Shown here: piece by piece, positions 1 to 64,000 of the stretch
How positions within the stretch are numbered: the first letter of the stretch is position 1
How the letters are laid out: the number at the start of each line of letters is the position of its first letter
Source of the DNA: Escherichia phage vB_EcoM_E9.1
Direction: 5' to 3' (one strand)
Length of the DNA: 64,000 nt
Sequence record: PP886230
The notes under the pieces: generated by a model
Told to the model about the DNA's origin: nothing
Databases searched by the model: none
What the model saw: the letters and a program-made list of their open reading frames with translations, nothing else
Position numbers and translations under genes: made by a program

Positions 1-154
1 CTCGCATCAGACCTTGTAGTGGTGTTTCGTTATGTTCAAGCTTTCCACCAACAAATGCCCAGTTGTTAGAATAGGTACTTCTTTCAGAACGCAAGTTTAA
101 CATCATATGTCCAGTACTTTTTGATAAAAATATAGCACCAACCGCTTCATTCAT
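1..154 (-). CDS. Nudix hydrolase, N-terminal fragment; gene continues beyond the window edge
   Basis: Minus-strand ATG at 154-152 with GGAGG SD 6 nt upstream. Hand translation MNEAVGAIFLSKSTGHMMLNLRSERSTYSNNWAFVGGKLEHNETPLQGLMR contains the start of a Nudix box (G-x5-E-x7-RE). Confidence 0.5.
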   Translation of the reverse strand, partial: MNEAVGAIFLSKSTGHMMLNLRSERSTYSNNWAFVGGKLEHNETPLQGLMR

Positions 155-167
155 AACAACACCTCCT

Positions 168-1511
168 TTATTTGTCAGTGAAAGTTATTTTCCAATATCC
201 CTGACGATACACTGGCATGATACTTTTATGCCATTTAAATTTGTCATTATATCTATAATAACCATTGTCTTCTTTATTATAAATGTAATTTCGTACAGTA
301 GATGGATCAATTAATTGTGCACCGTCATTTGTAATTTTAAACAAATAATTTGATGGGATTTCGGTTTCTTTATAAATGATGTTATGTATACTGTTATTTA
401 CATAATATTGTTCAGGTAATGCACTTGAAAGTACTGAATCTTTCTGCACAAACCCATGTATAGTGTAATCAACAGTATAATTGGTATTATCAAGCTGTAC
501 TATAATTTTGTTGGCATCTTCATTTTCACCATACGACGCTATATGACCTTTTAGTGGGTTGTCTTCTTCAATAGATTGTTGAAATTTAATCCCTACTTTT
601 TTGTCATCAAAATTTGGTTCTAGATATTTAAGATATTTTTCCCATGAATATATTCCACCGTTGGGAGAAACCGCAGATAGCGATTGGCTAACCAAGGTAA
701 GTTGGTATGTATCAGGTAAATTATACTTGGAATTAGTAATTTCTTCAACTTTAATGCATAAATTCTTGGGTGTAAAAACATCTGTTATTATATCTGAATA
801 ATTTCCCATTTCAAAATCAAATTCGTCACGAGCACCTTTAATATTTGTAGTAATCTGTTGGATTAATTTTGGTTTTTCAACAATAGCTGGTAAAGAAAAC
901 CATATTGTCGTTTCAAATGTTAAAACCATTATATCCAAATCTGGGTCAGTTCCTTGTGGAAAACCACGAGTAGAAAACTGACAATCTATTAGTTCAACAT
1001 CACTAAGCGATGTCCAATCTAACGGGTTATCAGATAATTGAAGTTGTATACTAGGTGCAAACAAAGTTGAGATTTGTTCGAATAATTCCATTTTAGTTTG
1101 AGTTTGAGTTACCCAAATATTCAAATCAAACGTAAAAGTCCAAGGTACTGGGTTATGTCTTACAATTTTGTATTGTGTGTCAAGATCTTTTGTGTACTCA
1201 TTAATAGCAGGGGACTTGTTAGAACCCATTACTATAGTTTCGTTGGCATTAGAACGAATATTTTTACGATCCAACTTTAGTTGATTAACACTTATGGTCA
1301 TTATAGGTGCTGATGGGAGAACATTTTCACTATTCCCATTTATAATTGCTGCTGCCATTCTTGAAATATCGGCATAGCGACATGGAACCTTTTTGTATTT
1401 TGGGTTTCCATTAGCATCAATACCATTTTGTACTTGAAATTCACCAAAAACTCTGATAAGATGTTTCAGTACTCTGCGAAATTGACCGTCATAATAATAA
1501 TCTATTTTCAT
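168..1511 (-). CDS. hypothetical virion (tail/baseplate module) protein, 447 aa
   Basis: Long ORF in the track; stop codon overlaps the SD of the downstream Nudix gene; sits in the structural gene block. Function not recognised. Confidence 0.6.
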   Translation of the reverse strand: MKIDYYYDGQFRRVLKHLIRVFGEFQVQNGIDANGNPKYKKVPCRYADISRMAAAIINGNSENVLPSAPIMTISVNQLKLDRKNIRSNANETIVMGSNKSPAINEYTKDLDTQYKIVRHNPVPWTFTFDLNIWVTQTQTKMELFEQISTLFAPSIQLQLSDNPLDWTSLSDVELIDCQFSTRGFPQGTDPDLDIMVLTFETTIWFSLPAIVEKPKLIQQITTNIKGARDEFDFEMGNYSDIITDVFTPKNLCIKVEEITNSKYNLPDTYQLTLVSQSLSAVSPNGGIYSWEKYLKYLEPNFDDKKVGIKFQQSIEEDNPLKGHIASYGENEDANKIIVQLDNTNYTVDYTIHGFVQKDSVLSSALPEQYYVNNSIHNIIYKETEIPSNYLFKITNDGAQLIDPSTVRNYIYNKEDNGYYRYNDKFKWHKSIMPVYRQGYWKITFTDK

Positions 1512-3001
1512 TCTGTGTCCTTATGTATGCGATAAACAGTATTAGGTTTAACTGCGTCATGTAATGGAACTTTGTTATCACTATTTACAAACTGTGTAAG
1601 TGCTAAGTCTGCACCTTCCCACGGTTTTCTTCCACCATAATCAAAAATAACCCATGAATTCTTAGTTGCATTGAATTCCCATAACGTAACTGGAGTATAA
1701 TCGGTGCGATAGAAATAGTCACCATCTACTGCATCAGTTGGGAACATATTTCCTTCAGGGACTGTACCTCGTGCTGGTGGAATTTTAGGACGATAATCTT
1801 GTTGCGAATCAATATTACCATATACACAATTGGACGTGAATGGTTCATTGACATAAGTTACCTTTGGTTCCCCCCACTTGTCATCATTATACTGATAAAT
1901 GTGTGGTTCTTTATAAAAAATACAAAAATCTTCCACATCTTCTGGTGGAACATCACTGGTAGTATATTCTACATCACAATTTAACCATTTTTTAGCACTT
2001 TTATCATATTGATACAACGTATAACCTGTCACATCTGCGTCATTTTCTTTAAAGAAGAAGTCACCATCCATTGGTTTTATGGGAAAGATGGTTCCACGCT
2101 TGACTTCCACAGAAATCCATGTATCATTAACAAACTCTTTGAGTACTGGGTATGTTTTTTTCAAAAAATACATTCCATCGGCAGGTTCTTCTGGAAAATC
2201 ATAACCGTTAAGCATATATTTTGATAAATCTACTGTATCAGGTCGATCATCATACAAATGTTCATTTGTATAATGAATATAGGGTACTTCATCATCAGCT
2301 TGCATGATGATACGGTTCATGATATCCATTTCATTGCCATAGTTACTGTTTTCCGACGAACCATCATCGGTATTTCCATTACCATTATTAGGGTCATCTG
2401 GATTATCAGGATAATTATTGTTACCGAGTAAATCGGAGTACTCAGGTGAGTCGGTTAGCGGTTTAACTCTAAGTTTATAAATGTGATGTTGCCACGTAAC
2501 CGAGTATCCCTCAGATGTACGAAATGCATCTTGGACGACATAGAAGCGGTTTAGACCTGTATCTTTACCCAATACATCAAAATCACGTAAATTTGGTAGT
2601 TCTATCACATCCCCTGGCATGATTTTTCTACCTAAACGCTGCATCATTGTATTATAATGGATTGTGATGTCCATAGTGTTGAAATTAAAGAACAATCCTG
2701 GGATTTTCAAGTCTGGAGTTGCTTCTTGAACTTGATAGACACAACTAAGTGTGATAGCTTCAAGGTTGTAGTTTCTGTTTGGTGTGTCACCAAAAATTAA
2801 ATCGCCAATACTTGACACAACTGATCCTGAAGATGTATAATCACCTCCATAGGATAAGTCAGTGTTGTCAGCAACTTGTTTTGGACCGACATATGCATAA
2901 AGCCACATGTCAACTCCACCAATGTTGTATTGTTCAGCAATGGCAGAATCAATGAACTTGTAATCATTGGTTCTACCTTTTTTCCACATTCTATATGTCA
3001 T
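1508..3001 (-). CDS. hypothetical virion structural protein, about 497 aa
   Basis: Track ORF begins at a TTG (3013); the first ATG at 3001 has a GGAG SD 6 nt upstream, so 3001 is the likelier start. Confidence 0.6.
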   Translation of the reverse strand: MTYRMWKKGRTNDYKFIDSAIAEQYNIGGVDMWLYAYVGPKQVADNTDLSYGGDYTSSGSVVSSIGDLIFGDTPNRNYNLEAITLSCVYQVQEATPDLKIPGLFFNFNTMDITIHYNTMMQRLGRKIMPGDVIELPNLRDFDVLGKDTGLNRFYVVQDAFRTSEGYSVTWQHHIYKLRVKPLTDSPEYSDLLGNNNYPDNPDDPNNGNGNTDDGSSENSNYGNEMDIMNRIIMQADDEVPYIHYTNEHLYDDRPDTVDLSKYMLNGYDFPEEPADGMYFLKKTYPVLKEFVNDTWISVEVKRGTIFPIKPMDGDFFFKENDADVTGYTLYQYDKSAKKWLNCDVEYTTSDVPPEDVEDFCIFYKEPHIYQYNDDKWGEPKVTYVNEPFTSNCVYGNIDSQQDYRPKIPPARGTVPEGNMFPTDAVDGDYFYRTDYTPVTLWEFNATKNSWVIFDYGGRKPWEGADLALTQFVNSDNKVPLHDAVKPNTVYRIHKDTE

Positions 3002-3043
3002 GATTGTCTCCAAAATAAATCGGGTATATCTTTATTTACCTTG

Positions 3044-3071
3044 TAGACAAACCGTAAGAATGTGATATAAT
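3044..3071 (+). promoter_or_regulatory. early sigma70-like promoter (TAGACA-N16-TGaTATAAT)
   Basis: TAGACA 3044-3049, 16-nt spacer, TGn-TATAAT 3063-3071; member of a recurring promoter family in this window. Confidence 0.5.
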
Positions 3072-3111
3072 GTTTATTAATTAGAGTGACGTGAATCACA
3101 TAGGAGAATAC

Positions 3112-5400
3112 ATGAATCTTACTCAATTGTTCAAAAAAAGCGACGAACTGGCAACATCTCTAGGTCATACATTCTTGACTATTGACCACGTAAGTGCCAC
3201 AGTACTGACTATTGATAGCATCAAGAACGTATTTGAAGATATGAACATTGATGCAGACAAACTGCACAACCGCCTGATGAACTATCTTAAAAATACAACA
3301 GTTCCACATGCACCAAAAAGTGTTAAAGATGAAGACGCGAATCGAACTTCACTTCTAGTGAATCGCGTTGTACATGAGCTTTCTAAAAAATCAGTTATTG
3401 AACAACTAAAAAGTGATGATTTTTCGATTGATGCATATTTTGTTCTATTCGAATGTCTGTCTTTCCCTAACACAGCACTAGAAGCTGCGTTAAAAGAAGA
3501 AGGTGTTAGCTGTACTGAAGCTGCACGTGCATTACAGAAACACGTTGAGTCACTTGATAAGGGTATCAACTTACAAAGTATTAATGACGAACCGATTGGA
3601 GATAAAAAAGTGGCCCAACAGCAGCAATCATCTAAACAAAAAGGTTTGGAAGACTATACAACGAATCTAACTGCTCTTGCAAAAGAAGGCAAACTAGATC
3701 CTATGATTGGTCGCCAGAAAGAATTGTCTGCATTGATTGAGACTCTTGCTCGCAAAACCAAAAAGAATGCTATTCTCACTGGTGAAGCTGGTGTAGGTAA
3801 AACACAAATCATCGACGGGCTTGCACAAGCTATTGCTGATGGTAACGTACCTGAACACCTGAAAGACGTTGAAATTCTTTCACTAAATGTTGGTGCATTG
3901 ACTGCTGGTACTAAGTATCGTGGTGAATTTGAAGAACGCATCGACAATTTGCTAAAAGAACTAAAGAAACGTGAAAATACTATTGTTTTCATTGATGAAA
4001 TTCATATTATGGTTGGGGCTGGTTCCGCAAGTAATGGTTCTATGGACATGAGCAATATGCTTAAGCCAGCACTTTCACGTGGTGAGATTCGTGTAATTGG
4101 TGCAACAACATATGATGAATATCGTAAAAATATCGAGAAAGATAGTGCATTAACTCGTCGTTTTATGAAAATTGACGTAGTTGAGCCGACAATTGATGAA
4201 ACTCGTGCAATTGTTAATGGTTTGAAACCAACGTATGAAAAATTCCATAATGTTGAGTTCACATCTGATGCAATGGATGCTGTAATTTCTCTCAGTGATA
4301 AATTCCTGAAGAATAAGCACTTCCCAGATAAAGCAATTGATCTAATGGATGCTGCTGCGGCTAAAGTTCGTTCACGTGACAACAATAGTAAGCTAATTAC
4401 TGCCAATTTGATTCAAGAAGTTGTTGCTGGTATTGCCAATTTGGATATCAACGTGGTTGCATGTACTGAAAGTGATCGTATGCGTAATCTACCAGATGCA
4501 CTACGCTCACGTGTATACGGTCAAGAGGAAGCTATTCAAAAATTAGTTGATAACGTGATGGTAGCTCGTGCAGGACTGCGTGACAAATCTAGTGTTCAGG
4601 GTGCATTTATGTTTGTTGGACCATCTGGTACTGGTAAAACAGAAATTACCAAAGCATTAGCAGACGCAACTGGTGCGGAACTCATTCGCTTTGATATGTC
4701 AGAATTTTCTCAAGAACATACTGTTTCTAAACTAATTGGTTCACCTCCAGGTTATGTTGGTCATGATTCTGGTAACGGTTTACTGTTGGATAAAATTGAG
4801 CAGTTCCCTAATGCAGTACTGTTACTTGATGAAATTGAAAAAGCAGATCGTAAAGTACTACTAACCTTCCTACAGGTTTTGGATGAAGGTCGTCTGACTG
4901 GTTCTCAAGGTAAAACTGTATATTTTAATAACGTAACTGTTATTATGACTACAAACCTTGGTGCGGCTGATTCAACAAAGCGTAGCATTGGTATGAGCGG
5001 TAGTGACACTGCACAGGACAAGGCAATTAAAGCATTCTTGCCACCAGAGTTTATTAACCGTATTGATAGTATCGTTACGTTTAAAGACCTAAGCAGTGAA
5101 GCTATTGACAGCATCATTGATAAGTTCATGGGTGGTTTGAATGAACAAGTCAAAGACCGTAATGTTAAAGTTACATTAACAAAAGCTGCACGTGAATGGC
5201 TTGCGAAAAATGGGGTAAAAGTTGGTATGGGTGCACGTCCAATGAAACGTACCATTGAACAAAACATTCGTGTGCCACTAGCTAAAGAAATGTTGTGTGG
5301 TTCACTTGTGAATGGTGGTAACATTACATTTGATGTTATTGATGGTAAAATCGGTATTAAGCCGAAACGTACCAAAGCTGTAGATAAAGCACTAGTATAA
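3112..5400 (+). CDS. ClpA-type two-domain AAA+ unfoldase (Clp_N repeats, D1 and D2 ATPase modules)
   Basis: Two Walker A motifs ([17 protein letters not shown]) with Walker B FIDEIH and LLLDEIEKA; no ClpB-like coiled-coil middle domain; KRSIGMSGS loop at the position of the E. coli ClpA IGL ClpP-docking loop. Track start is GTG at 3091; ATG at 3112 has an AGGAG SD. Confidence 0.85.
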
Positions 5401-5410
5401 AAAAAGAAAA

Positions 5411-5437
5411 GGAGAGCATATTGCTCTCCTTTTTTTA
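5411..5437. terminator. bidirectional intrinsic terminator between convergent genes
   Basis: GGAGAGC-atatt-GCTCTCC hairpin flanked by an A-run on the 5' side and a T-run on the 3' side. Confidence 0.7.
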
Positions 5438-8400
5438 TTACTTAACTAATAATATATTTTTAATATCATTACCACTAACTTGTAGACTATCAGTGTATAC
5501 TGAAAGATCTATAGTGTAACTATTTTGTGTGTAACGTTTTAACATATCATAATTACCTAAATTAATTCCATTGAAAGAATATGTAGTATTAAGTTTAAAA
5601 TCATGTTCTGCACTATACATTACACCACGGAGTAAATTATTTGCATTTCTAACTTCAACTTTTTCATATCCAATCGATATAATATCATTCATGTTTGCGG
5701 CTGAACCGGATAAAACATTATTTCTAATACTATAAGGACTTATTGATTTAGGTTGAGAAACATAGGTTGTATTTTCTTCACTAATGGTTGTGATGTTAGT
5801 AACAGTACCACCAACAACACCGATATACATACCGTCAACCATTGGGAATCCATAAACCCATATCCCTTCATTATTTCTAAACGGTTGAATAACACTTGAA
5901 TCATATTCGATAACGTTGATTTCTAAACTATCAGTCATTTTAGTTCTTGCCAATTCACTAAGAACTCCCGCACCCGTAATTGGTAAGTTATAACCGTTAT
6001 CGATAGTAATTCCATCAACATCAAATATTTCATTAGAGATTATCCAAACGTCAACGTCATCTGGTGTTATTCCGTCATTGTACTTACCACCATTTAAAGT
6101 AGTATCGTAGAAAACATCATAATTAATTACATCAATGGTGTAATTTCTATTTTGTTCATACAATTTAATACCATTCTTGACAAATTCAGGGTCAGCAAAT
6201 GTTCTAACACGAACAATGTTCAATGCTAGAGGCTGTACTGGCTCATTTTGTTGTGCAAGAGTGATGTTATCATAACGGAGAACTGCACCAGTACTCTCAT
6301 CAATCAATTCAATCGTTTCCTTACCTGTATTTCTTACAGTGAATAGGATCGGAGTTGTATTGTTTTTGATGTTAGATACACGCAAGATTGTTTCCCATGT
6401 GTGATTTTGATATCTCACAAAATCTTCACCATCAGGAGTGAAAATCATCACCTTATCACCATCAGATAGGTCATTGTCAACTATTTCTGCTTCAGTTAAG
6501 CTATTAATAGATCTCACACGATAGAAATATTTTTCATCAAACTTCGATGTTGTTTTATTAATATCATTTTCAATCTTAGCATATGAAGGAATACTTACAA
6601 TTGCTTCTGTATGTTTATATGGATTGATAATTGCCATACCTTCAGTTTGATATCTGCTGTTATCACGTAATTGTACAAGAGATACATTGTCAAACCCATA
6701 TCCATCAACTGTAAATCTAATTTGACCTACATCACGCCCAGAAGGGTTTATGTCAGATATATCCACAATATAAGGATCAACTTCATCATCTTTAACTTCC
6801 CATTTTATTGAAGAAGTTTGAGATTCCAATGCTAGGTTATCAAATGCATTCATATCATTGAAGTACTTAGCTTCAGTAATACTATCAAGTATATATTGAT
6901 AATCAGAATACATTGGATTATTTTGATCTAGTGGTAAATCATCAAGATTTATTTCAGCTAGTTCAACCATTTCACCATTTGTGATAAAATAATCTTCCAT
7001 GAAATCATCAATACTTTGTTCATCAGGTATACTTTGATATACACCGTTAACATTTAAGTAAACATATTTTCGTGGAATCATTGTAATTGCATAGATATCA
7101 ATTGGGGTCTTACTAAGAATCTCTTCAGCTTTTTCGTACTTATCAGTAGCGTCTTTGTCGAATAACCCTCTCATACCTGCTAATACGTGAATAGCATCAG
7201 TATAGAAACGGGTATCACCACCTACTTCATCATAACGATAAACATATACACCATACTCAACTTCAAGTTTAACTTTTACTTCATAGTCTGATGCGTCAGG
7301 ATTTTTATCTTTAATTAATGAAATGTATTTTTGATACAATTCACTGCTTATTTCAAAATATCCATAGTTATAATCATTACTAGAAGAAAAGCCTAATGGA
7401 AGTCTAGTACTAGGATTGTCATTATAAGTAAGTCCACTAAATCCACATCCAACTTCATCGTGAATTTTCTCATCACTTATATCTTTATAAAGTTTCAAAC
7501 GGTTTGCCAATGTGTTATACTGAACATATTGTCTAAGGTCAGTAAACATATCGTTATGCGTTGATTCTTTATAAACACGTTCCAATGTAGCAGTGAATTC
7601 ATCAGTTGCTTCTAAATCTTCCGCATGGTCTTTATACCACTGGTTAACGCCATATGCTGTTCCTAGTGTTACATCCAATTCTGGATAGTAGATTTGCATT
7701 TGATAAGCAATAAGAAGATCGAAAGTTTCTTCACTATATTCTGGGAAAGAATATATATAACGTTGTAATTCATAGTTACTAACAGCATCCTTTTCATTGG
7801 ATTGATATTTGTTATTAACACTTACTAATTCATTTATGCTTGCCAAATCTTCATTTGGTTTACACTGAATATTATCATAATGCATAATAATATCAATTTC
7901 TTGGAATCTTCTATTTGGTGTAACGAAATCACTTGGTAGTGAACCTACCTGTTCCCATTTTTGGGTAATTTCATTAAATTGAGCGTACTCATAATCCCAA
8001 ATATCTTTTTCAGTTTTGATCCAATAACCATCAACGAAAATATATCCATTAGGATCTAAATCATTACATAGACCTTTTATTAAATCATCATCAGATGTCT
8101 TTTGCTCTATTTGTGAACGAATTTTAGTTCTATAAGGTTTAACTTCTTCAAAATATTCAACAATTTGATTAATCAAATTATCGTTTGAATAGTTTTGAAC
8201 TAATGATTGTTCCAAACCAACAATATAGATATATGATGTTTTAAATACCCAATCCACAACACTTTGTTCAACATGTACATATTTGACCATATCAAAAACA
8301 ATTTCGCTTTGATGTAAATCGAAAGAATTTTTGAGTAAAGCTAGTGCTTTACGAACGTTGATTTCACGATTGCTTAGTGAACCATTATCATTATGAACAC

Positions 8401-11400
8401 TATAATCTGCGTAAAGCATATCATTGAGTTCAACTGTACTGTTTTCACGACCAATCGCTTTCCAATAAATTGAATCGCGTGATTGTGATTTAATATACAA
8501 TGTCCAAATGTTTTCACTATCGGTAACTCTGATAATATCGCCAACTTGGTAGTTTTTAGTATTAGCATCTTCTAAGCTTGACTCTTGAGTATAAGTCGTG
8601 TTACTATCATATCCAACATCATACCAATCAGCATATGACCAGTACTGAGTCATGTCTAATGAGGTTCCTAGTGATTCAACATAATCAGATTGTTTAATCA
8701 TTTTATGTTGTCCCTCACCTTTGTTTTCTAACGTTATAGTAACAACACTACCCGCGTTTGCTGGACTATTCATTAACTGAATATATCCATTTTCGTCGAA
8801 GTGAATAAAATAAACAGCACTAGAAGTTAATGGATTTGGTAGATATCCACTAGTACTTAAAATAACAGCGTCATTTTCTTTAAATTTATCACTTTCAACT
8901 GCAATAACTAATTCATTATTGTAAGACAACACACGGAAAGAAACTTCATTAGGGTTAACTTCAGTGGTTTTAACATTAAACACATCTTCCATAACAACAC
9001 TATTAGTGGTTATGTTTTGTGATCTATAATAATTATTAGCACTTTCTACAAAGTTTCTACGAGCTTCTATAACATTTTGGAACCAAGTTTTGTTTGATCC
9101 TAAACCGTTATCAACATCTGGATATAATAAATTAATCACAGAACCTGATTCAGTAGTTTCTTGTCCAATTAAAGAATTCCACATTGAATCCCAAATTAGA
9201 GGGTTAAAGTTATAACTATCACCTTCCTTGCATAGTTGGTACTGATCATGTTTAACAACTTCAGTATTATCCATGTAATAAGAAATTGTCAAAATACTAG
9301 TATCATCATTAACTTTAAACTGCATATTACTAAGAATAAACGAGTTTTCATTGATTGGTGCAAACCAAGGAATGTTTAACTGTGATGGATCTTTAATAAT
9401 ACGAGCAATATCAGTACATGATTTTGTTCTGGTATGTAGTGGTGGTACATAAATGGTATCACGTACCCAGAAGTAGTATTTTGTAACATAAGTATCAGTT
9501 GAGCTATCATATTCCAAAAATGTACTATAGTTATCTTCAAGAGCGGTTCCGCTTGGTAGATACATAGTATTATTTTTGTTTTTCTTAGCAACGTCTTTAC
9601 AATACTTATCCCAATTATATGGCTCTACTGGAGAACAAACCCATTCCAACACATCAATGGTACTATGTGGTAATAAACGACCCCAGTTATAACGTTTGTA
9701 TTCATTAGTTGCATCAATATCAACGTTTCCGTCTGCATCATAAATTGCACGTGTATAATCCAAATAAAATGCAGTACTTGTATTCCACCATACTTGACCA
9801 ACTTTATCAGCACCCCAAGCCTGAATTAATTCACCATTGCTATTATATTGTGCTGGGTCTATTGGTGACGTATAAGTTACGTTTTGCATTGCTGCACCAG
9901 GAATAACCCCATTGATAGGGTCATACACATTTAGATATAATGCAGTAATGTTAGTACGTTCATCATATGTAGTTGGACGGTCAAAAAAAGTACTTTGTGG
10001 TGCTTTGTAACTATACTTTTTGTCAATATATGCTTGACGCTCTTCTGCACTGGCAAAACGTGATACATAACGATACAAACGTGGACGTGTATCTGGATCA
10101 GTAAATTCAATATCAATAGAAGTGTCAAATGGAACTACCATAACTTTAGGATCAGAACCAGCAGTATAATATTGACTTTCTACTGTTAAAGTATCTGGCA
10201 TAAAGTTAGTTTCATCAACAAAATAATAATAATCACCATCTTCAAGTGGTACATTATCAGTTAAAGTTACTTTACAAAATTGTTCAGCATACACATCGGT
10301 ATTTTCAATAGGTGTTATAGAAACCATTTGTACATTAGTATCAACTAATTCAAAAATATTCCATAAACCATTTCCGTCTTTAAACATCCAAACAGATTCA
10401 GGGTTTTCACCTTTACCATTAGTGTAAGTTATACGGTCATTATATGCAGTACTGAAATCTTTTGTAGTGTAAGATACTTCATCCAATGTTACTGGACCAA
10501 TATCTGGAAGTTGAATGTTTTCACTTCTTCCACTACGCATCGGGAATGAGAACTTACCATTTGGACGTGTAATCCAACGAGGATCTTTACCTTGTTCGCC
10601 GAAGTATACAATATTGTTTCCATTTCCATTTGAAGTAGCGTTTACATCAAAAGATACCATTTGTGGTTGTTGTTTAAATTGGTCATTGATTAGTTTAAAT
10701 TGAAGGTTTTTCTTACCATCAATATTACCATATGTACCAATTTTAAATGCCCATTCTTGTAATGCTTTATATTCATCAGTGTCATATGATTTAGAAACAC
10801 GAAGTACACGTTCTAAAACTTGGTTAGTACCTTTATCGTGAATGAATCCTTTATAGAAATCAACACGACTAACATCACTACTAATCATACGCTGTAGATA
10901 ATCACGAGATTGATAACCAATCAAATGGTTTGACAACTCTTGTAATTGTACATCACTTACTGGAGTTTCACTATCATAATAATGTTGGAAATCCGACACT
11001 AATTTTTCAAATGATGGTAGTGTTCCAGCTTCCAAGATAATAAATCCAGGAGCTTGTAGGCGACCAGTCCATGAACCAGTAATATATCCATACATTTTAA
11101 TTAGTTCTTGAATAGAACCATATGTTGGCTGATAAATGTAATCACCAAAAATAGTTTTATCATCAAAAATAACAGCATGTTCATATGAACACAAACTTAA
11201 ACGAATCAATGCAATGCGTTTATTAGATTCTAAAGTTCTAACAGTGAAGATATTTCCAATACGAGAAGTTTCAATTTCATATTGGCGAATACCTTGGTTA
11301 TTATCATCAAGTAATGACCATACACCACCATTATTTTGCGTAATAGATTGTACTGAACCAAAGTCTGCCCCAAATTTAGCGTTTGCAGAACTTGGGGTAC

Positions 11401-14400
11401 AAGAAATAAATTCACCAGTTACTAGAGAATTCTGACTCCAGATCACGAAATCTTTAGCAATAGTGTTCCAATCTTGTTGAGCACCACTATCATTTACATC
11501 TTCAAAAATCCAACCATGTTCTTTAAGATATTCACCATATCCACAAATAAAAGTATAAACTTCTTGGTAACTATTGAAAACTTTACCATATTCAATTGAA
11601 GCTTCAGACTTCCATTCATTATAATGAACAACATTACGGTTTTCCAATTTAAGAGTTACTTTTCTACCATTTTTTACGGGAAGTTTATATTTAAATTTAG
11701 CACCAACTAGATCATATCCATCAATCTGATATGCACTACCATTCCAAGTAATTTTGATCGCACTCATTTGCTCATCACGGATATTATTAGAACGAACAAG
11801 ACCAATGGTTTGGTTTTCTTGTGAAATAAGACCGAAAGATTTAGCATTGAATGTTAGCTGATCTGCTTTAGTAAATCCTCCAATTTTATGACCAACATTT
11901 ATATAAGAAGAACGAACTACATCCCCATACTTGGTGGTAATATTTTTATTTTGATACATCAAATGGTCACTTACAAACATTTGATAACCAATGGTTCTTG
12001 TGCTATTTTCACCATGAACTACTGTATTTTTATCAAAATTAATACGCTTACGTGTATCACCATAAAGGAATTGTGAACCATCAGTGAATACTTCTTTTAA
12101 GTTATCATTGCGGGTATCCCAGAAATAGTTAGCAAATTGTGCTGGTTTAGCTTTATACAAAAGCATCATTTGGTCATATGCAAACAATGTAGTGTTCATG
12201 TATGTAAATTCCATGTCACCCATATCACCATATGTCCAAGGTTCTGCTCTATGATTTAAAGATCCAGACACTAAACCTAAAATTTCAGGTGCAATATATT
12301 CAACCACACAAATATCAATACCAGAAGATGTTTTATTTCCAGTTTTTGTAATTTTGAATGGCTGTACACCAAATCTTTTATATTTGTCATATTGACCACG
12401 ACGATCACCAAATAAAATAGTTCCAGTACTGCTATCTCCAATAGTTCCGTCAATATCCCAAAGACCACTAGGAACTAAATCACCTTGCTCATTCATAACA
12501 AGTGCTTCATATACATATACAACATCACTATCACGTTCACCAACTTGAACAGCCGTTGGTTCGTATTCTTGGTTCCACCAAGTTGGACGTTGTGTAAAGC
12601 CAAACATTTCCCACGGATGGGTAGCTGGGCGATATGTACCATATTGGTCAGTGTAAATGGCACGCCATGAACCACGTGCAGGAATTTCAGTACTTTGGCC
12701 ATTAACTACATAATAAGTGCCAGTATAGTTCCAAGTTCTCCAATTGTTAGGATCATAATCATGTGTACTATTACTGATACCATTAGTTGCGGTGAAGTTA
12801 ATGTATCCACGTAGTAATAATGTTTGTTTCTCTTCAGCACTATATTCAGTTTTAGTGAAATATGGTGTAGGGAAAAGGTCATCACTATTCAATACTGGTA
12901 CGTAATCAACATCTTTGAATTTATTATCAATACTATTAAAAATTCTATTTTCTAATTCATATACAACATCATCCATTTTATCAACACCATTGATAACACG
13001 GTATGCTTTGGAAATAATACCAGTATGACTGATGTTATAACAGCTTGGTTTACTACCAGCAGTGAGGAATGTCGCTTTTTCTGGTACATATGCTTGAAGA
13101 ATACCTAAGAACTGTGGTGTTGGTGGTATAAATGCACGAATGAATCCAGAAGTACTTCCAACATTATCATAATAGAATGGGAATGAACTATCACGTCCCA
13201 TATTAATAGTAGTTAAAATTGCATCAACAATGTTTGCAGCACTATTTTGTAAAAAGTCTGATGGATTTTCATCATACATACGAAGCATTTGTGTATTAAA
13301 TTTATTAATGAATCTAAAATATTCAGATTGCATAAACATAGTTGCTTCAAACAAATCAATATCTTCATTTGCAGTATGTGCCATCAATGGAAGCATAGAT
13401 GCTTCATTTTGGATAATTTTAGTACCTACGCCATTATTAACCAATCCTTTAGCCAAACGTTCTTCATAGTCATTGAAATCATCAGAAGAACCACGTGTAA
13501 TGTTCTTTTGAATAATATCCTGAAAATGTAAAGTGTAGTCACCTTGGTTAATGTATATAATATTAGAATTATATGGGTTATTTTGTAGGTTGATTGGAAC
13601 TTCATATGCACCTAATTCTTTATTAGGAGTTACAGTACTGCTATAAGTTCTGATTTGAATAACAGAATCTTCATCCAATTCTACAGTACTATCTAGAGTG
13701 ATGCTTTGTACTTGACCTTTTGAAACATTTTTGGTATATTTGGACACATCAACACCATCAACCACAACTTCAATAATATCAGAGTCATTATCTAAAACTT
13801 TTTGTGCCAATTCGAATGTATGGTCATATTTTACAATCTGAACACCATCACCAGTAATTGGATGCCAATCTAGATAAGTTTCTCGGTCAGCTTTATAGTA
13901 CTGATATGTTCTATCAACTTCAATAACATATGCATACATACCATCAACTGGTTCTTTAAAAACTTCCATATCATAAACAGTACTGAATACACGATACATA
14001 TCAGTACGTTGGACTTGTGGAGTTTGTTTTACAAATTGTTTAGAGTACTCTTCTGAACGAACCCAATCGGTTTGAAGATTCATTTCATTATTTTCATCAA
14101 TAATGTTATAATAGTATAAACCATCAATTTCAACTTCTTTTCCAAGATGGTCATAGGTATAACGTTGGGATTGTAAAAAGTTTTCATAAATGTAATAATT
14201 ATAATCACCAAGTTCAATGTTATATCCATATACACTATCAGTTGCATAGTTGTAATTTATTTTAAAACCAAACAACTCTGAACCTTTAAAGTTACTTGAT
14301 GGATATGTAGTACTGTTGTCAAGTTTGATACCATTACGATCATAAAGTTGGAATTTAGGGAATACGTTAACACTAGTTTTTGATTGTGCACGAACCCACA

Positions 14401-15409
14401 AAGATCCATTCCAGTACATAGAACTATTACCATACTCATTACCTTTAGTGATTAGAACAACATCACCATCTTGTGGTTCACCACTTGGGCGTGATTCGGT
14501 TTCTTCTTCTGGATCTAGTGCTAAACCATAAACACGAGTACCATCTTGCATTTTTTTCACATATACATTATAAATTCTATTGTTTTCACCATTGTTACCA
14601 ATACTGGTGAATAGAATACGCATTCCATCTTGCGGAATAATACCATCAATACGTATACCACTATTAATATCTTTTTGAACGATATCTTCAGGTTTAATAA
14701 TATCAGAGAACAGATCAACAGTTCCACGGAATTTTGTACCGTAGTTAATTAGCTCAATATTTTTATTATATTCAATAATTGGTGCACGTGCACGAATAAA
14801 ACGTGAATCTTGCATTAATTCTTCAGTTAATATTGAGCCATCTTCTAATGTTTCACCTAAAGTATACCAAAAGTTTTGTAGTGACCATGTATTACCATTA
14901 AGTGCTCCACGTTCCATTACAATGTAATCAGGTGAAGTAATATTATAAGAGTTTTTAGTATCCCAAAGATATGAGCTAAAATTGTTCATTTTATTTGGGT
15001 TAATAGCTGGAGTCCATGCATAAAACTTACCGTTGAACAAACGGCTTTCATTATCGGTTAGTGCTCCATAATGATTCATGTATCCAACTAGATCATCATA
15101 AAATTGAATTGAACGAATTGTCGAATCATCATTTTTTGAGACGTAAGCAGTGGACAACTGATAAAGTTGACGTGCTACAGTACTTTCATGTAAGAAGATA
15201 TTACCAGCAGCGGCAGGAGAACCCATATCACCAATATAGCCGTCAACTAATTCGTTTTCAGCCGGATTAAACCATTGTTGAATAACATCATCACTGACTT
15301 TTTGAATATCTTCTAAGCCTTGCATCCACTCAGGCAATCTTTTAATAAAAAGCTTCTTCTGTACTGCTTCAGCCATCTGTGTAGGTTGAAACTTAAAATT
15401 ATTAGTCAT
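5438..15409 (-). CDS. giant virion protein, about 3320 aa; possibly a baseplate/fibre protein in the gp7 position
   Basis: Uninterrupted 10-kb ORF directly downstream of the gp6-like gene. The second ATG (15409) has a GGAG SD; the first ATG (15439) does not. No catalytic motif recognised. Confidence 0.7.
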   Translation of the reverse strand: MTNNFKFQPTQMAEAVQKKLFIKRLPEWMQGLEDIQKVSDDVIQQWFNPAENELVDGYIGDMGSPAAAGNIFLHESTVARQLYQLSTAYVSKNDDSTIRSIQFYDDLVGYMNHYGALTDNESRLFNGKFYAWTPAINPNKMNNFSSYLWDTKNSYNITSPDYIVMERGALNGNTWSLQNFWYTLGETLEDGSILTEELMQDSRFIRARAPIIEYNKNIELINYGTKFRGTVDLFSDIIKPEDIVQKDINSGIRIDGIIPQDGMRILFTSIGNNGENNRIYNVYVKKMQDGTRVYGLALDPEEETESRPSGEPQDGDVVLITKGNEYGNSSMYWNGSLWVRAQSKTSVNVFPKFQLYDRNGIKLDNSTTYPSSNFKGSELFGFKINYNYATDSVYGYNIELGDYNYYIYENFLQSQRYTYDHLGKEVEIDGLYYYNIIDENNEMNLQTDWVRSEEYSKQFVKQTPQVQRTDMYRVFSTVYDMEVFKEPVDGMYAYVIEVDRTYQYYKADRETYLDWHPITGDGVQIVKYDHTFELAQKVLDNDSDIIEVVVDGVDVSKYTKNVSKGQVQSITLDSTVELDEDSVIQIRTYSSTVTPNKELGAYEVPINLQNNPYNSNIIYINQGDYTLHFQDIIQKNITRGSSDDFNDYEERLAKGLVNNGVGTKIIQNEASMLPLMAHTANEDIDLFEATMFMQSEYFRFINKFNTQMLRMYDENPSDFLQNSAANIVDAILTTINMGRDSSFPFYYDNVGSTSGFIRAFIPPTPQFLGILQAYVPEKATFLTAGSKPSCYNISHTGIISKAYRVINGVDKMDDVVYELENRIFNSIDNKFKDVDYVPVLNSDDLFPTPYFTKTEYSAEEKQTLLLRGYINFTATNGISNSTHDYDPNNWRTWNYTGTYYVVNGQSTEIPARGSWRAIYTDQYGTYRPATHPWEMFGFTQRPTWWNQEYEPTAVQVGERDSDVVYVYEALVMNEQGDLVPSGLWDIDGTIGDSSTGTILFGDRRGQYDKYKRFGVQPFKITKTGNKTSSGIDICVVEYIAPEILGLVSGSLNHRAEPWTYGDMGDMEFTYMNTTLFAYDQMMLLYKAKPAQFANYFWDTRNDNLKEVFTDGSQFLYGDTRKRINFDKNTVVHGENSTRTIGYQMFVSDHLMYQNKNITTKYGDVVRSSYINVGHKIGGFTKADQLTFNAKSFGLISQENQTIGLVRSNNIRDEQMSAIKITWNGSAYQIDGYDLVGAKFKYKLPVKNGRKVTLKLENRNVVHYNEWKSEASIEYGKVFNSYQEVYTFICGYGEYLKEHGWIFEDVNDSGAQQDWNTIAKDFVIWSQNSLVTGEFISCTPSSANAKFGADFGSVQSITQNNGGVWSLLDDNNQGIRQYEIETSRIGNIFTVRTLESNKRIALIRLSLCSYEHAVIFDDKTIFGDYIYQPTYGSIQELIKMYGYITGSWTGRLQAPGFIILEAGTLPSFEKLVSDFQHYYDSETPVSDVQLQELSNHLIGYQSRDYLQRMISSDVSRVDFYKGFIHDKGTNQVLERVLRVSKSYDTDEYKALQEWAFKIGTYGNIDGKKNLQFKLINDQFKQQPQMVSFDVNATSNGNGNNIVYFGEQGKDPRWITRPNGKFSFPMRSGRSENIQLPDIGPVTLDEVSYTTKDFSTAYNDRITYTNGKGENPESVWMFKDGNGLWNIFELVDTNVQMVSITPIENTDVYAEQFCKVTLTDNVPLEDGDYYYFVDETNFMPDTLTVESQYYTAGSDPKVMVVPFDTSIDIEFTDPDTRPRLYRYVSRFASAEERQAYIDKKYSYKAPQSTFFDRPTTYDERTNITALYLNVYDPINGVIPGAAMQNVTYTSPIDPAQYNSNGELIQAWGADKVGQVWWNTSTAFYLDYTRAIYDADGNVDIDATNEYKRYNWGRLLPHSTIDVLEWVCSPVEPYNWDKYCKDVAKKNKNNTMYLPSGTALEDNYSTFLEYDSSTDTYVTKYYFWVRDTIYVPPLHTRTKSCTDIARIIKDPSQLNIPWFAPINENSFILSNMQFKVNDDTSILTISYYMDNTEVVKHDQYQLCKEGDSYNFNPLIWDSMWNSLIGQETTESGSVINLLYPDVDNGLGSNKTWFQNVIEARRNFVESANNYYRSQNITTNSVVMEDVFNVKTTEVNPNEVSFRVLSYNNELVIAVESDKFKENDAVILSTSGYLPNPLTSSAVYFIHFDENGYIQLMNSPANAGSVVTITLENKGEGQHKMIKQSDYVESLGTSLDMTQYWSYADWYDVGYDSNTTYTQESSLEDANTKNYQVGDIIRVTDSENIWTLYIKSQSRDSIYWKAIGRENSTVELNDMLYADYSVHNDNGSLSNREINVRKALALLKNSFDLHQSEIVFDMVKYVHVEQSVVDWVFKTSYIYIVGLEQSLVQNYSNDNLINQIVEYFEEVKPYRTKIRSQIEQKTSDDDLIKGLCNDLDPNGYIFVDGYWIKTEKDIWDYEYAQFNEITQKWEQVGSLPSDFVTPNRRFQEIDIIMHYDNIQCKPNEDLASINELVSVNNKYQSNEKDAVSNYELQRYIYSFPEYSEETFDLLIAYQMQIYYPELDVTLGTAYGVNQWYKDHAEDLEATDEFTATLERVYKESTHNDMFTDLRQYVQYNTLANRLKLYKDISDEKIHDEVGCGFSGLTYNDNPSTRLPLGFSSSNDYNYGYFEISSELYQKYISLIKDKNPDASDYEVKVKLEVEYGVYVYRYDEVGGDTRFYTDAIHVLAGMRGLFDKDATDKYEKAEEILSKTPIDIYAITMIPRKYVYLNVNGVYQSIPDEQSIDDFMEDYFITNGEMVELAEINLDDLPLDQNNPMYSDYQYILDSITEAKYFNDMNAFDNLALESQTSSIKWEVKDDEVDPYIVDISDINPSGRDVGQIRFTVDGYGFDNVSLVQLRDNSRYQTEGMAIINPYKHTEAIVSIPSYAKIENDINKTTSKFDEKYFYRVRSINSLTEAEIVDNDLSDGDKVMIFTPDGEDFVRYQNHTWETILRVSNIKNNTTPILFTVRNTGKETIELIDESTGAVLRYDNITLAQQNEPVQPLALNIVRVRTFADPEFVKNGIKLYEQNRNYTIDVINYDVFYDTTLNGGKYNDGITPDDVDVWIISNEIFDVDGITIDNGYNLPITGAGVLSELARTKMTDSLEINVIEYDSSVIQPFRNNEGIWVYGFPMVDGMYIGVVGGTVTNITTISEENTTYVSQPKSISPYSIRNNVLSGSAANMNDIISIGYEKVEVRNANNLLRGVMYSAEHDFKLNTTYSFNGINLGNYDMLKRYTQNSYTIDLSVYTDSLQVSGNDIKNILLVK

Positions 15410-15455
15410 TTTTGGACTCCATATAATTCGTTCATTCATTTGATTTATTTATGAT

Positions 15456-15483
15456 ATAAAAAAGGCGTTCCGAAGAACGCCCG
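15456..15483 (-). terminator. intrinsic terminator with UUCG tetraloop
   Basis: On the minus strand GGCGTTC-uucg-GAACGCC followed by a U-run; downstream of the 1153-aa gene. Confidence 0.6.
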
Positions 15484-15488
15484 TTATA

Positions 15489-18400
15489 TTAAGAACCGAT
15501 ATTAATATTACTTTTAGCTAGTGAGTTAACAATTTGAACATTTTCAACAGATGCAGTACTCAAAAATATTTGGTCTGAACGTGAAGGGATTTCAAATAGA
15601 GAGCCAAATTTTGAATTTGGATTTTGTGCAACTATAACAATGGTACTAATATGTCTACCTAACTGTGAGTGTATGTAAGTACACAAATCAGTATAATAGA
15701 AACTTTCACCGAAATCCCAGTTATCAACATTGAAGTATTCATTAGTTAATGCTATAACATTTTGACGAATTTCATCGTCACTCATTGTGCTGTTTGGTAA
15801 TTTCACTACTTTAAAATCAGCTTTGTAATCTTCAGCAGCACTGTTGCCAAATAAAGGTAAGTACTCAGCACTATGCCAAATAATACTATCACTAATGACT
15901 ATTTTTTGTTCAACATCTTTGAACATATCTTTCAATTCAACCGATGTAGGTGGTTTAGGAATACTACCAACAGCATTATTTTTCAACCAAACGTCAACTT
16001 CAGTTTTATATGAATTGGTTAATACATACATATCAATTAAGTTTGTTCTACTAGGATCAATGCGATTGTCGTCAGGTGCATAGTGTTTCCAATGGAAGTC
16101 TATACTAGTACGTGCATTAGTTTTAACAGTGTACTGTGAAGTAACATCTTTGTATCCATAATAATCTAGCTTCTGATTCTCGTCAGCATTAGTTCCCATG
16201 TTATTAATTGCACGATAAAAAGCCAATTCAGGACTAACAGTGCCAGTATCATCGGAATAAGTTAAATTACTAATTAGCTGTCCTAAACGATCATTGTTGT
16301 TACCAACTGTTTGTTCAATAAAATAATATTTACCATCATAGTTAAAACCAACTAAAAATCCAGAACCTTTACTATATAATCCACTCAATGTGGTTGAACG
16401 AATTGCGTTATTTCTAACAAATTCAGTTCTTTTATATGCATTCGGCTCTGCCAAGGCTTGTTCCATTGTATAAGACCACGATGAATCAAGAAGTGTGAAG
16501 GTATCATTTGGTAACGACAGTACTGATATAGTGAAATCACTATTTTCCTGAAATACCAAAATACCACCATATTTTAATGCATCGGTTCCAGTCCAAGTAG
16601 GAACAATTTCTTTAAATTGGTTTGGTTCCAATGGTATACCATTACTATCTACTTTCCTAGATGTAACAATAACACGAGAACCATCTAGATAGCCATTCTC
16701 TTGTTGAATTGTGTCATAAATTTGAAAATCTATATTACTTGTCAATCCTGAATTACTACTACTAGTAGTGTTAGATGATAAAATTTCAATCTTATCACTT
16801 TGAACTGTACCAGTACTAATATCAGTAATTTTTTTAGATGATACAAAGTAAAATCTTACTTTTTCTCCACCCACAAAAATATATTCAATACCGTTAGCAT
16901 CAAATTCCCAAGTTTCTGCTGTATATTTTACATTAATTATAATTAAAACTTCATTACCATTATATACAATAGTATCATCATTGGTACTTACTTCAATAGG
17001 AACCCATGATGTCGTTTCTTTGTCATGTACAATAACAAAATCAGTTTTTTTATCTAGCATAGCAGAAATTGCTTGAACTTCAACCGAGTTAAATCTAGTT
17101 CTATATGGTAAAATGTACTCTATGGCTTGCATTCCACTTGGAACCGATGTACTCAGTACATAAAATCCATTATCCAATACACTAACTACACTAGCCCATA
17201 TAGTAGTTCCAGAATTAGAAAATTTAATTAGAGTACCAACCTGATATGAACCATAAACTGTACCAGATGAACCCAAAATTCTACCATATGTGTTAGTTGT
17301 ATAATTTGAATTGTATACCGGAGTCCATGCTTGTTGTATTTCAATACCAATTGTATTTGAAGGAAACGCTTGGTAACGTTGTATTACCGCATTTTCACCA
17401 ATCAATGGTTGAATATTGTCAATAACAATACTAGCATTTGTTTTTGTGGTTGGTAGCAATAATGACCTATTAAATTGTGTGTTTTCTTGATATAACGCAC
17501 CATCATCACTAAAAACATCGGTATTTTGATACTTACCAGTAGGATCATTAATATCAATAAATCTTGATTGTCCACTATAAATTCTATTAATAGCTTTAGA
17601 TTTAAGTACAGTATTGCCTAAACTAAGTGGTGCAATATTATAATCTTCACCATTGACAAAACGGTTTTGTGTATAGTACATTTGTGGTGCACGTGCTTTA
17701 ATCTGCTCAATAGTCTCTGCACTTTGTGCACGGTCGGACTCATATTGTAATGAAAAACGTATATCCAATGTACTAGATTCATAACTTGACTGTGTTTTTG
17801 TACGATATGTATATTTTACGCTTTTGTTTTGAATTTCAGAAGTTTTAATGTTATATGTTTTACCATTACTAACACGATACCATACGCGGAACGTCCCACG
17901 GGGAACAACACCACTTCTTGAGTCTGGATACTTAATTGTTATTTGATCTTTATCACGAGTAGTAACAGCAAAAATTGTTTTTAATTGACGATTAACAGTG
18001 TTATATGCAATACTTTCCATTGATGGAACTTTTGTCCATTTGGTACGAACAATACCATCTTCATTTATTTCTTGAACCCATACATCAGTTTCGTTGATAT
18101 TATCAACGTTAATATCTTGTATACGGTTCTCTTCACGGATAGCATATTGATAATCTTGATATGTCAATGTACCTTGTACGAAATATACAAAAAAACCAGT
18201 ATTTGGTGAGCTAAATCCATTACCATCATTTTGATAAACAATATATTTTTGCTCTTGTGGTTCTGGATGTCGTTCTTCAACACCAACAGACGTAATATCA
18301 GGATTCACTACTTCAAATGTCATAGATTCACCATTGACAGTTGCAATAAATGGAATACTGGGTGCTGTCATTGGGATGGTGTTCATTCGATATAGTTGAC

Positions 18401-18950
18401 GGGAGACACCATTAACATCAATACGCTTGACTGGATTACCAAATTGGTTAGTACTGACAAATGAACTGTTCATTACTAGAATGAAGTTTTCATACCAGTT
18501 AGCATCCATCGGGTCATTCCAACGAATGATTTTATCTTTTAATGATTCATTAAAACTATTACGAACATCTTGGTTTGTTTTAATTTCGGTTAATTTAGCA
18601 ACTGCACGACCTGGATATGAGCGGCGTGGTGAGTAAGAAATCATTTTAGCTAGTTTTAGTACTGATGCACGACGAGTTGCAGTATCTAAAAAGTTTTCAC
18701 GTGTGTTCAAATCCATACGAAATGCCAAGTTCTGCCCTAGCATAGAAATCGTATCTAAAATAAAAATAAACTGGTCGTTTTCGATCCAGTCGTTGAATGA
18801 GTCTGGGTAAGTTGCACGTAGATAATCAATCATACTCTGACGGATAGTATCGAAGTCATAAGCTGTAAGATTGATTTTATAAAAACTTTCATATACTTGA
18901 GTCCAATCCTCACCAGCGTATAAATTTGATTGCCTTTTTTGTTGTGACAT
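15489..18950 (-). CDS. baseplate wedge protein, gp6 / Baseplate_J-like, 1153 aa
   Basis: Assigned mainly by position (immediately after the gp25-like gene, the usual gp25-gp6 order in contractile tails) and size; no motif verified. Confidence 0.45.
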   Translation of the reverse strand: MSQQKRQSNLYAGEDWTQVYESFYKINLTAYDFDTIRQSMIDYLRATYPDSFNDWIENDQFIFILDTISMLGQNLAFRMDLNTRENFLDTATRRASVLKLAKMISYSPRRSYPGRAVAKLTEIKTNQDVRNSFNESLKDKIIRWNDPMDANWYENFILVMNSSFVSTNQFGNPVKRIDVNGVSRQLYRMNTIPMTAPSIPFIATVNGESMTFEVVNPDITSVGVEERHPEPQEQKYIVYQNDGNGFSSPNTGFFVYFVQGTLTYQDYQYAIREENRIQDINVDNINETDVWVQEINEDGIVRTKWTKVPSMESIAYNTVNRQLKTIFAVTTRDKDQITIKYPDSRSGVVPRGTFRVWYRVSNGKTYNIKTSEIQNKSVKYTYRTKTQSSYESSTLDIRFSLQYESDRAQSAETIEQIKARAPQMYYTQNRFVNGEDYNIAPLSLGNTVLKSKAINRIYSGQSRFIDINDPTGKYQNTDVFSDDGALYQENTQFNRSLLLPTTKTNASIVIDNIQPLIGENAVIQRYQAFPSNTIGIEIQQAWTPVYNSNYTTNTYGRILGSSGTVYGSYQVGTLIKFSNSGTTIWASVVSVLDNGFYVLSTSVPSGMQAIEYILPYRTRFNSVEVQAISAMLDKKTDFVIVHDKETTSWVPIEVSTNDDTIVYNGNEVLIIINVKYTAETWEFDANGIEYIFVGGEKVRFYFVSSKKITDISTGTVQSDKIEILSSNTTSSSNSGLTSNIDFQIYDTIQQENGYLDGSRVIVTSRKVDSNGIPLEPNQFKEIVPTWTGTDALKYGGILVFQENSDFTISVLSLPNDTFTLLDSSWSYTMEQALAEPNAYKRTEFVRNNAIRSTTLSGLYSKGSGFLVGFNYDGKYYFIEQTVGNNNDRLGQLISNLTYSDDTGTVSPELAFYRAINNMGTNADENQKLDYYGYKDVTSQYTVKTNARTSIDFHWKHYAPDDNRIDPSRTNLIDMYVLTNSYKTEVDVWLKNNAVGSIPKPPTSVELKDMFKDVEQKIVISDSIIWHSAEYLPLFGNSAAEDYKADFKVVKLPNSTMSDDEIRQNVIALTNEYFNVDNWDFGESFYYTDLCTYIHSQLGRHISTIVIVAQNPNSKFGSLFEIPSRSDQIFLSTASVENVQIVNSLAKSNINIGS

Positions 18951-19015
18951 AATTTATTCCTTTAAATCAGTAAAGTACTAGTTCAGTACTGGGAATTATA
19001 TATAGAAATATTTAT

Positions 19016-19046
19016 TCAAAAAGAAAAGCACTCCGAAGAGTGCTTT
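19016..19046 (-). terminator. intrinsic terminator with UUCG tetraloop
   Basis: On the minus strand AAGCACTC-uucg-GAGTGCTT followed by a U-rich run. Confidence 0.6.
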
Positions 19047-19051
19047 TGTAA

Positions 19052-19447
19052 TTATAAAGACGATACTGAATATGTTGCCATTCTGTTATTACTTCTTGCA
19101 TCGAATACAATAGTAAGTTCTTCTAATGTATCCAATACTACGTACTGTAATACAATATTCATTTGGTATCCATATTCTATTCTTGAAATTTGCAATTTCT
19201 TAAGATTTAAGCGTGGATCTAAGCTAATTATTCTACGGGCATCTGCTTCCAAAAGGTTGATAGTATTATAACCTTCCAATTCAAACAGCAAATCCCATGC
19301 AATAAAACCATAGTCAGCATCAAATGCTCTTTCGCCTTTTTTTGTATTGAAATGATTCATTAAATCTTGGCGAACCAATTCACTATCATACAATGTTTCA
19401 GTTCTACCCACTACTGGGGTAGAAAAACCTTTAAAAACAACTGCCAT
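19052..19447 (-). CDS. gp25-like baseplate wedge subunit, 131 aa
   Basis: Size and position match T4 gp25 (132 aa) between the lysozyme/spike genes and the gp6-like gene. Confidence 0.55.
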   Translation of the reverse strand: MAVVFKGFSTPVVGRTETLYDSELVRQDLMNHFNTKKGERAFDADYGFIAWDLLFELEGYNTINLLEADARRIISLDPRLNLKKLQISRIEYGYQMNIVLQYVVLDTLEELTIVFDARSNNRMATYSVSSL

Positions 19448-19462
19448 TGACTATTTCCTTTA

Positions 19463-19951
19463 TTATACGGATTCAACAATACGTGCCATCTTTTCCGCTC
19501 TTGAAGTGGTTTGTTTATACCATGTACTATCACGCAATTCCTTACCAGCAGTTTTATAATCAGCCTTACCTAATGCGGTCATTGCTTTTTTAAATTTTAA
19601 AACTTTGGTTTTGCCCATCTGGAATACCATCAACCATAATACACGTTGAACCTGTACAGGTGCGGTCATACCAAATTGTTCATAAATTGATTTTGCATCA
19701 TTGTACGCAGTTTGAGCATCTTTAAGAAGAAGTTGGTCAGCTTGTGCTTCTGTTAAACCATTCTTGAAATTTTCACCAGGTAAAACTAGGTGACCATAGC
19801 CAATAGTATCAAGACCTAAGCTGTCTTTATATACCCAAAACTTATCATTTTTAAAATAACCAAGTTTTTTCTGATAAGCAATAGTTCCTTCAAATTCTTT
19901 AATTTCCTTAAAAAATTGCTCATCTGTATTTTTAATTTCCCATTTACTCAT
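19463..19951 (-). CDS. T4-type lysozyme (endolysin-like), 162 aa
   Basis: EFEGT...DTIGYGH catalytic region (Glu/Asp/Thr equivalents present), MVFQMG and WY.QT..RA motifs as in T4 lysozyme. Confidence 0.85.
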   Translation of the reverse strand: MSKWEIKNTDEQFFKEIKEFEGTIAYQKKLGYFKNDKFWVYKDSLGLDTIGYGHLVLPGENFKNGLTEAQADQLLLKDAQTAYNDAKSIYEQFGMTAPVQVQRVLWLMVFQMGKTKVLKFKKAMTALGKADYKTAGKELRDSTWYKQTTSRAEKMARIVESV

Positions 19952-19987
19952 AAAGATATCCTCGTTTTATTTATAGTACTAAAATAT

Positions 19988-22651
19988 TTATTGACATGCC
20001 TCTAAACGACGAGCCATTAACTCAGCACGGCGAGTAGTTTGGCGATACCAAGCTGAATTACGTATTTGAGCAGCAGCTTGTTTATAATTACCTTTAGCTA
20101 ATTCAGACAACATAGTTTTAAATTTAAGTACCCCACCTTTACCCATCTGGAATACCATTTGGCATAGTACTTGTTGAGCCAAATAAGGTGTTTTCATGTT
20201 GTATGAAGCATAAATTGATTTAGCATCATATATAGCTTTACTACTATCACGAACTAACATATCGTTGGCTTGCTGTTCAGTTATTCCATCTGAAAAGTTT
20301 TCACCACTAATAATTAAGTGACCATAACCAATAGTTGGATACCCACGACTATCCAAATAACGCCAGAATTTACCATTACGATAATATCCTTTTGCTTGTT
20401 GGTATTGTAATGTACCTTCATATTCTTTTAATTCAGAAATAAATTGTGCATCACCTGGAACAACTTTCCAATCGATTGCAGTTTTATCAACATTTCCAAT
20501 ATTATAGGTAGGTTGCTCCACCGGAGTTGTTGAAGCTCCACTTCTCTGTGTTCTTCTCCTACGAGGCACATGACGAGAACCACGTTGAGAATATCCAGTA
20601 CCTATCGTTTTGATTTTTGTTGTAACTACCAATTCATCACTATCAACTGAAGGTTGTACAACTGCTTTTGGAGCAGATTGATTAGTTGCTTGACCACCAA
20701 TTAATGTTTTATTCGCCGCATCAGACCCTGTTCCTGTTTGTGAAGCATAAAATAATCCTGGGTCAACAGAACCACTGAATCCAAGAACATTTGCTGATGT
20801 AACACGAATTTCAAACTGTATGACACCATTTGCTTTTCCAACAACTTGACCTTTTTGAACAACATCTTTGTTTAATAAATCAGATTGAATATTATAAAAA
20901 ATAGATTTATATCCAGACTTATGTTGTATTAAAAGAGCACCATTAGTAATTACTACCACACCACCATCTGGTGCAACTACATCACCTTTACATTGTATTT
21001 CCCAACCTGAACGGTCTGCCTTTCCTCCACTTTGTGTTGGAACACCTTTCCCCCAGTAACCATATTGTCGAATAGTGCCGCTACATGGCATTAACATATG
21101 TAAACCTTCATATGTAATACTATATCCAGTCATCCCAGGATCAGATGTCATCAAATCTTGTGATTGAACTTGTTCAGTTTCTGATGTATAGTTAACAAAC
21201 TGAACAGCTTCAGTGTCTTGTGCTACGGGTAATTCTGGTGATACATCATTTGCTGGTTGTGGTTGTACTGGTGATTCACTAGAACCACTTCCACCACCTT
21301 GTCTTGGTGGTTCAACATAACTACCATGATTTTCAGCGTTAACCCATGCAGCAATATCATGAATGTGTTCATTAAGACCAGCAGATGGTGTTCTAAAGTT
21401 TGGTGCAGTAAATTCAGCAGTACCGCTATTACCACCACTATTAACTGTTAATGTTTGACCACCACCACTAATAATTGCTGATGATGATCCAATTAGGTTT
21501 GCAGATGTTGCGGCAGAAATAGAAGCATTTGAACCAGCCGTAATATCAGTACTGCTACCACTTTGCATACGTAATGATGCAGCAGTAACTAAACGAAGGT
21601 CTGCCCCAGAATTAACAACAACTTGTCCACCAACTTTTGCATCAAGAGCACCAATTAGATCTAATTTAGTATTTGCACCAACTCGTGCATTGAAATCTTG
21701 TCCGGTTTCAATATTATATGAACGTCCAGCAGTAATATTAATATCTTGACCAGCACGAATATTAATATTCTTATCACAGTGCATGTCAATATCACCTTCA
21801 CCAGTGAATTTTATACGTGCAGTGCCATCACGGTTAATTAAAAGAACATCACCAGTAGCTTCTGATAAAAGAAGTTGTGCACCACTACGTGTTTTTATTA
21901 CGACACCTTCATTTTTACGAGAACCAACACGTGTATCGTTTACTGGGTTATTAAATTGTGTATCTTGATATCCATCTGGGTCTTGATCCCACGTTGGTGC
22001 TGTTAATTCCTCTTCAGTATATCCATCATCAATAATAAAACTATTACCACGTGGCGAAGACATACCATATACAGTACTGGTGGTTTGTCGAGTACTACTA
22101 CGATTCGCCAACCCAGCTTCTTCGTCATATAAAAGGTTTTGCTTTTTAAGACCTGCGATAATTGGAACGTTAGCATATTTGTCTTGCATATCGGTAGTGA
22201 TAGTGTTACGATCATAGTCAGTAACAGGAAGTGGCATATCAGTTCCACCATAATTACTTACTTCAGTTGCCATACCTGGAACCATAGTATTCATACGCTG
22301 GTCATATACACAACCAATCCAATATGCTTGGAATGTACGGGCTTGTGCAAAAATTACAACAACTGTACACCCTACGTCTGGTGGTACTGCCCAAAAACCG
22401 TATCCTTTTGGATATTGACCATATGCATCAGCACTTGGAATACCTGGTGTTTTACCAGCAAAAGGAGACATGTAAGATGCTTCTATCCATGATTCTTTTG
22501 AGTTTTTATCACTTTGAGAACCTTGTATCCAAACTTTCAGTTTTCCTGATTTAGTTGGATCTCTGTTATCCATAACAGTTGCTAACTGCGGATAAGATGG
22601 GTCAAAACGACCCAACTGCTGTTGTGCATACTTTTTACTTGTATCTGCCAT
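19988..22651 (-). CDS. 5: gp5-like baseplate central spike with C-terminal T4-lysozyme domain, 887 aa
   Basis: N-terminal OB-like region, central Gly/Ser/Thr/Asn-rich repeats suggestive of a beta-helix, a lysostaphin-like stretch lacking the HxH motif, and a C-terminal domain about 55-60% identical by eye to the adjacent standalone lysozyme. Confidence 0.7.
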   Translation of the reverse strand: MADTSKKYAQQQLGRFDPSYPQLATVMDNRDPTKSGKLKVWIQGSQSDKNSKESWIEASYMSPFAGKTPGIPSADAYGQYPKGYGFWAVPPDVGCTVVVIFAQARTFQAYWIGCVYDQRMNTMVPGMATEVSNYGGTDMPLPVTDYDRNTITTDMQDKYANVPIIAGLKKQNLLYDEEAGLANRSSTRQTTSTVYGMSSPRGNSFIIDDGYTEEELTAPTWDQDPDGYQDTQFNNPVNDTRVGSRKNEGVVIKTRSGAQLLLSEATGDVLLINRDGTARIKFTGEGDIDMHCDKNINIRAGQDINITAGRSYNIETGQDFNARVGANTKLDLIGALDAKVGGQVVVNSGADLRLVTAASLRMQSGSSTDITAGSNASISAATSANLIGSSSAIISGGGQTLTVNSGGNSGTAEFTAPNFRTPSAGLNEHIHDIAAWVNAENHGSYVEPPRQGGGSGSSESPVQPQPANDVSPELPVAQDTEAVQFVNYTSETEQVQSQDLMTSDPGMTGYSITYEGLHMLMPCSGTIRQYGYWGKGVPTQSGGKADRSGWEIQCKGDVVAPDGGVVVITNGALLIQHKSGYKSIFYNIQSDLLNKDVVQKGQVVGKANGVIQFEIRVTSANVLGFSGSVDPGLFYASQTGTGSDAANKTLIGGQATNQSAPKAVVQPSVDSDELVVTTKIKTIGTGYSQRGSRHVPRRRRTQRSGASTTPVEQPTYNIGNVDKTAIDWKVVPGDAQFISELKEYEGTLQYQQAKGYYRNGKFWRYLDSRGYPTIGYGHLIISGENFSDGITEQQANDMLVRDSSKAIYDAKSIYASYNMKTPYLAQQVLCQMVFQMGKGGVLKFKTMLSELAKGNYKQAAAQIRNSAWYRQTTRRAELMARRLEACQ

Positions 22652-22664
22652 AATATTTTATTCC

Positions 22665-24914
22665 TTAATCAACTATACTATCGTGACGTTTGAGTGCACG
22701 AATTACAATTGCAGCTTGAATTTGTTGTGTAAAAGAACCACCTGCACCAAAATCATGAACAATTTTATTAACACGATAAATTGTTTGGTTAAATGTGGTT
22801 GGTGTATTAATATCCAAAACACCAGTGTTATCATTTATTGATATTACTGGTTGTAATTTTAGTAATAGATACGCTTCAGATGTTATATAATTTGCTACAT
22901 GATAATCATCTGGGTTAATTTCCATATCTTCACCATTAATTACTTGTTCTAGATATTGTAAGTAAGAGTAATCACTCCACCCTAACCAGTACGGGTCACC
23001 TACTACACGCATATCGAGTTTACACAAAAAAGGTCTATTGTAATAATTGTCACGTATTTTACGTCTATCCATTTCATATGTGCTGCTGTTATCGTTTAAC
23101 GAAGCGGATAAAGTTGTTTCATTGTTAGTTGCTTCGGTTGGCATTGTGAACACTTCACCATAACGGTGACCAACACCATCAGTGCCACCATCGTTTTCTT
23201 CATAAGTGGTTACATAATCTTCAATATATTGAGGTAAAACATTGACTTGATAGTTATTATAACGGTCTTGTTCTTCTGCGTTACCAACCTGCATTTGATT
23301 TTTTGCTAAAGTTTCAACTTCAGTTAACAATTGTTGTTGGGCTTGTGTTAACATCCCTCCTAAATCACGAGTTACACGTAAATCACTTGTTTTTGCCCAT
23401 GCGTCTGGTATACTATTGTATTGTACACCTTGAATATTGAGTTCTTGGGATGTATGTGTACCTGCATGGTTCGCTACATCTTGTATCGGACCAGGGTTAC
23501 GTGTAGTGGCTACGAAAAATTGCTGATCAAATTTCAAATCCAAATCAAGTATCTCACTATTAAGCCCACTAAATTGATAATTATAAGTTTTCATGTTTAT
23601 TTTTGGTTTTTGATCATTAGGATCTACGTATTTTTCTGCGTTCTCAAAAAAGTACTCAAATGTGAAATTTTCAGGTTGTAAATCCGATTCATGAACAATA
23701 TCACCTATTTTAAATCTAACAATATAAAAAATTACTTTATAAACAGAAGTATTACGATAATTATCAAAACCAACGTATTGTTTAACTGGTATAATGTTTA
23801 CAAATTGACGCACACTAGTACTATCATCGGCTTGTACAGTACATGTATCAATAACGTCATCAATAATTCGAGATATAGGAGTACTTGGGTTCCATGAAAA
23901 GTTTTTAGAACCTTGTGCACCACTTTTAGTTGTTCCGGCCTCTGCCATTTGTTTAGAATCATAGTTTATAAACAAATCTTGCAAATCAGGTGCTACTTTA
24001 AATTCGAAAAATTTACCTTCGGATAATTCACCAAATTTATATCTAAGATAACCATATTGTTGGTCAGCCATCTGATTTAATTTATCTTCTAAATCAAAGC
24101 AGAAGTCACCAAAGTTTTCAGCAGTACAATTGAATGGTTCTTTTAAGGTCCATTCAATGTTATCAACTAAAGCTGCTCTATTATGAACTAAGTTCATAGT
24201 ATACATCATAGTACTACCACTTTGTGAAGCACTTGCAGTAACACTATTAATTTTAACTGACCAGCGTCTTGTTGTTTCTGGGATAATTTCAGGTATTCCA
24301 TTTTTATTAAAGCCAATAAACTTTAATTCCAAGATCAATGGCAAGTCCATAAATTTATGATATCTAAGTTTGTTACTTAACGAAATTAATTCATCATATA
24401 GACTCATACTATTATTTTCAGACATATTAAGTACTGCTGTATTAAAACAATAGTTTGTTGTCATTCCTGGTGTTGAAGGTCCAGCTTGTGTCATTTGTAC
24501 ACTAGTGATATTATATTTGCCAGTAACACCACTTTCTGATATCACATGTCGTTGCACTTCTGCATCTGGGTAAAGCCAAAAGTTTTTAAAATCATCTTTA
24601 TCTAAGGCAAATAAACAAAAGTGCCAAGTTGGGTTATCATATTTCAATAATTTATTGTCATACGGTATTACAAACTGACTTAAATCGAGATCTTCATAAA
24701 CTTGATCAACACTAGCACTTTGTTTTGGTAATGATACTACATTACTTACATTTGCTTTGTAATTATTTTTTGTAATAGTTTTTACATCATTTTGTAATGT
24801 ATTTGCTGTAGCTTTCAAACTATCAAGTGCATTAGATGTAGTGGTTTTAGCCTTACCAGTAATACTTGTAATATCATTTTGAAAATTATCAACTGTACTT
24901 CGTAAATCTGCCAT
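22665..24914 (-). CDS. hypothetical baseplate/tail-associated protein, 749 aa
   Basis: Long ORF directly upstream of the gp5-like gene in the same operon; function not recognised. Confidence 0.5.
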   Translation of the reverse strand: MADLRSTVDNFQNDITSITGKAKTTTSNALDSLKATANTLQNDVKTITKNNYKANVSNVVSLPKQSASVDQVYEDLDLSQFVIPYDNKLLKYDNPTWHFCLFALDKDDFKNFWLYPDAEVQRHVISESGVTGKYNITSVQMTQAGPSTPGMTTNYCFNTAVLNMSENNSMSLYDELISLSNKLRYHKFMDLPLILELKFIGFNKNGIPEIIPETTRRWSVKINSVTASASQSGSTMMYTMNLVHNRAALVDNIEWTLKEPFNCTAENFGDFCFDLEDKLNQMADQQYGYLRYKFGELSEGKFFEFKVAPDLQDLFINYDSKQMAEAGTTKSGAQGSKNFSWNPSTPISRIIDDVIDTCTVQADDSTSVRQFVNIIPVKQYVGFDNYRNTSVYKVIFYIVRFKIGDIVHESDLQPENFTFEYFFENAEKYVDPNDQKPKINMKTYNYQFSGLNSEILDLDLKFDQQFFVATTRNPGPIQDVANHAGTHTSQELNIQGVQYNSIPDAWAKTSDLRVTRDLGGMLTQAQQQLLTEVETLAKNQMQVGNAEEQDRYNNYQVNVLPQYIEDYVTTYEENDGGTDGVGHRYGEVFTMPTEATNNETTLSASLNDNSSTYEMDRRKIRDNYYNRPFLCKLDMRVVGDPYWLGWSDYSYLQYLEQVINGEDMEINPDDYHVANYITSEAYLLLKLQPVISINDNTGVLDINTPTTFNQTIYRVNKIVHDFGAGGSFTQQIQAAIVIRALKRHDSIVD

Positions 24915-24925
24915 ACGTTACTCCA

Positions 24926-25240
24926 TTAGCCTATGTTTCGAGTACCATTAAGATAATTCTGTACTCTTTGATTTGCTGGTATTCTAATTGTTACTCCACT
25001 TTTAAAATTATATATAGGATCTTCTCCTAGTATATCTGGATTTAACAATGCGAAAATATAATATAAGCGTTCATTACCATACATTTCGTATGCTAAACGC
25101 CAAGGTTGATATTCATATTTCAATGGGATCTCATAAAAATCATCAGTATCAGCCGGAACAATATCACGTGGTAAATTATACCCAAGATACCATGTTTGTT
25201 TCACCTTAGCGTAAGGTGAGTATTGACTATAGTTGGACAT
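24926..25240 (-). CDS. hypothetical protein, 104 aa
   Basis: Track ORF in the structural operon; 4-nt overlap with the upstream gene suggests coupling. Confidence 0.5.
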   Translation of the reverse strand: MSNYSQYSPYAKVKQTWYLGYNLPRDIVPADTDDFYEIPLKYEYQPWRLAYEMYGNERLYYIFALLNPDILGEDPIYNFKSGVTIRIPANQRVQNYLNGTRNIG

Positions 25241-25971
25241 TAAATGAATCCTCCTTTACGTAATAGTTCACCACGTTTGAATGCATTGAGGTTGAACGTT
25301 TTAGTCATATAATCCGATGTTGGTTGTTCTTCAAGTTGTAACATAACTGAGATTTTTTGTGGAACCCAAACTTCATCTTGTGGGTTCATATATCCAGTAC
25401 TTCTAAGTTGTTCGAAGAATTTTCTACTATCCATGTCGGATAAATTAAAAGTACTATCGCTACTATTCAACGGAACTTGAATATAAGAAACATCATTTGG
25501 GTAAGTAAAATTATAAGATTTTAAAATAACAGGAATATCATTATATGTATAACGACCATATCCACTTAGAAGTAAGATTGGTGGTGGTGCACCTGCAATT
25601 GCGAGTTCGGGGTTATTAGCCGAAGCAGCTTGTCTACCAAAATCCATCAACGAAACAGAACGTATAAAATGAACACATGCCAACGCATACATAGCTTCTG
25701 CTGCGGTATTCGCATAAAATTCACCCTGAATCGTGAAAACTGTATTAGTAGTGTTCTTATAGTTGTTATAGTTACTGTTAGTATGTATAGGGGACTGTGT
25801 TTCATACTGAATTGACCTTTGTTCAGTAATTGTTGGTGTTACAGTCCAAACCAACCCATTAGTTGGACGCAGAAACGAAAGTAGAGTTGGTTCGGAGCTA
25901 TCTCCAAAATCACCATATACATAGTTAGCACCTGCGGCTTTAGGTCGTAATCGAATTCTACGATCAATCAT
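25240..25971 (-). CDS. hypothetical structural protein, about 243 aa
   Basis: Track ORF starts at a TTG (26061); the internal ATG at 25971 has a GGAG SD and leaves room for the divergent promoter region. Confidence 0.5.
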   Translation of the reverse strand: MIDRRIRLRPKAAGANYVYGDFGDSSEPTLLSFLRPTNGLVWTVTPTITEQRSIQYETQSPIHTNSNYNNYKNTTNTVFTIQGEFYANTAAEAMYALACVHFIRSVSLMDFGRQAASANNPELAIAGAPPPILLLSGYGRYTYNDIPVILKSYNFTYPNDVSYIQVPLNSSDSTFNLSDMDSRKFFEQLRSTGYMNPQDEVWVPQKISVMLQLEEQPTSDYMTKTFNLNAFKRGELLRKGGFI

Positions 25972-26017
25972 CTTTTTGATTCTCCATAATAAGGGAACAT
26001 TTGATGTATTTATACGT

Positions 26018-26045
26018 GGGACAAACTGCTTTTTGGTGCTATAAT
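26018..26045 (+). promoter_or_regulatory. early sigma70-like promoter (GGGACA-N16-TGcTATAAT)
   Basis: GGGACA 26018-26023, 16-nt spacer, TGc-TATAAT ending 26045; upstream of the gp55-like gene. Confidence 0.5.
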
Positions 26046-26102
26046 AACATTGATGGTACAAGGATTGTACCTATTGGATTTAAACATGGAGAGTAAAATA
26101 CA

Positions 26103-26942
26103 ATGACAAATAGACCAAAGCGTAAAAAGTATCTCAATAATGCTGATTTACTTCGTGAAATACAAAAAAGTAAAATTTCATATTGCTGGTTATTAGACAA
26201 ATCATATAGTATGTATGATTATATTGTTTTTCATGAGTCAGAAATTACTGCTGAGTTACTAGAAAAAGCTAAGGCAGCCCGAATTAAACGACTGAACAAT
26301 GAAATGCTTGATAGTATTCGTGAAAAGGAAAATATGAGTGCTAAAAAAGCTAAAGAATATGCAGATGAACACAATTTAGTTATCACTGACGTTCCAATTG
26401 ATGAAGTTGTTATTCGTGTTATTACAGATGAACATATTCCACCAGATACTAGAGTTAACTTTGAACCATTCAAGCATTATATTGTAGATAATGAAGGTAT
26501 TCTCTATGAAGTTTGTCGTTCTCACTGGAAAGGCGACCTTGAAACTGGTGAATTCAGTACTGTTCATGGTAAAATTACAAATGAACTTGGGAAGATGTTC
26601 ATTAAACTTGCAGAGGAAATCTCACACAAATCTAATTACAGAAACTATACATACTTAGATGAAATGATGGGTGATGCAAGAATACAATTAGTTAAAAACG
26701 CACTTCTCTTTAAAGAGAGCATTCTTTATAAAAAAGATAAACCAGCAGTTCAGCTAAATCCTTTCTCTTACTATACATCATTCGTAAACAATAGTTTTCG
26801 TTCTATATTGAATAGTGAGAAAAATGTTCGAAATATACGTGATGATTTACTTGAAATGCATGGCTTTACGCCATCACATACACGTCAAATTGAAATTGAA
26901 TTGAACATGATTGAAAGGAAAAATGAAGATGGCTCTGTTTGA
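26103..26942 (+). CDS. 55: gp55-like late sigma factor, 279 aa (longer than T4 gp55)
   Basis: N-terminus KRKKYLNNADLLREIQ resembles T4 gp55 KPKYNYVNNKELLQAI as recalled; sits upstream of gp47/gp46 as in T4. Confidence 0.55.
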   Translation: MTNRPKRKKYLNNADLLREIQKSKISYCWLLDKSYSMYDYIVFHESEITAELLEKAKAARIKRLNNEMLDSIREKENMSAKKAKEYADEHNLVITDVPIDEVVIRVITDEHIPPDTRVNFEPFKHYIVDNEGILYEVCRSHWKGDLETGEFSTVHGKITNELGKMFIKLAEEISHKSNYRNYTYLDEMMGDARIQLVKNALLFKESILYKKDKPAVQLNPFSYYTSFVNNSFRSILNSEKNVRNIRDDLLEMHGFTPSHTRQIEIELNMIERKNEDGSV

Positions 26943-27960
26943 TAAAGCAATTACATTCACTGATATTCATTTAGGTTTAAAGAATAACAGCAAGCAACAC
27001 AATGAAGATTGTTTAAACTTCATTAAATTCATGATTGAGGTAGCTAAAAAAAATAATATCAAAGTTTGTGTTTTTATGGGAGATTATTTTCATAATAGAA
27101 GTAATATCAATATCCAAACACTAAACTATGGTTTACAAATTCTTCAATTATTAAATGATAATTTTGAAAAAGTATATTTTTTAGTAGGCAACCATGATAT
27201 GTATCATAAAAACAAACGTGATATAACAAGTATCAATATGGCTCAAGTTTATGAAAATATAGAATTCATTAATGAAATTACAACATTTGATGATTGTACT
27301 TTCATTCCATTTATGATTGAAGATGAATATAAGTTGTTACCTCAACTAAAAAGTAAGTATGTTTTTGGTCACTTAGAGTTACCAGGTTACTTGCTTAACA
27401 AGATGGTAGAAATGCCTGATCATGGAAAAGAAACAGAAGGTTCTTTTGGTGGTTGTGAGTATGTTTTTAGTGGGCATTTTCATAAAAGGCAGTCAAAAAC
27501 AACTTCAAAAGGAACTCGTGTAGTTTATACTGGTAATTGTTTTCCACATAATTTTTCCGATACATGGGATGATGCAAGAGGTGTGATGATTCTTGAACAT
27601 GGAAAAGAACCTATTTTCAAGTCATGGGATAATGCACCAAAATATAGAACATTCACACTTTCTGAATTGTTGACTGATCCAAGCTATTATCTACAAGATA
27701 ACACAATATCAAAAGTTCAAGTTGATATATCAATAACAACAGATGAGATTAGTTTTATTCGTGATACATTTACTAAACTTTACAACATTAGAGAGTTTAA
27801 TGTTGTAACGAGCAAGCAAAGTATCGCAGAATTAATTGAAGATGGTGTTAGTTTTGAAAGTACTGAATCAGTTGATGAGATAGTTTTACAGCAAATTATG
27901 GAAATTGATTCACCAATGTTTGATAAAAATCTTCTAATCCAAATTTACAGATCGTTATAA
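26929..27960 (+). CDS. 47: gp47 Mre11-like recombination nuclease
   Basis: Calcineurin-like phosphoesterase motifs TDIHLG, GDYFH, GNHD, GHLEL, SGHFH. Track start 26911 overlaps the gp55 gene; ATG 26929 preferred. Confidence 0.85.
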   Translation: MALFDKAITFTDIHLGLKNNSKQHNEDCLNFIKFMIEVAKKNNIKVCVFMGDYFHNRSNINIQTLNYGLQILQLLNDNFEKVYFLVGNHDMYHKNKRDITSINMAQVYENIEFINEITTFDDCTFIPFMIEDEYKLLPQLKSKYVFGHLELPGYLLNKMVEMPDHGKETEGSFGGCEYVFSGHFHKRQSKTTSKGTRVVYTGNCFPHNFSDTWDDARGVMILEHGKEPIFKSWDNAPKYRTFTLSELLTDPSYYLQDNTISKVQVDISITTDEISFIRDTFTKLYNIREFNVVTSKQSIAELIEDGVSFESTESVDEIVLQQIMEIDSPMFDKNLLIQIYRSL

Positions 27961-27968
27961 GGGACTAT

Positions 27969-30116
27969 ATGCTAAACATTACACGTATATCTATGAGGAA
28001 CTTCTTTTCATTTGGTAATGCACCACAATCAATTGATTTGAATGGTTCCGACATTTCATTAGTACTGGGTCAAAATAATGATGCAGTTATTGAAGGTGGT
28101 GACAGCACCGGACGTCGAAATGGTGTCGGGAAAAGTGCTATTATTCAAGGATTAGTTTTTGGATTATTTGGTAAAAGTATTGGTAATGATATTAAAATTC
28201 CGAACCTAGTCAATAAAACTAATGGCAAAAATTGTGAAGTAGTTGTAGAGTTTGAAAAAGATGGTGTACAATATCTGGTTGAACGTGGGAGAAGTCCCAC
28301 GTATTTCAATTTTGTTACTTTAGGTAAAGATAATAAAATTGAAGATGAATCAAGGGGAGAAAAGAAAGACACACAAGAAGATTTGAATGAAATTCTTGGT
28401 ATATCTCAATTATTATTTGAACATATTGTAGTACTGAATGCTAACGTTGAACCTTTCTTAGCTTTATCCACACAAAAACAACGTGATATGATAGAAGAAC
28501 TTCTTGGAATAACACAGTTGACGGAAAAAGCTGAAATGCTAAAGGAGATGTATAAGGATACTAAACGTTTAGCCGAACAAGAAAAGTTCAAAAATGAAAC
28601 TGTAGCTGCAAGTAATGAACGTATTCAAAAAAGTATTGAGACACTACAAGAACAGGCAAACCAGTTTGAAATTGATAAAAATAATAGAGTATCTAAGTTA
28701 AATGAAGAGTTGAATATATATAAAACTTTAGACTTTAATGACCTCTATGAAGCTGCTGATATAAAAGAGAAAGCTCTTATTCATAACGCAAAGCGTGGGG
28801 AAATCGAACGCCGTGTACAAGAGTTGGCTTTAAAATTTGATGCATATGACCGTGAACTTGAAAGATCTAAAAGAGCATTAAATCTAAGCATTGATAAGCT
28901 AAAAACTATTGATATTAGTGCAGAATTGGAAAATCATAATGAGTTGGAGATATGGAAACAGTTAGAGGGTATTCTAAAAGAGAATAATAACCAAAAACGT
29001 TTCAAAGAACAAAAACTAAACTCACTAAAAATAGCTTTAAAAGGATATGAATGTTCAATTAATGCTGAAATTGACAAATTATCAACAGTTGAAAACAGCA
29101 AATGTCCACTTTGTATGTCTGAATTAGAACATAACGAACATACTTCTTCAATTAAAGACAAAATCCAAAGTACTATTAATGATCTTCAAGCTAAAATTGA
29201 TAGTTCTTCTTCTGAAATTGAAACATTACTTCAAGAAATTGATAGTATTGAGATTTTTGATATGCCACCTAAGCCTGTGACATATTATAATACACTTTCA
29301 GAAGCACAAATGCATGAACATAAGCTTCAAGAATTGGTCAGAAAGAGTGAAGAAGAACAAATAAACATCTATGCAAATGAACTTATGTCATCATATGATG
29401 AACTTAACTCATATGAACTAATGGAAGTTCCAGATACATTAAACAAATATGAAGTTAAAGAGTTAGAAATGACTGTAAATTCATTATCACAGCAATTAGA
29501 TCGTGAATTGAAGACTACTAACACATTTATTAGCCAAATTAATACCCTGAAGACTGATTCTTTAGTACCAATCGATTATAGCGACTATAATAATCTTGAT
29601 AAAATGTCAAATCACCAAGATTTCTTGGTTAAATTACTTTTAAACAAGGATTCTTATGTCCGTAAACGTATTATTGAGCAAAATATCTCATATTTGAATA
29701 CACGACTTCAGTACTATATCGATATGTGCGGTTCTGAGCATAATGTTGTGTTTTTGAATGATTTGAGTGTTGAAATTGAGAAGAGTGGACAGTACTTTGA
29801 CTATAAACAGCTTAGTAGAGGTGAGCGTACAAGGGTAAACATCGCATTATCTTGTGCTTTCCGTGATACATATGAGTCATTATACCAAAGTATTAATATT
29901 CTTATCATTGATGAGATGATTGACCAAGGTCTTGACTCAAGTGGTGTTCTACGTGTGTGGTCTATCTTCCAAGATATGGCTGCTGTACGTGGTAAGAACG
30001 TTTATGCTATTTCCCACAGAGAAGAGTTACTATCTAAGACTGAAAAAATCCTCAAAGTTGTTAAAGAGGACGGTTTCAGTACTGTTGAATATGCAACCCT
30101 TGACGATGTTTTCTAA
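27969..30116 (+). CDS. 46: gp46 Rad50/SbcC-like ATPase
   Basis: Walker A RRNGVGKSAI, long central coiled-coil-like region, Walker B ILIIDEMIDQGLD; directly follows the gp47-like gene. Confidence 0.85.
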   Translation: MLNITRISMRNFFSFGNAPQSIDLNGSDISLVLGQNNDAVIEGGDSTGRRNGVGKSAIIQGLVFGLFGKSIGNDIKIPNLVNKTNGKNCEVVVEFEKDGVQYLVERGRSPTYFNFVTLGKDNKIEDESRGEKKDTQEDLNEILGISQLLFEHIVVLNANVEPFLALSTQKQRDMIEELLGITQLTEKAEMLKEMYKDTKRLAEQEKFKNETVAASNERIQKSIETLQEQANQFEIDKNNRVSKLNEELNIYKTLDFNDLYEAADIKEKALIHNAKRGEIERRVQELALKFDAYDRELERSKRALNLSIDKLKTIDISAELENHNELEIWKQLEGILKENNNQKRFKEQKLNSLKIALKGYECSINAEIDKLSTVENSKCPLCMSELEHNEHTSSIKDKIQSTINDLQAKIDSSSSEIETLLQEIDSIEIFDMPPKPVTYYNTLSEAQMHEHKLQELVRKSEEEQINIYANELMSSYDELNSYELMEVPDTLNKYEVKELEMTVNSLSQQLDRELKTTNTFISQINTLKTDSLVPIDYSDYNNLDKMSNHQDFLVKLLLNKDSYVRKRIIEQNISYLNTRLQYYIDMCGSEHNVVFLNDLSVEIEKSGQYFDYKQLSRGERTRVNIALSCAFRDTYESLYQSINILIIDEMIDQGLDSSGVLRVWSIFQDMAAVRGKNVYAISHREELLSKTEKILKVVKEDGFSTVEYATLDDVF

Positions 30117-30127
30117 TTAAAGATAAA

Positions 30128-30150
30128 GGGAGCCTTAGCTCCCTTTTTTT
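30128..30150 (+). terminator. intrinsic terminator
   Basis: GGGAGC-ctta-GCTCCC followed by T7. Confidence 0.6.
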
Positions 30151-30626
30151 ATATCAACCATATTTAATTTACCGTCCTTAATCAGCTTTCTAGCTTGCTT
30201 TACACGAGCAGTAGTGTTACTACCAGGGACAACTCCTAACCCTTCCAGAATCGCGTTTTGCTGTGTTGCTGGAAGCCTTTTAAACTTATTAACATCCACA
30301 GTTAGTGCAGTGTGATGTATAACTTGTTCATCGTCAGGAATGCTGTTATTACGCTCTAAGTAATCAGCAAGATTTCTGAGTACCTCATATAATGGTTTAT
30401 CAGTTAAGTGCTTCATATATCGATTGAAGCTGTTTTGTACCTTTCCTTCCCAAGCATTGACTTCATTTTGAAGAACTTGTCTACAATGTTGGTTACCATA
30501 GTGGTAGTGATCCAGTACTGGTTTAGTTATTGGTTCTTTAATTATAGGATCTATTCCATTTTGTTTCTTTAGCAATTCGTTTCGATAGTTTGCAGCATCC
30601 TTACTATCTTTTAATCTTTTTTTCAT
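30135..30626 (-). CDS. endonuclease VII (gp49)-like His-Me finger protein lacking the four zinc-ligand cysteines
   Basis: LDHYH...RQVLQNEVNAWEGKVQNSFNRY aligns with the T4 endo VII LDHDH...RGLLCNLCNAAEGQMKHKFNRSG region as recalled. Minus-strand TATAAATA at plus coordinates 30657-30664, about 30 nt upstream of the ATG. Confidence 0.5.
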   Translation of the reverse strand: MKKRLKDSKDAANYRNELLKKQNGIDPIIKEPITKPVLDHYHYGNQHCRQVLQNEVNAWEGKVQNSFNRYMKHLTDKPLYEVLRNLADYLERNNSIPDDEQVIHHTALTVDVNKFKRLPATQQNAILEGLGVVPGSNTTARVKQARKLIKDGKLNMVDIKKGS

Positions 30627-30718
30627 AATTCCTCACCAAACTATTTGTTATCAAAATATTTATAGATTAGTTATTTGCAATATTTTAAGTACTTAATGAA
30701 TATTTTTATAAAAATAGT

Positions 30719-30746
30719 GAGACAACTTTAAAGTTTGTGCTATAAT
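30719..30746 (+). promoter_or_regulatory. early sigma70-like promoter (GAGACA-N16-TGcTATAAT) driving a noncoding region
   Basis: GAGACA 30719-30724, 16-nt spacer, TGc-TATAAT 30738-30746; no ORF downstream for about 450 nt. Confidence 0.55.
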
Positions 30747-30752
30747 GTTTGT

Positions 30753-31207
30753 TGTAGTAATGACAATCCTGTTGAATGCAGAAATGCATATAAATTAGAA
30801 CCTGATCCTATCGAAAATGTAGATGGCAGATGAGCAGTTCAACAGTGCGATGAGCAAAAGAAACCCGTTAGATGTGGGCATAGTTTGAACCCCTCACGGC
30901 AATGCGGCTCAATAAAGAACTCCGATAAGCATACAGAGAGTTCCTAGATAGACATATAAGGATCGCACCTTACCAGATTTGCTAAGGGAGTTTATTAAGT
31001 GATTTTAATAAACAGCCTGAAGTTTGATTGTATAGACTTTCAGGTGAGTGTCAGGATGATTAAGACTGACGACCGTTGCACATGACTGCGATAGAGAGAA
31101 ACAGAGCAACCCGCTTTCGTTCTTAATATATTTTTAAGAAATTCGCAATACAATAAATGCTGAAACCATCAGCGTCAAGAAATAGAGACTTCATTGTCTC
31201 TTTTTTA
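30753..31207 (+). ncRNA. candidate structured noncoding RNA, about 450 nt, class unknown
   Basis: No ORF longer than about 28 codons on either strand; visibly more G+C than the flanks; several hairpins including a GAAA tetraloop (30776-30789); bounded by a promoter and an intrinsic terminator. Confidence 0.45.
31184..31207 (+). terminator. intrinsic terminator ending the candidate RNA
   Basis: AGAGAC-ttcatt-GTCTCT followed by T-run 31201-31206; a second GC hairpin CCCC-tgc-GGGG lies at 31214-31235. Confidence 0.65.
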
Positions 31208-31425
31208 TTGTCTTCATTCCCCTGCGGGGGGATGAAAATGTCCTCAACAAATCCCGTCAAGTATTAAATCTTTTAAAGTTCTTTATAATTAATTTAATTA
31301 AATGAATATGAGTTACGTAGTAACGAATATTCTTCAGCTAACGAATGAAATGAGTTAGATGAATCCAATAATATTAAAATTAATCCTTTCATAATTCAAT
31401 TCAAATAATTCTGTAGTTTAAAACC

Positions 31426-31451
31426 AAAAAAAACCAGCAACAATGTGCTGG
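31426..31451 (-). terminator. intrinsic terminator for the minus-strand operon
   Basis: On the minus strand CCAGCA-loop-TGCTGG followed by U8 (plus-strand A8 at 31426-31433). Confidence 0.6.
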
Positions 31452-31462
31452 CTATATGAAAA

Positions 31463-31672
31463 TTAGTGCTTCTCGTTTTGTTTTTTAATTTTTTTATTAA
31501 AAGACTTAACTAATAAGTCTCTATCTATTAATGGCATATTAAGGAGTGTTCCATAGTCAATGTTATCCATATATACAGAACATTCCATTAGTGCATTTTT
31601 GATTTCTGACTTATTCAGTTCTATCTCCTTCAGTACTTCTTGTATTTCTTCAGGAGATGACTGGAGAAGCAT
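31463..31672 (-). CDS. hypothetical protein, 69 aa
   Basis: Track ORF; stop/start overlap with the upstream 278-aa gene. Confidence 0.45.
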   Translation of the reverse strand: MLLQSSPEEIQEVLKEIELNKSEIKNALMECSVYMDNIDYGTLLNMPLIDRDLLVKSFNKKIKKQNEKH

Positions 31673-32508
31673 TACTCGAAAAAATGACTAGGATCATATT
31701 TTAGTCCATCAATTTCCCATTGATGATTACATCCATCACATTCTACTTCCATACTATGAGATACACCAATTTCAAGTACTTCATCCATTTTTTCACGAAT
31801 TAGTTTAAGTACTCCCTTCGATTGTTGTCCAAGCCATTCATTAATAAATTCTTTTTCAACTACTTCATCACCATCTGGTGTTATAATTTTTGCAATAACT
31901 CCACCAATCATATCGAAGTTAAGTTGAGCCATGTTTTCAAATACTTCAGAAAATATTTTTACTTTTTCATCTTTATCAATATCAGCAGTTTCAAGAAACT
32001 TAGTCTTCTGCTGCTCACTGAACATGCGTTCAGCAAACGATGAATATTCTTTCCATGTCAGTGGTCTAAATTCTAAACGTAGTCCATTATCTAAATCAAT
32101 TGATGGGATTTCTTCAAATGCTTGTGCAGTTTCAAGAAGATATGATAGATTACGTTCAAATCGACCTTCTTTTTCACATTCAGGACATACAACGTTAATA
32201 TCATATGTTTCTTCTTTAGAAGCAACTTTAATAGCAATAAGAAGCATTTCAACGTCATTTACATACAACTCATCAGCGTCAATTACATTAGGAACACAGT
32301 TTTCAATAACACGGGATACTGCATCTCCGTTTAGTAACATATCGGGGGTATTAAGTGTCATTTCATCACGTGCACTACGTGCACAAACTCCACATTTGAC
32401 ACCTTTTGGACCTAGAACTCCTTCTTTATAAGGAATAACGCCGTTTGTAACTAACTTAGTACTGATCTCTTCAATTTTAGTGTACTTAGCAAGTGGATTC
32501 ATAGCCAT
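31672..32508 (-). CDS. hypothetical zinc-binding protein with three CxxC pairs, 278 aa
   Basis: CGVC, CPEC and CDGC motifs; divergent from the head operon. Confidence 0.55.
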   Translation of the reverse strand: MAMNPLAKYTKIEEISTKLVTNGVIPYKEGVLGPKGVKCGVCARSARDEMTLNTPDMLLNGDAVSRVIENCVPNVIDADELYVNDVEMLLIAIKVASKEETYDINVVCPECEKEGRFERNLSYLLETAQAFEEIPSIDLDNGLRLEFRPLTWKEYSSFAERMFSEQQKTKFLETADIDKDEKVKIFSEVFENMAQLNFDMIGGVIAKIITPDGDEVVEKEFINEWLGQQSKGVLKLIREKMDEVLEIGVSHSMEVECDGCNHQWEIDGLKYDPSHFFE

Positions 32509-32599
32509 TTTATTAAATCTCCATGTAATAAATGTGTTTTAGTATTTATAAGACTAAAAAAGATTAAATTAAACTAATTTTTATATTCTCTATAGTTTC

Positions 32600-32614
32600 A
32601 TAAATATTTCTATA
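32600..32614 (+). promoter_or_regulatory. late promoter (ATAAATATTTCTATA) for the head operon
   Basis: ATAAATA core about 35 nt upstream of ATG 32639; the identical 15-mer occurs on the minus strand at 19001-19015 upstream of the gp6-like gene. Confidence 0.45.
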
Positions 32615-32638
32615 ATACATCTATTAAAAGGGAATGTT

Positions 32639-34843
32639 ATGGCTGGAACTACAAGTGATTACCTACTCCAGCAGTTGGTTAATCAAACTAAAGATAACAA
32701 CGATAGTTTGAGTGCTATACGTGAGTTATTGGCTGAAAATATAAAAAATGATAGAAAGAAATCCGGTTCTAAAAGTGGAAAACGTAATGGAAGTAATTCA
32801 TCAAGTGCTGGAAACCGTGGCTCTCGAACAAATAACAAAGCTGATGATGGTAAAGAATTTGGAAAAATATTCAAATCATTATCATCTGAAGTATCGAATG
32901 TCGGCAAAACTATGATGAGTACGTCTGCAAACGTTAGCAATGTTGTAAACTCACTAGGAATGAGTGCATCTTCATTTGCTGGTTCATTAGCAATGATCCC
33001 AGGTCCAGTTGGTGCAGCAGCATCTGCATTCAAATTGGTTGCTGACGCTGGTTTAGCAGTTTATAATGTGTTAAATGCACAGCTTGAAGTTTATAATAGA
33101 ATAAACAGTGCTGGTGTCGCTCTATCTGAAGGTTACGGCTCCATATTAAAAGGTGCTGGTGCATCAATGATGAGTATTGATGCATTTGGTGAAGCATTAC
33201 AAACTCATAGTGCCGTTGTTGCACAATTAGATGGTGCATATGGTGATGGTGTTTCTACATTTGGTAAATTATTGGGTACTGTGCAACAAGCACAAAATCA
33301 ATTAGGTTTATATGGTGTTTCTCAAAAAACATTAACTGATTTAACTGCACGTAATATTAAATTCCAAAAGCAATTTGGTGGAAGAGAAATGTTACGTAGT
33401 ATGGATCAAGCAAAAAGTACTGAACAGTTTATCATGAGTATGACTAAGTTCAGTAAAAGTATGGGTGAGTCAGTTGATGCACTATTAAATAAAACACAAA
33501 ACTTAGATAAATCATTAGACACACGTTCAATGCAAATCGCATTACAAAACTATTCTGGATTATCTAGTAAAGCAGCAGTTGCAACATCAAAAGCATTTAA
33601 CGAAGCTGCTGCCAGTATGGGTGATGCTGGTGCAGATTTTCTACGTTTAATTTCACATCGTTTAACTATTGGTGGAGTACCAGATGATTTATTGACTCCA
33701 GTACTGAACCAATTTGCTGATTTAGGTGAGAACTTGGTACGTAGTGGTGTTACTGATTCACAAGAAATTCGCCGTCAACAATTGGAATTTGTTAAAAAGA
33801 ACAAAGAACTAATAAAGCAAGATTTATTAAATCAGATACAATTAGGAAACACTACGGCAGCAACCTTCAACCAACAACTACTTGATATGGAAGCTGCGAT
33901 TAATGATCCTAAGAGTCAACCAGCAGATAAACTAACACAATTCACTGATAGATTCAATAGATGGATTAGTAAAGAATTTACTGAACCATTTAATAAAATG
34001 TATGCAGATACACAAAATTCTATTGCGGATTACCTTACTGATATTGCAGACCGTACTGATGGTGCATGGGAATTTATCGGAGAGTTAGCACTTGATGGTT
34101 TTGGTTTGGTTCCTATTGCGAAAGATGCAGTTGCGTATTTGGATAGGATTGGTGGTGAGTTTGAGCAGTGGTTAGAAGGGTTAGGTACTGAAATTTTTGG
34201 TAGTGGATATAATAAAGTTTCAGAAGCATTTGATAGCTTTATGAATAACCTAATGGATCTTCCTGGTAAACTTTGGGATTCTGTTAAAGGTTGGTTTGGT
34301 GGATCAGACGACAAAGTAAAAGTAGAAAACAATTCTGTTACCGATGGTGCAGAAAAAGTTAATAATTATTTTGAAGAAAAAATGAATTCATTTGGTGATT
34401 ATATTTCTAGTTCATTTGATGGTTTTTTAAAATGGAATTCAAGTAGAAACTTTAAACAACCAAAACCCCTTGATGAATCAGTTGCTGAAAAACTTATTAG
34501 TAGTGGTCTTGAAAATAAGCCAAGAGCAACTGCGAGAATCGAAAAATCTGAACATGTTGCACCATATGTTACCATAACTCCAAAAACTTTTGATAAATCA
34601 GCATGGGGTCCAAATGAACCACCAATTCAAGCTGAACCGGACGATTATGAGGCCATGAAAGCGATGATAAATAGTGGTAGTAGTATGGCAAATGCTAATA
34701 ATAATGCCACAATATCAGAAGACATGAAAGAGTTACTTAAAAAACTTGCTGATGTTAATGAGCAATCTCTATCTGCCGTGCAACAGACAAATAACTATCT
34801 AAGAACTATCTCTGAAAACACTCAAGGTGAGAGAAACAGTTAA
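32639..34843 (+). CDS. hypothetical head-module protein, 734 aa
   Basis: Low-complexity N-terminus and Gly/Ala-rich hydrophobic segments; immediately upstream of the portal gene. Confidence 0.55.
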   Translation: MAGTTSDYLLQQLVNQTKDNNDSLSAIRELLAENIKNDRKKSGSKSGKRNGSNSSSAGNRGSRTNNKADDGKEFGKIFKSLSSEVSNVGKTMMSTSANVSNVVNSLGMSASSFAGSLAMIPGPVGAAASAFKLVADAGLAVYNVLNAQLEVYNRINSAGVALSEGYGSILKGAGASMMSIDAFGEALQTHSAVVAQLDGAYGDGVSTFGKLLGTVQQAQNQLGLYGVSQKTLTDLTARNIKFQKQFGGREMLRSMDQAKSTEQFIMSMTKFSKSMGESVDALLNKTQNLDKSLDTRSMQIALQNYSGLSSKAAVATSKAFNEAAASMGDAGADFLRLISHRLTIGGVPDDLLTPVLNQFADLGENLVRSGVTDSQEIRRQQLEFVKKNKELIKQDLLNQIQLGNTTAATFNQQLLDMEAAINDPKSQPADKLTQFTDRFNRWISKEFTEPFNKMYADTQNSIADYLTDIADRTDGAWEFIGELALDGFGLVPIAKDAVAYLDRIGGEFEQWLEGLGTEIFGSGYNKVSEAFDSFMNNLMDLPGKLWDSVKGWFGGSDDKVKVENNSVTDGAEKVNNYFEEKMNSFGDYISSSFDGFLKWNSSRNFKQPKPLDESVAEKLISSGLENKPRATARIEKSEHVAPYVTITPKTFDKSAWGPNEPPIQAEPDDYEAMKAMINSGSSMANANNNATISEDMKELLKKLADVNEQSLSAVQQTNNYLRTISENTQGERNS

Positions 34844-34854
34844 GGACGAAAATA

Positions 34855-36594
34855 ATGAGTTGGAAACGACATATGACAGTGGGAAGGTCTAAACTATCGA
34901 CCATCCCAAATCAGTCCAGTAATAGCAATAAATCAACAGGAACGAAAACAAATTTCGCTTCCTATCTTCCTGTTGTATATAATGGATTGGCAAACCGTAC
35001 TGAGCGTTATAGTCAGTATGAGCAAATGGACCAAGATCCTGAAATTAGAACTGCATTGAATATAATTGCTGACTTTTGTACCCAAAGTACTGAAGATTTT
35101 GGTTTACCATATAAAATCAAATATAAAGATGACATTGGTGATACTGAAGTAACGACTATTGAAGATCGTTTAGATGCATGGACTGAACAAAATGATTTTA
35201 AAACACGAATGTATGAAATTGTGCGTGGTCTTCTGAAATATGGTGATCAATTTTTCATTCGAGATCCAGAAACATTCGATTGGTATTGGGTAAGCCCCAA
35301 AAATGTTGAGCAAGTATTTGTTAACGAAGCCACTGGTAAAACACCAGTAATTTATTATATACGTGACGTATCATTAAATTTGAAAGATAAAGTTTTTAGT
35401 AACCTTCAAGTAGGATTTGATAAAACCGCTTATCCAGGAGCTATTCCGACAACAATGGGTGGCGGTGGTTCAGTAGCTGCGGGTGGTGCATCTGGTTTTA
35501 CAAGTCAAGGAAATACTGCTGACCCATTCAGTACTAACGGTCAATTAGACGTTATTCCTGTTGGTGCAGAACACGTAATTCATCTAACGCTAAATACAGG
35601 ACAAGATGGGGTATGGCCTTTTGGTACTAGTATACTTGAGGACGTATTTAAAGTCTATAAGCAAAAAGAACTTCTGGAAGATAGTATCATAATTTATCGT
35701 GTACAACGTGCACCTGAGCGTCGTGTATTTAAAATTGATGTTGGTGATATGCAAGCACACCAAGCGATGGCTTATGTTGAAAGATTTAAAAATGAAATCC
35801 ACCAGCGTAGAATACCTTCAAACAAAGGTGGAAGTACTTCATTAATGGATGCAGCATATAATCCATTAAGCATTTTAGAAGACTACTTTTTCCCACAAAC
35901 TTCTGAAGGTCGTGGTTCAGATGTTCAAACATTACCAGGCGGTGATAACTTAGGACAAATTGATGACTTACGTTATTTTAATAATAAATTGATTCGTGGT
36001 CTTCAAATACCAGCTTCTTATCTACCACAAGGTCCAGATGATGGTGGTGTTTCATTATTTGGTGATGGTGCTACACAAGCTATGGCAAGTGAATTGCGAT
36101 TCAATAATCAATGTATGCGTTATCAACGTTTAGTTGCAAAACATTTTGATGCTGAATTCAAAAGATTTATGGTTAAAAATGGATATAACATTAGTACTTC
36201 ATCTTTTGAAGTTATTATGAATCCACCTATTAACTTAGCTTCTTATCGTAAAGCTGAACTAGATGCTAAACTAATTAATACATATCTTCCTCTTAATGAC
36301 TTGCCTTATATGGCGAAACAAACAATTCTTGAAAAAATGGGCTTTTCTAAAGCTGATATTGTTAAGAATGAACAAATGTGGTTACAAGAGAATCCACAAG
36401 ATGGTTCCCAACCTTCTGGTGGTGAAGAAGATTCCGCTGGATTACAGTCTGTTGGTATTGATGCTCCAAATGATCCTGGAATGGATCTTGGTATTGATGG
36501 AGAAGGTAATTTGGAAAGTGCTGATGCCGAATACCAAGAGCAACAGAGTGGAAGTGGTGGTTTCAACCCTAATAATTTAGGCAATTCTTTTTAA
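34855..36594 (+). CDS. 20: portal protein, gp20-like
   Basis: IYRVQRAPERRVFKIDVGDM ... TLPGGDNLGQIDDLRYF matches the T4 gp20 core ([21 protein letters not shown] ... TLPGADNTGNMEDIRWF) as recalled; sits upstream of the protease/scaffold/capsid genes. Confidence 0.75.
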   Translation: MSWKRHMTVGRSKLSTIPNQSSNSNKSTGTKTNFASYLPVVYNGLANRTERYSQYEQMDQDPEIRTALNIIADFCTQSTEDFGLPYKIKYKDDIGDTEVTTIEDRLDAWTEQNDFKTRMYEIVRGLLKYGDQFFIRDPETFDWYWVSPKNVEQVFVNEATGKTPVIYYIRDVSLNLKDKVFSNLQVGFDKTAYPGAIPTTMGGGGSVAAGGASGFTSQGNTADPFSTNGQLDVIPVGAEHVIHLTLNTGQDGVWPFGTSILEDVFKVYKQKELLEDSIIIYRVQRAPERRVFKIDVGDMQAHQAMAYVERFKNEIHQRRIPSNKGGSTSLMDAAYNPLSILEDYFFPQTSEGRGSDVQTLPGGDNLGQIDDLRYFNNKLIRGLQIPASYLPQGPDDGGVSLFGDGATQAMASELRFNNQCMRYQRLVAKHFDAEFKRFMVKNGYNISTSSFEVIMNPPINLASYRKAELDAKLINTYLPLNDLPYMAKQTILEKMGFSKADIVKNEQMWLQENPQDGSQPSGGEEDSAGLQSVGIDAPNDPGMDLGIDGEGNLESADAEYQEQQSGSGGFNPNNLGNSF

Positions 36595-36667
36595 ACATAA
36601 ATAACAGTGTATAAGAATGAGGGTTTATTTTTACCCTCATTTATAATGCATATTTCAAGGAGATCAA

Positions 36668-36895
36668 ATGTTAAAGGACATCTTTGAATCTAGCAGTGAT
36701 TCAATGTACGACCCTGAAGATGATCAGAACGTATATAAAATTACTGATTCCAGAAAACCGAAACTAACATTACAAGTATTAAACAACTTAAGAAAGTACC
36801 GTGAATTTAAAGCACATGAAGAACAACGCCGCAAAAATGTGGTTGCAGTTGTTTATGCCGCTACACCAACTGGTGACGGTTCTGGGTTAATGTAA
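36668..36895 (+). CDS. small prohead-core-like protein, 75 aa
   Basis: Position between portal and protease matches T4 gp67; no motif verified. Confidence 0.4.
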   Translation: MLKDIFESSSDSMYDPEDDQNVYKITDSRKPKLTLQVLNNLRKYREFKAHEEQRRKNVVAVVYAATPTGDGSGLM

Positions 36896-36996
36896 ATCAA
36901 AAATCGCACTTTTTAAAGCTTTTAAAAAAGGCGATTTTATTCAGTACTAAATAATATCATACTTTATACGAATGTAATATATCTATGGAGGATATA

Positions 36997-37845
36997 ATGG
37001 CGAATTTAAAACTACTACAAGAAGCAATTGCGGCGTTTGCAAATGGCGAACAAGATATTGCTGATAAAAAAATGCGTAAGTATTTCGTTGAGCAAGCTCA
37101 AGAAATTAACAAACAACTAGAAGAAAGCATGGAAGATGAAGACGACGATGAAGATTGTGAAGTCGAAGTTAAAGTCAAAGATGAAGAAAAGCTTGACGAA
37201 GATTTTGATGTACAACCAGACGAAGGTCTAAATGCTGAAATCGAATACACCCTTGGTGAAGAAGATGAAAGTGCAGAAGAAGAAGTTGAATTCTCTGCTG
37301 ATGCAGATGGTGACGGTGAAGACGATGTTGACGTTGAAGTGAAAGCTGATGCTGATGTTCCTTCCGAAGACCAATGGGAATCAATCCAAGATGCTTTCCG
37401 TGGCCTACAACAAATGTTTGATGAAATCGGTGACGGTGAAGTTGATCTAGATTCTGAAGAAGAAGTAGAAGATAGCGAAGAAGAAGTTGGCGTTGACGGT
37501 GACGACGAATTTGCTGATGTTGAATTCGGTGATGAAAAATTCGGTGAATCCTTCAAACTAGAAAAAGTTGCTCCAGTTGATAAGAAAGAAAAAGCTGGCA
37601 CTCATTCCAAATCTCCAGTAGCACCAGAAGCTAAATCTCCAGTAGCAGGAGCAGAGCCAGTTAAATTCGCTAAGAAAACTGACCAAGCACCACTACTAGA
37701 CCTAGATGATAAATCTGTTCTACCAAAAGATAGTCTAGATCTTGGTAAAAATGCTCGCGGTGAAATGAAAGATGTTAAAGCACCAAAAACTACTGCATCT
37801 AATTCTAAATCACCACTAAGCAAAGCACAACCTAAACTAAAATAA
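36997..37845 (+). CDS. highly acidic prohead core / scaffold-like protein
   Basis: Asp/Glu-rich low-complexity sequence; preceded by CTAAATAATATCATACT late-promoter motif at 36947-36963. ATG 36997 has a GGAGG SD; the track ATG at 36985 lies inside that SD. Confidence 0.5.
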   Translation: MANLKLLQEAIAAFANGEQDIADKKMRKYFVEQAQEINKQLEESMEDEDDDEDCEVEVKVKDEEKLDEDFDVQPDEGLNAEIEYTLGEEDESAEEEVEFSADADGDGEDDVDVEVKADADVPSEDQWESIQDAFRGLQQMFDEIGDGEVDLDSEEEVEDSEEEVGVDGDDEFADVEFGDEKFGESFKLEKVAPVDKKEKAGTHSKSPVAPEAKSPVAGAEPVKFAKKTDQAPLLDLDDKSVLPKDSLDLGKNARGEMKDVKAPKTTASNSKSPLSKAQPKLK

Positions 37846-37865
37846 ATATCTGAAAGGAGATCATT

Positions 37866-38489
37866 ATGAGTAGTATGATTCGTGAATGGTCTTCATTCAA
37901 TGATTCTAAAGTTGTTTTGGAACATCGTGATAATGGATTTGGTGGGCGTGACTGCTATCTTCGTGGTATTGCTATTCAAGCCGACCAACGAAATTTGAAC
38001 GAGAGAATTTACCCTTTATCTGAAATTACAAGGGCAGTAAATAACATGAACCAGCGTTTAGCTAAAGGTGAAAGCATTCTTGTTGAATGTGACCATCCAG
38101 AAACACTAACTATTAACCTAGACCGAGTAGCAGCAATGATTACTAAGGTTTGGATGGAAGGTGCTAATGGTATGGCAGAAATCAAACTACTTGATACTGC
38201 ACATGGTCAAAATATCCGTAAAATGCTAGAGGCTGGTGTAAAACTTGGTGTAAGTTCTCGCGGTTCCGGTAACGTTGATTATAATGGAATAGTTTCTGAT
38301 TTTGAAATTATCACTATTGATATTGTTGCTCAACCTAGTGCTCCAGAAGCATACCCAACAGCGGTATTTGAATCTCTGATGAGTAAGTACGGATCACCTT
38401 GTAATAGTTCTAAAAAAATCACTGAATCTAAAAAAGTAAATAATTTAGATTCTGAAATATACGATTTTTTCAAGAAATTAAAAGGTTAA
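37866..38489 (+). CDS. 21: prohead protease, gp21-like
   Basis: NERIYP, ECDHPE, KLGVSSRGSGNV and IVAQPSAPEAY match the T4 gp21 pattern as recalled. Confidence 0.7.
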   Translation: MSSMIREWSSFNDSKVVLEHRDNGFGGRDCYLRGIAIQADQRNLNERIYPLSEITRAVNNMNQRLAKGESILVECDHPETLTINLDRVAAMITKVWMEGANGMAEIKLLDTAHGQNIRKMLEAGVKLGVSSRGSGNVDYNGIVSDFEIITIDIVAQPSAPEAYPTAVFESLMSKYGSPCNSSKKITESKKVNNLDSEIYDFFKKLKG

Positions 38490-38555
38490 CATTTTAAAAA
38501 TATAAATATCTGTATGTTGAAGTACAGATATTTCAGTACTTAAAGGAGAGAACGA

Positions 38556-39671
38556 ATGTCTAAATTAGAAAAGCTTCTAAAAGAATCATCTCTTTCTGAT
38601 GAGGCAAAACAGCTAATTCAGGAAGCATGGAATGAAGAAAAGAATACACTAGCCGCAGAGATGCGTGAAGAAATGAAAGGCCGTTATCAGCAAGATTTGG
38701 CTGAACTAACCGAAGGTTTGAATACTATGGTTACTCAAGTCATTGCTGAAGAAATGGGTGCTGTATATGAAGAGAAAAAACGTCTCGTTGAAGATCGTGT
38801 AACTCTACGTAAAACACTAAGCAATTTCTCTGCGTTTTCAAACTCTGTTTTGGCTGAAGAAGTTAAACAAATGCGTAAAGAACGTAAGCATCTTCATGAA
38901 TGCATGGGTAAATTCGTTAATTTTTCTAACGGTATACTAGCAGAAGAGCTAAAAGAATTCCACACTGAAAAACGTCAACTAGTTGAAACTCGCGTTAAAC
39001 TACTTGCTGAAGGTTCACGTCAAATTGCTGAAGCTCGTAATAACTTCATCAAACGTACATCTGAAAGTGCTGCTAAATATATTGCAGAAACCACTCAGAA
39101 GAATCTATATGCGTTGAAACAAGATCTAGTGGAAGCAAAACAAAATATGTTTGGTCGTAAAATCTTTGAAGCATTTGCTCAAGAGTTTAATGTCAAACAA
39201 TTTAATGAAAACTCATTGCTACGTTCCCTAACTGAATCAATTAAATCTAAAGAAGATGAAATTGCTCAAGTTAAGCAAGAACTACATGAAACTGCTAATG
39301 CGGTTAAAGCTGCTAAAACCAAACTACGTATTATGGAAGATGCACAAGCACGTAATGCGATTATGTCTGAACTAGTAAAACCACTAACTGCACAGCAAAA
39401 ACAAATTATGGAATCCCTTCTAGCTACTTCACCTACTGAAAAGCTTAAAGAAGATTTCAGCAAGTACCATAAGTCAGTACTTAACGGTACTAAAGTAAAT
39501 GAATCTGCTACCACTCGTCAAGCAGTTCAGTCTTCCGCTAAGAAAACTCTTGCAGAAGGTAAAGTAATCACTGGCAACCGTCAGGCTATTGTTGAAAGCG
39601 AAGAAATGACCGCTGACGATATGGCATTCCTAAAAGAACTCGATGTTCTTTCAGGTATCAATAAAAAATAA
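38556..39671 (+). CDS. scaffold protein, gp22-like
   Basis: Charged, helix-prone sequence between protease and capsid genes; exact TATAAATA at 38501-38508 upstream. Confidence 0.5.
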   Translation: MSKLEKLLKESSLSDEAKQLIQEAWNEEKNTLAAEMREEMKGRYQQDLAELTEGLNTMVTQVIAEEMGAVYEEKKRLVEDRVTLRKTLSNFSAFSNSVLAEEVKQMRKERKHLHECMGKFVNFSNGILAEELKEFHTEKRQLVETRVKLLAEGSRQIAEARNNFIKRTSESAAKYIAETTQKNLYALKQDLVEAKQNMFGRKIFEAFAQEFNVKQFNENSLLRSLTESIKSKEDEIAQVKQELHETANAVKAAKTKLRIMEDAQARNAIMSELVKPLTAQQKQIMESLLATSPTEKLKEDFSKYHKSVLNGTKVNESATTRQAVQSSAKKTLAEGKVITGNRQAIVESEEMTADDMAFLKELDVLSGINKK

Positions 39672-39709
39672 ACATTTTAAAGCATTTTAATAATCAAATT
39701 TTTCAGTTC

Positions 39710-39727
39710 TATAAATAATATCATACT
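39710..39727 (+). promoter_or_regulatory. late promoter (TATAAATAATATCATACT)
   Basis: Exact T4-type TATAAATA at 39710-39717, about 45 nt upstream of the capsid gene ATG. Confidence 0.55.
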
Positions 39728-39762
39728 GAAAAACGAATATAACATCTTTAAGGAGATATATA

Positions 39763-40938
39763 ATGTCACAACTACTAAATGAATCCAAATGGGTAGCAGT
39801 AAAAGAGAAACTAGTTGAAGGTCTACAGGGTACTCGTAAGTCTGTAATGGAAACTGTTCTTGATAACCATCGTAAAGTTATGCTAACTGAATCCGCAACT
39901 TCTGGTGCAACTACCGCTGGTAACATCGCTACTCTAAACAAAGTGATTCTACCAATTATGCGTCGTGTAATGCCAACCGTTATTGCTAACGAAATCATCG
40001 GTGTTCAACCAATGACTGGTCCAGTTGGTCAGATCCACACCCTACGTGTGCAATATGCTGATAACGCACCTGGTGTTATCGCTGGTGAAGAAATGCTTTC
40101 TCCATACAAAATCGCTAAATCCTACTCTGGTGATCTAAATGCGGATAATAGCAACCCACAAGCTGCTCCTACTAGCCAACTAGAAGGTACTATGGGTCGT
40201 CGCGTTAACATCCGTATTCTACGTGAAACTGTTGAAGCGAAATCTCGTCGTCTATCTGCACGTTGGACTGTTGAATCTGCACAAGATGCTCAATCCCAAC
40301 ATGGTGTTGACGTTGAAGCAGAACTAATGGCTGCAATCGCTCAAGAAGTTACCGTAGAAATCGACCAAGAGCTACTAAGCCGTCTACGTGCACTACCTGG
40401 TGCTGCTGCTGTAACTTATGACCAATCTAAAGTTACTGGTGTTGCAACCTTCGTTGGTGATGAGCACGCTGCTCTAGCAACTCTAATTAACCGTCAAGCA
40501 AACGAAGTTGCTCGTCGTACTAAGCGTGGTGCTGCAAACTGGGCTGTTGTTTCCCCAACTGCACTAACCATTCTACAATCTGCTACTACTTCTAGCTTTG
40601 CACGTACCACTGAAGGTACTTTCGAAGCACCAACTAACGTTAAGTTTGTAGGTACTCTAAACAGCACTATGCGTATTTTTGTTGATACTTATGCAAGTGA
40701 TGCAGAAGATATTCTAATTGGTTATAAAGGTAATGCAGAAACTGATGCTGGGGTGTTCTATTGCCCATACATCCCACTAATGGCTTCCGGTACTGTAATG
40801 GACCCTAACACTGGGGAACTCGTGACCACATTCCTTACCAGGTATGGTTATGTACAATTGACTGATAGTACTTCTTCTCTTGGTAACGCTGCTGACTACT
40901 ACAGCAAAATCGCTATCAAAAACGTTACTTTCATGTAA
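39763..40938 (+). CDS. 23: major capsid protein
   Basis: Follows protease and scaffold genes; late promoter and strong terminator; codon choice looks like a highly expressed gene. Sequence homology to T4 gp23 not verified. Confidence 0.65.
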   Translation: MSQLLNESKWVAVKEKLVEGLQGTRKSVMETVLDNHRKVMLTESATSGATTAGNIATLNKVILPIMRRVMPTVIANEIIGVQPMTGPVGQIHTLRVQYADNAPGVIAGEEMLSPYKIAKSYSGDLNADNSNPQAAPTSQLEGTMGRRVNIRILRETVEAKSRRLSARWTVESAQDAQSQHGVDVEAELMAAIAQEVTVEIDQELLSRLRALPGAAAVTYDQSKVTGVATFVGDEHAALATLINRQANEVARRTKRGAANWAVVSPTALTILQSATTSSFARTTEGTFEAPTNVKFVGTLNSTMRIFVDTYASDAEDILIGYKGNAETDAGVFYCPYIPLMASGTVMDPNTGELVTTFLTRYGYVQLTDSTSSLGNAADYYSKIAIKNVTFM

Positions 40939-40982
40939 TTGTAATAGATTTAAAAGATTTAATCAAGAAATTAAAAACAATA

Positions 40983-41010
40983 GGGACTCTTCGGAGTCCC
41001 TTTTCTTTTT
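40983..41010 (+). terminator. intrinsic terminator with UUCG tetraloop
   Basis: GGGACTC-ttcg-GAGTCCC followed by TTTTCTTTTT. Confidence 0.75.
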
Positions 41011-41013
41011 GTG

Positions 41014-41041
41014 TTGACACACCATCTTTTTTGTGTAATAA
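41014..41041 (+). promoter_or_regulatory. sigma70-like promoter for the accessory island
   Basis: TTGACA 41014-41019, 16-nt spacer, TG-TAATAA(T). Confidence 0.5.
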
Positions 41042-41076
41042 TACGCGTACATTATAAATGAAGAAGAGGAATTTTC

Positions 41077-41997
41077 ATGAAACCAAATGAAGAAAAATTT
41101 ATTAATACAGTGAATGAAAAGTACGGTACTGGTGTGTATTTGTTTGATAAAATGGTATATATTAATGCTCATAAACAGGTTGAACTTTATTGTGTAGAAG
41201 GTGGTCATTATTTCAAAATCACTCCTATGCAAATAGTCCGACCTTCTGCAAAAGGATGTAACATTTGTCAAAAAAACACAGCATACACGACTGAAACGTT
41301 TATTGAAAAAGTTAAAACCATCCATCCAACATTGTCATTTGAGAAAACTATCTACAAAAAACAAAGTGACAGTAATGGGCGAGTCATCGTTACGTGTCAT
41401 AATGATCCGAATGATGTGCATGATTGGATTGTATCTGCCAATACTTTGTTAAGAGGTAAATCAGGGTGTGGTGTTTGTTCTGGTAAAGGCGGGAGGACAT
41501 TGGAGCAATTTGTCAAAGAAGCAAAAAAAGTACATGGTGATGATTATGATTATTCTGAATCATGCTATACTGGTAGTGAAGAATATATGGATATGAAGTG
41601 TAATAATTGCAATGAAAAATTCAAACAACAGCCCAAAGCACACCTTTCAGGACGCGGGTGTCCTAACTGTGGTAAGTATGGATACCAACCATCAAAACCT
41701 GGATATTTCTATGTACAAAAACTAACTAACAATAACAAGACGGTGTACAAATATGGGATCACTGGTGATATGAAACGCCGTGTCAACGAACAAAGCCGCA
41801 ATTCTGAGTTCGAGCATGAAGTACTTATAGAACGCTACTTTGAAGATGGCAATCAACCATTACTGTTGGAAAAGTTCATAAAGAAATACATTGAAAGTGG
41901 TGTTGTAAGTACTGAAGAGTTACCGTCAGGATTTACTGAAACATTTGATGCTAAGTATCTTGAAAGTGTTTTAGAAATTGTAAATACTTTTAAGTAA
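41077..41997 (+). CDS. triple zinc-ribbon protein with C-terminal T5orf172 / GIY-YIG-like domain, 306 aa
   Basis: Three repeated modules each with a CxxC pair (KGCNICQKN, SGCGVCSGKG, MKCNNCNEK/GCPNCGKYG); C-terminal GYFYVQK...YKYGITGDMKRR resembles the GIY-YIG/T5orf172 fold. Confidence 0.5.
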   Translation: MKPNEEKFINTVNEKYGTGVYLFDKMVYINAHKQVELYCVEGGHYFKITPMQIVRPSAKGCNICQKNTAYTTETFIEKVKTIHPTLSFEKTIYKKQSDSNGRVIVTCHNDPNDVHDWIVSANTLLRGKSGCGVCSGKGGRTLEQFVKEAKKVHGDDYDYSESCYTGSEEYMDMKCNNCNEKFKQQPKAHLSGRGCPNCGKYGYQPSKPGYFYVQKLTNNNKTVYKYGITGDMKRRVNEQSRNSEFEHEVLIERYFEDGNQPLLLEKFIKKYIESGVVSTEELPSGFTETFDAKYLESVLEIVNTFK

Positions 41998-42020
41998 ACA
42001 ATCTAAAGGAGTTGACACGG

Positions 42021-42371
42021 ATGTTAACTGTATACAAATTTAACAAAGAAGAGTACTTAAAGAGTCAGTACTCAAATATAGAAATAAATGTTCCTTATGG
42101 TACGTTAGTTGGATATGATGAAGCCACTGAAACATTGTATTATAATGATGATAGATTGGATTATAGTTTAGATTCTTTCATAGAAGATATACTTAATACA
42201 CATACTGAAGATATGTTGTATGAAGAATACATAGATCATTATAGAGAACGTATGTCGGTGCTGCATTCTGATGCTCCTGTACTAAACATAGCACAAGAAC
42301 CATCGGAATTTCAGCCACATAATCCTTTTCAACGTTTAATTGATATTGGTTTAAAATTCACTATTAGTTGA
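42021..42371 (+). CDS. hypothetical protein, about 116 aa
   Basis: Track start is a TTG at 42012; ATG 42021 has an AAGGAG SD. Confidence 0.5.
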   Translation: MLTVYKFNKEEYLKSQYSNIEINVPYGTLVGYDEATETLYYNDDRLDYSLDSFIEDILNTHTEDMLYEEYIDHYRERMSVLHSDAPVLNIAQEPSEFQPHNPFQRLIDIGLKFTIS

Positions 42372-42374
42372 TAG

Positions 42375-42403
42375 ATAAATATCTCCATATTAATGATGGA
42401 GAT
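42375..42403 (+). promoter_or_regulatory. late promoter core followed by an 8-bp hairpin that sequesters the downstream SD
   Basis: ATAAATA at 42375-42381; ATCTCCAT (42381-42388) pairs perfectly with ATGGAGAT (42396-42403), which contains the GGAG SD for ATG 42411. Confidence 0.45.
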
Positions 42404-42410
42404 TGAATCT

Positions 42411-42719
42411 ATGTCACAGATATGTTATGTTATAATAAACTCTGCATGGCCTGACTATGTTAAGATTGGTTTCACTTCTAAATCTGAAATGACAGAGCGT
42501 TTGAGAACGTATCAGACAGCTACCCCGTTTCGTGATTTTGAAGTTTATCATGAAGTTCACTTTGAAGACGCACGTTTAGCTGAAAAAGAGATACATAAAA
42601 GGCTTAAACAAATGAATGCAACTAGACAACCAAACACAGAGTGGTTTAAAATGTCTAAAAAGATAGCAGCAAACATCATTGATTCTGTGTGGGATGATAT
42701 GGATAACGACTTGCTATAG
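42411..42719 (+). CDS. T5orf172 / GIY-YIG-like domain protein, about 102 aa
   Basis: CYVIINSAWPDYVKIGFTS...R...TEWF pattern; track ATG at 42393 lies in the hairpin loop and has no SD. Confidence 0.5.
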   Translation: MSQICYVIINSAWPDYVKIGFTSKSEMTERLRTYQTATPFRDFEVYHEVHFEDARLAEKEIHKRLKQMNATRQPNTEWFKMSKKIAANIIDSVWDDMDNDLL

Positions 42720-42759
42720 GAATAAATATAGTATATATTAATCATAAAGGGATTTATAC

Positions 42760-44370
42760 ATGAGCATAAGTTTTAATAACCCATTGGATACAATGACCAG
42801 TACTGGTGCTAATGGATCTTTAGAACTAATAGTGCTTGGTGGTACACCAACTAACCCAAGACCTATTCGTTTTAATTCGTCATCAGTTATTATACCAGTA
42901 CAAACGTTACCTACTGGTGAACAAGGTGCAATGGTTTTTGATCGAAACGAATTAGTTTTGAAGTATCATAACGGTACAAGTTGGATTGCAGTATATGATA
43001 CTGATACTATTTTGGAACCAATTAGAATTTCATTAGATGAAGTAAACAGAAAATTAAATTTAAAAGTAGAAAGTGTAACATACAGTAGTAGTACTGTTCC
43101 TAGTGCAAGTATTAGTGGAACAAACTTAAACATTGTATTCCCTACTGCTTCTAGTGGTGGTTCTGGTCCAACTGGTCTTTACACTTCACTTAAACCTGGT
43201 GCTATTACACAATATTCATTGACTTCTGGTCAATCTGTTGCTAGTATACGTGAACAAATGTCAGGGCAATCGAATGGACAAAGTGGACGAAACGGTTCAC
43301 AAGGTGCTCCGTGGAAAACGTCTGACGGTTGGTGTTTTGCTGATGGTATGTGGTGGCAATGGGAGGGGGAAAATGGTACAATTACCAAACAAGTACCAAA
43401 CCTTAACCAAAACGCGTATTTAAAAGGTATAACAACATCAGGTGTAACTAAAACTGATAGTGTTATTGGTAGTAGTGGTAACATTAGTGGAACTGTATTG
43501 AGTGTTGCCCAGTTACCATCACACTCATTTAGTTTTAGTGGAACCACTGGTGCTGCTGGTCGTCATGGTCATAGTCAAGCACTAAAAGGTATGGACCGTA
43601 GTGGTCTAAATGCGTTAACTTCAAGTAATGATAACGGTATACCAACTGTAATCAATAACATTAACGAAGCACCAGACCACATTCACTCATTTAGTGGAAA
43701 CACTAACACACTTGGTGGAAACCAACCACACTATCATGGTATTAGCAACATTGATGTGGAACACTTTAACGTTGCATACCTATATAACATTGCTGAATCT
43801 AACGTCGCATTGAGTGAAAAAGTTGCAAACACTCGTTATGTACTAAAAACTGGTGATACAATGACTGGTTCATTGACTATTGCAAACAGTGCGTCAATTA
43901 AGTCAAATGATACATCATTAGTTCTATATTTCCGTAACGCAAGCGGTGGTGAGCGTGCGGCAGTGTATCATAACTCTTCAAATAATACATTGAGATTACG
44001 TTCCGGTGGAGCAGAAGTTACTGTAAACTCTTCTGGTACTTTAGCTGCTCCATCATTAACTGTTTCTAACAACTCAGCTACTGTTGGTGGTAAAAATATT
44101 GTTCGTTCAATTAACGGTACTGCTGCTGATGCTAGTGGCAACGTTACTTTGCAAATTAGTACTAATAACGTACAAAGTATTCGTTTGAGTGCACGTATTG
44201 AAACAAGTAAAATACCTGATTCTTCATGGACATATACACCAGAAGGTGCATTTATGGATGGCGTATGGATTTCTGTTAATGGTAGTTCAGGCACTCACTT
44301 AGAACGAATTAGTTATCGCTATGTTCAAATGCAAATAAATGGTAACTGGGAAACAGTACGTCAACAATAA
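42760..44370 (+). CDS. tail fibre protein, 536 aa
   Basis: KTGDTMTGSLTI and Ser/Thr/Asn/Gly-rich repeats typical of tail fibre distal regions; followed by an assembly chaperone gene. Confidence 0.65.
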   Translation: MSISFNNPLDTMTSTGANGSLELIVLGGTPTNPRPIRFNSSSVIIPVQTLPTGEQGAMVFDRNELVLKYHNGTSWIAVYDTDTILEPIRISLDEVNRKLNLKVESVTYSSSTVPSASISGTNLNIVFPTASSGGSGPTGLYTSLKPGAITQYSLTSGQSVASIREQMSGQSNGQSGRNGSQGAPWKTSDGWCFADGMWWQWEGENGTITKQVPNLNQNAYLKGITTSGVTKTDSVIGSSGNISGTVLSVAQLPSHSFSFSGTTGAAGRHGHSQALKGMDRSGLNALTSSNDNGIPTVINNINEAPDHIHSFSGNTNTLGGNQPHYHGISNIDVEHFNVAYLYNIAESNVALSEKVANTRYVLKTGDTMTGSLTIANSASIKSNDTSLVLYFRNASGGERAAVYHNSSNNTLRLRSGGAEVTVNSSGTLAAPSLTVSNNSATVGGKNIVRSINGTAADASGNVTLQISTNNVQSIRLSARIETSKIPDSSWTYTPEGAFMDGVWISVNGSSGTHLERISYRYVQMQINGNWETVRQQ

Positions 44371-44380
44371 GGAATGTGTA

Positions 44381-44896
44381 ATGCAACTAACAAATTTTAA
44401 GATGTATGAAAAAGAAGGTGGTAATCCTAATTCTTTGTATATGATGTCCGATGAAGGTATGGATTGGTATGAATCTCGTGAATTGTTTGACATTAATAAA
44501 GCAAAATTTATGTATGATATTAACGGTTTAATTGTTTCAGCATCATATAACATTTATGATCTAGTACCTTTAGGTTTTAGTGTTTCTGAAATTGAATATG
44601 ATGGTGATATTAACAAACTTTATGGTATGGTTTACGATGGAAATACTATTCATGACTATATTGAAACTAAAGAAGAAAAAATTGAACGCCTAAAAAATGA
44701 ATTATCTAATTTGAAATACATTGCAATTCAAGAACTTGGACACTTAAAAACGGCTATGGATCTTGAGTTAGCAACTGATGAAGAAGCTGTATTGTTTGTG
44801 AAATTGAAAGATTATGTAACGCAATTGAATTCAATCAAACCAGCAGACATGATCAAGAAAACATTTTCATTTCCAGTTAAACCGGAAAAAAAATGA
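44381..44896 (+). CDS. tail fibre assembly chaperone (Tfa-like)
   Basis: C-terminal AMDLELATDEEAVLFVKLKDYVTQLNSIK aligns with the lambda Tfa [29 protein letters not shown] region as recalled; ATG 44381 has an AAGGAA SD. Confidence 0.75.
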   Translation: MQLTNFKMYEKEGGNPNSLYMMSDEGMDWYESRELFDINKAKFMYDINGLIVSASYNIYDLVPLGFSVSEIEYDGDINKLYGMVYDGNTIHDYIETKEEKIERLKNELSNLKYIAIQELGHLKTAMDLELATDEEAVLFVKLKDYVTQLNSIKPADMIKKTFSFPVKPEKK

Positions 44897-44925
44897 GACA
44901 ACACGTAAAGACGTGATACAATTAA

Positions 44926-44961
44926 GTCATCTCACCGATTGTGGTGAGGTGACATTTTTTT
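44926..44961 (+). terminator. intrinsic terminator (11-bp stem, T7)
   Basis: GTCATCTCACC-gattgt-GGTGAGGTGAC followed by ATTTTTTT; a GAGACA-N16-TGaTACAAT promoter-like element lies at 44895-44922. Confidence 0.65.
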
Positions 44962-44986
44962 GAAAACACACATGGAGAAATACAAA

Positions 44987-45289
44987 ATGGCTAAATCTAA
45001 AAAAGAAGTTAAAGTTGAAATTCGTGATCTAAACGATGAACAACGTAAACGTCTCGGTGACGCACTTAACAACATTGTTGTACAACTAACTTTCATTGAT
45101 GATACCAAAGCATCCTTATCTGATTTTGTTTCTAGTGTTTCTGATGAACTTGGTATCGATGCATCTGATATCAAACAAGCTGCACAACGTATGTACAAAG
45201 GTGATTACTTTGACAAACAAAATAAACTCGATAATATCGAAACTATTCTTAGTGTTACTAATAATCTTCCACAAGCAGATGATTACTAA
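44987..45289 (+). CDS. hypothetical protein, about 100 aa
   Basis: ATG 44987 has a GGAG SD; track start at 44960 is a TTG. Confidence 0.5.
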   Translation: MAKSKKEVKVEIRDLNDEQRKRLGDALNNIVVQLTFIDDTKASLSDFVSSVSDELGIDASDIKQAAQRMYKGDYFDKQNKLDNIETILSVTNNLPQADDY

Positions 45290-45311
45290 TTAGTACTAAA
45301 ATATATTAAAT

Positions 45312-45339
45312 AGCCTCCAATGACGGAGGCTTTCTTTTT
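45312..45339 (+). terminator. intrinsic terminator upstream of the polymerase gene
   Basis: AGCCTCC-aatgac-GGAGGCT followed by TTCTTTTT; about 30 nt before the polymerase start. Confidence 0.6.
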
Positions 45340-45368
45340 AACTTAATAAACGTAAGGGAATACAAACG

Positions 45369-48300
45369 ATGTATATCGATGCTTATATGGAACGTAAACG
45401 TACTGGTGATATTCTTCATGTAGTTGAACGTAAGAATGGTAAACGTATTCTACGCGAATTAGATCCAGTATATGAATATTATGTTGAATCCCCACAAGGA
45501 ACACATAAAACTGTTTATGGTACAATGGCTAAACATTTTGAGTTTCAAACTCAAGCTCAAATGAATAAAAGTGTAGAGCAACACAAAAGTGAAGGTCTAC
45601 GTATTTTTGAAAGTGATTGTAACATTACATTTAAAACATTAGCTAAAGAATATATGGGAAAAGGTTCACCCGATTTGAACATCGTGTTCTTCGATATCGA
45701 GACTGATTTCCATAAGAAATTTGGTTATGCTCCACCATCAGACCCGTTTAACCGAGTAACCGCTATTTCTCTATATCAATCATGGACTGGAAAGGATTAT
45801 GTACTTACTTTACCACCTGCTGATATGGAAATTTATGAAGCACAAGATATTGTTCGCCAACTAAATGAAGAAACAAACGATCCTAACAGTACTGTAATTT
45901 TATATACAGACGAAAAGGAAATGTTTATGGAATTCTTTAGTTTAATTGATGATTCTGATGTTATTTCAGGATGGAATAGTGAATTCTTTGATATTCCATA
46001 TATGATCAATCGAACTAAAAAAATCTTCAATGAAGCAACAACTGCTCGTTGGTGTTTATGGAATAAAAAACCAAATTCACGTGAAGCAGACAACTTTGGT
46101 AAAACTGTTCAAACATATGATCTGGTAGGTCGCGTCCATCTTGATTATTTGGCTTTGTATAAGAAACATGCTGGTCAAGTTGAACAATCTTATAAACTAG
46201 ATTATATTGCTGAAAAAGTAACTAAAGAAAATAAAGTATCCTATGAAGGTTCATTGGATAAACTTTACAGAGAGGATTACATTACTTTCTTGCGTTATTC
46301 TAAACAGGATAGTATTCTTCTTAAAAAGATTGATGCTAAATGTGACTATATCAACCTACACAATCGACTTGCACACAAAGAATGTGTACTTATCAGTACA
46401 ACAATGGGTTCAGTAGCACTAATCGACACTGCTATTATCAACTTAGCACATACTCGTGGTGAAGTTGTTTTCAACAAAGCACCGAAAGATGATCTTGAGT
46501 TTGATCCAGAAATGGAATATTATGGTGAAGATGGTGAAGAAGAAGATGAGAAAATTAGTGCAAAAGCAGCAGGTGCATGGGTACAAGATCCAGTACTAGG
46601 ACTTGTAAGTGACCTTGGGTGTACTGACTTTAACTCTCTTTACCCTACTGTTCTACGTACTTTGGGTATGAGTACTGAATGTATTCTTGGTCAATTACGT
46701 CAAGATTACACCGATGCGTATCTTGCAGCTAAAATCCAAGAACAGAAGAACAAATCTAAATCTAAATCATTTGAACCAGATTGGACTGCGGCATGGCATG
46801 GTTTATTTGCTGCTGTTGAATTTACAATGGTTCATGAAAAGTCAGAAGAAACATTGATTGTTGATTTAGAAGATGGGAGTTCTTTTAAAGCAACGGGCAA
46901 AGAGCTATATGATATTATTTTTGCAGAAGATAGTACTATTGTACTTAGTGCAAACGGAACACTTTTTGATAAGTCTAAGTCTGGTGTAATTCCTGACATT
47001 CTAACTCAATGGTATTCTGAACGTAAAGCACAGCAAAAAATGGTCATTGACTACAAACATATGTATACTGATGGTTGGGAGTTTAATGGCTATGAAAAAG
47101 TCGAACCACTACTATCAAACTATACCCCTGGTACAATGTTTAGAACTAATATTCATGATAATGATCCTGTATACTTACTTCGTAAAGAAATTGGTAAAGG
47201 ACAGTGGGATGAAGTTGCTAAGTTGATTGTAGAAAACGGATTAGTACTAAAAGATGGTCGTATTTTCTGTCCTAAAGAAGAAAAAGATTACTTCAAACAA
47301 CGTAGTGCTTTCTGGAAACAGAACCAACAGATTCGTAAGATTCTTCTAAACAGTCTATATGGTGCACTATTGAACAAAGGTTCTCGTTTTTTTGACAAAC
47401 GTTTAGGTCAATCCGTAACATTAACTGGACGTTCTATGACCAAACATATGGCAAGTCGTATCAATGAAATTACTACTGGTGTATATAACCACCAAGGTGG
47501 TTCAGTAATTTATGGTGATACTGACTCAGTTTACTTTAGTGTAACTCATTATCTGAAAGAACAAGGTATTCCATATAATCTATCTAAAGAAGAGATTGTT
47601 GATATGTATATTAAAATTGGTGAAGAAGTTGGTGAATCTTTCCCATCATTTATGCATGAGATGTTCAACACTGGTATTGAAAAAGGTAAGATTGTTGGTG
47701 CAGACCTTGAGATGGTTGGTTCGCGTGGCCTATTCTTGAAGAAAAAACGTTATGCAATTCTGAAGTACTGGGAAGATGGGTTCCGTAAAGATATTGATGG
47801 TAAACCAGGTGAAATCAAAGCGATGGGTCTTGAAATTAAACGCTCAGACACGCCAAAATACATCCAGAACTTCCTAGAAGAGACTCTAATCGCATTACTG
47901 GTAGGTGAGAGTGAACAACAGCTAAAACAGCGTGTACGTGAGTTTAAGGACGTATTTAAGGATATGCCTGTACATGAAAAAGGTTCACCAAAAACTGTAA
48001 AAAACTACACTAATTTAGAGGCTGAATATCAGCTAACTGGTAAGTGTAAAGTTGGTCACGTTCTTGCTGGTATCCAATGGAACCGTCTACGTGAAGTTTA
48101 TGATGATAAATCTGTTCCAGAAGTAACAGATGGAACAAAAGTAATTGTCTGTAACTTAAAAGATAATCCTATGGGAATTAAAGCAGTTGGTTATCCAATT
48201 GACTGTGTTGAGTATCTTCCAGAATGGTTCTTGGAACTACCATTTGATACTGAAAAAATGGAAGAGATTGTTCTAACTAAAAAATTAGAGAATATTTTTG

Positions 48301-48374
48301 GTATTTTGGATATGGATATTGGTATTCATGAAAAAAGTACTGCGTCAGTAAACAATGGATTCTTCACTTGGTAA
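45369..48374 (+). CDS. 43: family B DNA polymerase with 3'-5' exonuclease domain, gp43-like
   Basis: Exo I FDIETD, motif A KILLNSLYGALLN, motif C IYGDTDSVYF. Confidence 0.9.
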   Translation: MYIDAYMERKRTGDILHVVERKNGKRILRELDPVYEYYVESPQGTHKTVYGTMAKHFEFQTQAQMNKSVEQHKSEGLRIFESDCNITFKTLAKEYMGKGSPDLNIVFFDIETDFHKKFGYAPPSDPFNRVTAISLYQSWTGKDYVLTLPPADMEIYEAQDIVRQLNEETNDPNSTVILYTDEKEMFMEFFSLIDDSDVISGWNSEFFDIPYMINRTKKIFNEATTARWCLWNKKPNSREADNFGKTVQTYDLVGRVHLDYLALYKKHAGQVEQSYKLDYIAEKVTKENKVSYEGSLDKLYREDYITFLRYSKQDSILLKKIDAKCDYINLHNRLAHKECVLISTTMGSVALIDTAIINLAHTRGEVVFNKAPKDDLEFDPEMEYYGEDGEEEDEKISAKAAGAWVQDPVLGLVSDLGCTDFNSLYPTVLRTLGMSTECILGQLRQDYTDAYLAAKIQEQKNKSKSKSFEPDWTAAWHGLFAAVEFTMVHEKSEETLIVDLEDGSSFKATGKELYDIIFAEDSTIVLSANGTLFDKSKSGVIPDILTQWYSERKAQQKMVIDYKHMYTDGWEFNGYEKVEPLLSNYTPGTMFRTNIHDNDPVYLLRKEIGKGQWDEVAKLIVENGLVLKDGRIFCPKEEKDYFKQRSAFWKQNQQIRKILLNSLYGALLNKGSRFFDKRLGQSVTLTGRSMTKHMASRINEITTGVYNHQGGSVIYGDTDSVYFSVTHYLKEQGIPYNLSKEEIVDMYIKIGEEVGESFPSFMHEMFNTGIEKGKIVGADLEMVGSRGLFLKKKRYAILKYWEDGFRKDIDGKPGEIKAMGLEIKRSDTPKYIQNFLEETLIALLVGESEQQLKQRVREFKDVFKDMPVHEKGSPKTVKNYTNLEAEYQLTGKCKVGHVLAGIQWNRLREVYDDKSVPEVTDGTKVIVCNLKDNPMGIKAVGYPIDCVEYLPEWFLELPFDTEKMEEIVLTKKLENIFGILDMDIGIHEKSTASVNNGFFTW

Positions 48375-48385
48375 GGAGTAATAAT

Positions 48386-48535
48386 ATGGTTATTGTAAAT
48401 GAAATTGAACTAAACTATGACGAAGTAAACGATACTTTCACTAATGAGATGTTGAATCTTACTGAAGAAAGTGTAAATGAGGCATGGGAAAAATATGTAG
48501 AATGGACTTCATTACAAGGTAAAAATGATGAGTAA
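48386..48535 (+). CDS. possible small ORF, 49 aa (not in the track)
   Basis: ATG 48386 with AAGGAG SD straight after the polymerase stop; hand translation MVIVNEIELNYDEVNDTFTNEMLNLTEESVNEAWEKYVEWTSLQGKNDE. Confidence 0.3.
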   Translation: MVIVNEIELNYDEVNDTFTNEMLNLTEESVNEAWEKYVEWTSLQGKNDE

Positions 48536-48824
48536 TATATATAAGCGTATTGGTGAAGTATTAGAAGGTAATGGTATCATTAATTCTGTACTAGCATATG
48601 ATAATGATGAAGAAGTAGTTCTAATTGGTGCGGGTTTTACTCGCACTGGTTCAGTGGAAGTTGACGGAGAGATTGCTGATGTTTACACTCTTGTGAAAAA
48701 GCGTAAAGTTGTTTTTGTCGATGATGTACATACATTAAAAGACTTGAAAAAATTACGAGATAAAATTGGCATGAGTTCTACAATTGATAAGCCTTATCTT
48801 CAACGTTGGAATACAAAATACTGA
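48525..48824 (+). CDS. hypothetical protein, 99 aa
   Basis: Track ORF only. Confidence 0.45.
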   Translation: MMSNIYKRIGEVLEGNGIINSVLAYDNDEEVVLIGAGFTRTGSVEVDGEIADVYTLVKKRKVVFVDDVHTLKDLKKLRDKIGMSSTIDKPYLQRWNTKY

Positions 48825-48834
48825 TAAAAAATTG

Positions 48835-48861
48835 AGACAAGCATCATTTTTGAGATATAAT
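48835..48861 (+). promoter_or_regulatory. early sigma70-like promoter (GAGACA-N15-TATAAT)
   Basis: GAGACA 48835-48840 and TATAAT 48856-48861. Confidence 0.45.
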
Positions 48862-48925
48862 GGTGCTTGTAGTAATCTTACATAAAAACATTTTTTGATT
48901 AACAAATAAAACGGAGAATTATATA

Positions 48926-49657
48926 ATGGATCTACGCAACGTACTACGTGACCTCGTAAACACAACCAGTGGTATTGACTTCTCTTGTATTGCAGTAAGC
49001 AGTGAAGACCGTGGTGAAGGACAACGTGTATATCTAGAAGCGTACACAGATGACCGAACTCTTGTAATGCGAGCATATACTAAAGAAGATGTTCCTGAAG
49101 TTCAGGGTCGTTTTGGCTTAGGTAATCTAGGTCTTCTTCAGGGTCTAATGTCTCTAAAAACATACAGTACCGAAGGAACCACAATCACATCAAATGTTAA
49201 AGATGGTTCAGTTAAAAGTCTGGCATTTAAATCTGAAGATGCAAGCACTACATTTATGGTACAAGCTGAAAAACTTATTCCAGTTCAACCACGTTTTCAT
49301 GAACAACCATATGACGTACAGGTTATTCCTAGTGCAGCAAAAGTTCAGGAACTAAAGAGTTTTTCTGGTGTATTTAAATCTTTTAGTTCTCTTGTAACTC
49401 CGTATACTGAAGGCGACACCCTATACTTTCACGTTGGTGAGAAAAACAAAAGTAACCACGTTGGTTCTCTAGCTTTTTCTAAAACTGAAGGTGAATTAGG
49501 TCTTGGTTTTGGTTATAATATTGATCGCGTACTTCAAGCATTATCTCGCGTATCTAATGCCGAATCAGTATCACTTGGTATTACTAAAACTGGTATGCTA
49601 AATGTAACACTAGATACTGGAATTGCAGTATACAAATTTTACGTAACAGGCTGCTAA
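48926..49657 (+). CDS. possible sliding clamp, gp45-like
   Basis: N-terminal LRDLVNTTSGIDF weakly resembles T4 gp45 LKNFATINSGIML as recalled; size and genomic context fit. Confidence 0.4.
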   Translation: MDLRNVLRDLVNTTSGIDFSCIAVSSEDRGEGQRVYLEAYTDDRTLVMRAYTKEDVPEVQGRFGLGNLGLLQGLMSLKTYSTEGTTITSNVKDGSVKSLAFKSEDASTTFMVQAEKLIPVQPRFHEQPYDVQVIPSAAKVQELKSFSGVFKSFSSLVTPYTEGDTLYFHVGEKNKSNHVGSLAFSKTEGELGLGFGYNIDRVLQALSRVSNAESVSLGITKTGMLNVTLDTGIAVYKFYVTGC

Positions 49658-49721
49658 TATAAATAACGGGGAACACTATGTTCCCCAAATTAGTTTGATT
49701 TAAAAAGTAAAGGAATACAAA

Positions 49722-49928
49722 ATGCCATTATATACATATCGTTGTGAAAAAGAAGAATGCAAACATAGCATGGAAAAAATTGTTAAAATTGCAAATCGTG
49801 ATGAACCTCATGATTGTCCTAAATGTAATGGTGAAAAAACTATGAAGTTGGAAGTGTTCACTCCAGGTGATAAGGGTGCTAATCTTTATTTCCGTGGAAA
49901 ATGGTTTGCAAATACTGGAGGTTACTGA
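49722..49928 (+). CDS. FmdB-like zinc-ribbon protein, 68 aa
   Basis: YTYRCEKEEC...CPKCNG pattern (two CxxC pairs). Confidence 0.5.
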   Translation: MPLYTYRCEKEECKHSMEKIVKIANRDEPHDCPKCNGEKTMKLEVFTPGDKGANLYFRGKWFANTGGY

Positions 49929-49929
49929 T

Positions 49930-50229
49930 ATGAAAATTAAAATGATTAATGATTACGTTCTTGTTCGACAAATTGAAGCACAGAATAAAAGTACTGGTGG
50001 TATTATTCTAGGTAATGTTGAACCACCATGTATTGGGATGGTAATTTCCGTTGGTCCAGGTAAAATTCTTCCGAACGGACAACTTGCAGAACATAATATT
50101 AAAGAAGGTGATATGGTTGTGTTTGGTCGTTCATCTTTGAACACACCACTGACTGAAGATCTTGGTGGCGGTGAAGATACATATTATGTAATGAAAATCG
50201 AAGAGATTTTTGGTAAGAAAAATGGCTAA
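49930..50229 (+). CDS. GroES-like co-chaperonin (functional analogue of T4 gp31)
   Basis: DYVLVRQIEAQNKSTGGIIL matches the GroES mobile-loop region [25 protein letters not shown] SD before ATG 49930. Confidence 0.75.
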   Translation: MKIKMINDYVLVRQIEAQNKSTGGIILGNVEPPCIGMVISVGPGKILPNGQLAEHNIKEGDMVVFGRSSLNTPLTEDLGGGEDTYYVMKIEEIFGKKNG

Positions 50230-50947
50230 AAAGAAATTTATTCCATTTTGGATGGTCCCTGCTCACTGGGGACTTTCTGGAAAGGCAAAAGAGATAGCTA
50301 AAGCATACTACTACAATGATGATTATGAAGCTGATATGAAAGTTGCTGAATTGACATATCTAACTCCATATGAAGTTGAAGTGGCCCAATTGGATATTAA
50401 AAAGAAATATAGCGTAATTGGAGATTTGGAATATCTAATTGCTGCACTTGATGTTGAACTAAAATATTCTAAAATTACTCGTGAACAGTATGATGTTAAA
50501 GTTCTTGATGCAAAACTAAGTATTGGAGTTATTACAGAAAAAGAATATGATATGGAAATCATTGAGTTAATGCCAGAAGGTGATGAAAAAAGGCTTAAGG
50601 CTATTGAATTTGCATATCGTTACGATGAAATCACACAAAGTGAATATTCTAAGGAAATATACACACTTCGTAAAGAACCTTGGATTGATTTGGATGTTGT
50701 TCTTGATCCTGAAACTAATGAAGTTGAGTTTGTATTTGACTATAATGAATATTTCTGGAAAAAGTTGAAAGCTGAAGGTCATCCAGGAAATGATGAAGAA
50801 GAAATTATCGATAACTTTGTGAGAGACTTGGGGCGTAAACTTGCTACGGATGATTTCAGTGATGATTACGACACAAAGCTGGTGAGTGCGAACGAAGGAT
50901 TAGACAAGCTACCTGGTTTGCCTGAAGGATTTCGTTCATATAGATAA
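50222..50947 (+). CDS. hypothetical protein, about 241 aa
   Basis: Track ORF; ATG 50222 preferred over the TTG at 50210. Confidence 0.5.
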   Translation: MAKKKFIPFWMVPAHWGLSGKAKEIAKAYYYNDDYEADMKVAELTYLTPYEVEVAQLDIKKKYSVIGDLEYLIAALDVELKYSKITREQYDVKVLDAKLSIGVITEKEYDMEIIELMPEGDEKRLKAIEFAYRYDEITQSEYSKEIYTLRKEPWIDLDVVLDPETNEVEFVFDYNEYFWKKLKAEGHPGNDEEEIIDNFVRDLGRKLATDDFSDDYDTKLVSANEGLDKLPGLPEGFRSYR

Positions 50948-50951
50948 CATA

Positions 50952-50986
50952 TAAAAAAAGGAGAGCAAATGCTCTCCTTTTCTTTT
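50952..50986. terminator. bidirectional intrinsic terminator
   Basis: GGAGAGC-aaat-GCTCTCC flanked by A- and T-runs; the stem is nearly identical to the terminator at 5411. Confidence 0.7.
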
Positions 50987-50994
50987 GAAAAATA

Positions 50995-51684
50995 TTAAAC
51001 CAATGCTGGGATGTATTGGAAAAGTTTAACACCGAAATCACCTGCTGCATCAGCAGATTGGGAACGTAGGTAAACTTCGGTAACACCATCTTTAGCAAGT
51101 AGTGGAACACCAGTTAGATCATCAATTAGTAGACGGCCTTCTTCGGATTCAGTACTTGGTACACCTTGTGGTGATTTAAGATCTTTGTTAAAGACACCCG
51201 CACGTTCAACTAGGAAGGTAACAACAGAAGCATCAGCAATACTAACTGAACCTGCACTCAATACACCATCAGGTGCGTTGGTGAAACCAGTAACTGGAAA
51301 TACTTCAAGACCATTACCTGCGATGTTAGAGGTAGCGATGATAACCGCACGTTGTTGAACAACATCGACAATACGTTTAACGTTAGTTTGTGCTGCATAA
51401 GATGCATTGTAATCAGCTTCTAGTGTGCCAAGAACAAATGCAGTTCCATCAATACGTTTGATACCTTTATCATTTAGATATGCTAGAATTTCTTCTGGAA
51501 TATCAGTGTTTAGAAAACGTTGTAGACCAGCATAAGAAGAAACTGCACCAGTAACTAGAACGTTTACGTCTCCTAGCTTACTGATAGCAATGGATGCTAG
51601 GGCGTTAGTGCCACAAAAGTAACCTAGAATACGTTCAAAGGAATAACCATTGATACGTTCAAAAGAAGTATTAGTATATGACAT
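50995..51684 (-). CDS. Ala/Gly/Val-rich late protein, paralogue A, 229 aa
   Basis: Shares QQRAV(I/L), ER..VFNK and other blocks with the adjacent 199-aa ORF. Confidence 0.55.
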   Translation of the reverse strand: MSYTNTSFERINGYSFERILGYFCGTNALASIAISKLGDVNVLVTGAVSSYAGLQRFLNTDIPEEILAYLNDKGIKRIDGTAFVLGTLEADYNASYAAQTNVKRIVDVVQQRAVIIATSNIAGNGLEVFPVTGFTNAPDGVLSAGSVSIADASVVTFLVERAGVFNKDLKSPQGVPSTESEEGRLLIDDLTGVPLLAKDGVTEVYLRSQSADAAGDFGVKLFQYIPALV

Positions 51685-51698
51685 AATCTATCCTCCTA

Positions 51699-52298
51699 TT
51701 ATAGTTGAACAGGAAGAGCAGCACGTACTTTAATTGCTACAGCAGTAGATGCACCTGCATCACCAACACCATCAGTACCTTGACTTACGAAAGTTTTGGT
51801 ACGGAAAACTTTAGCTTGAGCGATAGACTTAGCTAGGTCAACAGTTGGATCAACTGGAGCAGGACATGCTGAACCAGGACGAACTTCTTGCTTGTTAAAT
51901 ACGTCTTGACGTTCACAGATGAAAGTCAATGCAACAGAATTAGCACCACCTGCTACATCAGCACCACTAGTGCCGAACGCAACTACGTTTGGATTAGCAT
52001 TTTTGAAATCAGCAGGAATAACAACTTCTGAATCAAGAGCTAGTAGAGAGGTAGTAACTAGAACTGCACGTTGTTGTAGTAGTTGGGTAACCATGAATAG
52101 GTTATATTGAGCATTACTTAGAGCAGTTTGATACGCTTCAGCTTGAACATCAGAACCGTCAGAAGTAACTTTGGTAGTACCTAGTTCAACATCAGTTGGT
52201 AGATCGATTACGATGGTAACGAAACCGTTATTACCACCCCACCATTCGCGAGCAACGCTAGACATACCATAGTTACGGTTAAAAGAATTAAGACTCAT
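51699..52298 (-). CDS. Ala/Gly/Val-rich late protein, paralogue B, 199 aa
   Basis: Paralogue of 50995-51684; minus-strand TAAATAATATCATA late motif at plus coordinates 52401-52414. Confidence 0.55.
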   Translation of the reverse strand: MSLNSFNRNYGMSSVAREWWGGNNGFVTIVIDLPTDVELGTTKVTSDGSDVQAEAYQTALSNAQYNLFMVTQLLQQRAVLVTTSLLALDSEVVIPADFKNANPNVVAFGTSGADVAGGANSVALTFICERQDVFNKQEVRPGSACPAPVDPTVDLAKSIAQAKVFRTKTFVSQGTDGVGDAGASTAVAIKVRAALPVQL

Positions 52299-52422
52299 GA
52301 AAATCTCCTTGTCAAATTTTGTGCAGGTATATCCTGCTTAAAGTTATTTATCAAAAAATATCACTAGCATTTAAATTTACTGAGATATTTAATGAATTTC
52401 TATGATATTATTTATCAAATCT

Positions 52423-57746
<5,324 letters not shown>

Positions 57747-57833
57747 GTAAAACGTTGAAGGAACAATGAAGTTTCTGAAACATTGAAGCCAATTAACAAA
57801 TAACAAAGAAACCCAAAATCAAGGAAGATATAT

Positions 57834-58868
57834 ATGAAATCTCTAGCTGAAATTCGTGCACACCTAAAAGCAGAACAAGAAAAAGCAGAAGCTCAAAAGA
57901 ATGGTACATTTACTGGTGAGCGTAAAGCTGATTCGTTCTTAGCTTTCTGGAACGTACCTTATAACGAACCACTAAACCTACGTTTTCTACCAGATGCAGA
58001 TGAGTCTAACCCATTCTTCTGGCGTGAACGTGACATGATTAACCTAACTTTCAATGGTGTAGTCGGTATGCACACTGATAAAGTTACCGTTCAAGTACCT
58101 TGTAACGAAATGTGGGTTCCTAAATCCTGTCCGGTTCTGAAAGAAGTACGTCAATGGTTCCAAAGTGCGAATGAAACAGGGAACGAAGAACTAAAAGCAA
58201 TGGCTGGTCGTTACTGGAAGAAGAAAACCTATCTAATGCAATGTTTTATTGCTCCTGATAGCGTTGCAGTAAAAGACGACATTGCACCAGAAAATCCAAT
58301 TCGTCGTATTCTGGCTAACAAAGATATCTTTGATAAAGTTAAATCCATCCTGCTAAATCCAGGCATCAAAGAGTCTCCAACTCACTACGTTCAAGGTCGT
58401 GATTTTGGTATTGTTAAAACTAAGAATGGTGGTGGTTATAATAGCTACGACATGTCTCAATTCTCCATGTCTGAGCGTCCACTAAACGAAGAAGAACTAG
58501 CAGCAATTGAAAAATATGGCCTATACAATCTAAATGATTTTATGCCAAAACAACCAACTCCAGAAGAGTTGAAAGCAATTGAAGAAATGTTCGAAGCATC
58601 AGTAAATGGTGAAGCATATGATCCAGCACGTTGGGCATTTGCATATCGTCCAGCAGGTGTACCAAAACCTAACTCTGGAACTGTTACTGAATCAAAACCA
58701 ACTCCTGCTCCAGTACAACAAGAGTCAGCACCTGCACCAGTTACACCAGCCCCACAAGCTGCTCCAGTAACTCCAGTCGCTACCCCAGCAGCAACCACTC
58801 CTGAAGCACCAAAAGAACAACTATCTGCATCTGCACTAGTTGCTCGTTTGAAACAACAAGGTAAGTAA
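57834..58868 (+). CDS. 32: ssDNA-binding protein, gp32-like, with Pro/Ala/Thr-rich C-terminal tail
   Basis: LRFLPDADESNPF resembles the T4 gp32 LRFLPS region as recalled; Cys/His cluster CNEMWVPKSCP; C-terminal PAPVTPAPQAAPVTP low-complexity tail. Confidence 0.65.
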   Translation: MKSLAEIRAHLKAEQEKAEAQKNGTFTGERKADSFLAFWNVPYNEPLNLRFLPDADESNPFFWRERDMINLTFNGVVGMHTDKVTVQVPCNEMWVPKSCPVLKEVRQWFQSANETGNEELKAMAGRYWKKKTYLMQCFIAPDSVAVKDDIAPENPIRRILANKDIFDKVKSILLNPGIKESPTHYVQGRDFGIVKTKNGGGYNSYDMSQFSMSERPLNEEELAAIEKYGLYNLNDFMPKQPTPEELKAIEEMFEASVNGEAYDPARWAFAYRPAGVPKPNSGTVTESKPTPAPVQQESAPAPVTPAPQAAPVTPVATPAATTPEAPKEQLSASALVARLKQQGK

Positions 58869-58886
58869 TAGTTTTTGAAAAGTTAA

Positions 58887-58915
58887 GGGGCAACGGAGTT
58901 TGCCCCGTTTTATTT
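58887..58915 (+). terminator. intrinsic terminator
   Basis: GGGGCAA-cggagt-TTGCCCC followed by GTTTTATTT. Confidence 0.65.
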
Positions 58916-58937
58916 CATGAAATTCAAGGAGCGAATT

Positions 58938-60056
58938 ATGAAAATGACAAGTGGTTTTGCGAACATTCTTAAAAACAGTACTGGTAGTGTTAAAAAGAAT
59001 ACTGGTGTTAGTGTTGGTTTTCATGATCCAGATACATGGGTTAGTACTGGTAACTACGCACTAAATTATCGCATCAGTGGCTATTTTGACCGTGGTATCC
59101 CACTAGGCAAAGTAACGATGTTTGCTGGTGAATCAGGTAGTGGTAAATCTTTTATCGTATCTGGTAATATTGCACGTGAAGCTCAAAAACAAGGCATCTT
59201 TGTTGTTATGATTGACTCAGAGAACGCATTGGATTCAGATTGGCTTCAAGCACTTGGTGTTGACACTTCTGAAGAAAAACTTTTGAAAGTCAATATGGGT
59301 ATGATTGGTGACGTTGCAAAATTCACCTATGAGTTCATTGAAGGATATCGTAAAGAATACGAAAATACACCTAAAGATGAACGTCAAAAAGTATTGTTTA
59401 TTATTGATTCAATTGGTATGCTAAACACTGAAGTAGCCAATGATCAAATGAAAGCGGGTAACCTTAAAGGTGACATGGGTCATAAACCCAAACAGCTTAA
59501 AGCATATATCACAAACTGTGTAAACTCTATTGGTTCATTGAACATTGGTATGGTTTGCGTTAACCACAGTTATGAATCTCAGGACATGTTTAACCCAGAT
59601 CCTAAAGTTTCAGGTGGTAGTGGCTTGATTTATGCTTCATCTATGGTTATCGCAATGGGTAAATTAAAACTTAAAGAAGATGAAGACGGAAATAAAACTT
59701 CCGAAGTAAATGGTATTCGTGCTAAATGTAAAGTCATGAAGACTCGTTACAACAAGCCGTTCGAAGATGTAGAAATTAAAATTCCTTGGGATAAAGGTAT
59801 GGACCCACGTAGTGGTCTACTAGATATGTTTGAAAAATACGGTCTAATCACTAAATCAGGTAACCGTCTATTGTATGTTGATATTGTAACTGGCGAACAG
59901 ATTCTAAAATATCGCAAAGAGTGGATGCGTAATGAAGATTCATGTCTTGATTTGGTAATGCATCAATTTAAAAATCATCCTTTGATTGAAGAAGTTAAAG
60001 AAGAAGAAAAAGGTGATGAAACTTTTGGTACTGATGTGGATATTAGTGAGGAATAA
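58938..60056 (+). CDS. uvsX: UvsX RecA-like recombinase
   Basis: Walker A GESGSGKS; IDPRSGLLDMFEKYGLI matches T4 UvsX GIDPYSGLLDMALELGFV as recalled. ATG 58938 has an AAGGAG SD (track start 58917). Confidence 0.85.
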   Translation: MKMTSGFANILKNSTGSVKKNTGVSVGFHDPDTWVSTGNYALNYRISGYFDRGIPLGKVTMFAGESGSGKSFIVSGNIAREAQKQGIFVVMIDSENALDSDWLQALGVDTSEEKLLKVNMGMIGDVAKFTYEFIEGYRKEYENTPKDERQKVLFIIDSIGMLNTEVANDQMKAGNLKGDMGHKPKQLKAYITNCVNSIGSLNIGMVCVNHSYESQDMFNPDPKVSGGSGLIYASSMVIAMGKLKLKEDEDGNKTSEVNGIRAKCKVMKTRYNKPFEDVEIKIPWDKGMDPRSGLLDMFEKYGLITKSGNRLLYVDIVTGEQILKYRKEWMRNEDSCLDLVMHQFKNHPLIEEVKEEEKGDETFGTDVDISEE

Positions 60057-60517
60057 TGAAACCTTGGCATTGGATTATCAAAGATGATAAATCTAAAATT
60101 ATTGAAATGATTGAGTTCTTTAACAAAGAAGTTGAAGAAGCTCGTCGTGAAGTAAAGAAGATTGGCATCATTGAAAAAATTGCTCAAGAGATTCCTGGCT
60201 GGCATGAGACGCGTCTAAGCCAGCTTCAAGAACTTGAAGCAGTATTGGAAATGTTAGAAATTGAAATGCGTCAGGTACAAGCCGAGAAGTTCAAATACTT
60301 TCTCGAAGGATACCGCCGTGCACTATCTTCATCTGACTGTAAAAAGTATGTTGAAGGTGATAAAGATGTTTGTGAGTTAGCAGAACTTATAAACGAGGTA
60401 TCTTATATAAGAAATACATATTCAAGTATTGTTAAATCCTTAGAGATGAAAGCTTTTCAGTTAAACAATATTGTGAGACTACGTGCCGCTGGTATTGAGG
60501 ATGCACGTTTAGAATAA
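60056..60517 (+). CDS. UvsY-like recombination mediator, 153 aa
   Basis: C-terminal KSLEMKAFQLNNIVRLRAAG resembles the T4 UvsY C-terminus as recalled; adjacent to uvsX. Confidence 0.45.
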   Translation: MKPWHWIIKDDKSKIIEMIEFFNKEVEEARREVKKIGIIEKIAQEIPGWHETRLSQLQELEAVLEMLEIEMRQVQAEKFKYFLEGYRRALSSSDCKKYVEGDKDVCELAELINEVSYIRNTYSSIVKSLEMKAFQLNNIVRLRAAGIEDARLE

Positions 60518-60526
60518 TTATCATTA

Positions 60527-60550
60527 AGGACGCATATCGCGTCCTTTTTC
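60527..60550 (+). terminator. intrinsic terminator
   Basis: AGGACGC-atatc-GCGTCCT followed by TTTT. Confidence 0.6.
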
Positions 60551-60564
60551 TATGCGAGAATAAA

Positions 60565-61383
60565 ATGACAAAATTAAATGAGTTTTTATCAAATGTAGCA
60601 GTTCTAGATACTGAAACTACTGGGGTTGAGAGTGAAGATGATATTATTGAATTTAGTATCTCGTATCCACATACTTCACATGAAAACATTGATACTATTG
60701 ATAACTATACATTGAGATACAAACCCTTGAAAGATATTCCACCAGAGGCATCTGCTGTGCACTTTATCAGTACTGAGGATGTAGCTAATTGTGTTGGGTA
60801 TAAAGATGATTTAGATAACATTGATGCACTTATGGGATGCCGTAAGTATTTTGTTGGTCATAATGTACAATTTGACCGTAGAATGATGGTAGATAACGAA
60901 TATAAATATCGTAACTCAATTTCACAGTACTTACTTGATGAAAATAAATGGATTTGTACCCTTCGTCTTGCTAAGAAAATGTTCGCAGAAGATATTGAAT
61001 TTAAAAACTTAACTCTAAGTTATTTGTGGTATAAGTTTGGATGTTATCGTGATGTTCATCGACCTGTTAATGCACACGCAGCAAAAGACGATGTGTTCAT
61101 GTGTTATCAGGTTCTAATCAAATTAGTTGAAATTGCAATCGAACGTGGACATATTGAGCCTAATGGTGATATTGGTGAGCAAATTGTAACTTTCTGCAAC
61201 ACACCAATGCGTTATCAATTCATGCCATTTGGTAAACACAAAGGTGAGCCAATGAGTACAGTTCCATTGAATTACATTGAATGGATGATTGCTAATAGTG
61301 ACATTTTAGATGCAAGTAACCCTAACTGTGATAAAGATTTAGTATATACATTTGAGTACGAATATAATACTCGAACTAATTAA
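60565..61383 (+). CDS. DEDDh-family 3'-5' exonuclease (DnaQ/DexA-like)
   Basis: Exo I LDTETTG, Exo II HNVQFDRRM, Exo III H-x4-D (HRPVNAHAAKDD). Confidence 0.7.
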   Translation: MTKLNEFLSNVAVLDTETTGVESEDDIIEFSISYPHTSHENIDTIDNYTLRYKPLKDIPPEASAVHFISTEDVANCVGYKDDLDNIDALMGCRKYFVGHNVQFDRRMMVDNEYKYRNSISQYLLDENKWICTLRLAKKMFAEDIEFKNLTLSYLWYKFGCYRDVHRPVNAHAAKDDVFMCYQVLIKLVEIAIERGHIEPNGDIGEQIVTFCNTPMRYQFMPFGKHKGEPMSTVPLNYIEWMIANSDILDASNPNCDKDLVYTFEYEYNTRTN

Positions 61384-61398
61384 TAAAGGTAATCATGG

Positions 61399-62883
61399 AT
61401 GAAAACTTGTAAGTTAACCTTATTGGATGAGGTGAATTGTAAATTTGAGGGACTTGATCCCTCAATTAGACAAAAGATGATTCGTGCAACTGAATATGTG
61501 TTACCATATGCAAAGTTCACACCAGCAGGACGTATTGGACGTTGGGATGGTAAAGTTCAGTTTATGAATTTAGGCGGGACAACTTATTATCATATGTTAG
61601 ATAAGTTATTGCCTATTCTTGATGAAGCTAAGATTGACATTGAATTAGTAGATCATAGGGTAGATTATGGATTTAAATTTGACCCCATTGATGAAGATAT
61701 TTTTAGTGATGTTGTATTCGGTGCAGGACACCACATGGAAGGTAAATCCATAAAACTACGTGAACATCAAGTTAATGCGGTTAATGCATGTTTGGCTAAT
61801 CCACACGGACTACTATTGGCAGCTACTGGTGCAGGTAAAACTCTCATTACTGCTGCATTGTCAAAGAAAGTGCAAGAGTATGGACGTTCTGTTATAATAG
61901 TACCAAGTACTGACTTAGTACAACAAACATATGATGACTACATTATGTGTGGGTTGGATACTGGCATGTTCTATGGTTCACAAAAAGATTTTGGTCACCA
62001 ACATACTATTACGACTTGGCAATCATTTAACTCTCTATGGAAGAAAACCAAGAAAGGTGAAATTGAATTAACTGAACAAGACGTGAATGATTTTATCGAT
62101 GGAGTAGTTTGTGTTATCGTTGATGAGTGTCAAGGTGCAGGCGGTGACGCATTAGTTCAAGTACTTTCTAAAGTTATGAATAACGTACCATTACGTTGGG
62201 GTCTTACTGGAACAATTCCTAAAGATCCGGTAGTTGCCGCGAAAATCAAATGTAATGTTGGTGATGTTATATTTAAAATAACTGCAAAGGAATTACAAGA
62301 TAAACAAATACTAAGTACATGTAATGTGAATTGCATCAAACTAAAAAGTAGTATGAAGTTTGCATCATATGCTGAAGAGTTGAAATACTTAGTAACTGAC
62401 AGAGATAGGATGGCATATGTAGCGTCATTGATATCTGCGTTATCTGAATCAGGAAACACTTTAGTTTTAGTAGATAGACTTGAAGCAGGTGAGTTGCTAT
62501 GTGAATTTTTAGGCATTCCCAAATCAGAATTCGTTCGTGGAGAAACTAAAAAGAAAGATCGAGAATCATCTTATGGTGAAATTCGTTGGGCTGATAATAA
62601 AATACTTATTGCGACATACGGCGTTGCCAGTACGGGTATTAGTATTTCAAGGTTATATAATGTAGTATTGATTGAGCCAGGAAAAAGTTTTGTAAGAACT
62701 ATACAGTCAATTGGACGTGGATTACGCCGAGCAGAAGATAAAGACCACGTAGAAATATATGATATTAGTGGTTCTAATAAGTATAGTGCCAAGCATTTAC
62801 GAGAACGTTTAGCTTACTATAAGGAAGCACAATATCCTCATAGTATAATAGATGTTAAAGATTGGGAAAACACAGCGGGATAA
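61399..62883 (+). CDS. uvsW: SF2 helicase, UvsW-like
   Basis: Motif I LLAATGAGKT, motif II VIVDECQ; N-terminal GRIGRWDGKVQFMN resembles T4 UvsW NPRFRYGNWDGRIRLLD as recalled. Confidence 0.75.
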   Translation: MKTCKLTLLDEVNCKFEGLDPSIRQKMIRATEYVLPYAKFTPAGRIGRWDGKVQFMNLGGTTYYHMLDKLLPILDEAKIDIELVDHRVDYGFKFDPIDEDIFSDVVFGAGHHMEGKSIKLREHQVNAVNACLANPHGLLLAATGAGKTLITAALSKKVQEYGRSVIIVPSTDLVQQTYDDYIMCGLDTGMFYGSQKDFGHQHTITTWQSFNSLWKKTKKGEIELTEQDVNDFIDGVVCVIVDECQGAGGDALVQVLSKVMNNVPLRWGLTGTIPKDPVVAAKIKCNVGDVIFKITAKELQDKQILSTCNVNCIKLKSSMKFASYAEELKYLVTDRDRMAYVASLISALSESGNTLVLVDRLEAGELLCEFLGIPKSEFVRGETKKKDRESSYGEIRWADNKILIATYGVASTGISISRLYNVVLIEPGKSFVRTIQSIGRGLRRAEDKDHVEIYDISGSNKYSAKHLRERLAYYKEAQYPHSIIDVKDWENTAG

Positions 62884-62904
62884 ACCCGCTGTTTGTGATA
62901 TAAT
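62877..62904 (+). promoter_or_regulatory. early sigma70-like promoter (GGGATA-N16-TGaTATAAT)
   Basis: TATAAT 62899-62904 with TGa extension. Confidence 0.45.
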
Positions 62905-62938
62905 GTGTCATATGACAACAACAAGGATGTAAAATAAA

Positions 62939-63367
62939 ATGGAATTGAGATCTAGTATTGCTTTTATTTGTGACCAAGAAACTTTAGAAGTTATGGATGT
63001 ATTGTTGAACGATGATGGTATTATGGATGACATGGTATCTTCTCTTGACTATATACCTGAGCTAGAAACGGATGATACTAACGTATGGAGATGTAATATT
63101 GATAGTGATTCTTGGATTAATATCTATGAATTACAGACACGAATTGATTCTAAAGTAGAATCATTGAAATATGATATCATCTATGCAAGTACTGACACGA
63201 AAACTTTTATTGATGTAGTAAGTCTAAGTGGTAATTTTGATTCATATCTGGATACTGATGTAGATAAAATTCAAGAGATGTGTGAAACTTATGGACTTGA
63301 ATTTTATGGGGTAGAAGACCAAGATGATGAAGAATATTATGATGACGAAGAAGATTCGCAGTACTAA
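62939..63367 (+). CDS. highly acidic small early protein, 142 aa
   Basis: About a quarter Asp/Glu with very few basic residues; C-terminal EDQDDEEYYDDEEDSQY; early promoter upstream. Confidence 0.5.
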   Translation: MELRSSIAFICDQETLEVMDVLLNDDGIMDDMVSSLDYIPELETDDTNVWRCNIDSDSWINIYELQTRIDSKVESLKYDIIYASTDTKTFIDVVSLSGNFDSYLDTDVDKIQEMCETYGLEFYGVEDQDDEEYYDDEEDSQY

Positions 63368-63376
63368 GGAGATGAC

Positions 63377-63874
63377 ATGAACGTATTAACACCTGAAAAT
63401 AATTCTTTTGACATGGATTTAGTAACAGAACATATCCCTGAAGAAATGTATTGTGTTTTGGATCTAAGCCCAAATGGTGAATCTGATTTTTATTTTAGAC
63501 ATATTCTAAACACCGTATCATTTAATAGTATTAGTGCTGATCTTCAAATTGGTGAAAAGATTATTCAAGTGCCTCTAGGATGGCAAATTATGTTAGGTGA
63601 TGAAGAAACTGGTATGGTTGAGATGTGTACAATTGAAAACATTCTTAACATGAAAGAACCAAAAGCTTTTGTTTACAATCCTATCCGTTCAATGTATCCT
63701 AAGTTTGAACCAGTCAAAGTACTACGTGTATTTGCATTAACTACAAAGTGGCAGATACCAATGTTACCTAAAAAGAATTTACTATGCGTCCCACTACATA
63801 GTGGTGAAAATCCACCATGTGTGTACTTTGCAGATGAAAACGAAAAAATTCAAGATTTGTATCTAGGAGTATAA
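63377..63874 (+). CDS. hypothetical protein, 165 aa
   Basis: Track ORF only. Confidence 0.45.
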   Translation: MNVLTPENNSFDMDLVTEHIPEEMYCVLDLSPNGESDFYFRHILNTVSFNSISADLQIGEKIIQVPLGWQIMLGDEETGMVEMCTIENILNMKEPKAFVYNPIRSMYPKFEPVKVLRVFALTTKWQIPMLPKKNLLCVPLHSGENPPCVYFADENEKIQDLYLGV

Positions 63875-63878
63875 AATA

Positions 63879-64000
63879 GTGTTTGATTTCAGTGATATTA
63901 AAAATAAGTCGGTCGATGATGATGAAAAACCAACACAGCATTCTTTTTCTATTGCTGAATTTCTAAAACACATTGACCGTGCTGATTATAAGTACTATAA
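63879..64000 (+). CDS. possible 5' fragment of a gene continuing beyond the window (GTG start)
   Basis: GGAG SD then GTG at 63879; reading frame stays open to the window end (VFDFSDIKNKSVDDDEKPTQHSF...). Confidence 0.25.
   Translation, partial: MFDFSDIKNKSVDDDEKPTQHSFSIAEFLKHIDRADYKYY

Follow-up and report, generated by a model that had tools for sequence, protein, structure and literature searches.

It is seldom that a new large RNA with a complex fold comes to light, and every such discovery to date (RNase P, group I and II introns, tmRNA, OLE, GOLLD/ROOL) has opened a field. GOLLD and ROOL (RF01998 and RF03087) are phage-borne RNAs with transcription signals of their own, and extend over several hundred nucleotides with many helices, pseudoknots and many conserved unpaired bases. 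The jumbo-phage RNA analyzed here was similar to them in all these respects. However, it showed no sequence or structure match to their Rfam models, and in contrast to them it occurs as four to five diverged, dispersed copies and only in jumbo myoviruses of the Enterobacterales type. Like ColE1 RNA II, it is a promoter-driven, folded, non-coding transcript of about 500 nt with a G-rich segment (in the phage family, an invariant G6 run beside a C run) and an A+T-rich region at its far end. RNA II has to be transcribed in cis from a fixed site on the DNA, and the same would hold for the phage RNA if its copies are origins. However, the two are not homologous, and the jumbo-phage RNA often has a terminator ahead of the G run. 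RNA II, whose 3' part hybridises to the template at a G-rich/C-rich site with RNase H processing and which has an antisense regulator (RNA I) from the opposite strand, is not known to need pseudoknots. The origin transcripts of phage T4 (oriF and oriG, and oriE with its early promoter) are also promoter-driven and non-coding, and are made at about five sites per genome in a related lineage (PMC3016281). The minimal oriF/oriG unit is about 100 bp, in which a middle-mode promoter is directly followed by an A+T-rich unwinding element; the T4 origins share no motif, and R-loop formation needs no specific RNA sequence (PMC3016281). In contrast, 450 nt of conserved tertiary structure follow the promoter in the jumbo-phage family, and the oriF/oriG layout was not found there, since about 510 nt separate the promoter from the start of the A+T-rich stretch (G+C 0.20-0.35). 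PA5oct, a related jumbo phage, produces the ORF-less RNAs ncRNA001-004 of 236-619 nt, two of which are very abundant throughout infection, the abundant RNAs accounting for about 5% of the phage reads each (PMC7318152). No similarity between ncRNA001 or ncRNA002 and the present family was detected by nhmmer --max or by both covariance models with filters off. The packaging RNA of phi29 (pRNA) is likewise a phage-encoded folded RNA that acts as RNA, it multimerises through covarying loop-loop pairs, and one jumbo-phage copy lies near the portal gene. However, pRNA is 120-174 nt long and single-copy, no Rfam pRNA match was obtained, and the jumbo-phage promoter is not of the late type.

The window analyzed was a stretch of 64,000 nt from Escherichia phage vB_EcoM_E9.1 (PP886230), and all features below are on its + strand unless stated otherwise. 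Judged from sequence signals and comparison with relatives, the segment 30718-31262 is a non-coding RNA gene. The initial annotation had placed a structured RNA in the largest ORF-free stretch of the window, and every sequence feature that it named was found where it had been placed. The stretch (30627-31462) measured 836 nt with ORFs of at least 50 or at least 60 aa, while the runner-up was 167 nt. The RNA body, described as richer in G+C than its surroundings, had a G+C content of 0.36-0.45 over 30725-31175 in comparison with 0.22-0.23 in each flank. Folding compared with shuffled sequences gave z = -3.0 for the + strand and z = -2.0 for the - strand, and 6 terminator-like sites were observed in 30000-32000 against 0.7 expected. 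The - strand has one promoter-like site, at 31054-31027. Small hypothetical ORFs are drawn across the locus in several GenBank records, and in the UE-S1 record part of it is annotated merely as repeat_region.

The locus had been called an orphan, which proved incorrect. Escherichia phage PBECO4 (Asteriusvirus, 348 kb) carries four diverged paralogs, the window copy and copies B, C, and D, and the four loci map to about 38, 94, 195, and 305 kb of its genome; in most related genera the number is five per genome. About 100 homologs were found, all from RaK2-like jumbo phages, with genomes of about 350 kb, or from metagenomic sequences related to them. Each copy occupies a separate ORF-free gap, with a promoter of the form TGRRACA-N13-TGnTATAAT ahead of it. 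The copies are co-oriented within each genome and 52-110 kb apart; for 5 random points on 357 kb, a smallest gap of at least 52 kb has a chance of about 0.006, which counts as effectively one observation. Each paralog keeps a syntenic position across genera, and PBECO4 copy C and the RaK2 copy both adjoin dam methylase and cytidyltransferase genes. Co-oriented genes follow copies B, C, and D within 42-173 nt, whereas downstream of the window copy and its orthologs no gene is co-oriented, and these copies run head-on into converging genes and their terminator. The downstream genes differed from copy to copy, which does not fit a riboswitch or a gene-specific cis-regulator: one starts like an ADP-ribosylglycohydrolase, others encode unrelated hypothetical proteins, and some copies have no such gene. 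No gene was consistently adjacent to the RNA copies. In 200 kb of PBECO4, the GC skew, examined as an origin marker, followed gene orientation and showed no break at the copies. There is gene conversion among the PBECO4 paralogs, so that arguments based on their divergence are blurred.

The transcription signals were then compared among the copies. A scan recovered the promoter proposed at 30719-30746 as GAGACA-N16-TATAAT with TG ahead of the -10; compared with its relatives, and with its extended -10, it reads TGAGACA-N13-TGCTATAAT and covers 30718-30746. The same architecture was present upstream of copies B, C, and D and most homologs: TGnTAyArT occurred in 60 of 76 distinct upstream regions, 56 of which had GRRAY at -35 as well. 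This promoter class, TGRRAC(A/G)-N13-TGnTATAAT, is phage-specific and corresponds to 'Promoter 1' of phage CBB, located mostly ahead of DNA-synthesis genes according to the authors of the CBB study. Transcription would start at about 30751-30754, and conservation starts a few nt after the -10. The proposed intrinsic terminator was also found by the scan, as AGAGAC-UUCAUU-GUCUCU (stem 31184-31201) followed by U6 up to 31207. It combines a G+C-containing hairpin and a U run with covariation of the stem: in the 18 of 35 paralogs that carry it, each pair was kept in 16-18 of the 18 sequences, with 2-4 pair types. Among 81 distinct copies, at least 24 have a terminator after the folded body, as does the window copy, but copies C and D and many homologs lack it. 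The terminator-ended RNA would therefore, from these signals, span 30752-31207 and be about 455 nt long, or about 510 nt on read-through. The promoter-to-terminator unit of the initial annotation stood, but the conserved element continues past the terminator to about 31262. The next gene downstream of the copies often has its own predicted promoter of the RpoD type, for example CBB Porf_524.

The comparison of homologs supports a two-domain fold with many invariant unpaired junction bases; 16 helices were tested, and three of these are pseudoknots. Alignment folding revealed massive compensatory change across the approximately 100 homologs, with compensatory changes in 65 of the 80 pairs tested overall. 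Covariation exceeded that in both shuffled and slid controls, and the slid controls collapsed. In 50 sequences outside model building, pairing was kept at 94.7% and 96.1%, with 26 and 15 new pair types. A structure-blind scan recovered the same helices and found no inter-domain helix with strong covariation. G·U and U·G pairs numbered 298 in comparison with 91 A·C and C·A pairs (3.3:1), which identifies the + strand as the RNA. The peripheral helices were variable and carried modular inserts, whereas the core was fixed, and the invariant bases were mostly in junctions and loops. The core of the earlier proposal, a dedicated structured RNA with its own promoter and terminator, is therefore supported by covariation together with the transcription signals.

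The 5' domain (30761-30991) is described by covariance model R1, which contains helices H1-H8, ends in an invariant AAGGGAG, matched 96 of 100 loci, and gave 222 bits for the window copy. Over its 38 pairs, 96.4% of cells were paired, compared with 76.3% in shuffles, and 533 cells were changed on both sides, compared with 126. The long-range helix H1 (30769-30845) joins CUGUUGAA (30769-30776) to UUCAACAG (30838-30845); it was 97.4% paired, showed changes on both sides in 8 of 8 pairs, and was also recovered by the unbiased scan. H1 encloses a hairpin at 30777-30788 with the GAAA tetraloop (previously placed at 30776-30789) and H2 (30802-30829), which consists of CUG/CAG (30802-04/30827-29) and CUAUC/GAUGG (30808-12/30822-26), was 90-92% paired with both-side changes in 7 of 8 pairs, and has the conserved loop GAAAAUGUA. 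A K-turn in H2 was considered and rejected, as tandem G·A pairs are missing. H3 (30834-30848), the first pseudoknot, pairs GCA (30834-36) with UGC (30846-48) and closes a loop whose bases are the 3' strand of H1; it was 100% paired in 83 distinct sequences, and 2 of its 3 pairs covaried (UA/AU/CG and AU/UA/GC). H4 (30851-30911; UGAGC/GCUCA, 30851-55/30907-11), 100% paired with 3 covarying pairs, contains H5 (30865-30899; CCGU/ACGG, 30865-68/30896-99), which was also 100% paired, and the variable hairpin H6 (30871-30895), which differs in length and sequence among paralogs. Hairpin H7 (GAACUC/GAGUUC, 30917-30943) showed both-side changes in 6 of 6 pairs. Its pair C30920-G30940 is common to all four PBECO4 paralogs and mostly G-C in other genomes. 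Co-evolution with a trans factor was considered for the states shared in PBECO4 (30920/30940, 31167, 31178, and 31254), but gene conversion explains them better, as H7 is identical in copies A and B. Hairpin H8 (UAAGG/CCUUA, 30957-30972) was 97.6% paired with 2 covarying pairs. A possible closing helix, 30767-70/30985-88, showed one-sided variation only. Between the domains, the window sequence contains a putative variable hairpin, H9 (30990-31013), with the complementary arms GUUUAUUAA and UUAAUAAAC; other paralogs have an insert of 40-70 nt at this place.

The 3' domain (31013-31179), covariance model R2, comprises H10, H11, H13, Hx, H14, and H15 and two pseudoknots. The model matched 100 of 100 loci and gave 135 bits for the window copy. 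Its 42 pairs were paired in 95.2% of cells (69.1% in shuffles), with 904 cells changed on both sides (250 in shuffles) and a covariation score of 0.716 (0.205 in shuffles, at most 0.13 in slid controls); none of 500 shuffles reached the observed value for any of these three measures. The CCTGAA/TTCAGG stem noted earlier corresponds to H10 (CCUGAAG/UUUCAGG, 31016-31044), which was 97.7% paired, changed on both sides in 9 of 9 model pairs, and has the conserved loop UUGAUUGUAUAGA. Within this loop, AUUGUAU (31027-33) pairs with AUACAAU (31148-54) to form pseudoknot 3 (31027-31154), which was 99.3% paired, changed on both sides in 7 of 7 pairs, and was found by the unbiased scan as well. The two basal pairs of hairpin H11 (GUCAG/CUGAC, 31050-31070) were 100% paired and covarying. 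Pseudoknot 2 (H12, 31075-31110) pairs GUUGC (31075-79) with GCAAC (31106-10); it was 100% paired with 3 of 5 pairs covarying, its 3' strand lies inside the Hx loop, and it is flanked by the invariant CGACCGUUG and AACCCGC. H13 (31087-31147; UGCGA/UCGCA, 31087-91/31143-47; 99% paired, 5 of 5 covarying) encloses Hx (31094-31118; GAGAG/CUUUC, 31094-98/31114-18; 100% paired, 4 of 5 covarying) and H14 (31120-31140; UUCUUAA/UUAAGAA, 31120-26/31134-40; 90% paired, 3 of 4 covarying) in a three-way junction at 31087-31147. H14 is the TTCTTAA/TTAAGAA element of the initial annotation, and its GCTGA/TCAGC hairpin is H15, present in the window at 31159-31173 as GCUGA/UCAGC and followed, up to 31179, by the first copy of a GUCAAG motif; CGUCA is invariant here. 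Only 73.5% of the H15 cells were paired in the model alignment, because the register differs between paralog groups.

A further conserved module lies beyond the terminator at 31213-31262. It was analyzed from the MAFFT alignment alone, outside the R1 and R2 models. It consists of a GC hairpin, UUCAUUCCCC-UGCG-GGGGGAUGAA (31213-31236), which had been noticed earlier at nearly the same position, followed by AAAUGUCCUCAACAAAUCCC and a second GUCAAG (31256-61). The module was present in 80 of 81 distinct downstream regions, and GGGGGA and CAAA.C.CGUCA within it were invariant or nearly so. In the hairpin, C to U changes in the 5' arm stand opposite a fixed G run, so that G·U pairing is kept on the + strand. 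In the 264 kb of PBECO4 examined, the module occurred only at the four RNA copies. A direct repeat, CGUCA(A/G), flanks the segment containing the terminator and the hairpin, and the 150 nt downstream of the module have a G+C content of 0.20-0.35. No pairing partner with consistent covariation was found for the 3' tail or for AGAUGAG, and the two CGUCAG motifs are too conserved for testing an alternative pairing with the 5' strand of H15. A promoter role for the module was rejected, as the spacing to a TATAAT-like element is at least 21 nt and the module is kept where no gene follows. A mini-ORF at 31233-31267 (SD-like GGGGGG and AUG) was also rejected, as its frame is broken by indels among paralogs.

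No conserved reading frame was found among 49 homologs, in which the longest ORFs were 31-85 aa, and column variability by phase (0.22/0.255/0.26) showed no 3-nt periodicity. The RNA had been said to belong to no recognised class, and searches agreed with this. The 4227 models of Rfam 15, which include RNase P, tmRNA, group I and II introns, 6S, HEARO, GOLLD, ROOL, OLE, raiA, pRNA, ribozymes, and riboswitches, gave no match at the gathering score in the whole window. At E up to 10, only terminator- or promoter-driven sRNA matches far below threshold appeared, with tmRNA at 5.5 bits, and across 15 homologous loci at E up to 5-10 no family recurred over the RNA. ARAGORN found no tRNA or tmRNA gene in the window. 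Likenesses to known catalytic RNAs, noticed by eye, were examined and rejected: the RNase P CR-IV/V-like strings ACAGAGCAACCCGCUU have no P4 partner and no covariance-model match; the hammerhead elements CUGAUGA and GAAA are in the wrong order, and only (G/A)(A/U)UGAG is conserved; AGAAACA, resembling loop B of the hairpin ribozyme, is replaced by GGAAACC in diverged paralogs; and HDV-like and group I P3-P7-P8 topologies misfit in strand order or junction lengths. The literature examined contains no description of the family. The RNA is a new RNA class.

Our best guess on function, held tentatively and at slightly less than even chances, is that the RNA is an abundant, trans-acting folded RNA that serves as a scaffold or decoy. 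Host sigma-70 RNA polymerase would recognize the extended -10 and transcribe each copy once the DNA is in the cell, and with four to five strong genes the RNA would become abundant. Folding during synthesis would give it a compact, Rho-resistant tertiary structure. Its 3' end would be set by the terminator, where the transcript is released, or, in copies without a terminator, by the 3' GC hairpin. Acting in trans, the folded molecule would then serve as a stoichiometric scaffold or decoy for a phage or host protein bound through the invariant single-stranded junctions, and would not work by antisense pairing, coding, or regulation of one particular neighbouring gene. Such a role is favoured by the location of the invariant bases mostly in junctions and loops and by the variable periphery, with its modular inserts, around a fixed core. 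The copies also front unrelated genes, often with their own predicted promoters; no co-oriented gene lies downstream of the window copy or its orthologs, and the terminator placed after the folded body in the window copy and many others points the same way. The abundant ORF-less RNAs of PA5oct, although not homologous, count in its favour as well. However, the conserved 3' module beyond the terminator is not obviously needed by a released RNA, and synteny and even spacing hint that position matters, which would favour a cis role.

An alternative that takes position into account, although we consider it unlikely, is that each copy marks a replication origin and its transcript primes leading-strand synthesis. 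A persistent RNA-DNA hybrid would form at the 3' end of the transcript or beyond it, close to the invariant G6 run and the A+T-rich stretch that follows, and the folded upstream body would control the hybrid or recruit a helicase loader, like the upstream structure of ColE1 RNA II. This would suit four to five co-oriented, syntenic copies 52-110 kb apart on a 350-kb genome, the promoter class found in CBB mainly ahead of DNA-synthesis genes, and the G run with 150 nt of low G+C content beyond it. The distance of about 500 nt from promoter to module is also similar to the length of ColE1 RNA II (about 555 nt). T4 uses at least five origins fired by promoter-driven R-loops (PMC3016281), and RaK2-like phages encode T4-like recombination genes (gp46/47-like, endonuclease VII). 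However, a terminator separates the RNA body from the G run in the window copy and many others, so most transcripts would be released before the proposed hybrid site. T4 origins of about 100 bp, with no shared motif and no specific R-loop sequence, leave three covarying pseudoknots unexplained; the PBECO4 GC skew tracks gene orientation without a break at the copies, and the even spacing is effectively a single observation. A different cis role, which we judge very unlikely, is that the nascent RNA binds its own polymerase, like HK022 put or rrn antitermination, and makes it resistant to terminators and Rho for long downstream gene arrays. The copies are dispersed along 350 kb and co-oriented with most downstream genes, many have a terminator directly after the RNA and a conserved RNA-level module beyond it, and copies B, C, and D are placed as leaders of co-oriented units. 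However, the window copy and its orthologs do not have this layout, as converging genes and their terminator lie ahead of them; the downstream genes have their own predicted RpoD-type promoters, and the RNA is far longer than known antiterminator RNAs (70-120 nt). The boxA likeness of CCUCAACAAAUC was rejected as weak, since the UCUUUA core is missing.

That the RNA is an RNA-only machine, either catalytic as a ribozyme or able to assemble itself into a particle as ROOL and GOLLD do in their nanocages, possibly with co-assembly of the paralogs, appears distinctly unlikely. Large size, three pseudoknots, and invariant junction bases are features of ribozymes and ornate RNAs, and GNRA tetraloops cap the 5' hairpin in several paralogs, with GAAA in the window copy and at loci L012 and L018. 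The H10-loop pairing could equally be intermolecular, because covariation is unable to separate the two cases. GOLLD and ROOL are phage-associated and reported to form homo-oligomers (10.1101/2024.12.08.627333). In contrast, no Rfam ribozyme, GOLLD, or ROOL match was obtained, not even a weak one; no conserved cleavage-site architecture was recognized, and the likenesses to the hammerhead core and to loop B of the hairpin ribozyme fail on order or conservation. The high gene dosage speaks against catalysis and for a stoichiometric function, with which assembly still fits. The more specific proposal that the four to five paralogs are subunits or isoforms of a new jumbo-phage RNA machine, catalytic or self-assembling, possibly a hetero-oligomer, and built by the phage in the course of infection, is in our estimate improbable. 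That the locus is not an RNA gene, but a repeated DNA element (a protein-binding site or mobile-element remnant) or a decayed protein gene, is strongly disfavoured and would be a great surprise. The dispersed repeat family, the direct repeat around the terminator and hairpin, the repeat_region of UE-S1, and the hypothetical ORFs in GenBank records could be read in this way, but such an element would not be expected to show compensatory changes in 65 of 80 pairs and strand-specific G·U pairing, nor a promoter conserved at a fixed position with no conserved frame.

The family provides an RNA of about 0.5 kb with three pseudoknots and unusually strong comparative support. Its arrangement is also unusual, as each 350-kb genome holds four to five copies that have diverged and are dispersed but co-oriented. 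It also corrects the annotation of several deposited genomes, in which hypothetical proteins are placed over the locus. The phages that carry it are culturable and infect E. coli, Klebsiella, Salmonella, Serratia, Erwinia, Cronobacter, Yersinia, Pectobacterium, and Xanthomonas, so immediate genetic study is possible. If the copies are origins, they would explain how replication starts in jumbo relatives of T4. If the RNA is a decoy, a scaffold, or an RNA-only particle, it would add a layer so far unseen to phage-host conflict or bring a new RNA architecture, and if the paralogs form an RNA machine, they would be a new entry on the very short list of large natural RNA machines.

The window corresponded to about 272-336 kb of the 348-kb genome of Escherichia phage PBECO4 (Asteriusvirus), in reverse-complement orientation, and the RNA locus was 100% identical in PBECO4 and 99.4-100% identical in 121Q, phAPEC6, G17, and other genomes. 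The locus is flanked by the endonuclease VII gene (30135-30626, - strand) and by a 69-aa ORF with the baseplate hub gene (31463-32508, - strand). As stated in the initial annotation, the gap between them (30627-31462) was the largest ORF-free stretch in the window, with 836 nt lacking ORFs of at least 50-60 aa, versus 167 nt for the runner-up. The G+C content was 0.36-0.45 within the element in comparison with 0.22 in either flank, and a scan gave six terminator-like sites around the locus (0.7 expected). The promoter proposed at 30719-30746 scored 10 of 12 matches with a TG ahead of the -10, the proposed intrinsic terminator was recovered as a stem at 31184-31201 followed by a U run, and all of the hairpins listed earlier were found in the window sequence. 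The + strand folded better than its shuffles (z = -3.0; - strand, z = -2.0). A perfect 9-bp hairpin with A and T runs on either side (30125-30146), where the gp46-like and endonuclease VII genes converge, is a predicted two-way terminator. At 31432-31453, a second hairpin (8 bp, with T8 on the - strand) closes the hub/69-aa operon, facing the RNA gene.

The fold of the RNA was analyzed with two covariance models, one per domain (5', window 30761-30991; 3', 31013-31179), seeded with 35 non-redundant copies of 67% mean identity; about 100 loci were then aligned. The 3' domain contained 42 pairs in eight helices, with 95.2% of cells paired (69.1% when shuffled), 904 cells changed on both sides (250 shuffled), and a covariation score of 0.716 (0.205 shuffled; best slid control, 0.133). 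The 5' domain contained 38 pairs in eight helices, with 96.4% of cells paired (76.3% shuffled), 533 cells changed on both sides (126 shuffled), and a score of 0.497 (0.140 shuffled; best slid control, 0.076). None of 500 shuffles reached the observed score in either domain. The pseudoknots H3 x H1 and H12 x Hx were 100% paired, with two of three and three of five pairs covarying, and the one between the H10 loop and 31148-54 was 99.3% paired, with all seven pairs covarying. In 50 non-seed sequences pairing was 94.7% and 96.1% for the two domains, with 26 and 15 new pair types, and a structure-blind scan recovered the same helices and no other of comparable strength. G·U and U·G cells outnumbered A·C and C·A cells (298 versus 91), and therefore the + strand is the folded strand. 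These data show that the RNA exists as a selected fold, in line with the structured RNA first proposed.

No Rfam family matched the locus and no tRNA or tmRNA was found, in agreement with the initial annotation, which had recognized no RNA class. Neither a conserved reading frame nor codon periodicity was seen among the homologs. Several deposited genomes (PQ390715, PQ330092, OR699181-3/188, OR699282, and others) carry two to five small 'hypothetical proteins' annotated over 30740-31260; these are probably mis-calls, since the pairs covary and no frame is conserved. Part of the locus is labelled 'repeat_region' in the UE-S1 record. The publications examined on PBECO4, 121Q, GAP32, RaK2, CBB, phAPEC6, and fEgEco12 did not mention the RNA, and searches of the literature on large phage RNAs gave nothing on the family. 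The family is not described in a bulk catalogue of candidate structured RNAs from viruses (10,006 entries; PMC10690425), which might contain fragments of it. Two abundant transcripts published for the related jumbo phage PA5oct, ncRNA001 and ncRNA002, had no similarity to the family (PA5oct 7-24 kb), and therefore related jumbo phages appear to carry unrelated large ORF-less transcripts.

Behind the promoter (30718-30746, + strand), the 5' domain consists of H1, which encloses a GNRA-capped hairpin and H2, the H3 pseudoknot, H4 and H5 around the variable H6, and H7 and H8, followed by an invariant AAGGGAG. The variable hairpin H9 links it to the 3' domain, which comprises H10, H11, a three-way junction (H13/Hx/H14), two pseudoknots, and H15. 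Between this domain and the terminator (31184-31207, + strand) lies the first GUCAAG motif; the terminator was missing from PBECO4 copies C and D and from many homologs. Last comes the 3' module, in which a 10-bp GC hairpin that carries an invariant G run is followed by CAAAUCCCGUCAAG; the module ends at about 31262, was kept in 80 of 81 distinct copies, and occurred nowhere in PBECO4 outside the RNA copies (264 kb covered). C-to-U changes facing the fixed G run indicate that this module pairs at the RNA level. A more distant metagenomic subfamily (contigs OEQO/OERT: L183 ~8,090-8,560 and L184 ~1,010-1,520, both - strand, L212, and L219) kept the 3' domain and the G-run module with a remodelled 5' domain, and had CGAAG in place of both GUCAG motifs, changed together. 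The RNA of L219 lies behind a sigma-factor-like ORF, just as PBECO4 copy D lies behind a sigma factor gene. A ~30-nt module, (G)UACAAUnnAGnUnCGUCyAAAAUU, was repeatedly found inserted in hairpin tips, at H6, H9, or H14 depending on the paralog (copy B piece L002 ~38,060-38,100, - strand; L011 ~6,590-6,640 and L012 ~1,360-1,420, + strand), and looks like either a peripheral element that can move or a 3D or protein-binding motif that recurs.

The locus had been called an orphan, which did not hold. BLAST placed it at 4-5 sites per genome. In PBECO4 (NC_027364.1) the window copy lies at ~304.9-305.5 kb, and a search of the 200 kb beyond the window gave three further copies on the same strand, at ~38.0-38.6, 93.7-94.2, and 195.0-195.5 kb, all in annotated gene gaps. 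The four paralogs shared 68% column identity over ~520 nt of alignment, and each had the TGnTATAAT promoter. Copies A and B had the same H7, loop included (30917-30943), and copy C a nearly identical one, and C-G at 30920/30940 was common to all four (mostly G-C in other genomes); this points to gene conversion among the dispersed paralogs. Pattern scans of IMG/VR showed five copies each in Serratia phage BF (30/93/175/259/335 kb), Pectobacterium phage CBB (32/94/174/258/336 kb), Cronobacter phage GAP32 (35/99/178/262/341 kb), and several uncultured 355-371-kb phages. RaK2 had a full copy inside a 740-nt gene gap, beside the methylase and cytidyltransferase genes that also adjoin PBECO4 copy C. 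About 70 further members came from a metagenome scan. A genome-collection scan gave 20 matches, about the chance expectation, of which two were true members: a 2.8-kb MAG contig and a 299-kb contig of an Enterobacteriaceae assembly (WJYB01000004.1, 'Enterobacteriaceae bacterium RIT714'), the latter probably the genome of a jumbo phage that the isolate carried or that was assembled together with it.

All copies had promoters that fitted TGRRAC(A/G)-N13-TGnTATAAT, the class named 'Promoter 1' in CBB, where it stands mainly ahead of DNA-synthesis genes (PMC5259590). Host sigma-70 polymerase should be able to use the RNA promoter unaided, judging from its consensus extended -10. Same-class promoters (TGRGACA-N13-TGnTAyAAT, + strand) were found in the window at 26017-26045, a short way upstream of the genes for the gp55-like sigma factor and the gp47/gp46-like proteins, at 44894-44922, and at 57718-57746. 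The class also occurred at many protein genes elsewhere in PBECO4, with about a dozen more such promoters in the other 200 kb. A motif conserved ~90-130 nt downstream of many copies, AAAATTC-TTGACA-(5-bp hairpin)-GGCAAAT (L011 ~6,850-6,880; CBB 336,865-336,902), was predicted by the CBB authors to be an RpoD-type promoter of the next gene, e.g. Porf_524 (PMC5259590); the stem of its spacer hairpin covaries, which is unusual for a promoter.

The function of the RNA we infer from these features. A DNA-only or coding element is effectively excluded. We tentatively favor an abundant, trans-acting, folded RNA that would serve as a stoichiometric scaffold or decoy for a protein partner, because most invariant bases lie in junctions and loops, the peripheral helices are free to vary and tolerate inserts, copies precede unrelated genes or none, many copies have a terminator after the body, and gene dosage is high. 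The main rival, rather unlikely in our estimate, is a transcript that primes a replication origin by forming an R-loop. It would account for the promoter class, for the G-run module followed by A+T-rich DNA, and for the synteny and arrangement of the copies, which were co-oriented and dispersed within every genome and rather evenly spaced (gaps of 52-110 kb; 56, 101, 109, and 81 kb in PBECO4). Five points placed at random on 357 kb would all lie at least 52 kb apart with P ~0.006, which counts as effectively one observation because the arrangement is syntenic across genera. Origin priming also suits the biology of T4, whose origins, at least five in number, are fired by promoter-driven R-loops (PMC3016281). 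However, the T4 origins need no specific RNA sequence (PMC3016281), and the terminator precedes the G run. A ribozyme or self-assembling RNA is a doubtful reading, and an antiterminator acting in cis an improbable one.

The finding is real and more interesting than the initial annotation reported: the large pseudoknotted RNAs of these culturable jumbo phages form a new multi-copy class with deep conservation.

Follow-up and report, generated by a model that had tools for sequence, protein, structure and literature searches.

A putative T5orf172-family homing-endonuclease cassette beside a conserved tail-fibre backbone in a jumbo coliphage

Escherichia phage vB_EcoM_E9.1 is by its sequence an Asteriusvirus, a jumbo coliphage of the 121Q/PBECO4 type. 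We analyzed a window of 64,000 nucleotides of this phage (the whole stretch, to which all positions refer), and proposed, with a probability of roughly 0.85, that the region between its major capsid and DNA polymerase genes consists of a free-standing homing-endonuclease cassette (41011-42020) beside a vertically inherited backbone (42021-45340). In particular, of the genes behind the capsid gene, the first alone appears to be a homing-endonuclease gene that comes and goes. An earlier note had treated the whole 4.3 kb as an accessory island; although the ORFs, domains, promoter and terminators that it listed were all recovered at or close to where it had placed them, presence/absence comparison showed that five of the six genes were conserved, which is the refuting condition set in the note itself, and only 41011-42020 was variable. 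The description as an accessory or mobile block was therefore retained for the variably present 306-aa gene and withdrawn for the other five, syntenic genes, which corrects an over-reading in that the mobile part would amount to only ~1 kb and the tail-fibre module belongs to the backbone. The features of the region are as follows.

39763-40938, plus strand: major capsid gene, upstream of the block
40689-40875, plus strand: putative co-conversion tract at the 3' end of the capsid gene, with 22 synonymous substitutions relative to PBECO4
40982-41001 (element to 41010), plus strand: intrinsic terminator of the capsid gene, 8-bp stem with 5 GC pairs and a T-run
41011-42020, plus strand: putative mobile endonuclease cassette, comprising a promoter and ribosome-binding site, the ORF, and a new ribosome-binding site that serves the following gene
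41014-41042, plus strand: sigma70-like promoter with extended -10, TTGACA-17-(TG)TAATAAT, 11/12
41077-41997, plus strand: 306-aa ORF
42021-42371, plus strand: 116-aa ORF from ATG (119 aa from the TTG at 42012)
42411-42719, plus strand: 102-aa ORF (108 aa if started at 42393)
42760-44370, plus strand: 536-aa tail-fibre ORF, containing KTGDTMTGS
44381-44896, plus strand: Tfa-type chaperone ORF, 171 aa (185 aa if started at 44339)
44926-44953 (element to 44963), plus strand: strong intrinsic terminator after the chaperone gene, 12-bp stem with 6 GC pairs and seven T
44987-45289, plus strand: 100-aa ORF (109 aa if started at 44960)
45312-45331 (element to 45340), plus strand: block-closing terminator, scoring on both strands
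45369-48374: DNA polymerase gene, downstream of the block

When 10.5 kb was compared with PBECO4, the two phages were ~99.8% identical except for the cassette and the changes at the 3' end of the capsid gene; ~30 further substitutions were scattered across the rest of these 10.5 kb, outside the cassette. In the alignment, homology to PBECO4, whose slot is empty, stopped at ~41011 and resumed exactly at the ATG at 42021, and the ~1 kb cassette stood in place of the ~50 bp spacer of PBECO4 and other empty-slot genomes, a net insert of +962 bp. The left edge of the slot was the capsid terminator, which was kept in all relatives in an eight-genome alignment. The slot was empty in PBECO4, SD-1, SD-2, SD-6, SD-15, fEgEco12 and CMSTMSU; it held +962 bp in 8 records, ~+1045 bp in 3 and ~+1145 bp in 12, with inserts of +917 bp, +1231 bp and ~+1700 bp in others. 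The T5orf172 alleles occupying it among relatives encoded 305/306, 332, 365/368 or 406 aa, and an unrelated 532-aa nuclease-like ORF was an alternative occupant. A decayed 77-aa remnant was observed in GAP32, and a 304-aa orthologue (66% identical) in Munch and fENko-Kae01. The 305/306-aa, 365-aa and empty states were each found in both PBECO4-like and vB_Ec-M-J-like backbones, and the closest other allele, that of P0001 (92% identical), lay in a backbone of the WPEC5 type, in which the fibre tip is different. Thus, the gene was sporadically present among close relatives at one precise site bounded by 41011 and 42020, as expected of a homing endonuclease.

The sigma70-like promoter, which had been ascribed to the block as a whole, appears instead to be part of the endonuclease cassette: in the alignment of eight genomes it was absent from PBECO4 and the empty-slot genomes, and comparable TTGACA/TTTACA-17-TATAAT sites preceded the 365/368-aa alleles. 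It was the top-scoring site of the region, where promoter-like sites overall were not enriched over shuffles (24 found vs 24.7 expected) and terminator-like sites numbered 8 against 3.0 expected. Rfam and tRNA scans of 39500-46000 returned nothing meaningful, and an NCBIfam search with all six proteins gave zero matches.

The 306-aa protein was divided into three mutually alignable zinc-ribbon repeats of ~65 aa and a C-terminal domain.

41077-41280, plus strand: zinc-ribbon repeat 1 (aa 1-68)
41281-41493, plus strand: zinc-ribbon repeat 2 (aa 69-139)
41494-41682, plus strand: zinc-ribbon repeat 3 (aa 140-202)
41683-41994, plus strand: GIY-YIG-fold domain (aa 203-306)

Nine Cys of the repeats were invariant across 41 homologues; Pfam DUF4379 matched repeat 3 (8e-9), and DUF723 was precomputed on 71 of 71 homologues. 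The protein matched phrog_681 "endonuclease" at 1.4e-65, and by tblastn its residues 148-305 were 31% identical to the ICP1 "tcgB putative homing endonuclease". Its Pfam T5orf172 score was below threshold (17 bits vs a cut-off of 20) and PF10544 was precomputed on 0 of 71 homologues; among other alleles of the slot, that of SHEFM2K exceeded the T5orf172 cut-off and that of Turkey5 matched Pfam CapR at 1e-10. With deeper alignments, hhalign related the nuclease domain to the 102-aa family at E = 7e-4 and aligned the KxGxT, R, E and TE(T/W)F motifs, compared with E = 0.049 from shallow alignments of only 5 and 6 sequences. Within the domain, Y212, K225, G227, I228, E265 and E288 were invariant, and R234, R235, E238 and H247 at least 90% conserved, across the 41 homologues. 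Foldseek with the whole 306-aa model gave no match, and the canonical N-terminal GIY-YIG domain of Seg-type enzymes (PF01541) had no match at E <= 0.1. With a T5orf172/GIY-YIG-superfamily domain, catalytic-type residues and modular zinc-finger repeats, the protein is a putative T5orf172-family homing endonuclease whose GIY-YIG assignment is supported by PHROG, hhalign and fold; its nuclease domain appears to be a divergent branch of T5orf172. A search of the rest of the 64 kb window gave no paralogue of this protein or of the 102-aa T5orf172 protein.

The capsid gene differed from that of PBECO4 by 22 substitutions, all of them synonymous and clustered in its last 250 nt, and the preceding 926 nt contained 0. 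The resulting 3' haplotype was that of Sharanji and WPEC5, both carriers of the 305-aa allele. In the WPEC5/vB_Ec-M-J pair, the haplotype switched in the same capsid stretch, from ~40683; in each of the two near-identical pairs compared, divergence adjoined the slot and started at ~40683-40689. Two exceptions to the link between haplotype and allele were observed, in that fEgEco12 (empty) shared its haplotype with WPEC5 (305 aa), and PBECO4 (empty) with SHEFM2K (332 aa); since the link is imperfect, some states may have arisen by precise loss, or by transfer in which the flank was not converted. The clustered synonymous tract is thus a putative footprint of homing and co-conversion whose association with the alleles is imperfect.

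We proposed that the 306-aa protein would consist of three treble-clef zinc-ribbon DNA-binding modules, strung together like beads, with a nuclease of GIY-YIG fold at the C-terminus, and would be expressed from the cassette's own host-type promoter. The slot just past the capsid-gene terminator is probably a hot spot of invasion. During co-infection the enzyme would cut the cassette-less allele, probably within the capsid gene's conserved 3' end or close to it, and repair from the donor would bring in the cassette and, with it, upstream flank of up to ~320 bp. The present phage would then be a PBECO4-type backbone that gained a Sharanji-type allele by homing, the third zinc-ribbon of that allele having additionally been swapped, and 42021-45340 would be vertically inherited jumbo-phage backbone, including the strongly constrained 102-aa protein. 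If so, jumbo coliphages illustrate cleanly at this slot the natural life cycle of homing endonucleases: at one capsid-side position, some relatives carry intact alleles, of several different architectures, and others an unrelated invader, a decayed remnant or no insert, and a sharply bounded synonymous conversion tract adjoins it. T5orf172 homing has so far been inferred mainly through comparative genomics, and PBECO4-like versus Sharanji/121Q-like phages would make a ready experimental system for it. For annotation and engineering, the 3' end of the capsid gene should be regarded as a probable recombination hot spot.

The same pattern could instead be an ancient polymorphism that ordinary homologous recombination has reshuffled, with occasional precise deletion, and in which the endonuclease is not currently active. 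The pairs of empty-slot and carrier phages with a common capsid 3' haplotype would fit this explanation, as would the ready recombination of jumbo phages and a second small mosaic tract in the fibre gene, which no nuclease gene adjoins. However, the divergent stretch adjoined the slot in both pairs, the ORFs were intact with conserved motifs and a conserved promoter of the cassette's own, the same allele types recurred in divergent backbones, and the coexistence of intact, decayed and empty states fits the classical endonuclease life cycle; we therefore considered it unlikely.

We also weighed whether the 306-aa protein could be a domesticated CapR-like regulator of capsid or late genes, in which the nuclease fold is a relic rather than an active endonuclease. 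There is a precedent in PLE CapR, a repressor of the ICP1 capsid operon that derives from the zinc-fingers of T5orf172 homing endonucleases (PMC8096241 and PMC10448857), and the 306-aa gene both adjoins the capsid gene and falls below the Pfam T5orf172 threshold. Such a role is quite improbable, given that the gene is dispensable, because the slot is empty in many close relatives; that the slot has non-orthologous occupants, including the unrelated 532-aa ORF and the decayed remnant; that a conversion-like tract lies in the flank; and that Y212, K225, G227, R234/R235, E265 and E288 are invariant or nearly so. PLE CapR has the zinc-ribbon repeat type in common with the 306-aa protein; unlike it, PLE CapR is a satellite-encoded repressor without a nuclease domain, whereas the 306-aa protein retains that domain and is dispensable to the phage.

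The homing-endonuclease reading agrees with systems already described. According to PMC10448857, T5orf172 homing endonucleases with repeated CapR/DUF723/DUF4379 zinc fingers undergo domain swapping, and capsid genes occur in 31% of their neighbourhoods. The cassette resembles these enzymes, as portrayed there, in its C-terminal T5orf172/GIY-YIG-type domain and N-terminal tandem CapR/DUF723/DUF4379 modules, and in being free-standing beside an essential capsid gene, sporadic among relatives and subject to swapping of domains between alleles. It differs in that its nuclease domain is divergent, below the Pfam T5orf172 cut-off, and in that the ~350 kb E. coli jumbo-phage lineage is not named among the enriched lineages in the accessible text of that paper. 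The T5orf172 domain of ICP1 Odn has been shown to act as a nuclease, and its E180A mutant was inactive (PMC8263062).

The earlier comparison with T4 segD was correct, segD lying directly after gene 23; like it, the 306-aa gene is a free-standing gene of the GIY-YIG superfamily directly downstream of a gp23-type major capsid gene. Cleavage of the gene-less allele with co-conversion of the flank, as expected for the Seg family, is here predicted. Seg proteins carry a canonical GIY-YIG domain (PF01541) at the N-terminus, and their C-terminal DNA-binding region has no zinc-ribbon repeats; compared with them, the domain order of the 306-aa protein is reversed and its nuclease is of the T5orf172 branch. 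In addition, segD lies on the opposite strand, unlike the 306-aa gene. We concluded that the two genes are analogous rather than orthologous.

Downstream of the cassette, the 116-aa, 102-aa, fibre, chaperone and 100-aa genes were syntenic between the capsid and polymerase genes in 11 Asteriusvirus-type loci (the chaperone being missing or doubled in 3 of the 11). The same five-gene order was observed in Eneladusvirus (Serratia BF) and Mimasvirus (CBB), and the capsid-proximal part of the block in GAP32, Munch and fENko-Kae01. Thus, the 116-aa to 100-aa genes were syntenic across at least four sampled lineages, and 41014-45340 neither varied in presence as a unit nor had the boundaries of an island.

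The fibre matched phrog_13229 "tail fiber protein" at 1e-273, and a PDB sequence search with it was empty or at chance level. The N-terminal two thirds were conserved and the tip (~aa 401-536; 43960-44367) was exchangeable, being 35-44% identical to fibres of rV5-like phages and swapped for a Gp53-like_C tip in WPEC5 and Turkey5. The orthologue CBB_260 is a virion protein by mass spectrometry, with 11 peptides (PMC5259590). ENKO_290, another orthologue, carries the GenBank note "identified with LC-MS/MS", and the orthologue gp221 was not among 62 virion proteins of phAPEC6. By orthology, the 536-aa protein is a putative virion tail fibre. The chaperone matched Caudo_TAP (7.4e-9, 36.3 bits vs a cut-off of 22.1), phrog_136 (5e-37) and, in PDB, the Mu tail fibre assembly protein U, gpU (5yvq_B, 3.5e-8), and it started 11 nt past the fibre stop codon, as expected of a Tfa/Caudo_TAP gene. 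Gp220, its phAPEC6 orthologue, was not detected in virions of that phage (PMC7247149). As in lambda Tfa and Mu gpU, the chaperone gene immediately follows the fibre gene and co-varies with the tip, being absent in WPEC5 and Turkey5 and present twice in A4; a difference from Tfa systems is the chaperone-free Gp53-like_C tip of some relatives.

In the WPEC5/vB_Ec-M-J pair, ~1.8 kb at 96-100% identity lay between the tract of the endonuclease (40620-42040) and that of the fibre tip (43814-44882); a single endonuclease-driven tract including the fibre tip was accordingly rejected, and we saw no sign that nuclease genes move the fibre module, as had been suggested. These comparisons indicate that exchange of the fibre tip goes together with that of the chaperone and is independent of the endonuclease; tip and chaperone make up an ordinary host-range module and should be treated as one in annotation and engineering. 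That the whole 4.3 kb is a mobile host-range island, in which T5orf172 genes move the fibre and chaperone or couple them to anti-defence nucleases, is very improbable: two nuclease-family genes do lie directly upstream of a fibre with a variable tip and a chaperone, and for other phages there are proposals of "islands" flanked by endonucleases (PMC10448857), but the 116-aa to 100-aa gene order was found in every relative examined and in other genera, GC content was unremarkable, the two tracts were separate, and the boundaries of the fibre module fell within the fibre gene and not at a nuclease gene.

The 102-aa protein passed Pfam T5orf172 (3.7e-13, 50 bits), and the T5orf172/GIY-YIG assignments were upheld for both proteins. 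Its family formed 32 clusters at >=63% identity, all of 100-108 aa, with Y6, K18, G20, T22, R30, E58, E60, E77 and W78 invariant. The gene was at the equivalent position in every relative examined, including BF, CBB and GAP32, and therefore cannot be homing among them. Its dN/dS was ~0.04, and the protein was 69% identical to those of BF/CBB, compared with 74-75% for DNA polymerase across genera. These features point to a stand-alone T5orf172 protein of the GIY-YIG superfamily encoded by a fixed backbone gene. A tentative suggestion is that it is a domesticated GIY-YIG nuclease of minimal type, which serves a core function group-wide in these jumbo phages, and not a dead endonuclease relic; if this were true, the core role would account for conservation near the level of DNA polymerase. 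The protein may work with the 116-aa protein encoded just upstream, and possible roles include attacking the DNA of the host or of a competitor in an EndoII-like way, or forming a pair of nuclease and inhibitor. Like T4 endonuclease II (DenA), it is a nuclease domain without a DNA-binding appendage, with motif residues intact and under strong purifying selection; unlike denA, its gene sits in a structural-gene cluster, and the two proteins have no sequence-level relation beyond the superfamily. A PDB sequence search with the T5orf172-only family profile was empty or at chance level. In PADLOC, the protein gave only domain-level matches (PDC-S57 and PD-Lambda-1), which do not indicate that it acts in defence or anti-defence. 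T5orf172 proteins that stand alone and measure <=120 aa are common.

The 116-aa protein, which is acidic, matched phrog_15724 at 9e-58; its family comprised 12 clusters, all at >=68% identity, and it was 31% identical to a 142-aa protein at the equivalent position in Serratia phage BF. The dN/dS of its gene was 0.1-0.15, and its AF2 model, built from only 12 close homologues, was unreliable (pLDDT 47.8). That the 116-aa and 102-aa genes form a split endonuclease was rejected, as the 116-aa protein has neither Cys nor a zinc-ribbon. For the 100-aa ORF, a PDB sequence search was empty or at chance level; the ORF matched phrog_12534 at 2e-45 and, weakly, phrog_639 "transcriptional regulator" (2e-7), and it was syntenic in all relatives examined, with a dN/dS of 0.06-0.08.

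The block at 41014-45340, between the major capsid gene and the DNA polymerase gene, lies in a region that megablast assigned to Asteriusvirus, the 121Q/PBECO4-like E. coli jumbo phages of ~350 kb. We considered it very probable (about 0.85) that a homing-endonuclease cassette of the T5orf172 family sits in an invasion hot spot adjoining the capsid gene, and that the genes beside it, including a host-range fibre and chaperone module, would be conserved backbone; the locus is of interest mainly as a clean, testable natural example. GenBank annotations already name an endonuclease, a T5orf172/GIY-YIG protein, a tail fibre and a tail fibre assembly protein here. The ORFs, promoter and terminators described in the earlier note were all reproduced, the ORFs from the ORF list and the signals by pattern scan and sequence inspection:

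Features of the block and its two neighbours
39763-40938, gp23-type major capsid gene (Pfam Gp23, 1e-89), left neighbour of the six ORFs
40982-41001, capsid terminator
41014-41042, near-consensus extended -10 promoter
41077-41997, + strand, 306-aa ORF
42021 (ATG) to 42371, + strand, 116-aa ORF
42411 (ATG) to 42719, + strand, 102-aa ORF
42760-44370, + strand, 536-aa ORF with KTGDTMTGS inside
44381-44896, + strand, 171-aa ORF
44926-44953, strong terminator
44987-45289, + strand, 100-aa ORF
45312-45331, strong terminator
45369-48374, family-B DNA polymerase gene (1001 aa), right neighbour of the six ORFs

The two terminators flanking the block (40982-41001 and 45312-45331) scored on both strands in the pattern scan and are therefore bidirectional hairpins.

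In PBECO4, a near-identical relative, only a short spacer lies between the capsid terminator and the 116-aa gene, and the endonuclease gene is absent. The multiple alignment and the difference list showed that homology to PBECO4 ended at ~41011 and restarted precisely at the start codon of the 116-aa gene (ATG, 42021). Besides the promoter and the 306-aa ORF, the 1,010 nt inserted relative to PBECO4 give the 116-aa gene a new ribosome-binding site. The states of this slot in other phages were determined by a search with the empty PBECO4 junction as the query and from fetched loci:

Slot states among relatives
Empty: PBECO4, SD-1, SD-2, SD-6, SD-15, fEgEco12, CMSTMSU
+917 bp: one phage
+962 bp: 305/306-aa allele, 8 records
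~+1045 bp: 332-aa allele, 3 records
~+1145 bp: 365/368-aa allele, 12 records
+1231 bp: 406-aa allele, one phage
~+1.7 kb: ph0011, UE-S1

The identical 306-aa protein was found on at least 24 public contigs, in the same context every time. The slot ORF of ph0011 (532 aa, positions 2691-4289 of the fetched locus L010) had a DUF7487 match and a weak REase-like match; by profile search it is not a T5orf172 protein but an unrelated ORF, probably another kind of selfish nuclease gene in the same hot spot. Outside the genus, the slot of Munch and fENko-Kae01 holds a 304-aa orthologue with 66% identity, and that of Pectobacterium phage CBB (Mimasvirus) and Serratia phage BF (Eneladusvirus) is empty. 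In Cronobacter phage GAP32, the slot 3' of the capsid gene contains GAP32_251, a 77-aa ORF (L015 1390-1623). It matches aa 254-305 of the window protein at 40% identity (E = 5e-12), which makes it a C-terminal piece of a member of that T5orf172 endonuclease family and hence a decayed endonuclease gene. Intact and variant genes, a decayed copy and empty sites, all at one position, are what the homing-endonuclease life cycle classically produces, and accessory status is limited to the first gene of the block.

The earlier note had read the block as an accessory island and suggested a mobile host-range cassette, a reading that, on its own terms, synteny in relatives would refute; by that standard, five of the six genes go against it. 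The order of capsid gene, 116-aa homologue, ~102-aa T5orf172 gene, fibre, chaperone, ~100-aa ORF and polymerase is the same in BF and CBB, and the capsid-proximal part of this order is retained in GAP32, Munch and fENko-Kae01. The 102-aa protein matched Pfam T5orf172 at 50 bits, as the earlier note had supposed, and shows 69% identity between the E. coli and the Serratia/Pectobacterium phages, compared with 74-75% for the polymerase; its dN/dS is ~0.04, and all T5orf172 motif residues are retained. Each of the 32 clusters in its family is 100-108 aa long, and the family profile recovered 2024 relatives (E <= 1e-3), among which lengths of <=120 aa are frequent; stand-alone T5orf172 proteins are, judging from these profiles, common in nature. 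Its identity, low dN/dS, intact motifs and stand-alone relatives therefore mark the 102-aa gene as constrained and functional, and as neither mobile nor the decaying relic of an endonuclease. The 116-aa protein evolves faster (31% identity to the BF counterpart, dN/dS 0.1-0.15), and AF2 yielded no usable model for it. The 100-aa ORF is a kept gene between two strong terminators, just 5' of the polymerase gene; a weak match to phrog_639 'transcriptional regulator' (2e-7) is the sole functional hint, with no match in Pfam, NCBIfam or PDB searches.

For the 306-aa protein, the T5orf172 assignment of the earlier note fell below the Pfam cut-off (17 bits against 20), yet it drew support from phrog_681 'endonuclease' (1.4e-65) and from a profile-profile comparison with the 102-aa family (E = 7e-4), in which the KxGxT, R, E and TE(T/W)F motifs were aligned; the SHEFM2K allele lies above the same cut-off. 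The protein also matched DUF4379 (8e-9), and its three mutually alignable repeats of ~65 aa (aa 1-68, 69-139 and 140-202) each contain C...(C/H)...GCxxC, with nine Cys invariant among 41 homologues. In the AF2 model (mean pLDDT 88), each repeat forms a helix, a beta-hairpin and a knuckle, and the C-terminal domain folds as beta-beta-alpha-beta-alpha-alpha. The gene itself is a mosaic: a segment within the third Zn-ribbon (41468-41656) is only ~55% identical to other isolate alleles, and aa 136-200 are 94% identical to the metagenomic P0001. Barth et al. (2023; PMC10448857) described homing endonucleases of the T5orf172 type that carry tandem CapR/DUF723/DUF4379 Zn fingers, show domain swapping and have capsid genes in 31% of their neighbourhoods, and the architecture and behaviour of the 306-aa gene are those described there. 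Nuclease activity of a T5orf172 domain has been demonstrated for ICP1 Odn (PMC8263062). The comparison with T4 segD made in the earlier note is apt, because segD lies directly 3' of gene 23, as the 306-aa gene follows the capsid gene, although the two are not orthologous.

Over 10.5 kb, the cassette and ~50 substitutions outside it separate the window from PBECO4. Of these substitutions, 22, all synonymous, sit at 40689-40875, within the final 250 nt of the capsid gene, and are read as a footprint of gene conversion. The 926 nt of the capsid gene 5' of this putative conversion tract are identical in the two phages, and within it the window haplotype is that of Sharanji, a carrier of the 305-aa allele. 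The same pattern recurred independently in WPEC5 and vB_Ec-M-J, which are 98-100% identical over most of the locus and divergent at ~40620-42040, where WPEC5 has a Sharanji-type flank with the 305-aa allele and vB_Ec-M-J a 121Q-type flank with a 365-aa allele. Allele types were found again in both PBECO4-like and vB_Ec-M-J-like backbones, and the nearest other allele, that of P0001 (92% identical), belongs to a genome whose backbone is WPEC5-like and whose fibre tip differs. Two empty-slot genomes have the capsid 3' haplotypes of carriers, fEgEco12 that of WPEC5 and PBECO4 that of SHEFM2K; thus, some states may reflect precise loss, or transfer without flank conversion, and these haplotypes suggest either that the cassette was precisely lost or that a resistant flank spread without it. 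The tightly packed synonymous changes at 40689-40716 could represent a target or immunity site. Within the genus, dS of the capsid gene (39763-40938) is 0.33-0.38, much lower than the ~0.76-1.5 of its neighbours, for which codon bias could be responsible, or else conversion that repeatedly homogenised the gene.

The 536-aa protein matched phrog_13229 'tail fiber protein' (1e-273), and the 171-aa chaperone matched Caudo_TAP in the profile search and the solved Mu gpU. Fibre orthologues were found in virions for CBB_260 (11 peptides; PMC5259590) and, according to a GenBank note, ENKO_290; in phAPEC6, with 62 virion proteins detected, the fibre gp221 and the chaperone Gp220 were both undetected (PMC7247149). 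The fibre tip (aa 401-536) and the chaperone co-vary. The tip is 100% identical in the PBECO4-type phages listed (21 records at >=99%) and ~62% identical in WPEC3 of the vB_Ec-M-J clade; WPEC5, Turkey5 and the P0001 genome instead have a Gp53-like_C tip without a chaperone gene, on longer fibres of 569-572 aa (L005 5232-6941, L006 5827-7545 and L021 4685-6400, respectively), and A4 has two chaperone genes. Relatives of the tip occur in rV5-like phage fibres (35-44% identity). The exchange breakpoints lie within the fibre gene, and the fibre-tip tract is apart from the endonuclease tract; this variation amounts to the usual swapping of a receptor-binding module. A second small mosaic tract, with no nuclease gene alongside, was observed inside the fibre gene at 43416-43500, where 11 substitutions relative to PBECO4 fall within 85 nt amid nearly identical surroundings.

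Follow-up and report, generated by a model that had tools for sequence, protein, structure and literature searches.

The late promoter of the lysozyme gene e of phage T4 is located within the DNA that specifies the 5' strand of a stem sequestering the translation initiation region (McPheeters et al. 1986; PMC3014915). The longer transcripts of this gene are translationally silent and the late ones lack the 5' strand of the stem; the translational effect has been measured and amounts to ~100-fold, and e-like leaders have been predicted in closely related T4-type phages (PMC3014915). The late genes soc and 49 of T4 are similarly found on long polycistronic RNAs, with initiation-region hairpins that are relieved in the transcripts from late promoters, and the described precedents further include I-TevI, I-TevII, I-TevIII and segB of T4, as well as mobE of phage Aeh1 (PMC3014915, PMC2988022).

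The comparative evidence presented here indicates that the leader of a T5orf172 gene, which starts at position 42411 of a 64-kb window (the whole stretch of DNA that was analysed, from an Asteriusvirus-like jumbo coliphage of the 121Q/PBECO4/G17 group), is a real new example of this control device. As in T4 e, a late promoter overlaps the 5' strand of a stem that hides the Shine-Dalgarno sequence (SD). As in I-TevI, the product carries a GIY-YIG-type domain, the SD is situated ~8-9 nt before the AUG, in the 3' arm, and the position of the late promoter precludes the stem in late transcripts, which in the present case is a prediction. The differences concern the phage, the gene and the kind of evidence. 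Unlike T4 e, for which the transcript ends and the effect were measured, and unlike soc and 49, which are experimentally supported and belong to a different phage lineage, the 42411 site is known from sequence alone; it occurs in Rak2-like jumbo phages and has an ATAAATA core with a free -13 position, the product is a GIY-YIG-like protein and not lysozyme, and the upstream ORF ends right at the promoter. Unlike I-TevI, which is intron-encoded, mobile, two-domain and autorepressing, the gene in question has no intron, encodes a single-domain protein of 102 aa, and is vertically conserved in several genera at one syntenic position, the interval between the capsid and tail-fibre genes. No description of the promoter-in-hairpin arrangement of these jumbo phages was found in the literature searched; with it, a textbook device of T4 would reach a distant, little-studied group of 350-kb jumbo phages.

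The leader at 42374-42415 and its promoter

The first-pass annotation had described an ATAAATA late-promoter core that is immediately followed by a perfect 8-bp inverted repeat, the 3' arm of which contains the GGAG SD of ATG 42411. When the sequence was re-read, the coordinates of the core proved exact, the repeat was exact to the base, and the GGAG motif was located within the 3' arm. The elements of the site, together with the gene that is controlled in the proposed model and the gene for the presumed sigma factor, are as follows:

42374-42381, plus strand: late-promoter core GATAAATA, with ATAAATA at 42375-42381; counterpart of T4 TATAAATA, -13 to -6
42381-42388, plus strand: 5' arm (anti-SD) ATCTCCAT, its first base shared with the last base of the core
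42387, plus strand: predicted late +1, 6 nt past the core, derived from T4 numbering
42389-42395, plus strand: loop ATTAATG
42396-42403, plus strand: 3' arm ATGGAGAT, holding the Shine-Dalgarno GGAG at 42398-42401
42411-42719, plus strand: T5orf172 / GIY-YIG-like gene, 102 aa, controlled in the proposed model
26103-26942, plus strand: gp55-like late sigma factor gene, expected reader of ATAAATA promoters

The true start of the T5orf172 gene is ATG 42411-42413: phage G17 is annotated with this start, and the N-terminus that it specifies, M-SQICYV, is conserved in all orthologues. Two other in-frame ATGs, at 42393 and 42396, were ruled out as starts because they are unconserved. The 102-aa protein matches the Pfam families T5orf172 (50.5 bits, cut-off 20) and MUG113 (49.2 bits, cut-off 22.3); it consists of one domain, covering residues 4-91, and has no DNA-binding domain, and a PDB sequence search with it returned nothing useful. 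Most of the genera examined share the gene order capsid, upstream ORF(s), T5orf172 gene, tail-fibre. The synteny and conservation of the gene and the single domain of its product spoke against a homing endonuclease, and this identification was rejected.

The view that ATAAATA is the late-promoter core of this phage is supported by the distribution of the motif and by its probable reader. In the 64-kb window, ATAAATA is rarer than expected (20 copies vs 38), and 17 of the 20 copies are found in intergenic DNA, which makes up ~5% of the total, and are oriented toward the next gene; the genes behind the intergenic copies include those for the capsid (39711), the scaffold (38502) and the tail fibre (42722). 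The product of the putative sigma factor gene matches phrog_12791 (E 3e-154) and phrog_234, 'late sigma transcription factor' (E 8e-18), and its counterpart in 121Q is annotated as a late sigma factor; a PDB sequence search with this protein gave nothing useful. Furthermore, TAAATA is invariant across 21 aligned orthologous leaders, and in the related phages CBB and GAP32 this motif was put forward as the late promoter (PMC5259590). In silico, the 42375 site shows what is expected of a gp55-type promoter, namely a TATAAATA-like -10 box directly upstream of a gene and no -35 element. The paper on RNA-seq of PA5oct contains no information on ATAAATA promoters.

The predicted start at 42387 is a projection from T4, where the late TATA box is numbered -13 to -6 (PMC2988020). 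Because no homologues of gp33 or gp45 were found in the CBB study (PMC5259590), the details of initiation may differ from those in T4. In addition, the promoter at 42375 may be weak because C-rich bases directly follow its core, unlike in T4 late promoters, where A/T is preferred just after the core (PMC2988020). As a separate observation, no description of the AGTACT enrichment was found in the literature searched.

Hairpin energy and covariation in relatives

The hairpin is the minimum-free-energy fold of the leader, at -9.0 kcal/mol. Taken within the window alone, it is suggestive and modestly unusual, not decisive: compared with dinucleotide shuffles, the fold of the 42-nt leader has z = -1.3, with 21 of 200 shuffles folding as well, and p = 0.016 is obtained when only the segment from the core to the 3' arm is shuffled. 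The expectation that the SD is hidden in read-through RNA was borne out by the computed probabilities of the SD being unpaired, which are 0.01-0.02 in the long transcript of the window and 0.35-0.41 in the transcript from the predicted +1. Averaged over 27 variants, the predicted accessibility of the SD is 0.14 in the long form and 0.45 in the short one; it is in the transcripts initiated upstream that the predicted folds contain the SD-sequestering stem-loop. In the stem, the 5' partners of all G-C pairs fall within +1 to +5 counted from the core, ahead of the predicted +1; of the 8 nt of the 5' arm, a transcript starting at 42387 would retain 2. The predicted short transcript can still pair weakly in other ways (-2.5 to -6.6 kcal/mol), and the short form of one variant, L083, does not release the SD. 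Since three to four other genes of the window also have probabilities of an unpaired SD of 0.03 or less, sequestration alone does not single out the T5orf172 gene; its leader stands out by combining conservation with an SD that is predicted to be released in the short transcript.

Because the energy statistics of the window alone were too weak, the relatives were compared. Orthologues of the protein (63-100% aa identity) are found in Asteriusvirus, Eneladusvirus, SE_PL-like and XaC1-like phages and in metagenomic jumbo phages, and ~28 distinct leaders of these orthologues, drawn from several genera, have the same layout: the core, then at once the 5' arm, the loop, the SD arm and the ATG. In these leaders, the 5' arm is C-rich and its register with the core is constant in all orthologues, the loop varies from 4 to 10 nt, and the folding energies range from -4.7 to -15.7 kcal/mol, with 0 to -3.3 kcal/mol for the predicted late transcripts. 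The stems themselves differ: the variants include ATCTCCAT/ATGGAGAT, TACTTCC/GGAGGTA, AATACTCCC/GGGGGTATT, ACCCC/GGGGT, ACCC/GGGT, TACTTCATCT/AGATGAGGTA, AAATATCCCTGTA/TACAGGGATATTT and AATAACTCACCT/AGGAGAGTTATT.

The pairs were counted with covariance models (R1, then R2) built on the relatives; MAFFT-aligned leaders could not serve this purpose, as their 3' arms were shifted against one another. In these counts, where the alignment is fitted to the structure and the sequences are related, 93.9% of the cells are paired, vs 84.2 +/- 1.5 in shuffles, the covariation score is 0.298 vs 0.121 (in both cases, none of 500 shuffles reached the native value), and controls with slid partners left 31-72% paired. 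One of the stem pairs is AU in 8 cases, CG in 8 and UA in 4, and another one is UA in 12 and CG in 8; the U·G pairs (4 cells, two pairs) are restricted to the orientation that works in sense RNA. The pairs that covary are those made with the SD purines, the 3' arm being the SD itself in every variant. The arm-swap test, which like the local shuffles is alignment-free, yielded -8.64 kcal/mol for the native combinations vs -5.65 +/- 0.53 for the permuted ones, with 0 of 10000 permutations reaching the native value.

The structure is also specific to this position. Model R2 has a single match in the 64-kb window, at 42374-42415, and, over 182 kb, it picks out a single site in each genome without further matches; the late leaders of the tail-fibre genes of the same genomes, used as a control, have a mean energy of -1.9 kcal/mol and no SD hairpin. 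Rfam gave no match in the window at the gathering score, and a PYLIS_1 match at the site was discarded as spurious (20 bits vs a gathering score of 70). One lineage alone departs from the layout, the most divergent one, L093/L094, with 63% aa identity: it has neither core nor hairpin, and its ORFs overlap as ATGA. By this comparative evidence, it is confirmed that the promoter-in-hairpin layout has been kept across genera with compensating changes, far beyond chance; being held by compensatory evolution in several genera, the layout is under selection and not incidental. The conserved structure also lends independent support to ATAAATA as a functional late promoter and provides indirect evidence for the position of the late start.

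Transcript origin and the competing explanations

The region between the capsid gene and the hairpin contains the following elements:

40982-41001, plus strand: intrinsic terminator 3' of the major capsid gene, annotated in G17 and conserved in relatives
41014-41042, plus strand: sigma-70-like promoter TTGACA-17-TGtAATAAT, 11/12 matches, extended -10; candidate origin of long non-late transcripts
41077-41997, plus strand: endonuclease-like inserted gene with a DUF4379 zinc finger and a T5orf172-like C-terminus, variable or absent in relatives
42021-42371, plus strand: conserved hypothetical gene phrog_15724, its stop TGA (42369-42371) being separated from the core by 3 nt and from the 5' arm by 9 nt

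Promoters of the class seen at 41014-41042 occur in other intergenic DNA of the window, including that before the late sigma gene, and the terminator scan revealed no plus-strand terminator between this promoter and the hairpin. Long transcripts would also arise by read-through of the capsid-gene terminator, if it is leaky.

We consider it probable, at roughly 0.62, that the leader functions as a translational switch that depends on the origin of the transcript, of the T4 e / I-TevI type. This reading had been put forward in the first-pass annotation, and its sequence-level predictions (the core, the pairing of the SD, the covariation across genera and a candidate source of read-through) hold. 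The mRNAs that enter from upstream, whether originating at the sigma-70-like promoter at 41014, at a promoter of the upstream gene or by read-through of the capsid terminator, would carry both arms of the hairpin; in such long mRNAs, the GGAG of the T5orf172 gene would be base-paired, resulting in poor initiation by ribosomes. A gp55-like sigma factor would bring RNA polymerase to ATAAATA at 42375-42381, and the late transcript would begin at ~42387, within the 5' arm; starting there, it would lack the anti-SD and hence be translatable. The GIY-YIG-like protein would, then, depend entirely on its own late promoter, which would set its amount. The timing of the long transcripts is a separate matter. 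In the relatives without the inserted endonuclease gene, the sole promoter-like element before the preceding gene is of the late type (CTAAATA/GTAAATA), which makes a strict early/late logic doubtful; the contrast may be one between read-through and own-promoter transcripts rather than between early and late ones. The switch predicts a primary 5' end at ~42387 and translational silence of the read-through RNA. It would mark the 102-aa GIY-YIG-like protein as a product under tight control of amount or timing, and would help in finding out what this conserved gene, located between those for the capsid and the tail fibre, does.

The strongest competitor of the switch, which we nevertheless regard as unlikely, is translational coupling, whereby the SD would be kept closed on the polycistronic mRNA until a ribosome ending on the upstream ORF opened the stem and the protein would be made in step with its neighbour; in the corresponding version for the promoter, to which we give equally little credence, ATAAATA would be secondary or would be conserved in part as the supplier of a TAA stop. 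Such coupling would fit the position of the upstream stop, which in 24 of the 25 variants with a locatable upstream ORF ends -5 to +9 nt from the first paired base and which, in many genomes, is a TAA inside the core itself. The two genes are adjacent in the majority of the examined loci, though not in L101 and L098, and the hairpin-less L093/L094 join their ORFs by the ATGA overlap, which suggests that the conserved trait is co-expression. The distance from the stop to the first paired base is -5 to +6 nt in most variants, 8-9 nt in XaC1 (L004) and the window (9 nt in the latter) and 16 nt in L098; at 9 and 16 nt, a terminating ribosome would probably just reach the arm or fall short of it. 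Moreover, the core is wholly non-coding and yet conserved in the window, L002, L004 and L098, and L101 retains the core and has a 13-bp hairpin although another gene, an endonuclease-like ORF of 621 aa, precedes them. Finally, coupling has no need for the fixed register between the core and the 5' arm.

It is less probable still that the hairpin serves the upstream message, as a 3'-end stabiliser, a processing site or a weak terminator comparable to other intercistronic hairpins of the phage, the overlap with the SD resulting from the short spacer (27-48 nt) and the embedding of the promoter from the compactness of the genome. As a terminator, the stem is poorly suited: the plus-strand sequence 3' of it, TGAATCTATG, is without a U-tract, for which reason the reading of the 42381-42403 stem as an intrinsic terminator was rejected, and the terminator scan flags the stem on the minus strand only, where the complement of the core forms the tail and there is no convergent gene. 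A role in the upstream message would be in keeping with the other late promoters of the window that are found in conserved, SD-free hairpins (38504-38533, 39699-39733 and, on the minus strand, 32543, a site of the same layout), but it would leave aside that the 3' arm is the SD in every variant and that the covarying pairs involve the SD purines. In any case, the SD would be sequestered in any RNA that has both arms, so that the translational consequence stands whatever the selected role of the hairpin.

An element acting at the DNA level, i.e. an operator for a dimeric regulator over the promoter or a cruciform, seems highly improbable. The inverted repeat does cover -6 to +17 of the predicted promoter, and a precedent is provided by I-TevI, which autorepresses via an operator that overlaps its late promoter (PMC2988022). 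Yet it is the complementarity that is conserved, not the sequences of the half-sites, the loop length varies (4-10 nt), and the U·G pairs are tolerated only in sense RNA, the same positions being A·C mismatches in DNA or antisense RNA; besides, the 102-aa protein does not possess a DNA-binding domain. The least credible explanation, a chance palindrome beside a chance ATAAATA, draws on the modest window-only statistics given above and is effectively refuted by the comparative data, as the ~28 distinct leaders share the layout with covarying stems, the covariance model finds a single site per genome, and the tail-fibre leaders are devoid of such a structure.

Other promoter hairpins in the window

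The related arrangement that had been noticed belongs to the scaffold gene:

38501-38533, plus strand: scaffold-gene site, with TATAAATA at 38501-38508 overlapping a 12-bp hairpin (38504-38515 with 38522-38533)

The overlap of promoter and hairpin stands, but the likeness does not go beyond it, as the SD (38543-38549) of ATG 38556 is outside the stem. The hairpin at 38504-38533 has an energy of -13.2 kcal/mol (z = -2.5) and has been conserved in Yen9-04, SE_PL and XaC1, where the stem sequences differ. The closest match to this site is seg43(25) of Aeromonas phage 25, where a stable hairpin is found just upstream of the RBS and leaves it free (PMC2988022); unlike seg43(25), the hairpin at 38501-38533 overlaps a late core, belongs to a scaffold gene and is conserved across genera.

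Three late promoters of the window are, thus, found in hairpins, each in its own way: that of the T5orf172 gene, with the SD in the 3' arm, that of the scaffold gene, with the 5' arm over the core, and that of the capsid gene, with the core in the loop of the stem 39699-39733; each of these stems is kept across genera by compensatory change. It is conceivable, although we doubt it, that the embedding of late promoters in conserved RNA hairpins is a general ancient design of Rak2-like jumbo phages. Were it general, it would amount to a genome-wide layer of control in this clade, in which the origin of the transcript sets its structure and hence its translation, stability or processing, and the T4 e / I-TevI switch would be a remnant of a mechanism that predates the split between T4-like and Rak2-like phages.

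Late promoter and hairpin in front of the T5orf172 gene

Over 41000-44400 the sequence shares 96-99% identity with the Escherichia jumbo phages of the 121Q, PBECO4, G17 and slurp01 group (Asteriusvirus, ~350 kb), and the plus strand carries every gene around the 102-aa T5orf172 gene, from the prohead protease gene to a tail-fibre assembly gene.

Features around the T5orf172 gene
upstream of scaffold, +, prohead protease gene
38556-39671, +, scaffold gene
39763-40938, +, T4 gp23-like major capsid protein gene (Pfam Gp23, E 1e-89)
40982-41001, +, strong terminator after the capsid gene
41014-41042, +, sigma-70-like promoter TTGACA-17-TGtAATAAT (11/12 matches, extended -10), the best of the region, directly after the capsid terminator
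41077-41997, +, endonuclease-like gene (DUF4379 and a weak T5orf172 match)
42021-42371, +, conserved hypothetical gene
42411-42719, +, 102-aa T5orf172 gene
42760-44370, +, tail fibre gene, followed by the tail-fibre assembly gene (+)

The first-pass annotation had described a late promoter running into a hairpin that hides the Shine-Dalgarno sequence (SD) of the T5orf172 gene, and its coordinates are all correct: ATAAATA at 42375-81, the arms ATCTCCAT at 42381-88 and ATGGAGAT at 42396-403 around the loop ATTAATG, GGAG at 42398-401 and ATG at 42411. This ATG is the true start: it is so annotated in G17, and the N-terminus M-SQICYV is conserved in all orthologues; the in-frame upstream ATGs at 42393 and 42396 were rejected, neither being conserved. 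The hairpin is the minimum free energy structure of the leader (-9.0 kcal/mol). As a single sequence it is unremarkable (z = -1.3), with p = 0.016 when only the stretch from core to 3' arm is shuffled. The predicted probability that the SD is unpaired is 0.01 in a long transcript, which comes from upstream and contains both arms, vs 0.35 in a short one from the predicted late start; this shift, together with a layout conserved with covariation, supports the proposal that the SD is occluded in long transcripts and freed in late ones. A plus-strand terminator is excluded, as the stem has no U-tract. The terminator scan also picks up this stem (42381-42403) on the minus strand, where the complement of the promoter core serves as a T-rich tail (ATTTATCTAT); this flag is probably meaningless, since no minus-strand gene converges on the site.

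Several lines of sequence evidence point to ATAAATA as the core of the late promoters. The motif is depleted in the window (20 copies vs 38 +/- 6 expected), and 17 of the 20 copies are intergenic, that is, in ~5% of the window, each oriented toward the next gene; the genes so preceded include those for capsid (39711), scaffold (38502) and tail fibre (42722). An 18th copy (26007) probably also counts, given that a later ATG preceded by an SD lies downstream of it. The base 5' of the motif may be T, G, C or A, so that the G at 42374 is no defect; in T4 late promoters, position -13 is likewise the least constrained (PMC2988020). A gp55-like late sigma factor is encoded at 26103-26942 (phrog_12791, E 3e-154; phrog_234 'late sigma transcription factor', E 8e-18). 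For two related phages, CBB and GAP32, the same motif has been put forward as late promoter; CBB was found to encode a gp55-like factor, but no gp33 or gp45 homologues were detected in it (PMC5259590).

Conservation of the stem in relatives

Orthologues of the 102-aa protein (63-100% identity), collected from GenBank phages, IMG/VR and metagenomes, and a large protein collection, occur in jumbo phages only, the genera including Asteriusvirus, Eneladusvirus (Yersinia and Erwinia phages), SE_PL-like Salmonella phages and XaC1-like Xanthomonas phages. In most loci the gene keeps its position: capsid gene, 1-3 small genes, the T5orf172 gene, tail-fibre gene. Some 28 distinct leaders share one layout: right after an (A/C)TAAATA core comes a 5' arm rich in C, then 4-10 nt of loop and a 3' arm formed by the SD, and the ATG follows 4-9 nt past this arm.

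Stems of the leader, which vary from lineage to lineage (5' arm/3' arm)
ATCTCCAT/ATGGAGAT, window
ATCTTCAT/ATGGAGAT, relatives, one U·G pair
ATCTCCA-GAAA-TGGAGAT, relatives (with loop)
ATATCTCC/GGAGATAT, relatives
TACTTCC/GGAGGTA, relatives
AATACTCCC/GGGGGTATT, relatives
ACCCC/GGGGT, relatives
ACCC/GGGT, relatives
AATACCC/GGGTATT, relatives
ACCTTCACT/AGTGGAGGT, relatives
TACTTCATCT/AGATGAGGTA, relatives
AAATATCCCTGTA/TACAGGGATATTT, relatives, 13 bp, -15.7 kcal/mol
AATAACTCACCT/AGGAGAGTTATT, relatives

Across these variants the leaders fold with -4.7 to -15.7 kcal/mol, and transcripts starting 6 nt past the core with only 0 to -3.3 kcal/mol; over 27 variants, the mean predicted probability of an unpaired SD is 0.14 in long vs 0.45 in short transcripts. 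As a matched control, late leaders of the neighboring tail-fibre genes, of similar length and from the same genomes, reach a mean of -1.9 kcal/mol and form no stem with the SD. When 5' and 3' halves were swapped between leaders, native combinations gave a mean of -8.64 kcal/mol vs -5.65 +/- 0.53 for permuted ones, the native value being reached in 0/10000 permutations; with eight representatives of different stem classes, no derangement reached it. A covariance model, refined over successive rounds on the relatives (R1, then R2), finds exactly one match per genome, the leader of the T5orf172 gene (in the window, only 42374-42415); across both strands of 182 kb there is no further match at E <= 1. 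In the alignment to this model, 93.9% of the cells are paired vs 84.2 +/- 1.5 with shuffled partners (0/500 reach it) and 31-72% with slid partners, the covariation score is 0.298 vs 0.121 shuffled (0/500), and single pairs change type (AU 8, CG 8 and UA 4 at one, UA 12 and CG 8 at another), these counts lending support without being exact probabilities, as the structure guided the alignment and the aligned sequences share ancestry. The 5' arm keeps a fixed register to the core, the 5' partners of all G-C pairs falling at +1 to +5 after it; with the box at -13 to -6, as in T4 (PMC2988020), these positions would lie upstream of the transcription start. At the level of sequence, this comparative evidence is decisive, and it excludes a chance palindrome.

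As far as sequence analysis reaches, the promoter-in-hairpin interpretation is supported, as is the suggested likeness to T4 e and I-TevI. The e gene is the established case of the mechanism (PMC3014915); other cases, described or inferred, are soc, 49, I-TevI/II/III, segB and Aeh1 mobE (PMC3014915; PMC2988022). What is new is its occurrence in Rak2-like jumbo phages, the gene that it would control, and the depth of conservation with covariation; we found no prior description of the arrangement in the literature searched and no Rfam family for the hairpin.

Competing explanations and a possible source of long transcripts

The strongest rival is translational coupling, whereby a ribosome terminating on the upstream ORF would unwind the stem. 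Indeed, in most genomes the upstream stop codon ends close to the first paired base (-5 to +6 nt), and in many the TAA stop is part of the core. Moreover, the metagenomic loci L093:1113-1806 and L094, with the most divergent orthologue (63% aa identity), have neither ATAAATA core nor SD hairpin, so that the device is not universal; there the end of the upstream ORF and the start codon overlap in ATGA, a classical coupling, and co-expression of the neighbors may matter. However, the stop-to-arm gap of 9 nt in the window and 16 nt in another locus, L098, is at or beyond the reach of a terminating ribosome, and in L101 the core and hairpin are still present behind a different upstream gene. A second possibility, that the hairpin serves the upstream mRNA, is hinted at by other promoter-embedded hairpins in the window, but such a role leaves the predicted effect on the SD in place. 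A DNA operator is an unlikely explanation, given the U·G pairs and the fact that the arms keep their complementarity but not their sequence. The U·G pairs fill four cells, always with U in the 5' arm, an orientation that fits the sense RNA; in antisense RNA or a DNA cruciform the same cells would hold an A·C mismatch.

Under the promoter-in-hairpin interpretation, long transcripts need a source, and the terminator scan finds no plus-strand terminator between 41001 and the hairpin. The extended -10 class of the 41014-41042 promoter also occurs in other intergenic spacers of the window, as the plus-strand pattern (G/A/T)(G/A)GACA-N16-TG-n-TATAAT:

3044-3071, +, extended -10 pattern
26018-26045, +, extended -10 pattern, just 5' of the late sigma factor gene
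30717-30746, +, extended -10 pattern
57644-57671, +, extended -10 pattern
57719-57746, +, extended -10 pattern

Possibly, this is the early/middle promoter class of the phage; its placement fits use by host RNA polymerase ahead of late transcription, which makes an early/middle-type source of read-through RNA plausible in the window phage. The 41014-41042 promoter, however, arrived with the inserted endonuclease-like gene; fEgEco12, which lacks this gene, has only a late-like CTAAATA in the spacer, and the spacers of other genera carry GTAAATA or CTAAATA and assorted sigma-70-like boxes. Hence the safer clade-wide statement is a prediction that transcripts arriving from upstream are closed to translation, among them any that leak through from the capsid gene, which is transcribed very strongly, and that only the gene's own promoter yields an open message.

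The segment 41002-42020, which separates the hypothetical gene from the capsid terminator, is a variable insertion site. In the window and in G17 it holds a gene for a DUF4379/T5orf172-like endonuclease of 306 aa, along with that gene's own sigma-70-like promoter (41014-42) and a near-late box, TATAAATG (41052-59); 121Q and PBECO4 have other versions, fEgEco12 none, and the loci L096 and L101 larger DUF723/DUF4379 genes.

The regulated protein, further hairpins and a frequent palindrome

The 102-aa protein matches Pfam T5orf172 (50.5 bits) and MUG113 (49.2 bits) and belongs to a small family (32 clusters among 5.8 billion proteins), whose clusters, where placed on contigs, adjoin Gp23-type capsid or tail-fibre genes. 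Residues Y6, G20, R30, H47, E77 and N88 are invariant in the orthologues and presumably resemble the I-TevI catalytic set. The protein consists of one catalytic-type domain and lacks a DNA-binding domain; with this single domain and a gene syntenic across genera, it does not qualify as a homing endonuclease. What it would share with I-TevI is the fold family and the regulatory logic.

At the scaffold promoter (38501-38533), for which a related arrangement had been suggested, the hairpin is real and conserved but occludes no SD, and the upstream-hairpin type of seg43(25) is the closer likeness (PMC2988022). Within 38504-38541, the 3' arm of this hairpin can, in a transcript from the predicted start, re-pair with a downstream conserved CAGTACTT (38534-41); by eye, the Yen9-04, SE_PL and XaC1 sequences allow either pairing as well, so that long and late transcripts would differ in 5' structure. 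A 9-bp stem, TTTTTCAGT/ACTGAAAAA (39699-39733, +, upstream of the capsid gene at 39763), holds the capsid late promoter TATAAATA (39710-17) in its loop, a layout kept with other stems in Eneladusvirus (TTTTCTGT/ACAGAAAA) and XaC1-like phages (TTGTGTGAT/ATCATACAA) and also in SE_PL-like phages; the capsid SD is flanked by the two arms of another small conserved stem, ATCTT..GAGAT. A similar core-in-loop stem, TTTTAGT..ACTAAAA, is found at 32543 on the minus strand.

Finally, AGTACT, often as CAGTACT(G), is strongly over-represented throughout the window (e.g. 3200, 4814, 8640, 18984, 38534, 42798, 60768), with CAGTACT counted 92 times vs 7.7 +/- 3.1 expected and CAGTACTG 22 times vs 0.8. The intragenic excess (AGTACT 98 vs 29.2 +/- 4.4; CAGTACTG 21 vs 1.4) survives synonymous-codon shuffling, which preserves proteins and codon usage, and thus acts at the nucleic-acid level. 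We found no explanation for it in the literature searched. Spacing between the sites is even (median 417 bp), 60 of the 98 intragenic ones read AGT-ACT in frame, and relatives of other genera (loci L002-L102, L089) are enriched 4-10 times.

Follow-up and report, generated by a model that had tools for sequence, protein, structure and literature searches.

This locus raises the question of what two adjacent minus-strand genes, encoding proteins of 199 and 229 aa, do for a phage whose replication genes surround them. The first-pass annotation had described them as tandem paralogues sharing the blocks QQRAV and ER..VFNK, with an atypical Ala/Gly/Val richness, a capsid-like codon choice and a late-promoter motif ahead of them. 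It had taken them for abundant virion proteins of a decoration, internal or tail-tube kind located inside the replication block, and it named virion mass spectrometry (MS), the codon adaptation index (CAI) relative to the capsid gene and a proper alignment of the two proteins as checks. Here, the whole 64-kb stretch of DNA, referred to as the window, was analysed. Its genes were placed by tblastn mapping of the PBECO4 RefSeq annotation, by which 50 genes were located. Both open reading frames were present exactly as described. The features of the locus and the mapped reference genes are collected in Table 1.

Table 1. Coordinates of the gene pair, its expression signals and reference genes in the window
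Feature	Position	Strand	Remarks
Distal late-promoter motif TAAATAATATCATA	52401-52414	-	ATAAATA core plus extension; ~117 nt before gene 1 start
Proximal late-promoter motif GATAAATAA	52344..52352	-	~53 nt before gene 1 start
5'-leader stem-loop GCAGG-ATATA-CCTGC	52323..52337	-	Directly after proximal motif
Gene 1 ribosome-binding site AGGAG	52305..52309	-	
Gene 1	51699..52298	-	199-aa protein, 20.9 kDa, pI 4.8
Gene 2 ribosome-binding site AGGAGG	51692..51697	-	In 14-nt spacer after double stop TAA TAG
Gene 2	50995..51684	-	229-aa protein, 24.3 kDa, pI 4.6
Intrinsic terminator hairpin	50953..50984	-	14 pairs plus T-run; 11 nt past gene 2 stop, between convergent genes
Baseplate genes	5-26 kb		tblastn-mapped PBECO4 annotation
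Late sigma factor (annotated)	26103-26942		tblastn-mapped PBECO4 annotation
Portal	34987-36594		tblastn-mapped PBECO4 annotation
Acidic head-core protein vsp521	36985-37845		tblastn-mapped PBECO4 annotation
Major capsid protein (MCP)	39763-40938		tblastn-mapped PBECO4 annotation; after prohead protease and scaffold
DNA polymerase	45369-48374		tblastn-mapped PBECO4 annotation
RNase H	52597-53493		tblastn-mapped PBECO4 annotation

The window belongs to Asteriusvirus and represents a PBECO4/121Q/phAPEC6-like jumbo coliphage. The 1.9-kb region of the pair was 99-100% identical to the ~350-kb Asteriusvirus genomes (PBECO4, 121Q, phAPEC6, SP27, JP4 and others), with phAPEC6 being 99.5% identical to the window, and the phAPEC6, 121Q, PBECO4 and JP4 proteins showed 100% and ~99.6% identity to those encoded here. 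Gene 1 corresponds to PBECO4 gp504, 121Q gp618, phAPEC6 gp210 and JP4_353, and its orthologues are RaK2 ORF107w (gp107w) and CBB_271; gene 2 corresponds to PBECO4 gp505, 121Q gp617, phAPEC6 gp211 and JP4_352, with the orthologues RaK2 ORF106w (gp106w) and CBB_270. The 199-aa protein was 69% identical to its RaK2 orthologue and ~50% identical to those of CBB/GAP32. The pairs of RaK2, phAPEC6, 121Q, CBB and JP4 are the same genes and differ in nothing of substance: tandem order and orientation are as in the window, and the neighbours are likewise kept, with RNase H on one flank and, on the opposite one, a 240-aa virion protein and GroES. Both proteins are already in the literature and in RefSeq, where they are named 'virion structural protein', and the paralogy of the RaK2 pair was published in 2013, when the authors described ORF106w and ORF107w as 'two distantly related proteins' (PMC3622015).

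The mapped gene order bore out the location inside the replication block. The pair is flanked by RNase H on one side and by GroES/DNA polymerase on the other, and the large terminase, SSB, UvsX and UvsY lie beyond RNase H. The head-morphogenesis cluster (portal-core-protease-scaffold-MCP) occupies 34987-40938, and the pair sits outside it. No PDB or Pfam match was obtained for vsp506 or hyp509, which neighbour the pair.

When the two proteins were compared by pairwise BLASTP, they shared 35% identity over 89 aa (E = 8e-9), a similarity exceeding chance, in a stretch that covers both the QQRAV and the ER..VFNK block. Both matched phrog_9326, a family of RaK2-like jumbo phages labelled 'virion structural protein', over its full length (1-195/195 each; E = 1.3e-86 for the 199-aa protein and 3.4e-86 for the 229-aa protein). 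When 27 orthologues were aligned jointly, the members of both subfamilies matched end to end. The 14 invariant columns include the N-terminal R-x-x-G, G-x-N, QRAV, ER and, at the C-terminus, a proline. The 229-aa paralogue has the same fold as the 199-aa one plus a helical insertion of ~30 residues. The two genes are full-length paralogues that stem from an ancient duplication, as the shared blocks had suggested in the first place.

The composition of the pair was equally distinctive. The Ala+Gly+Val content of the 199-aa and 229-aa proteins was 32.7% and 30.1%, ranking 1 and 2 among the 50 window genes (mean 18.0%, sd 5.1%), and MCP came third at 27.4%. GC at the locus was 0.41 vs about 0.34. 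Both proteins are acidic (pI 4.6-4.8) and have few charged residues, with GRAVY values of +0.1 and +0.2. With MCP as the reference, the CAI was 0.72 for the 199-aa gene and 0.65 for the 229-aa gene (first and fourth among 49 other genes), and when the tail-sheath gene served as an independent reference, the pair ranked 1 and 2 of 50. The values followed a gradient from MCP (0.76) through the 199-aa gene (0.72), the 229-aa gene (0.65), the sheath (0.60) and the tube (0.52) to the tube paralogues (0.40), so that the pair stands near MCP. The sharpest codon marker was Leu CTA, whose fraction was 0.73 in the 199-aa gene, 0.68 in the 229-aa gene and 0.80 in MCP vs 0.06-0.3 in ordinary genes; TTA was at zero. 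Both the Ala/Gly/Val richness and the capsid-like codon choice of the first-pass annotation were thus confirmed in rank order. The CTA-Leu preference of highly expressed late genes offers a small testable lead on late expression in jumbo phages.

Two late-promoter motifs precede gene 1. ATAAATA is the predicted late promoter of CBB and GAP32 (PMC5259590). The distal motif, TAAATAATATCATA, is identical over all 14 nt to that of the MCP gene, and the claimed promoter was therefore found. Only three exact copies of TAAATAATATCATA occur in the 64-kb window, before the pair, before the MCP gene (39712) and before the head-core gene vsp521 (36948), the distance to the start codon being 37 nt for MCP and 23 nt for vsp521; the same three sites were the sole exact copies in the PBECO4 loci compared. 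A copy with one mismatch precedes another virion gene. The distances of the ATAAATA motifs before gene 1 were -117/-53 in the window, -123/-59 in RaK2 and -128/-61 in CBB. The proximal motif, in the form TTGATAAATAAC(A/T)TTAAG, kept its distance to the gene in every orthologue examined from Asteriusvirus, Alcyoneusvirus, Mimasvirus and Eneladusvirus, and it could also be recognised in metagenomic relatives and a Vibrio phage. As in T4-type late genes, ATAAATA lies upstream, and the genome has an annotated gp55-like late sigma factor. Since there are two T4-type ATAAATA motifs, one of which is the 14-mer of the MCP gene, we infer that the pair is expressed late. With two late-promoter motifs, a leader hairpin, strong ribosome-binding sites and a terminator, the pair is a two-gene operon.

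If the T4 rule for the spacing between promoter and transcription start applies, the leader stem-loop would begin ~3 nt into the transcript. Minimum-energy folding placed a hairpin at this position in each of the 12 distinct orthologous leaders, and the stems varied: GTAAG/CTTAC in RaK2, GCCAG/CTGGC and CCAGG/CCTGG in Vibrio phage 2.275.O, and GGAAGC/GCTTCC and GCAGC/GCTGC in metagenomic relatives. In the unedited MAFFT alignment, 85% of the cells paired and both sides changed in 3 of 5 pairs. The covariation score was reached by none of 500 shuffles, and slid controls paired at 30-42%. This covariation, drawn from 12 related sequences, is supportive, not conclusive, of a conserved hairpin, which may serve as a putative 5'-terminal stabiliser of the mRNA. 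In the same 12 leaders, the GGAGAT core of the gene 1 ribosome-binding site was invariant and the adjoining T-run nearly so. The conserved leader hairpin is a small testable lead on how jumbo phages maximise late expression.

All MS data on the pair come from whole virions. Among the 62 proteins of phAPEC6 virions, gp210 and gp211 reached 69.8% and 69.9% coverage, compared with 74.9% for MCP and 68.0% for the sheath (PMC7247149). In CBB virions, CBB_270 had a coverage of 91.3%, the highest of 55 proteins, and CBB_271 one of 56.4% (PMC5259590). SDS-PAGE of RaK2 virions revealed gp106w and gp107w as visible bands at their predicted masses (PMC3622015). In JP4, the label-free abundance of the 229-aa protein was 1.37e8, the second-highest value, vs 6.55e8 for MCP and 1.21e8 for the sheath, and 'Met-loss [N-Term]' peptides were recorded for both JP4_352 and JP4_353 (PMC12648861 supplement). 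Since Met-loss peptides occur in JP4 and the RaK2 bands migrate as their calculated sizes predict, both proteins are uncleaved in the virion with intact N-termini; propeptide removal by the prohead protease is not seen for either. The published MS data from phAPEC6, RaK2, CBB and JP4 thus show the pair to be abundant virion proteins with very high coverage or abundance, in line with what had been predicted from the sequence.

Copy numbers were estimated by dividing JP4 abundance by molecular weight and scaling to 1620 MCP copies. By this method, which is good only within 3-4 fold, the 229-aa protein was present at ~590 copies and the 199-aa protein at ~130 (from 2 peptides only). The sheath came out at ~130 copies against the ~150 that 25 rings of six would contain, the portal at 3 against an expected 12, and the 228-aa tube protein at ~54. 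The 229-aa protein is clearly above tail-sheath stoichiometry (~4-5x sheath per mole in JP4).

AlphaFold2 with family alignments gave a pLDDT of 78.9 and a pTM of 0.77 for the 199-aa protein and 81.8 and 0.79 for the 229-aa protein. Both models contained a beta-alpha-beta-beta-(alpha)-beta core and one 26-residue helix, to which the 229-aa protein added two short helices; both paralogues are thus predicted to be compact alpha/beta domains with a ferredoxin-like core. The N-terminal arms (residues 1-21 and 1-15) had a pLDDT below 50, yet they were invariant within each family. Since the most conserved segment is the one predicted with a pLDDT below 50, it may become ordered on a partner, and this pattern is typical of a segment that orders only upon partner binding. 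Pfam, NCBIfam and PDB sequence searches with the single proteins and with the family profile gave nothing significant, and Foldseek against BFVD returned just family members and uncharacterised phage proteins. The models had no tube, HK97 or known decoration-protein match.

Several labels attached to these genes or their relatives did not hold. The GenBank name 'Hemagglutinin repeat-containing protein' of phAPEC6 gp211 corresponded to no significant Pfam hit (best, GLMA_C, E = 0.095), and the label 'recombination protein' of the 199-aa gene in phage CRJP21 was without domain support. The jumbo-phage structure of phiKp24, considered as a solved relative, belongs to a different lineage, with T=27, one large capsid protein and no decoration proteins (PMC9700779), and is uninformative on the present family. 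The present analysis removes the unsupported labels 'hemagglutinin repeat' and 'recombination protein', together with the tail-tube proposal.

The latter was made in 2013 by Simoliunas et al., who, since no tube gene had been found, proposed RaK2 gp106w/gp107w as the tail tube on account of their size (21-24 kDa), abundance and predicted beta content. T4 gp19-type tube proteins are indeed like the pair in size and abundance class, and the annotated tube paralogues are low in phAPEC6 (9-30% MS coverage) and in JP4 abundance. The pair differs from gp19-type proteins, however, in fold, profile and genomic position. Hits to tail-tube PHROGs come from three genes right after the sheath gene in RaK2 and PBECO4 (phrog_4542, 4.5e-82; the large phrog_45 is weakly linked), the family profile compared with PBECO4 tube gp021 gave an hhalign probability of 0.15%, the AlphaFold models are without a tube-type beta-barrel, and the genes of the pair do not adjoin the sheath gene. 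With the wrong fold, no profile similarity, the wrong position and the real tube genes elsewhere, we rejected the tail-tube identity, which is now highly improbable. Equally improbable is that the pair are non-structural abundant late proteins, such as assembly chaperones, that co-purify with virions. SSB, a RecA-like protein, a topoisomerase and thymidylate synthase do occur in these virion proteomes and the operon adjoins GroES; nevertheless, the contaminants have 7-17% coverage vs 56-91% for the pair, which recurs in four phages purified independently in four laboratories and forms visible bands on the RaK2 virion gel (PMC3622015).

Two further readings deserve more weight, and both are still unlikely. 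Bubblegram imaging of 121Q and phAPEC6 shows an inner body of ~91 x 18 nm whose proteins are not assigned, and the pair could be internal head proteins, for instance building blocks of a phiKZ-like rod packed with the DNA. Such a body would need several hundred copies of a 20-25 kDa protein, which is compatible with the estimate of ~590, and the operon has the exact promoter 14-mer in common with the very acidic head-core gene vsp521. PhiKZ inner-body and T4 internal proteins are head-associated and, like the pair, abundant, and the present type of phage has an inner body; T4 internal proteins are cleaved by the prohead protease. Since the phiKZ inner-body proteins are extensively processed by the prohead protease (cited in PMC7247149), the full size and retained N-termini of the pair speak against this role, as do its acidic, slightly hydrophobic character with few charges, unlike that of DNA-associated proteins, its genes outside the head-morphogenesis cluster and its lack of sequence similarity; the phAPEC6 authors likewise noted that no phAPEC6 protein resembles the phiKZ inner-body proteins. 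The pair might instead sit on the tail surface, as subunits of decoration rings or as anchors of the 'hairy' sheath or collar fibres, which we hold to be quite unlikely. The tail fibres, decoration rings and head fibres of phAPEC6 and 121Q are none of them assigned to genes, and ~130 copies of the 199-aa protein resemble the sheath number. The 229-aa protein, however, is ~4-5x the sheath per mole in JP4, the codon bias of the pair is above that of the sheath, the AlphaFold models are compact and globular rather than fibrous, and there are only a few rings on the tail (annular fibres at three positions, decoration at two levels). Anchors of the fibres at capsid hexamer centres would count under the capsid accessory reading and not here.

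The reading that we tentatively prefer, while placing it somewhat below an even chance, is that the pair are accessory proteins of the decoration or cement type on the T=28 head, for which their abundance makes them the leading candidate. Cryo-EM maps of 121Q and phAPEC6 at 9-10 A show outer-shell proteins without gene assignment. In the phAPEC6 capsid, an elongated protein that 'cannot be assigned' forms a hexagonal network 1:1 with MCP, and another protein lies at the hexamer centre; the same features (elongated network protein, hexamer-centre protein) are described for the 121Q capsid. Since mature MCP is only ~37 kDa, the extra capsid density needs extra proteins. The pair is a candidate for this layer because of its near-MCP expression signals, its abundance above that of the sheath, the absence of processing, its conserved putative docking arm and its compact globular fold. 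Of the roles listed in the first-pass annotation, decoration is the best supported, though unproven, the tail tube is rejected, and an internal location is weakened by the intact N-termini.

In the mechanism that we propose, a self-contained late operon, inserted in opposite orientation between RNase H and GroES, is very strongly expressed and yields two anciently duplicated alpha/beta proteins that are small, acidic and fairly hydrophobic. In each, the models predict a ferredoxin-like core, one long helix and a highly conserved N-arm that is disordered in the monomer. Both are incorporated uncleaved, at copy numbers that would lie between those of the sheath (~150) and MCP (1620). The N-arm would dock the proteins onto the capsid lattice or onto each other, and the two paralogues would possibly form a hetero-oligomer on the capsid. 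Several points weigh against a capsid role. The ~130 copies estimated for the 199-aa protein would not suit a 1:1 partnership with the 229-aa protein or a 1620-copy lattice, the PHROG category 'head and packaging' comes without a stated basis, and the 91 x 18 nm inner body also needs hundreds of copies of some protein. Moreover, other small, abundant and unassigned virion proteins compete for the same densities, namely the 14-kDa gp347/JP4_206, the 16.9-kDa gp306c and the 41-kDa gp253.

Known decoration proteins (lambda gpD, T4 Soc and Hoc, phage L Dec and T5 pb10) are likewise small, very abundant, uncleaved and late. In the pair, one terminus is predicted to be disordered when free yet is strongly conserved; in lambda gpD, a comparable N-terminus becomes ordered on capsid binding. 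The pair nevertheless has no sequence or fold similarity to the gpD beta-tulip, Soc, the Ig-like Hoc, the OB-fold of Dec or pb10, and it comprises two paralogues, not one protein. In a decoration role, a ferredoxin-like core would be without precedent. A more specific version of the capsid proposal, which we consider doubtful, is that the paralogues form a hetero-oligomeric cement of unprecedented decoration fold, supplied by a late operon with tandem promoters and an mRNA-stabilising hairpin, and that this cement builds a hexagonal or zig-zag outer network stabilising the T=28 capsid. If the capsid assignment is true, the pair may explain the reinforcement of the very large 121Q-type T=28 heads. 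To the published record, the present work adds a predicted fold, the evidence from promoters, leader and codons, rough copy numbers, the dismissal of the tail-tube identity and the capsid-layer proposal.

The distribution of the family bears on whether the two copies act together. By tblastn, the family was present in 73 phage records, comprising Asteriusvirus, Alcyoneusvirus, Mimasvirus, Eneladusvirus and one marine Vibrio phage, the last of which carries a third tandem paralogue. PA5oct-like Pseudomonas phages, which share the sheath and of which PA5oct itself has RNA-seq data, had no homologue of the pair detectable by tblastn, possibly through divergence. A profile search of 1.84 billion cluster representatives returned only 42 clusters, all similar in size except for one weak match (1054 aa, E = 9.4e-06) and short fragments, and the phrog_9326-type family is therefore small and confined to this phage clade. 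Every locus examined had RNase H and terminase on one side and the paralogue pair in opposite orientation; on the other flank was a virion protein of ~190-240 aa, followed in most by a zinc-ribbon gene and/or GroES. Even metagenomic relatives that are detectable solely with the family profile (E ~1e-18) keep both paralogues and the synteny. Since both copies are kept down to such relatives, the distribution argues for paralogues that are non-redundant and probably interacting. In the metagenomic locus L010, a 267-aa gene upstream of the pair proved not to be a family member. The distant member P0130 has a C-terminal extension whose match to a cyanophage virion protein (E ~9e-4) is too weak to carry weight.

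Leucine was encoded by CTA in 68-80% of cases in the highly expressed genes, which avoided TTA, and the ordinary genes of the window displayed the opposite leucine pattern. The CTA preference was strongest in the capsid gene (39763-40938), the head-core gene vsp521 (36985-37845), the operon encoding the paralogous late pair (50995-52298), and the region 57834-58868. CTA is the rarest leucine codon of E. coli. No tRNA genes were found within the window, and no phage tRNA-Leu is listed in the paper on the related jumbo phage RaK2.

The codon bias of vsp521 was capsid-like, and the gene is preceded by the exact 14-mer of the extended late-promoter motif (see the table). Its counterpart in phAPEC6, gp228c, reached just 16.7% coverage in the virion mass spectrometry (PMC7247149). 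Taken together, the shared promoter, the capsid-like codon choice and the low coverage are as expected of a core or scaffold protein made in large amounts, most of which is lost again at maturation.

Features in and around the late operon and the capsid gene
Feature	Position	Strand	Properties
Promoter of vsp521, exact 14-mer	36948-36961	+	common to operon and capsid gene
vsp521, head-core gene	36985-37845	+	286 aa; pI 4.05; 43% charged residues
306-aa ORF	41077-41997	+	between capsid gene and next gene
243-aa protein	48926-49657	+	phrog_12062; just 3' of DNA polymerase gene
vsp506	50222-50947	+	241 aa; acidic; 36% charged; phrog_13349; convergent neighbour of operon
Operon 5'-leader hairpin	52323-52337	-	directly 3' of proximal late promoter; conserved

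Immediately after the capsid gene, approximately 965 bp holding the 306-aa ORF were absent in PBECO4. The ORF matched the DUF4379 treble-clef zinc finger (E = 8e-9) and, weakly, T5orf172, and this region is probably a mobile endonuclease-like insertion.

Searches of Pfam and PDB with the 243-aa protein gave no match, and its counterpart gp215c had 26% coverage in phAPEC6 virions (PMC7247149). Judged by its size and position, it may be a sliding clamp; the authors of the CBB study state that a sliding clamp is missing from the clade (PMC5259590). A gene occupied the position of vsp506 in all relatives examined. Despite the annotation of vsp506 as a virion structural protein, its counterpart gp212c is not in the phAPEC6 mass spectrometry table (PMC7247149).

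Two database names of the pair, 'hemagluttinin repeat-containing protein' (MK817115, gp211) and 'recombination protein' (OQ708376, 199-aa gene), were without domain support. Orthologues of the leader hairpin were present at the relatives' loci L002, L008, L009, L010, L012, and L015-L021, and comparison of these leaders revealed compensatory changes in the stem between genera. The hairpin is a candidate mRNA-stabilising element; inspection of the capsid-gene leader by eye gave no obvious counterpart.

Vibrio phage 2.275.O carried three tandem paralogues (NVP2275O_488/487/486; L009 1135-3206) instead of two, and the additional upstream copy, which matched the family profile with 97.8% probability, had its own ATAAATA motif and its own leader hairpin. 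The distant metagenomic member P0130 (L012 10001-10903) was 300 aa long, with a C-terminal extension of approximately 100 residues. In the T4-like Synechococcus phages ACG-2014f, a protein named 'virion structural protein' was a weak match to this extension (E ~9e-4).
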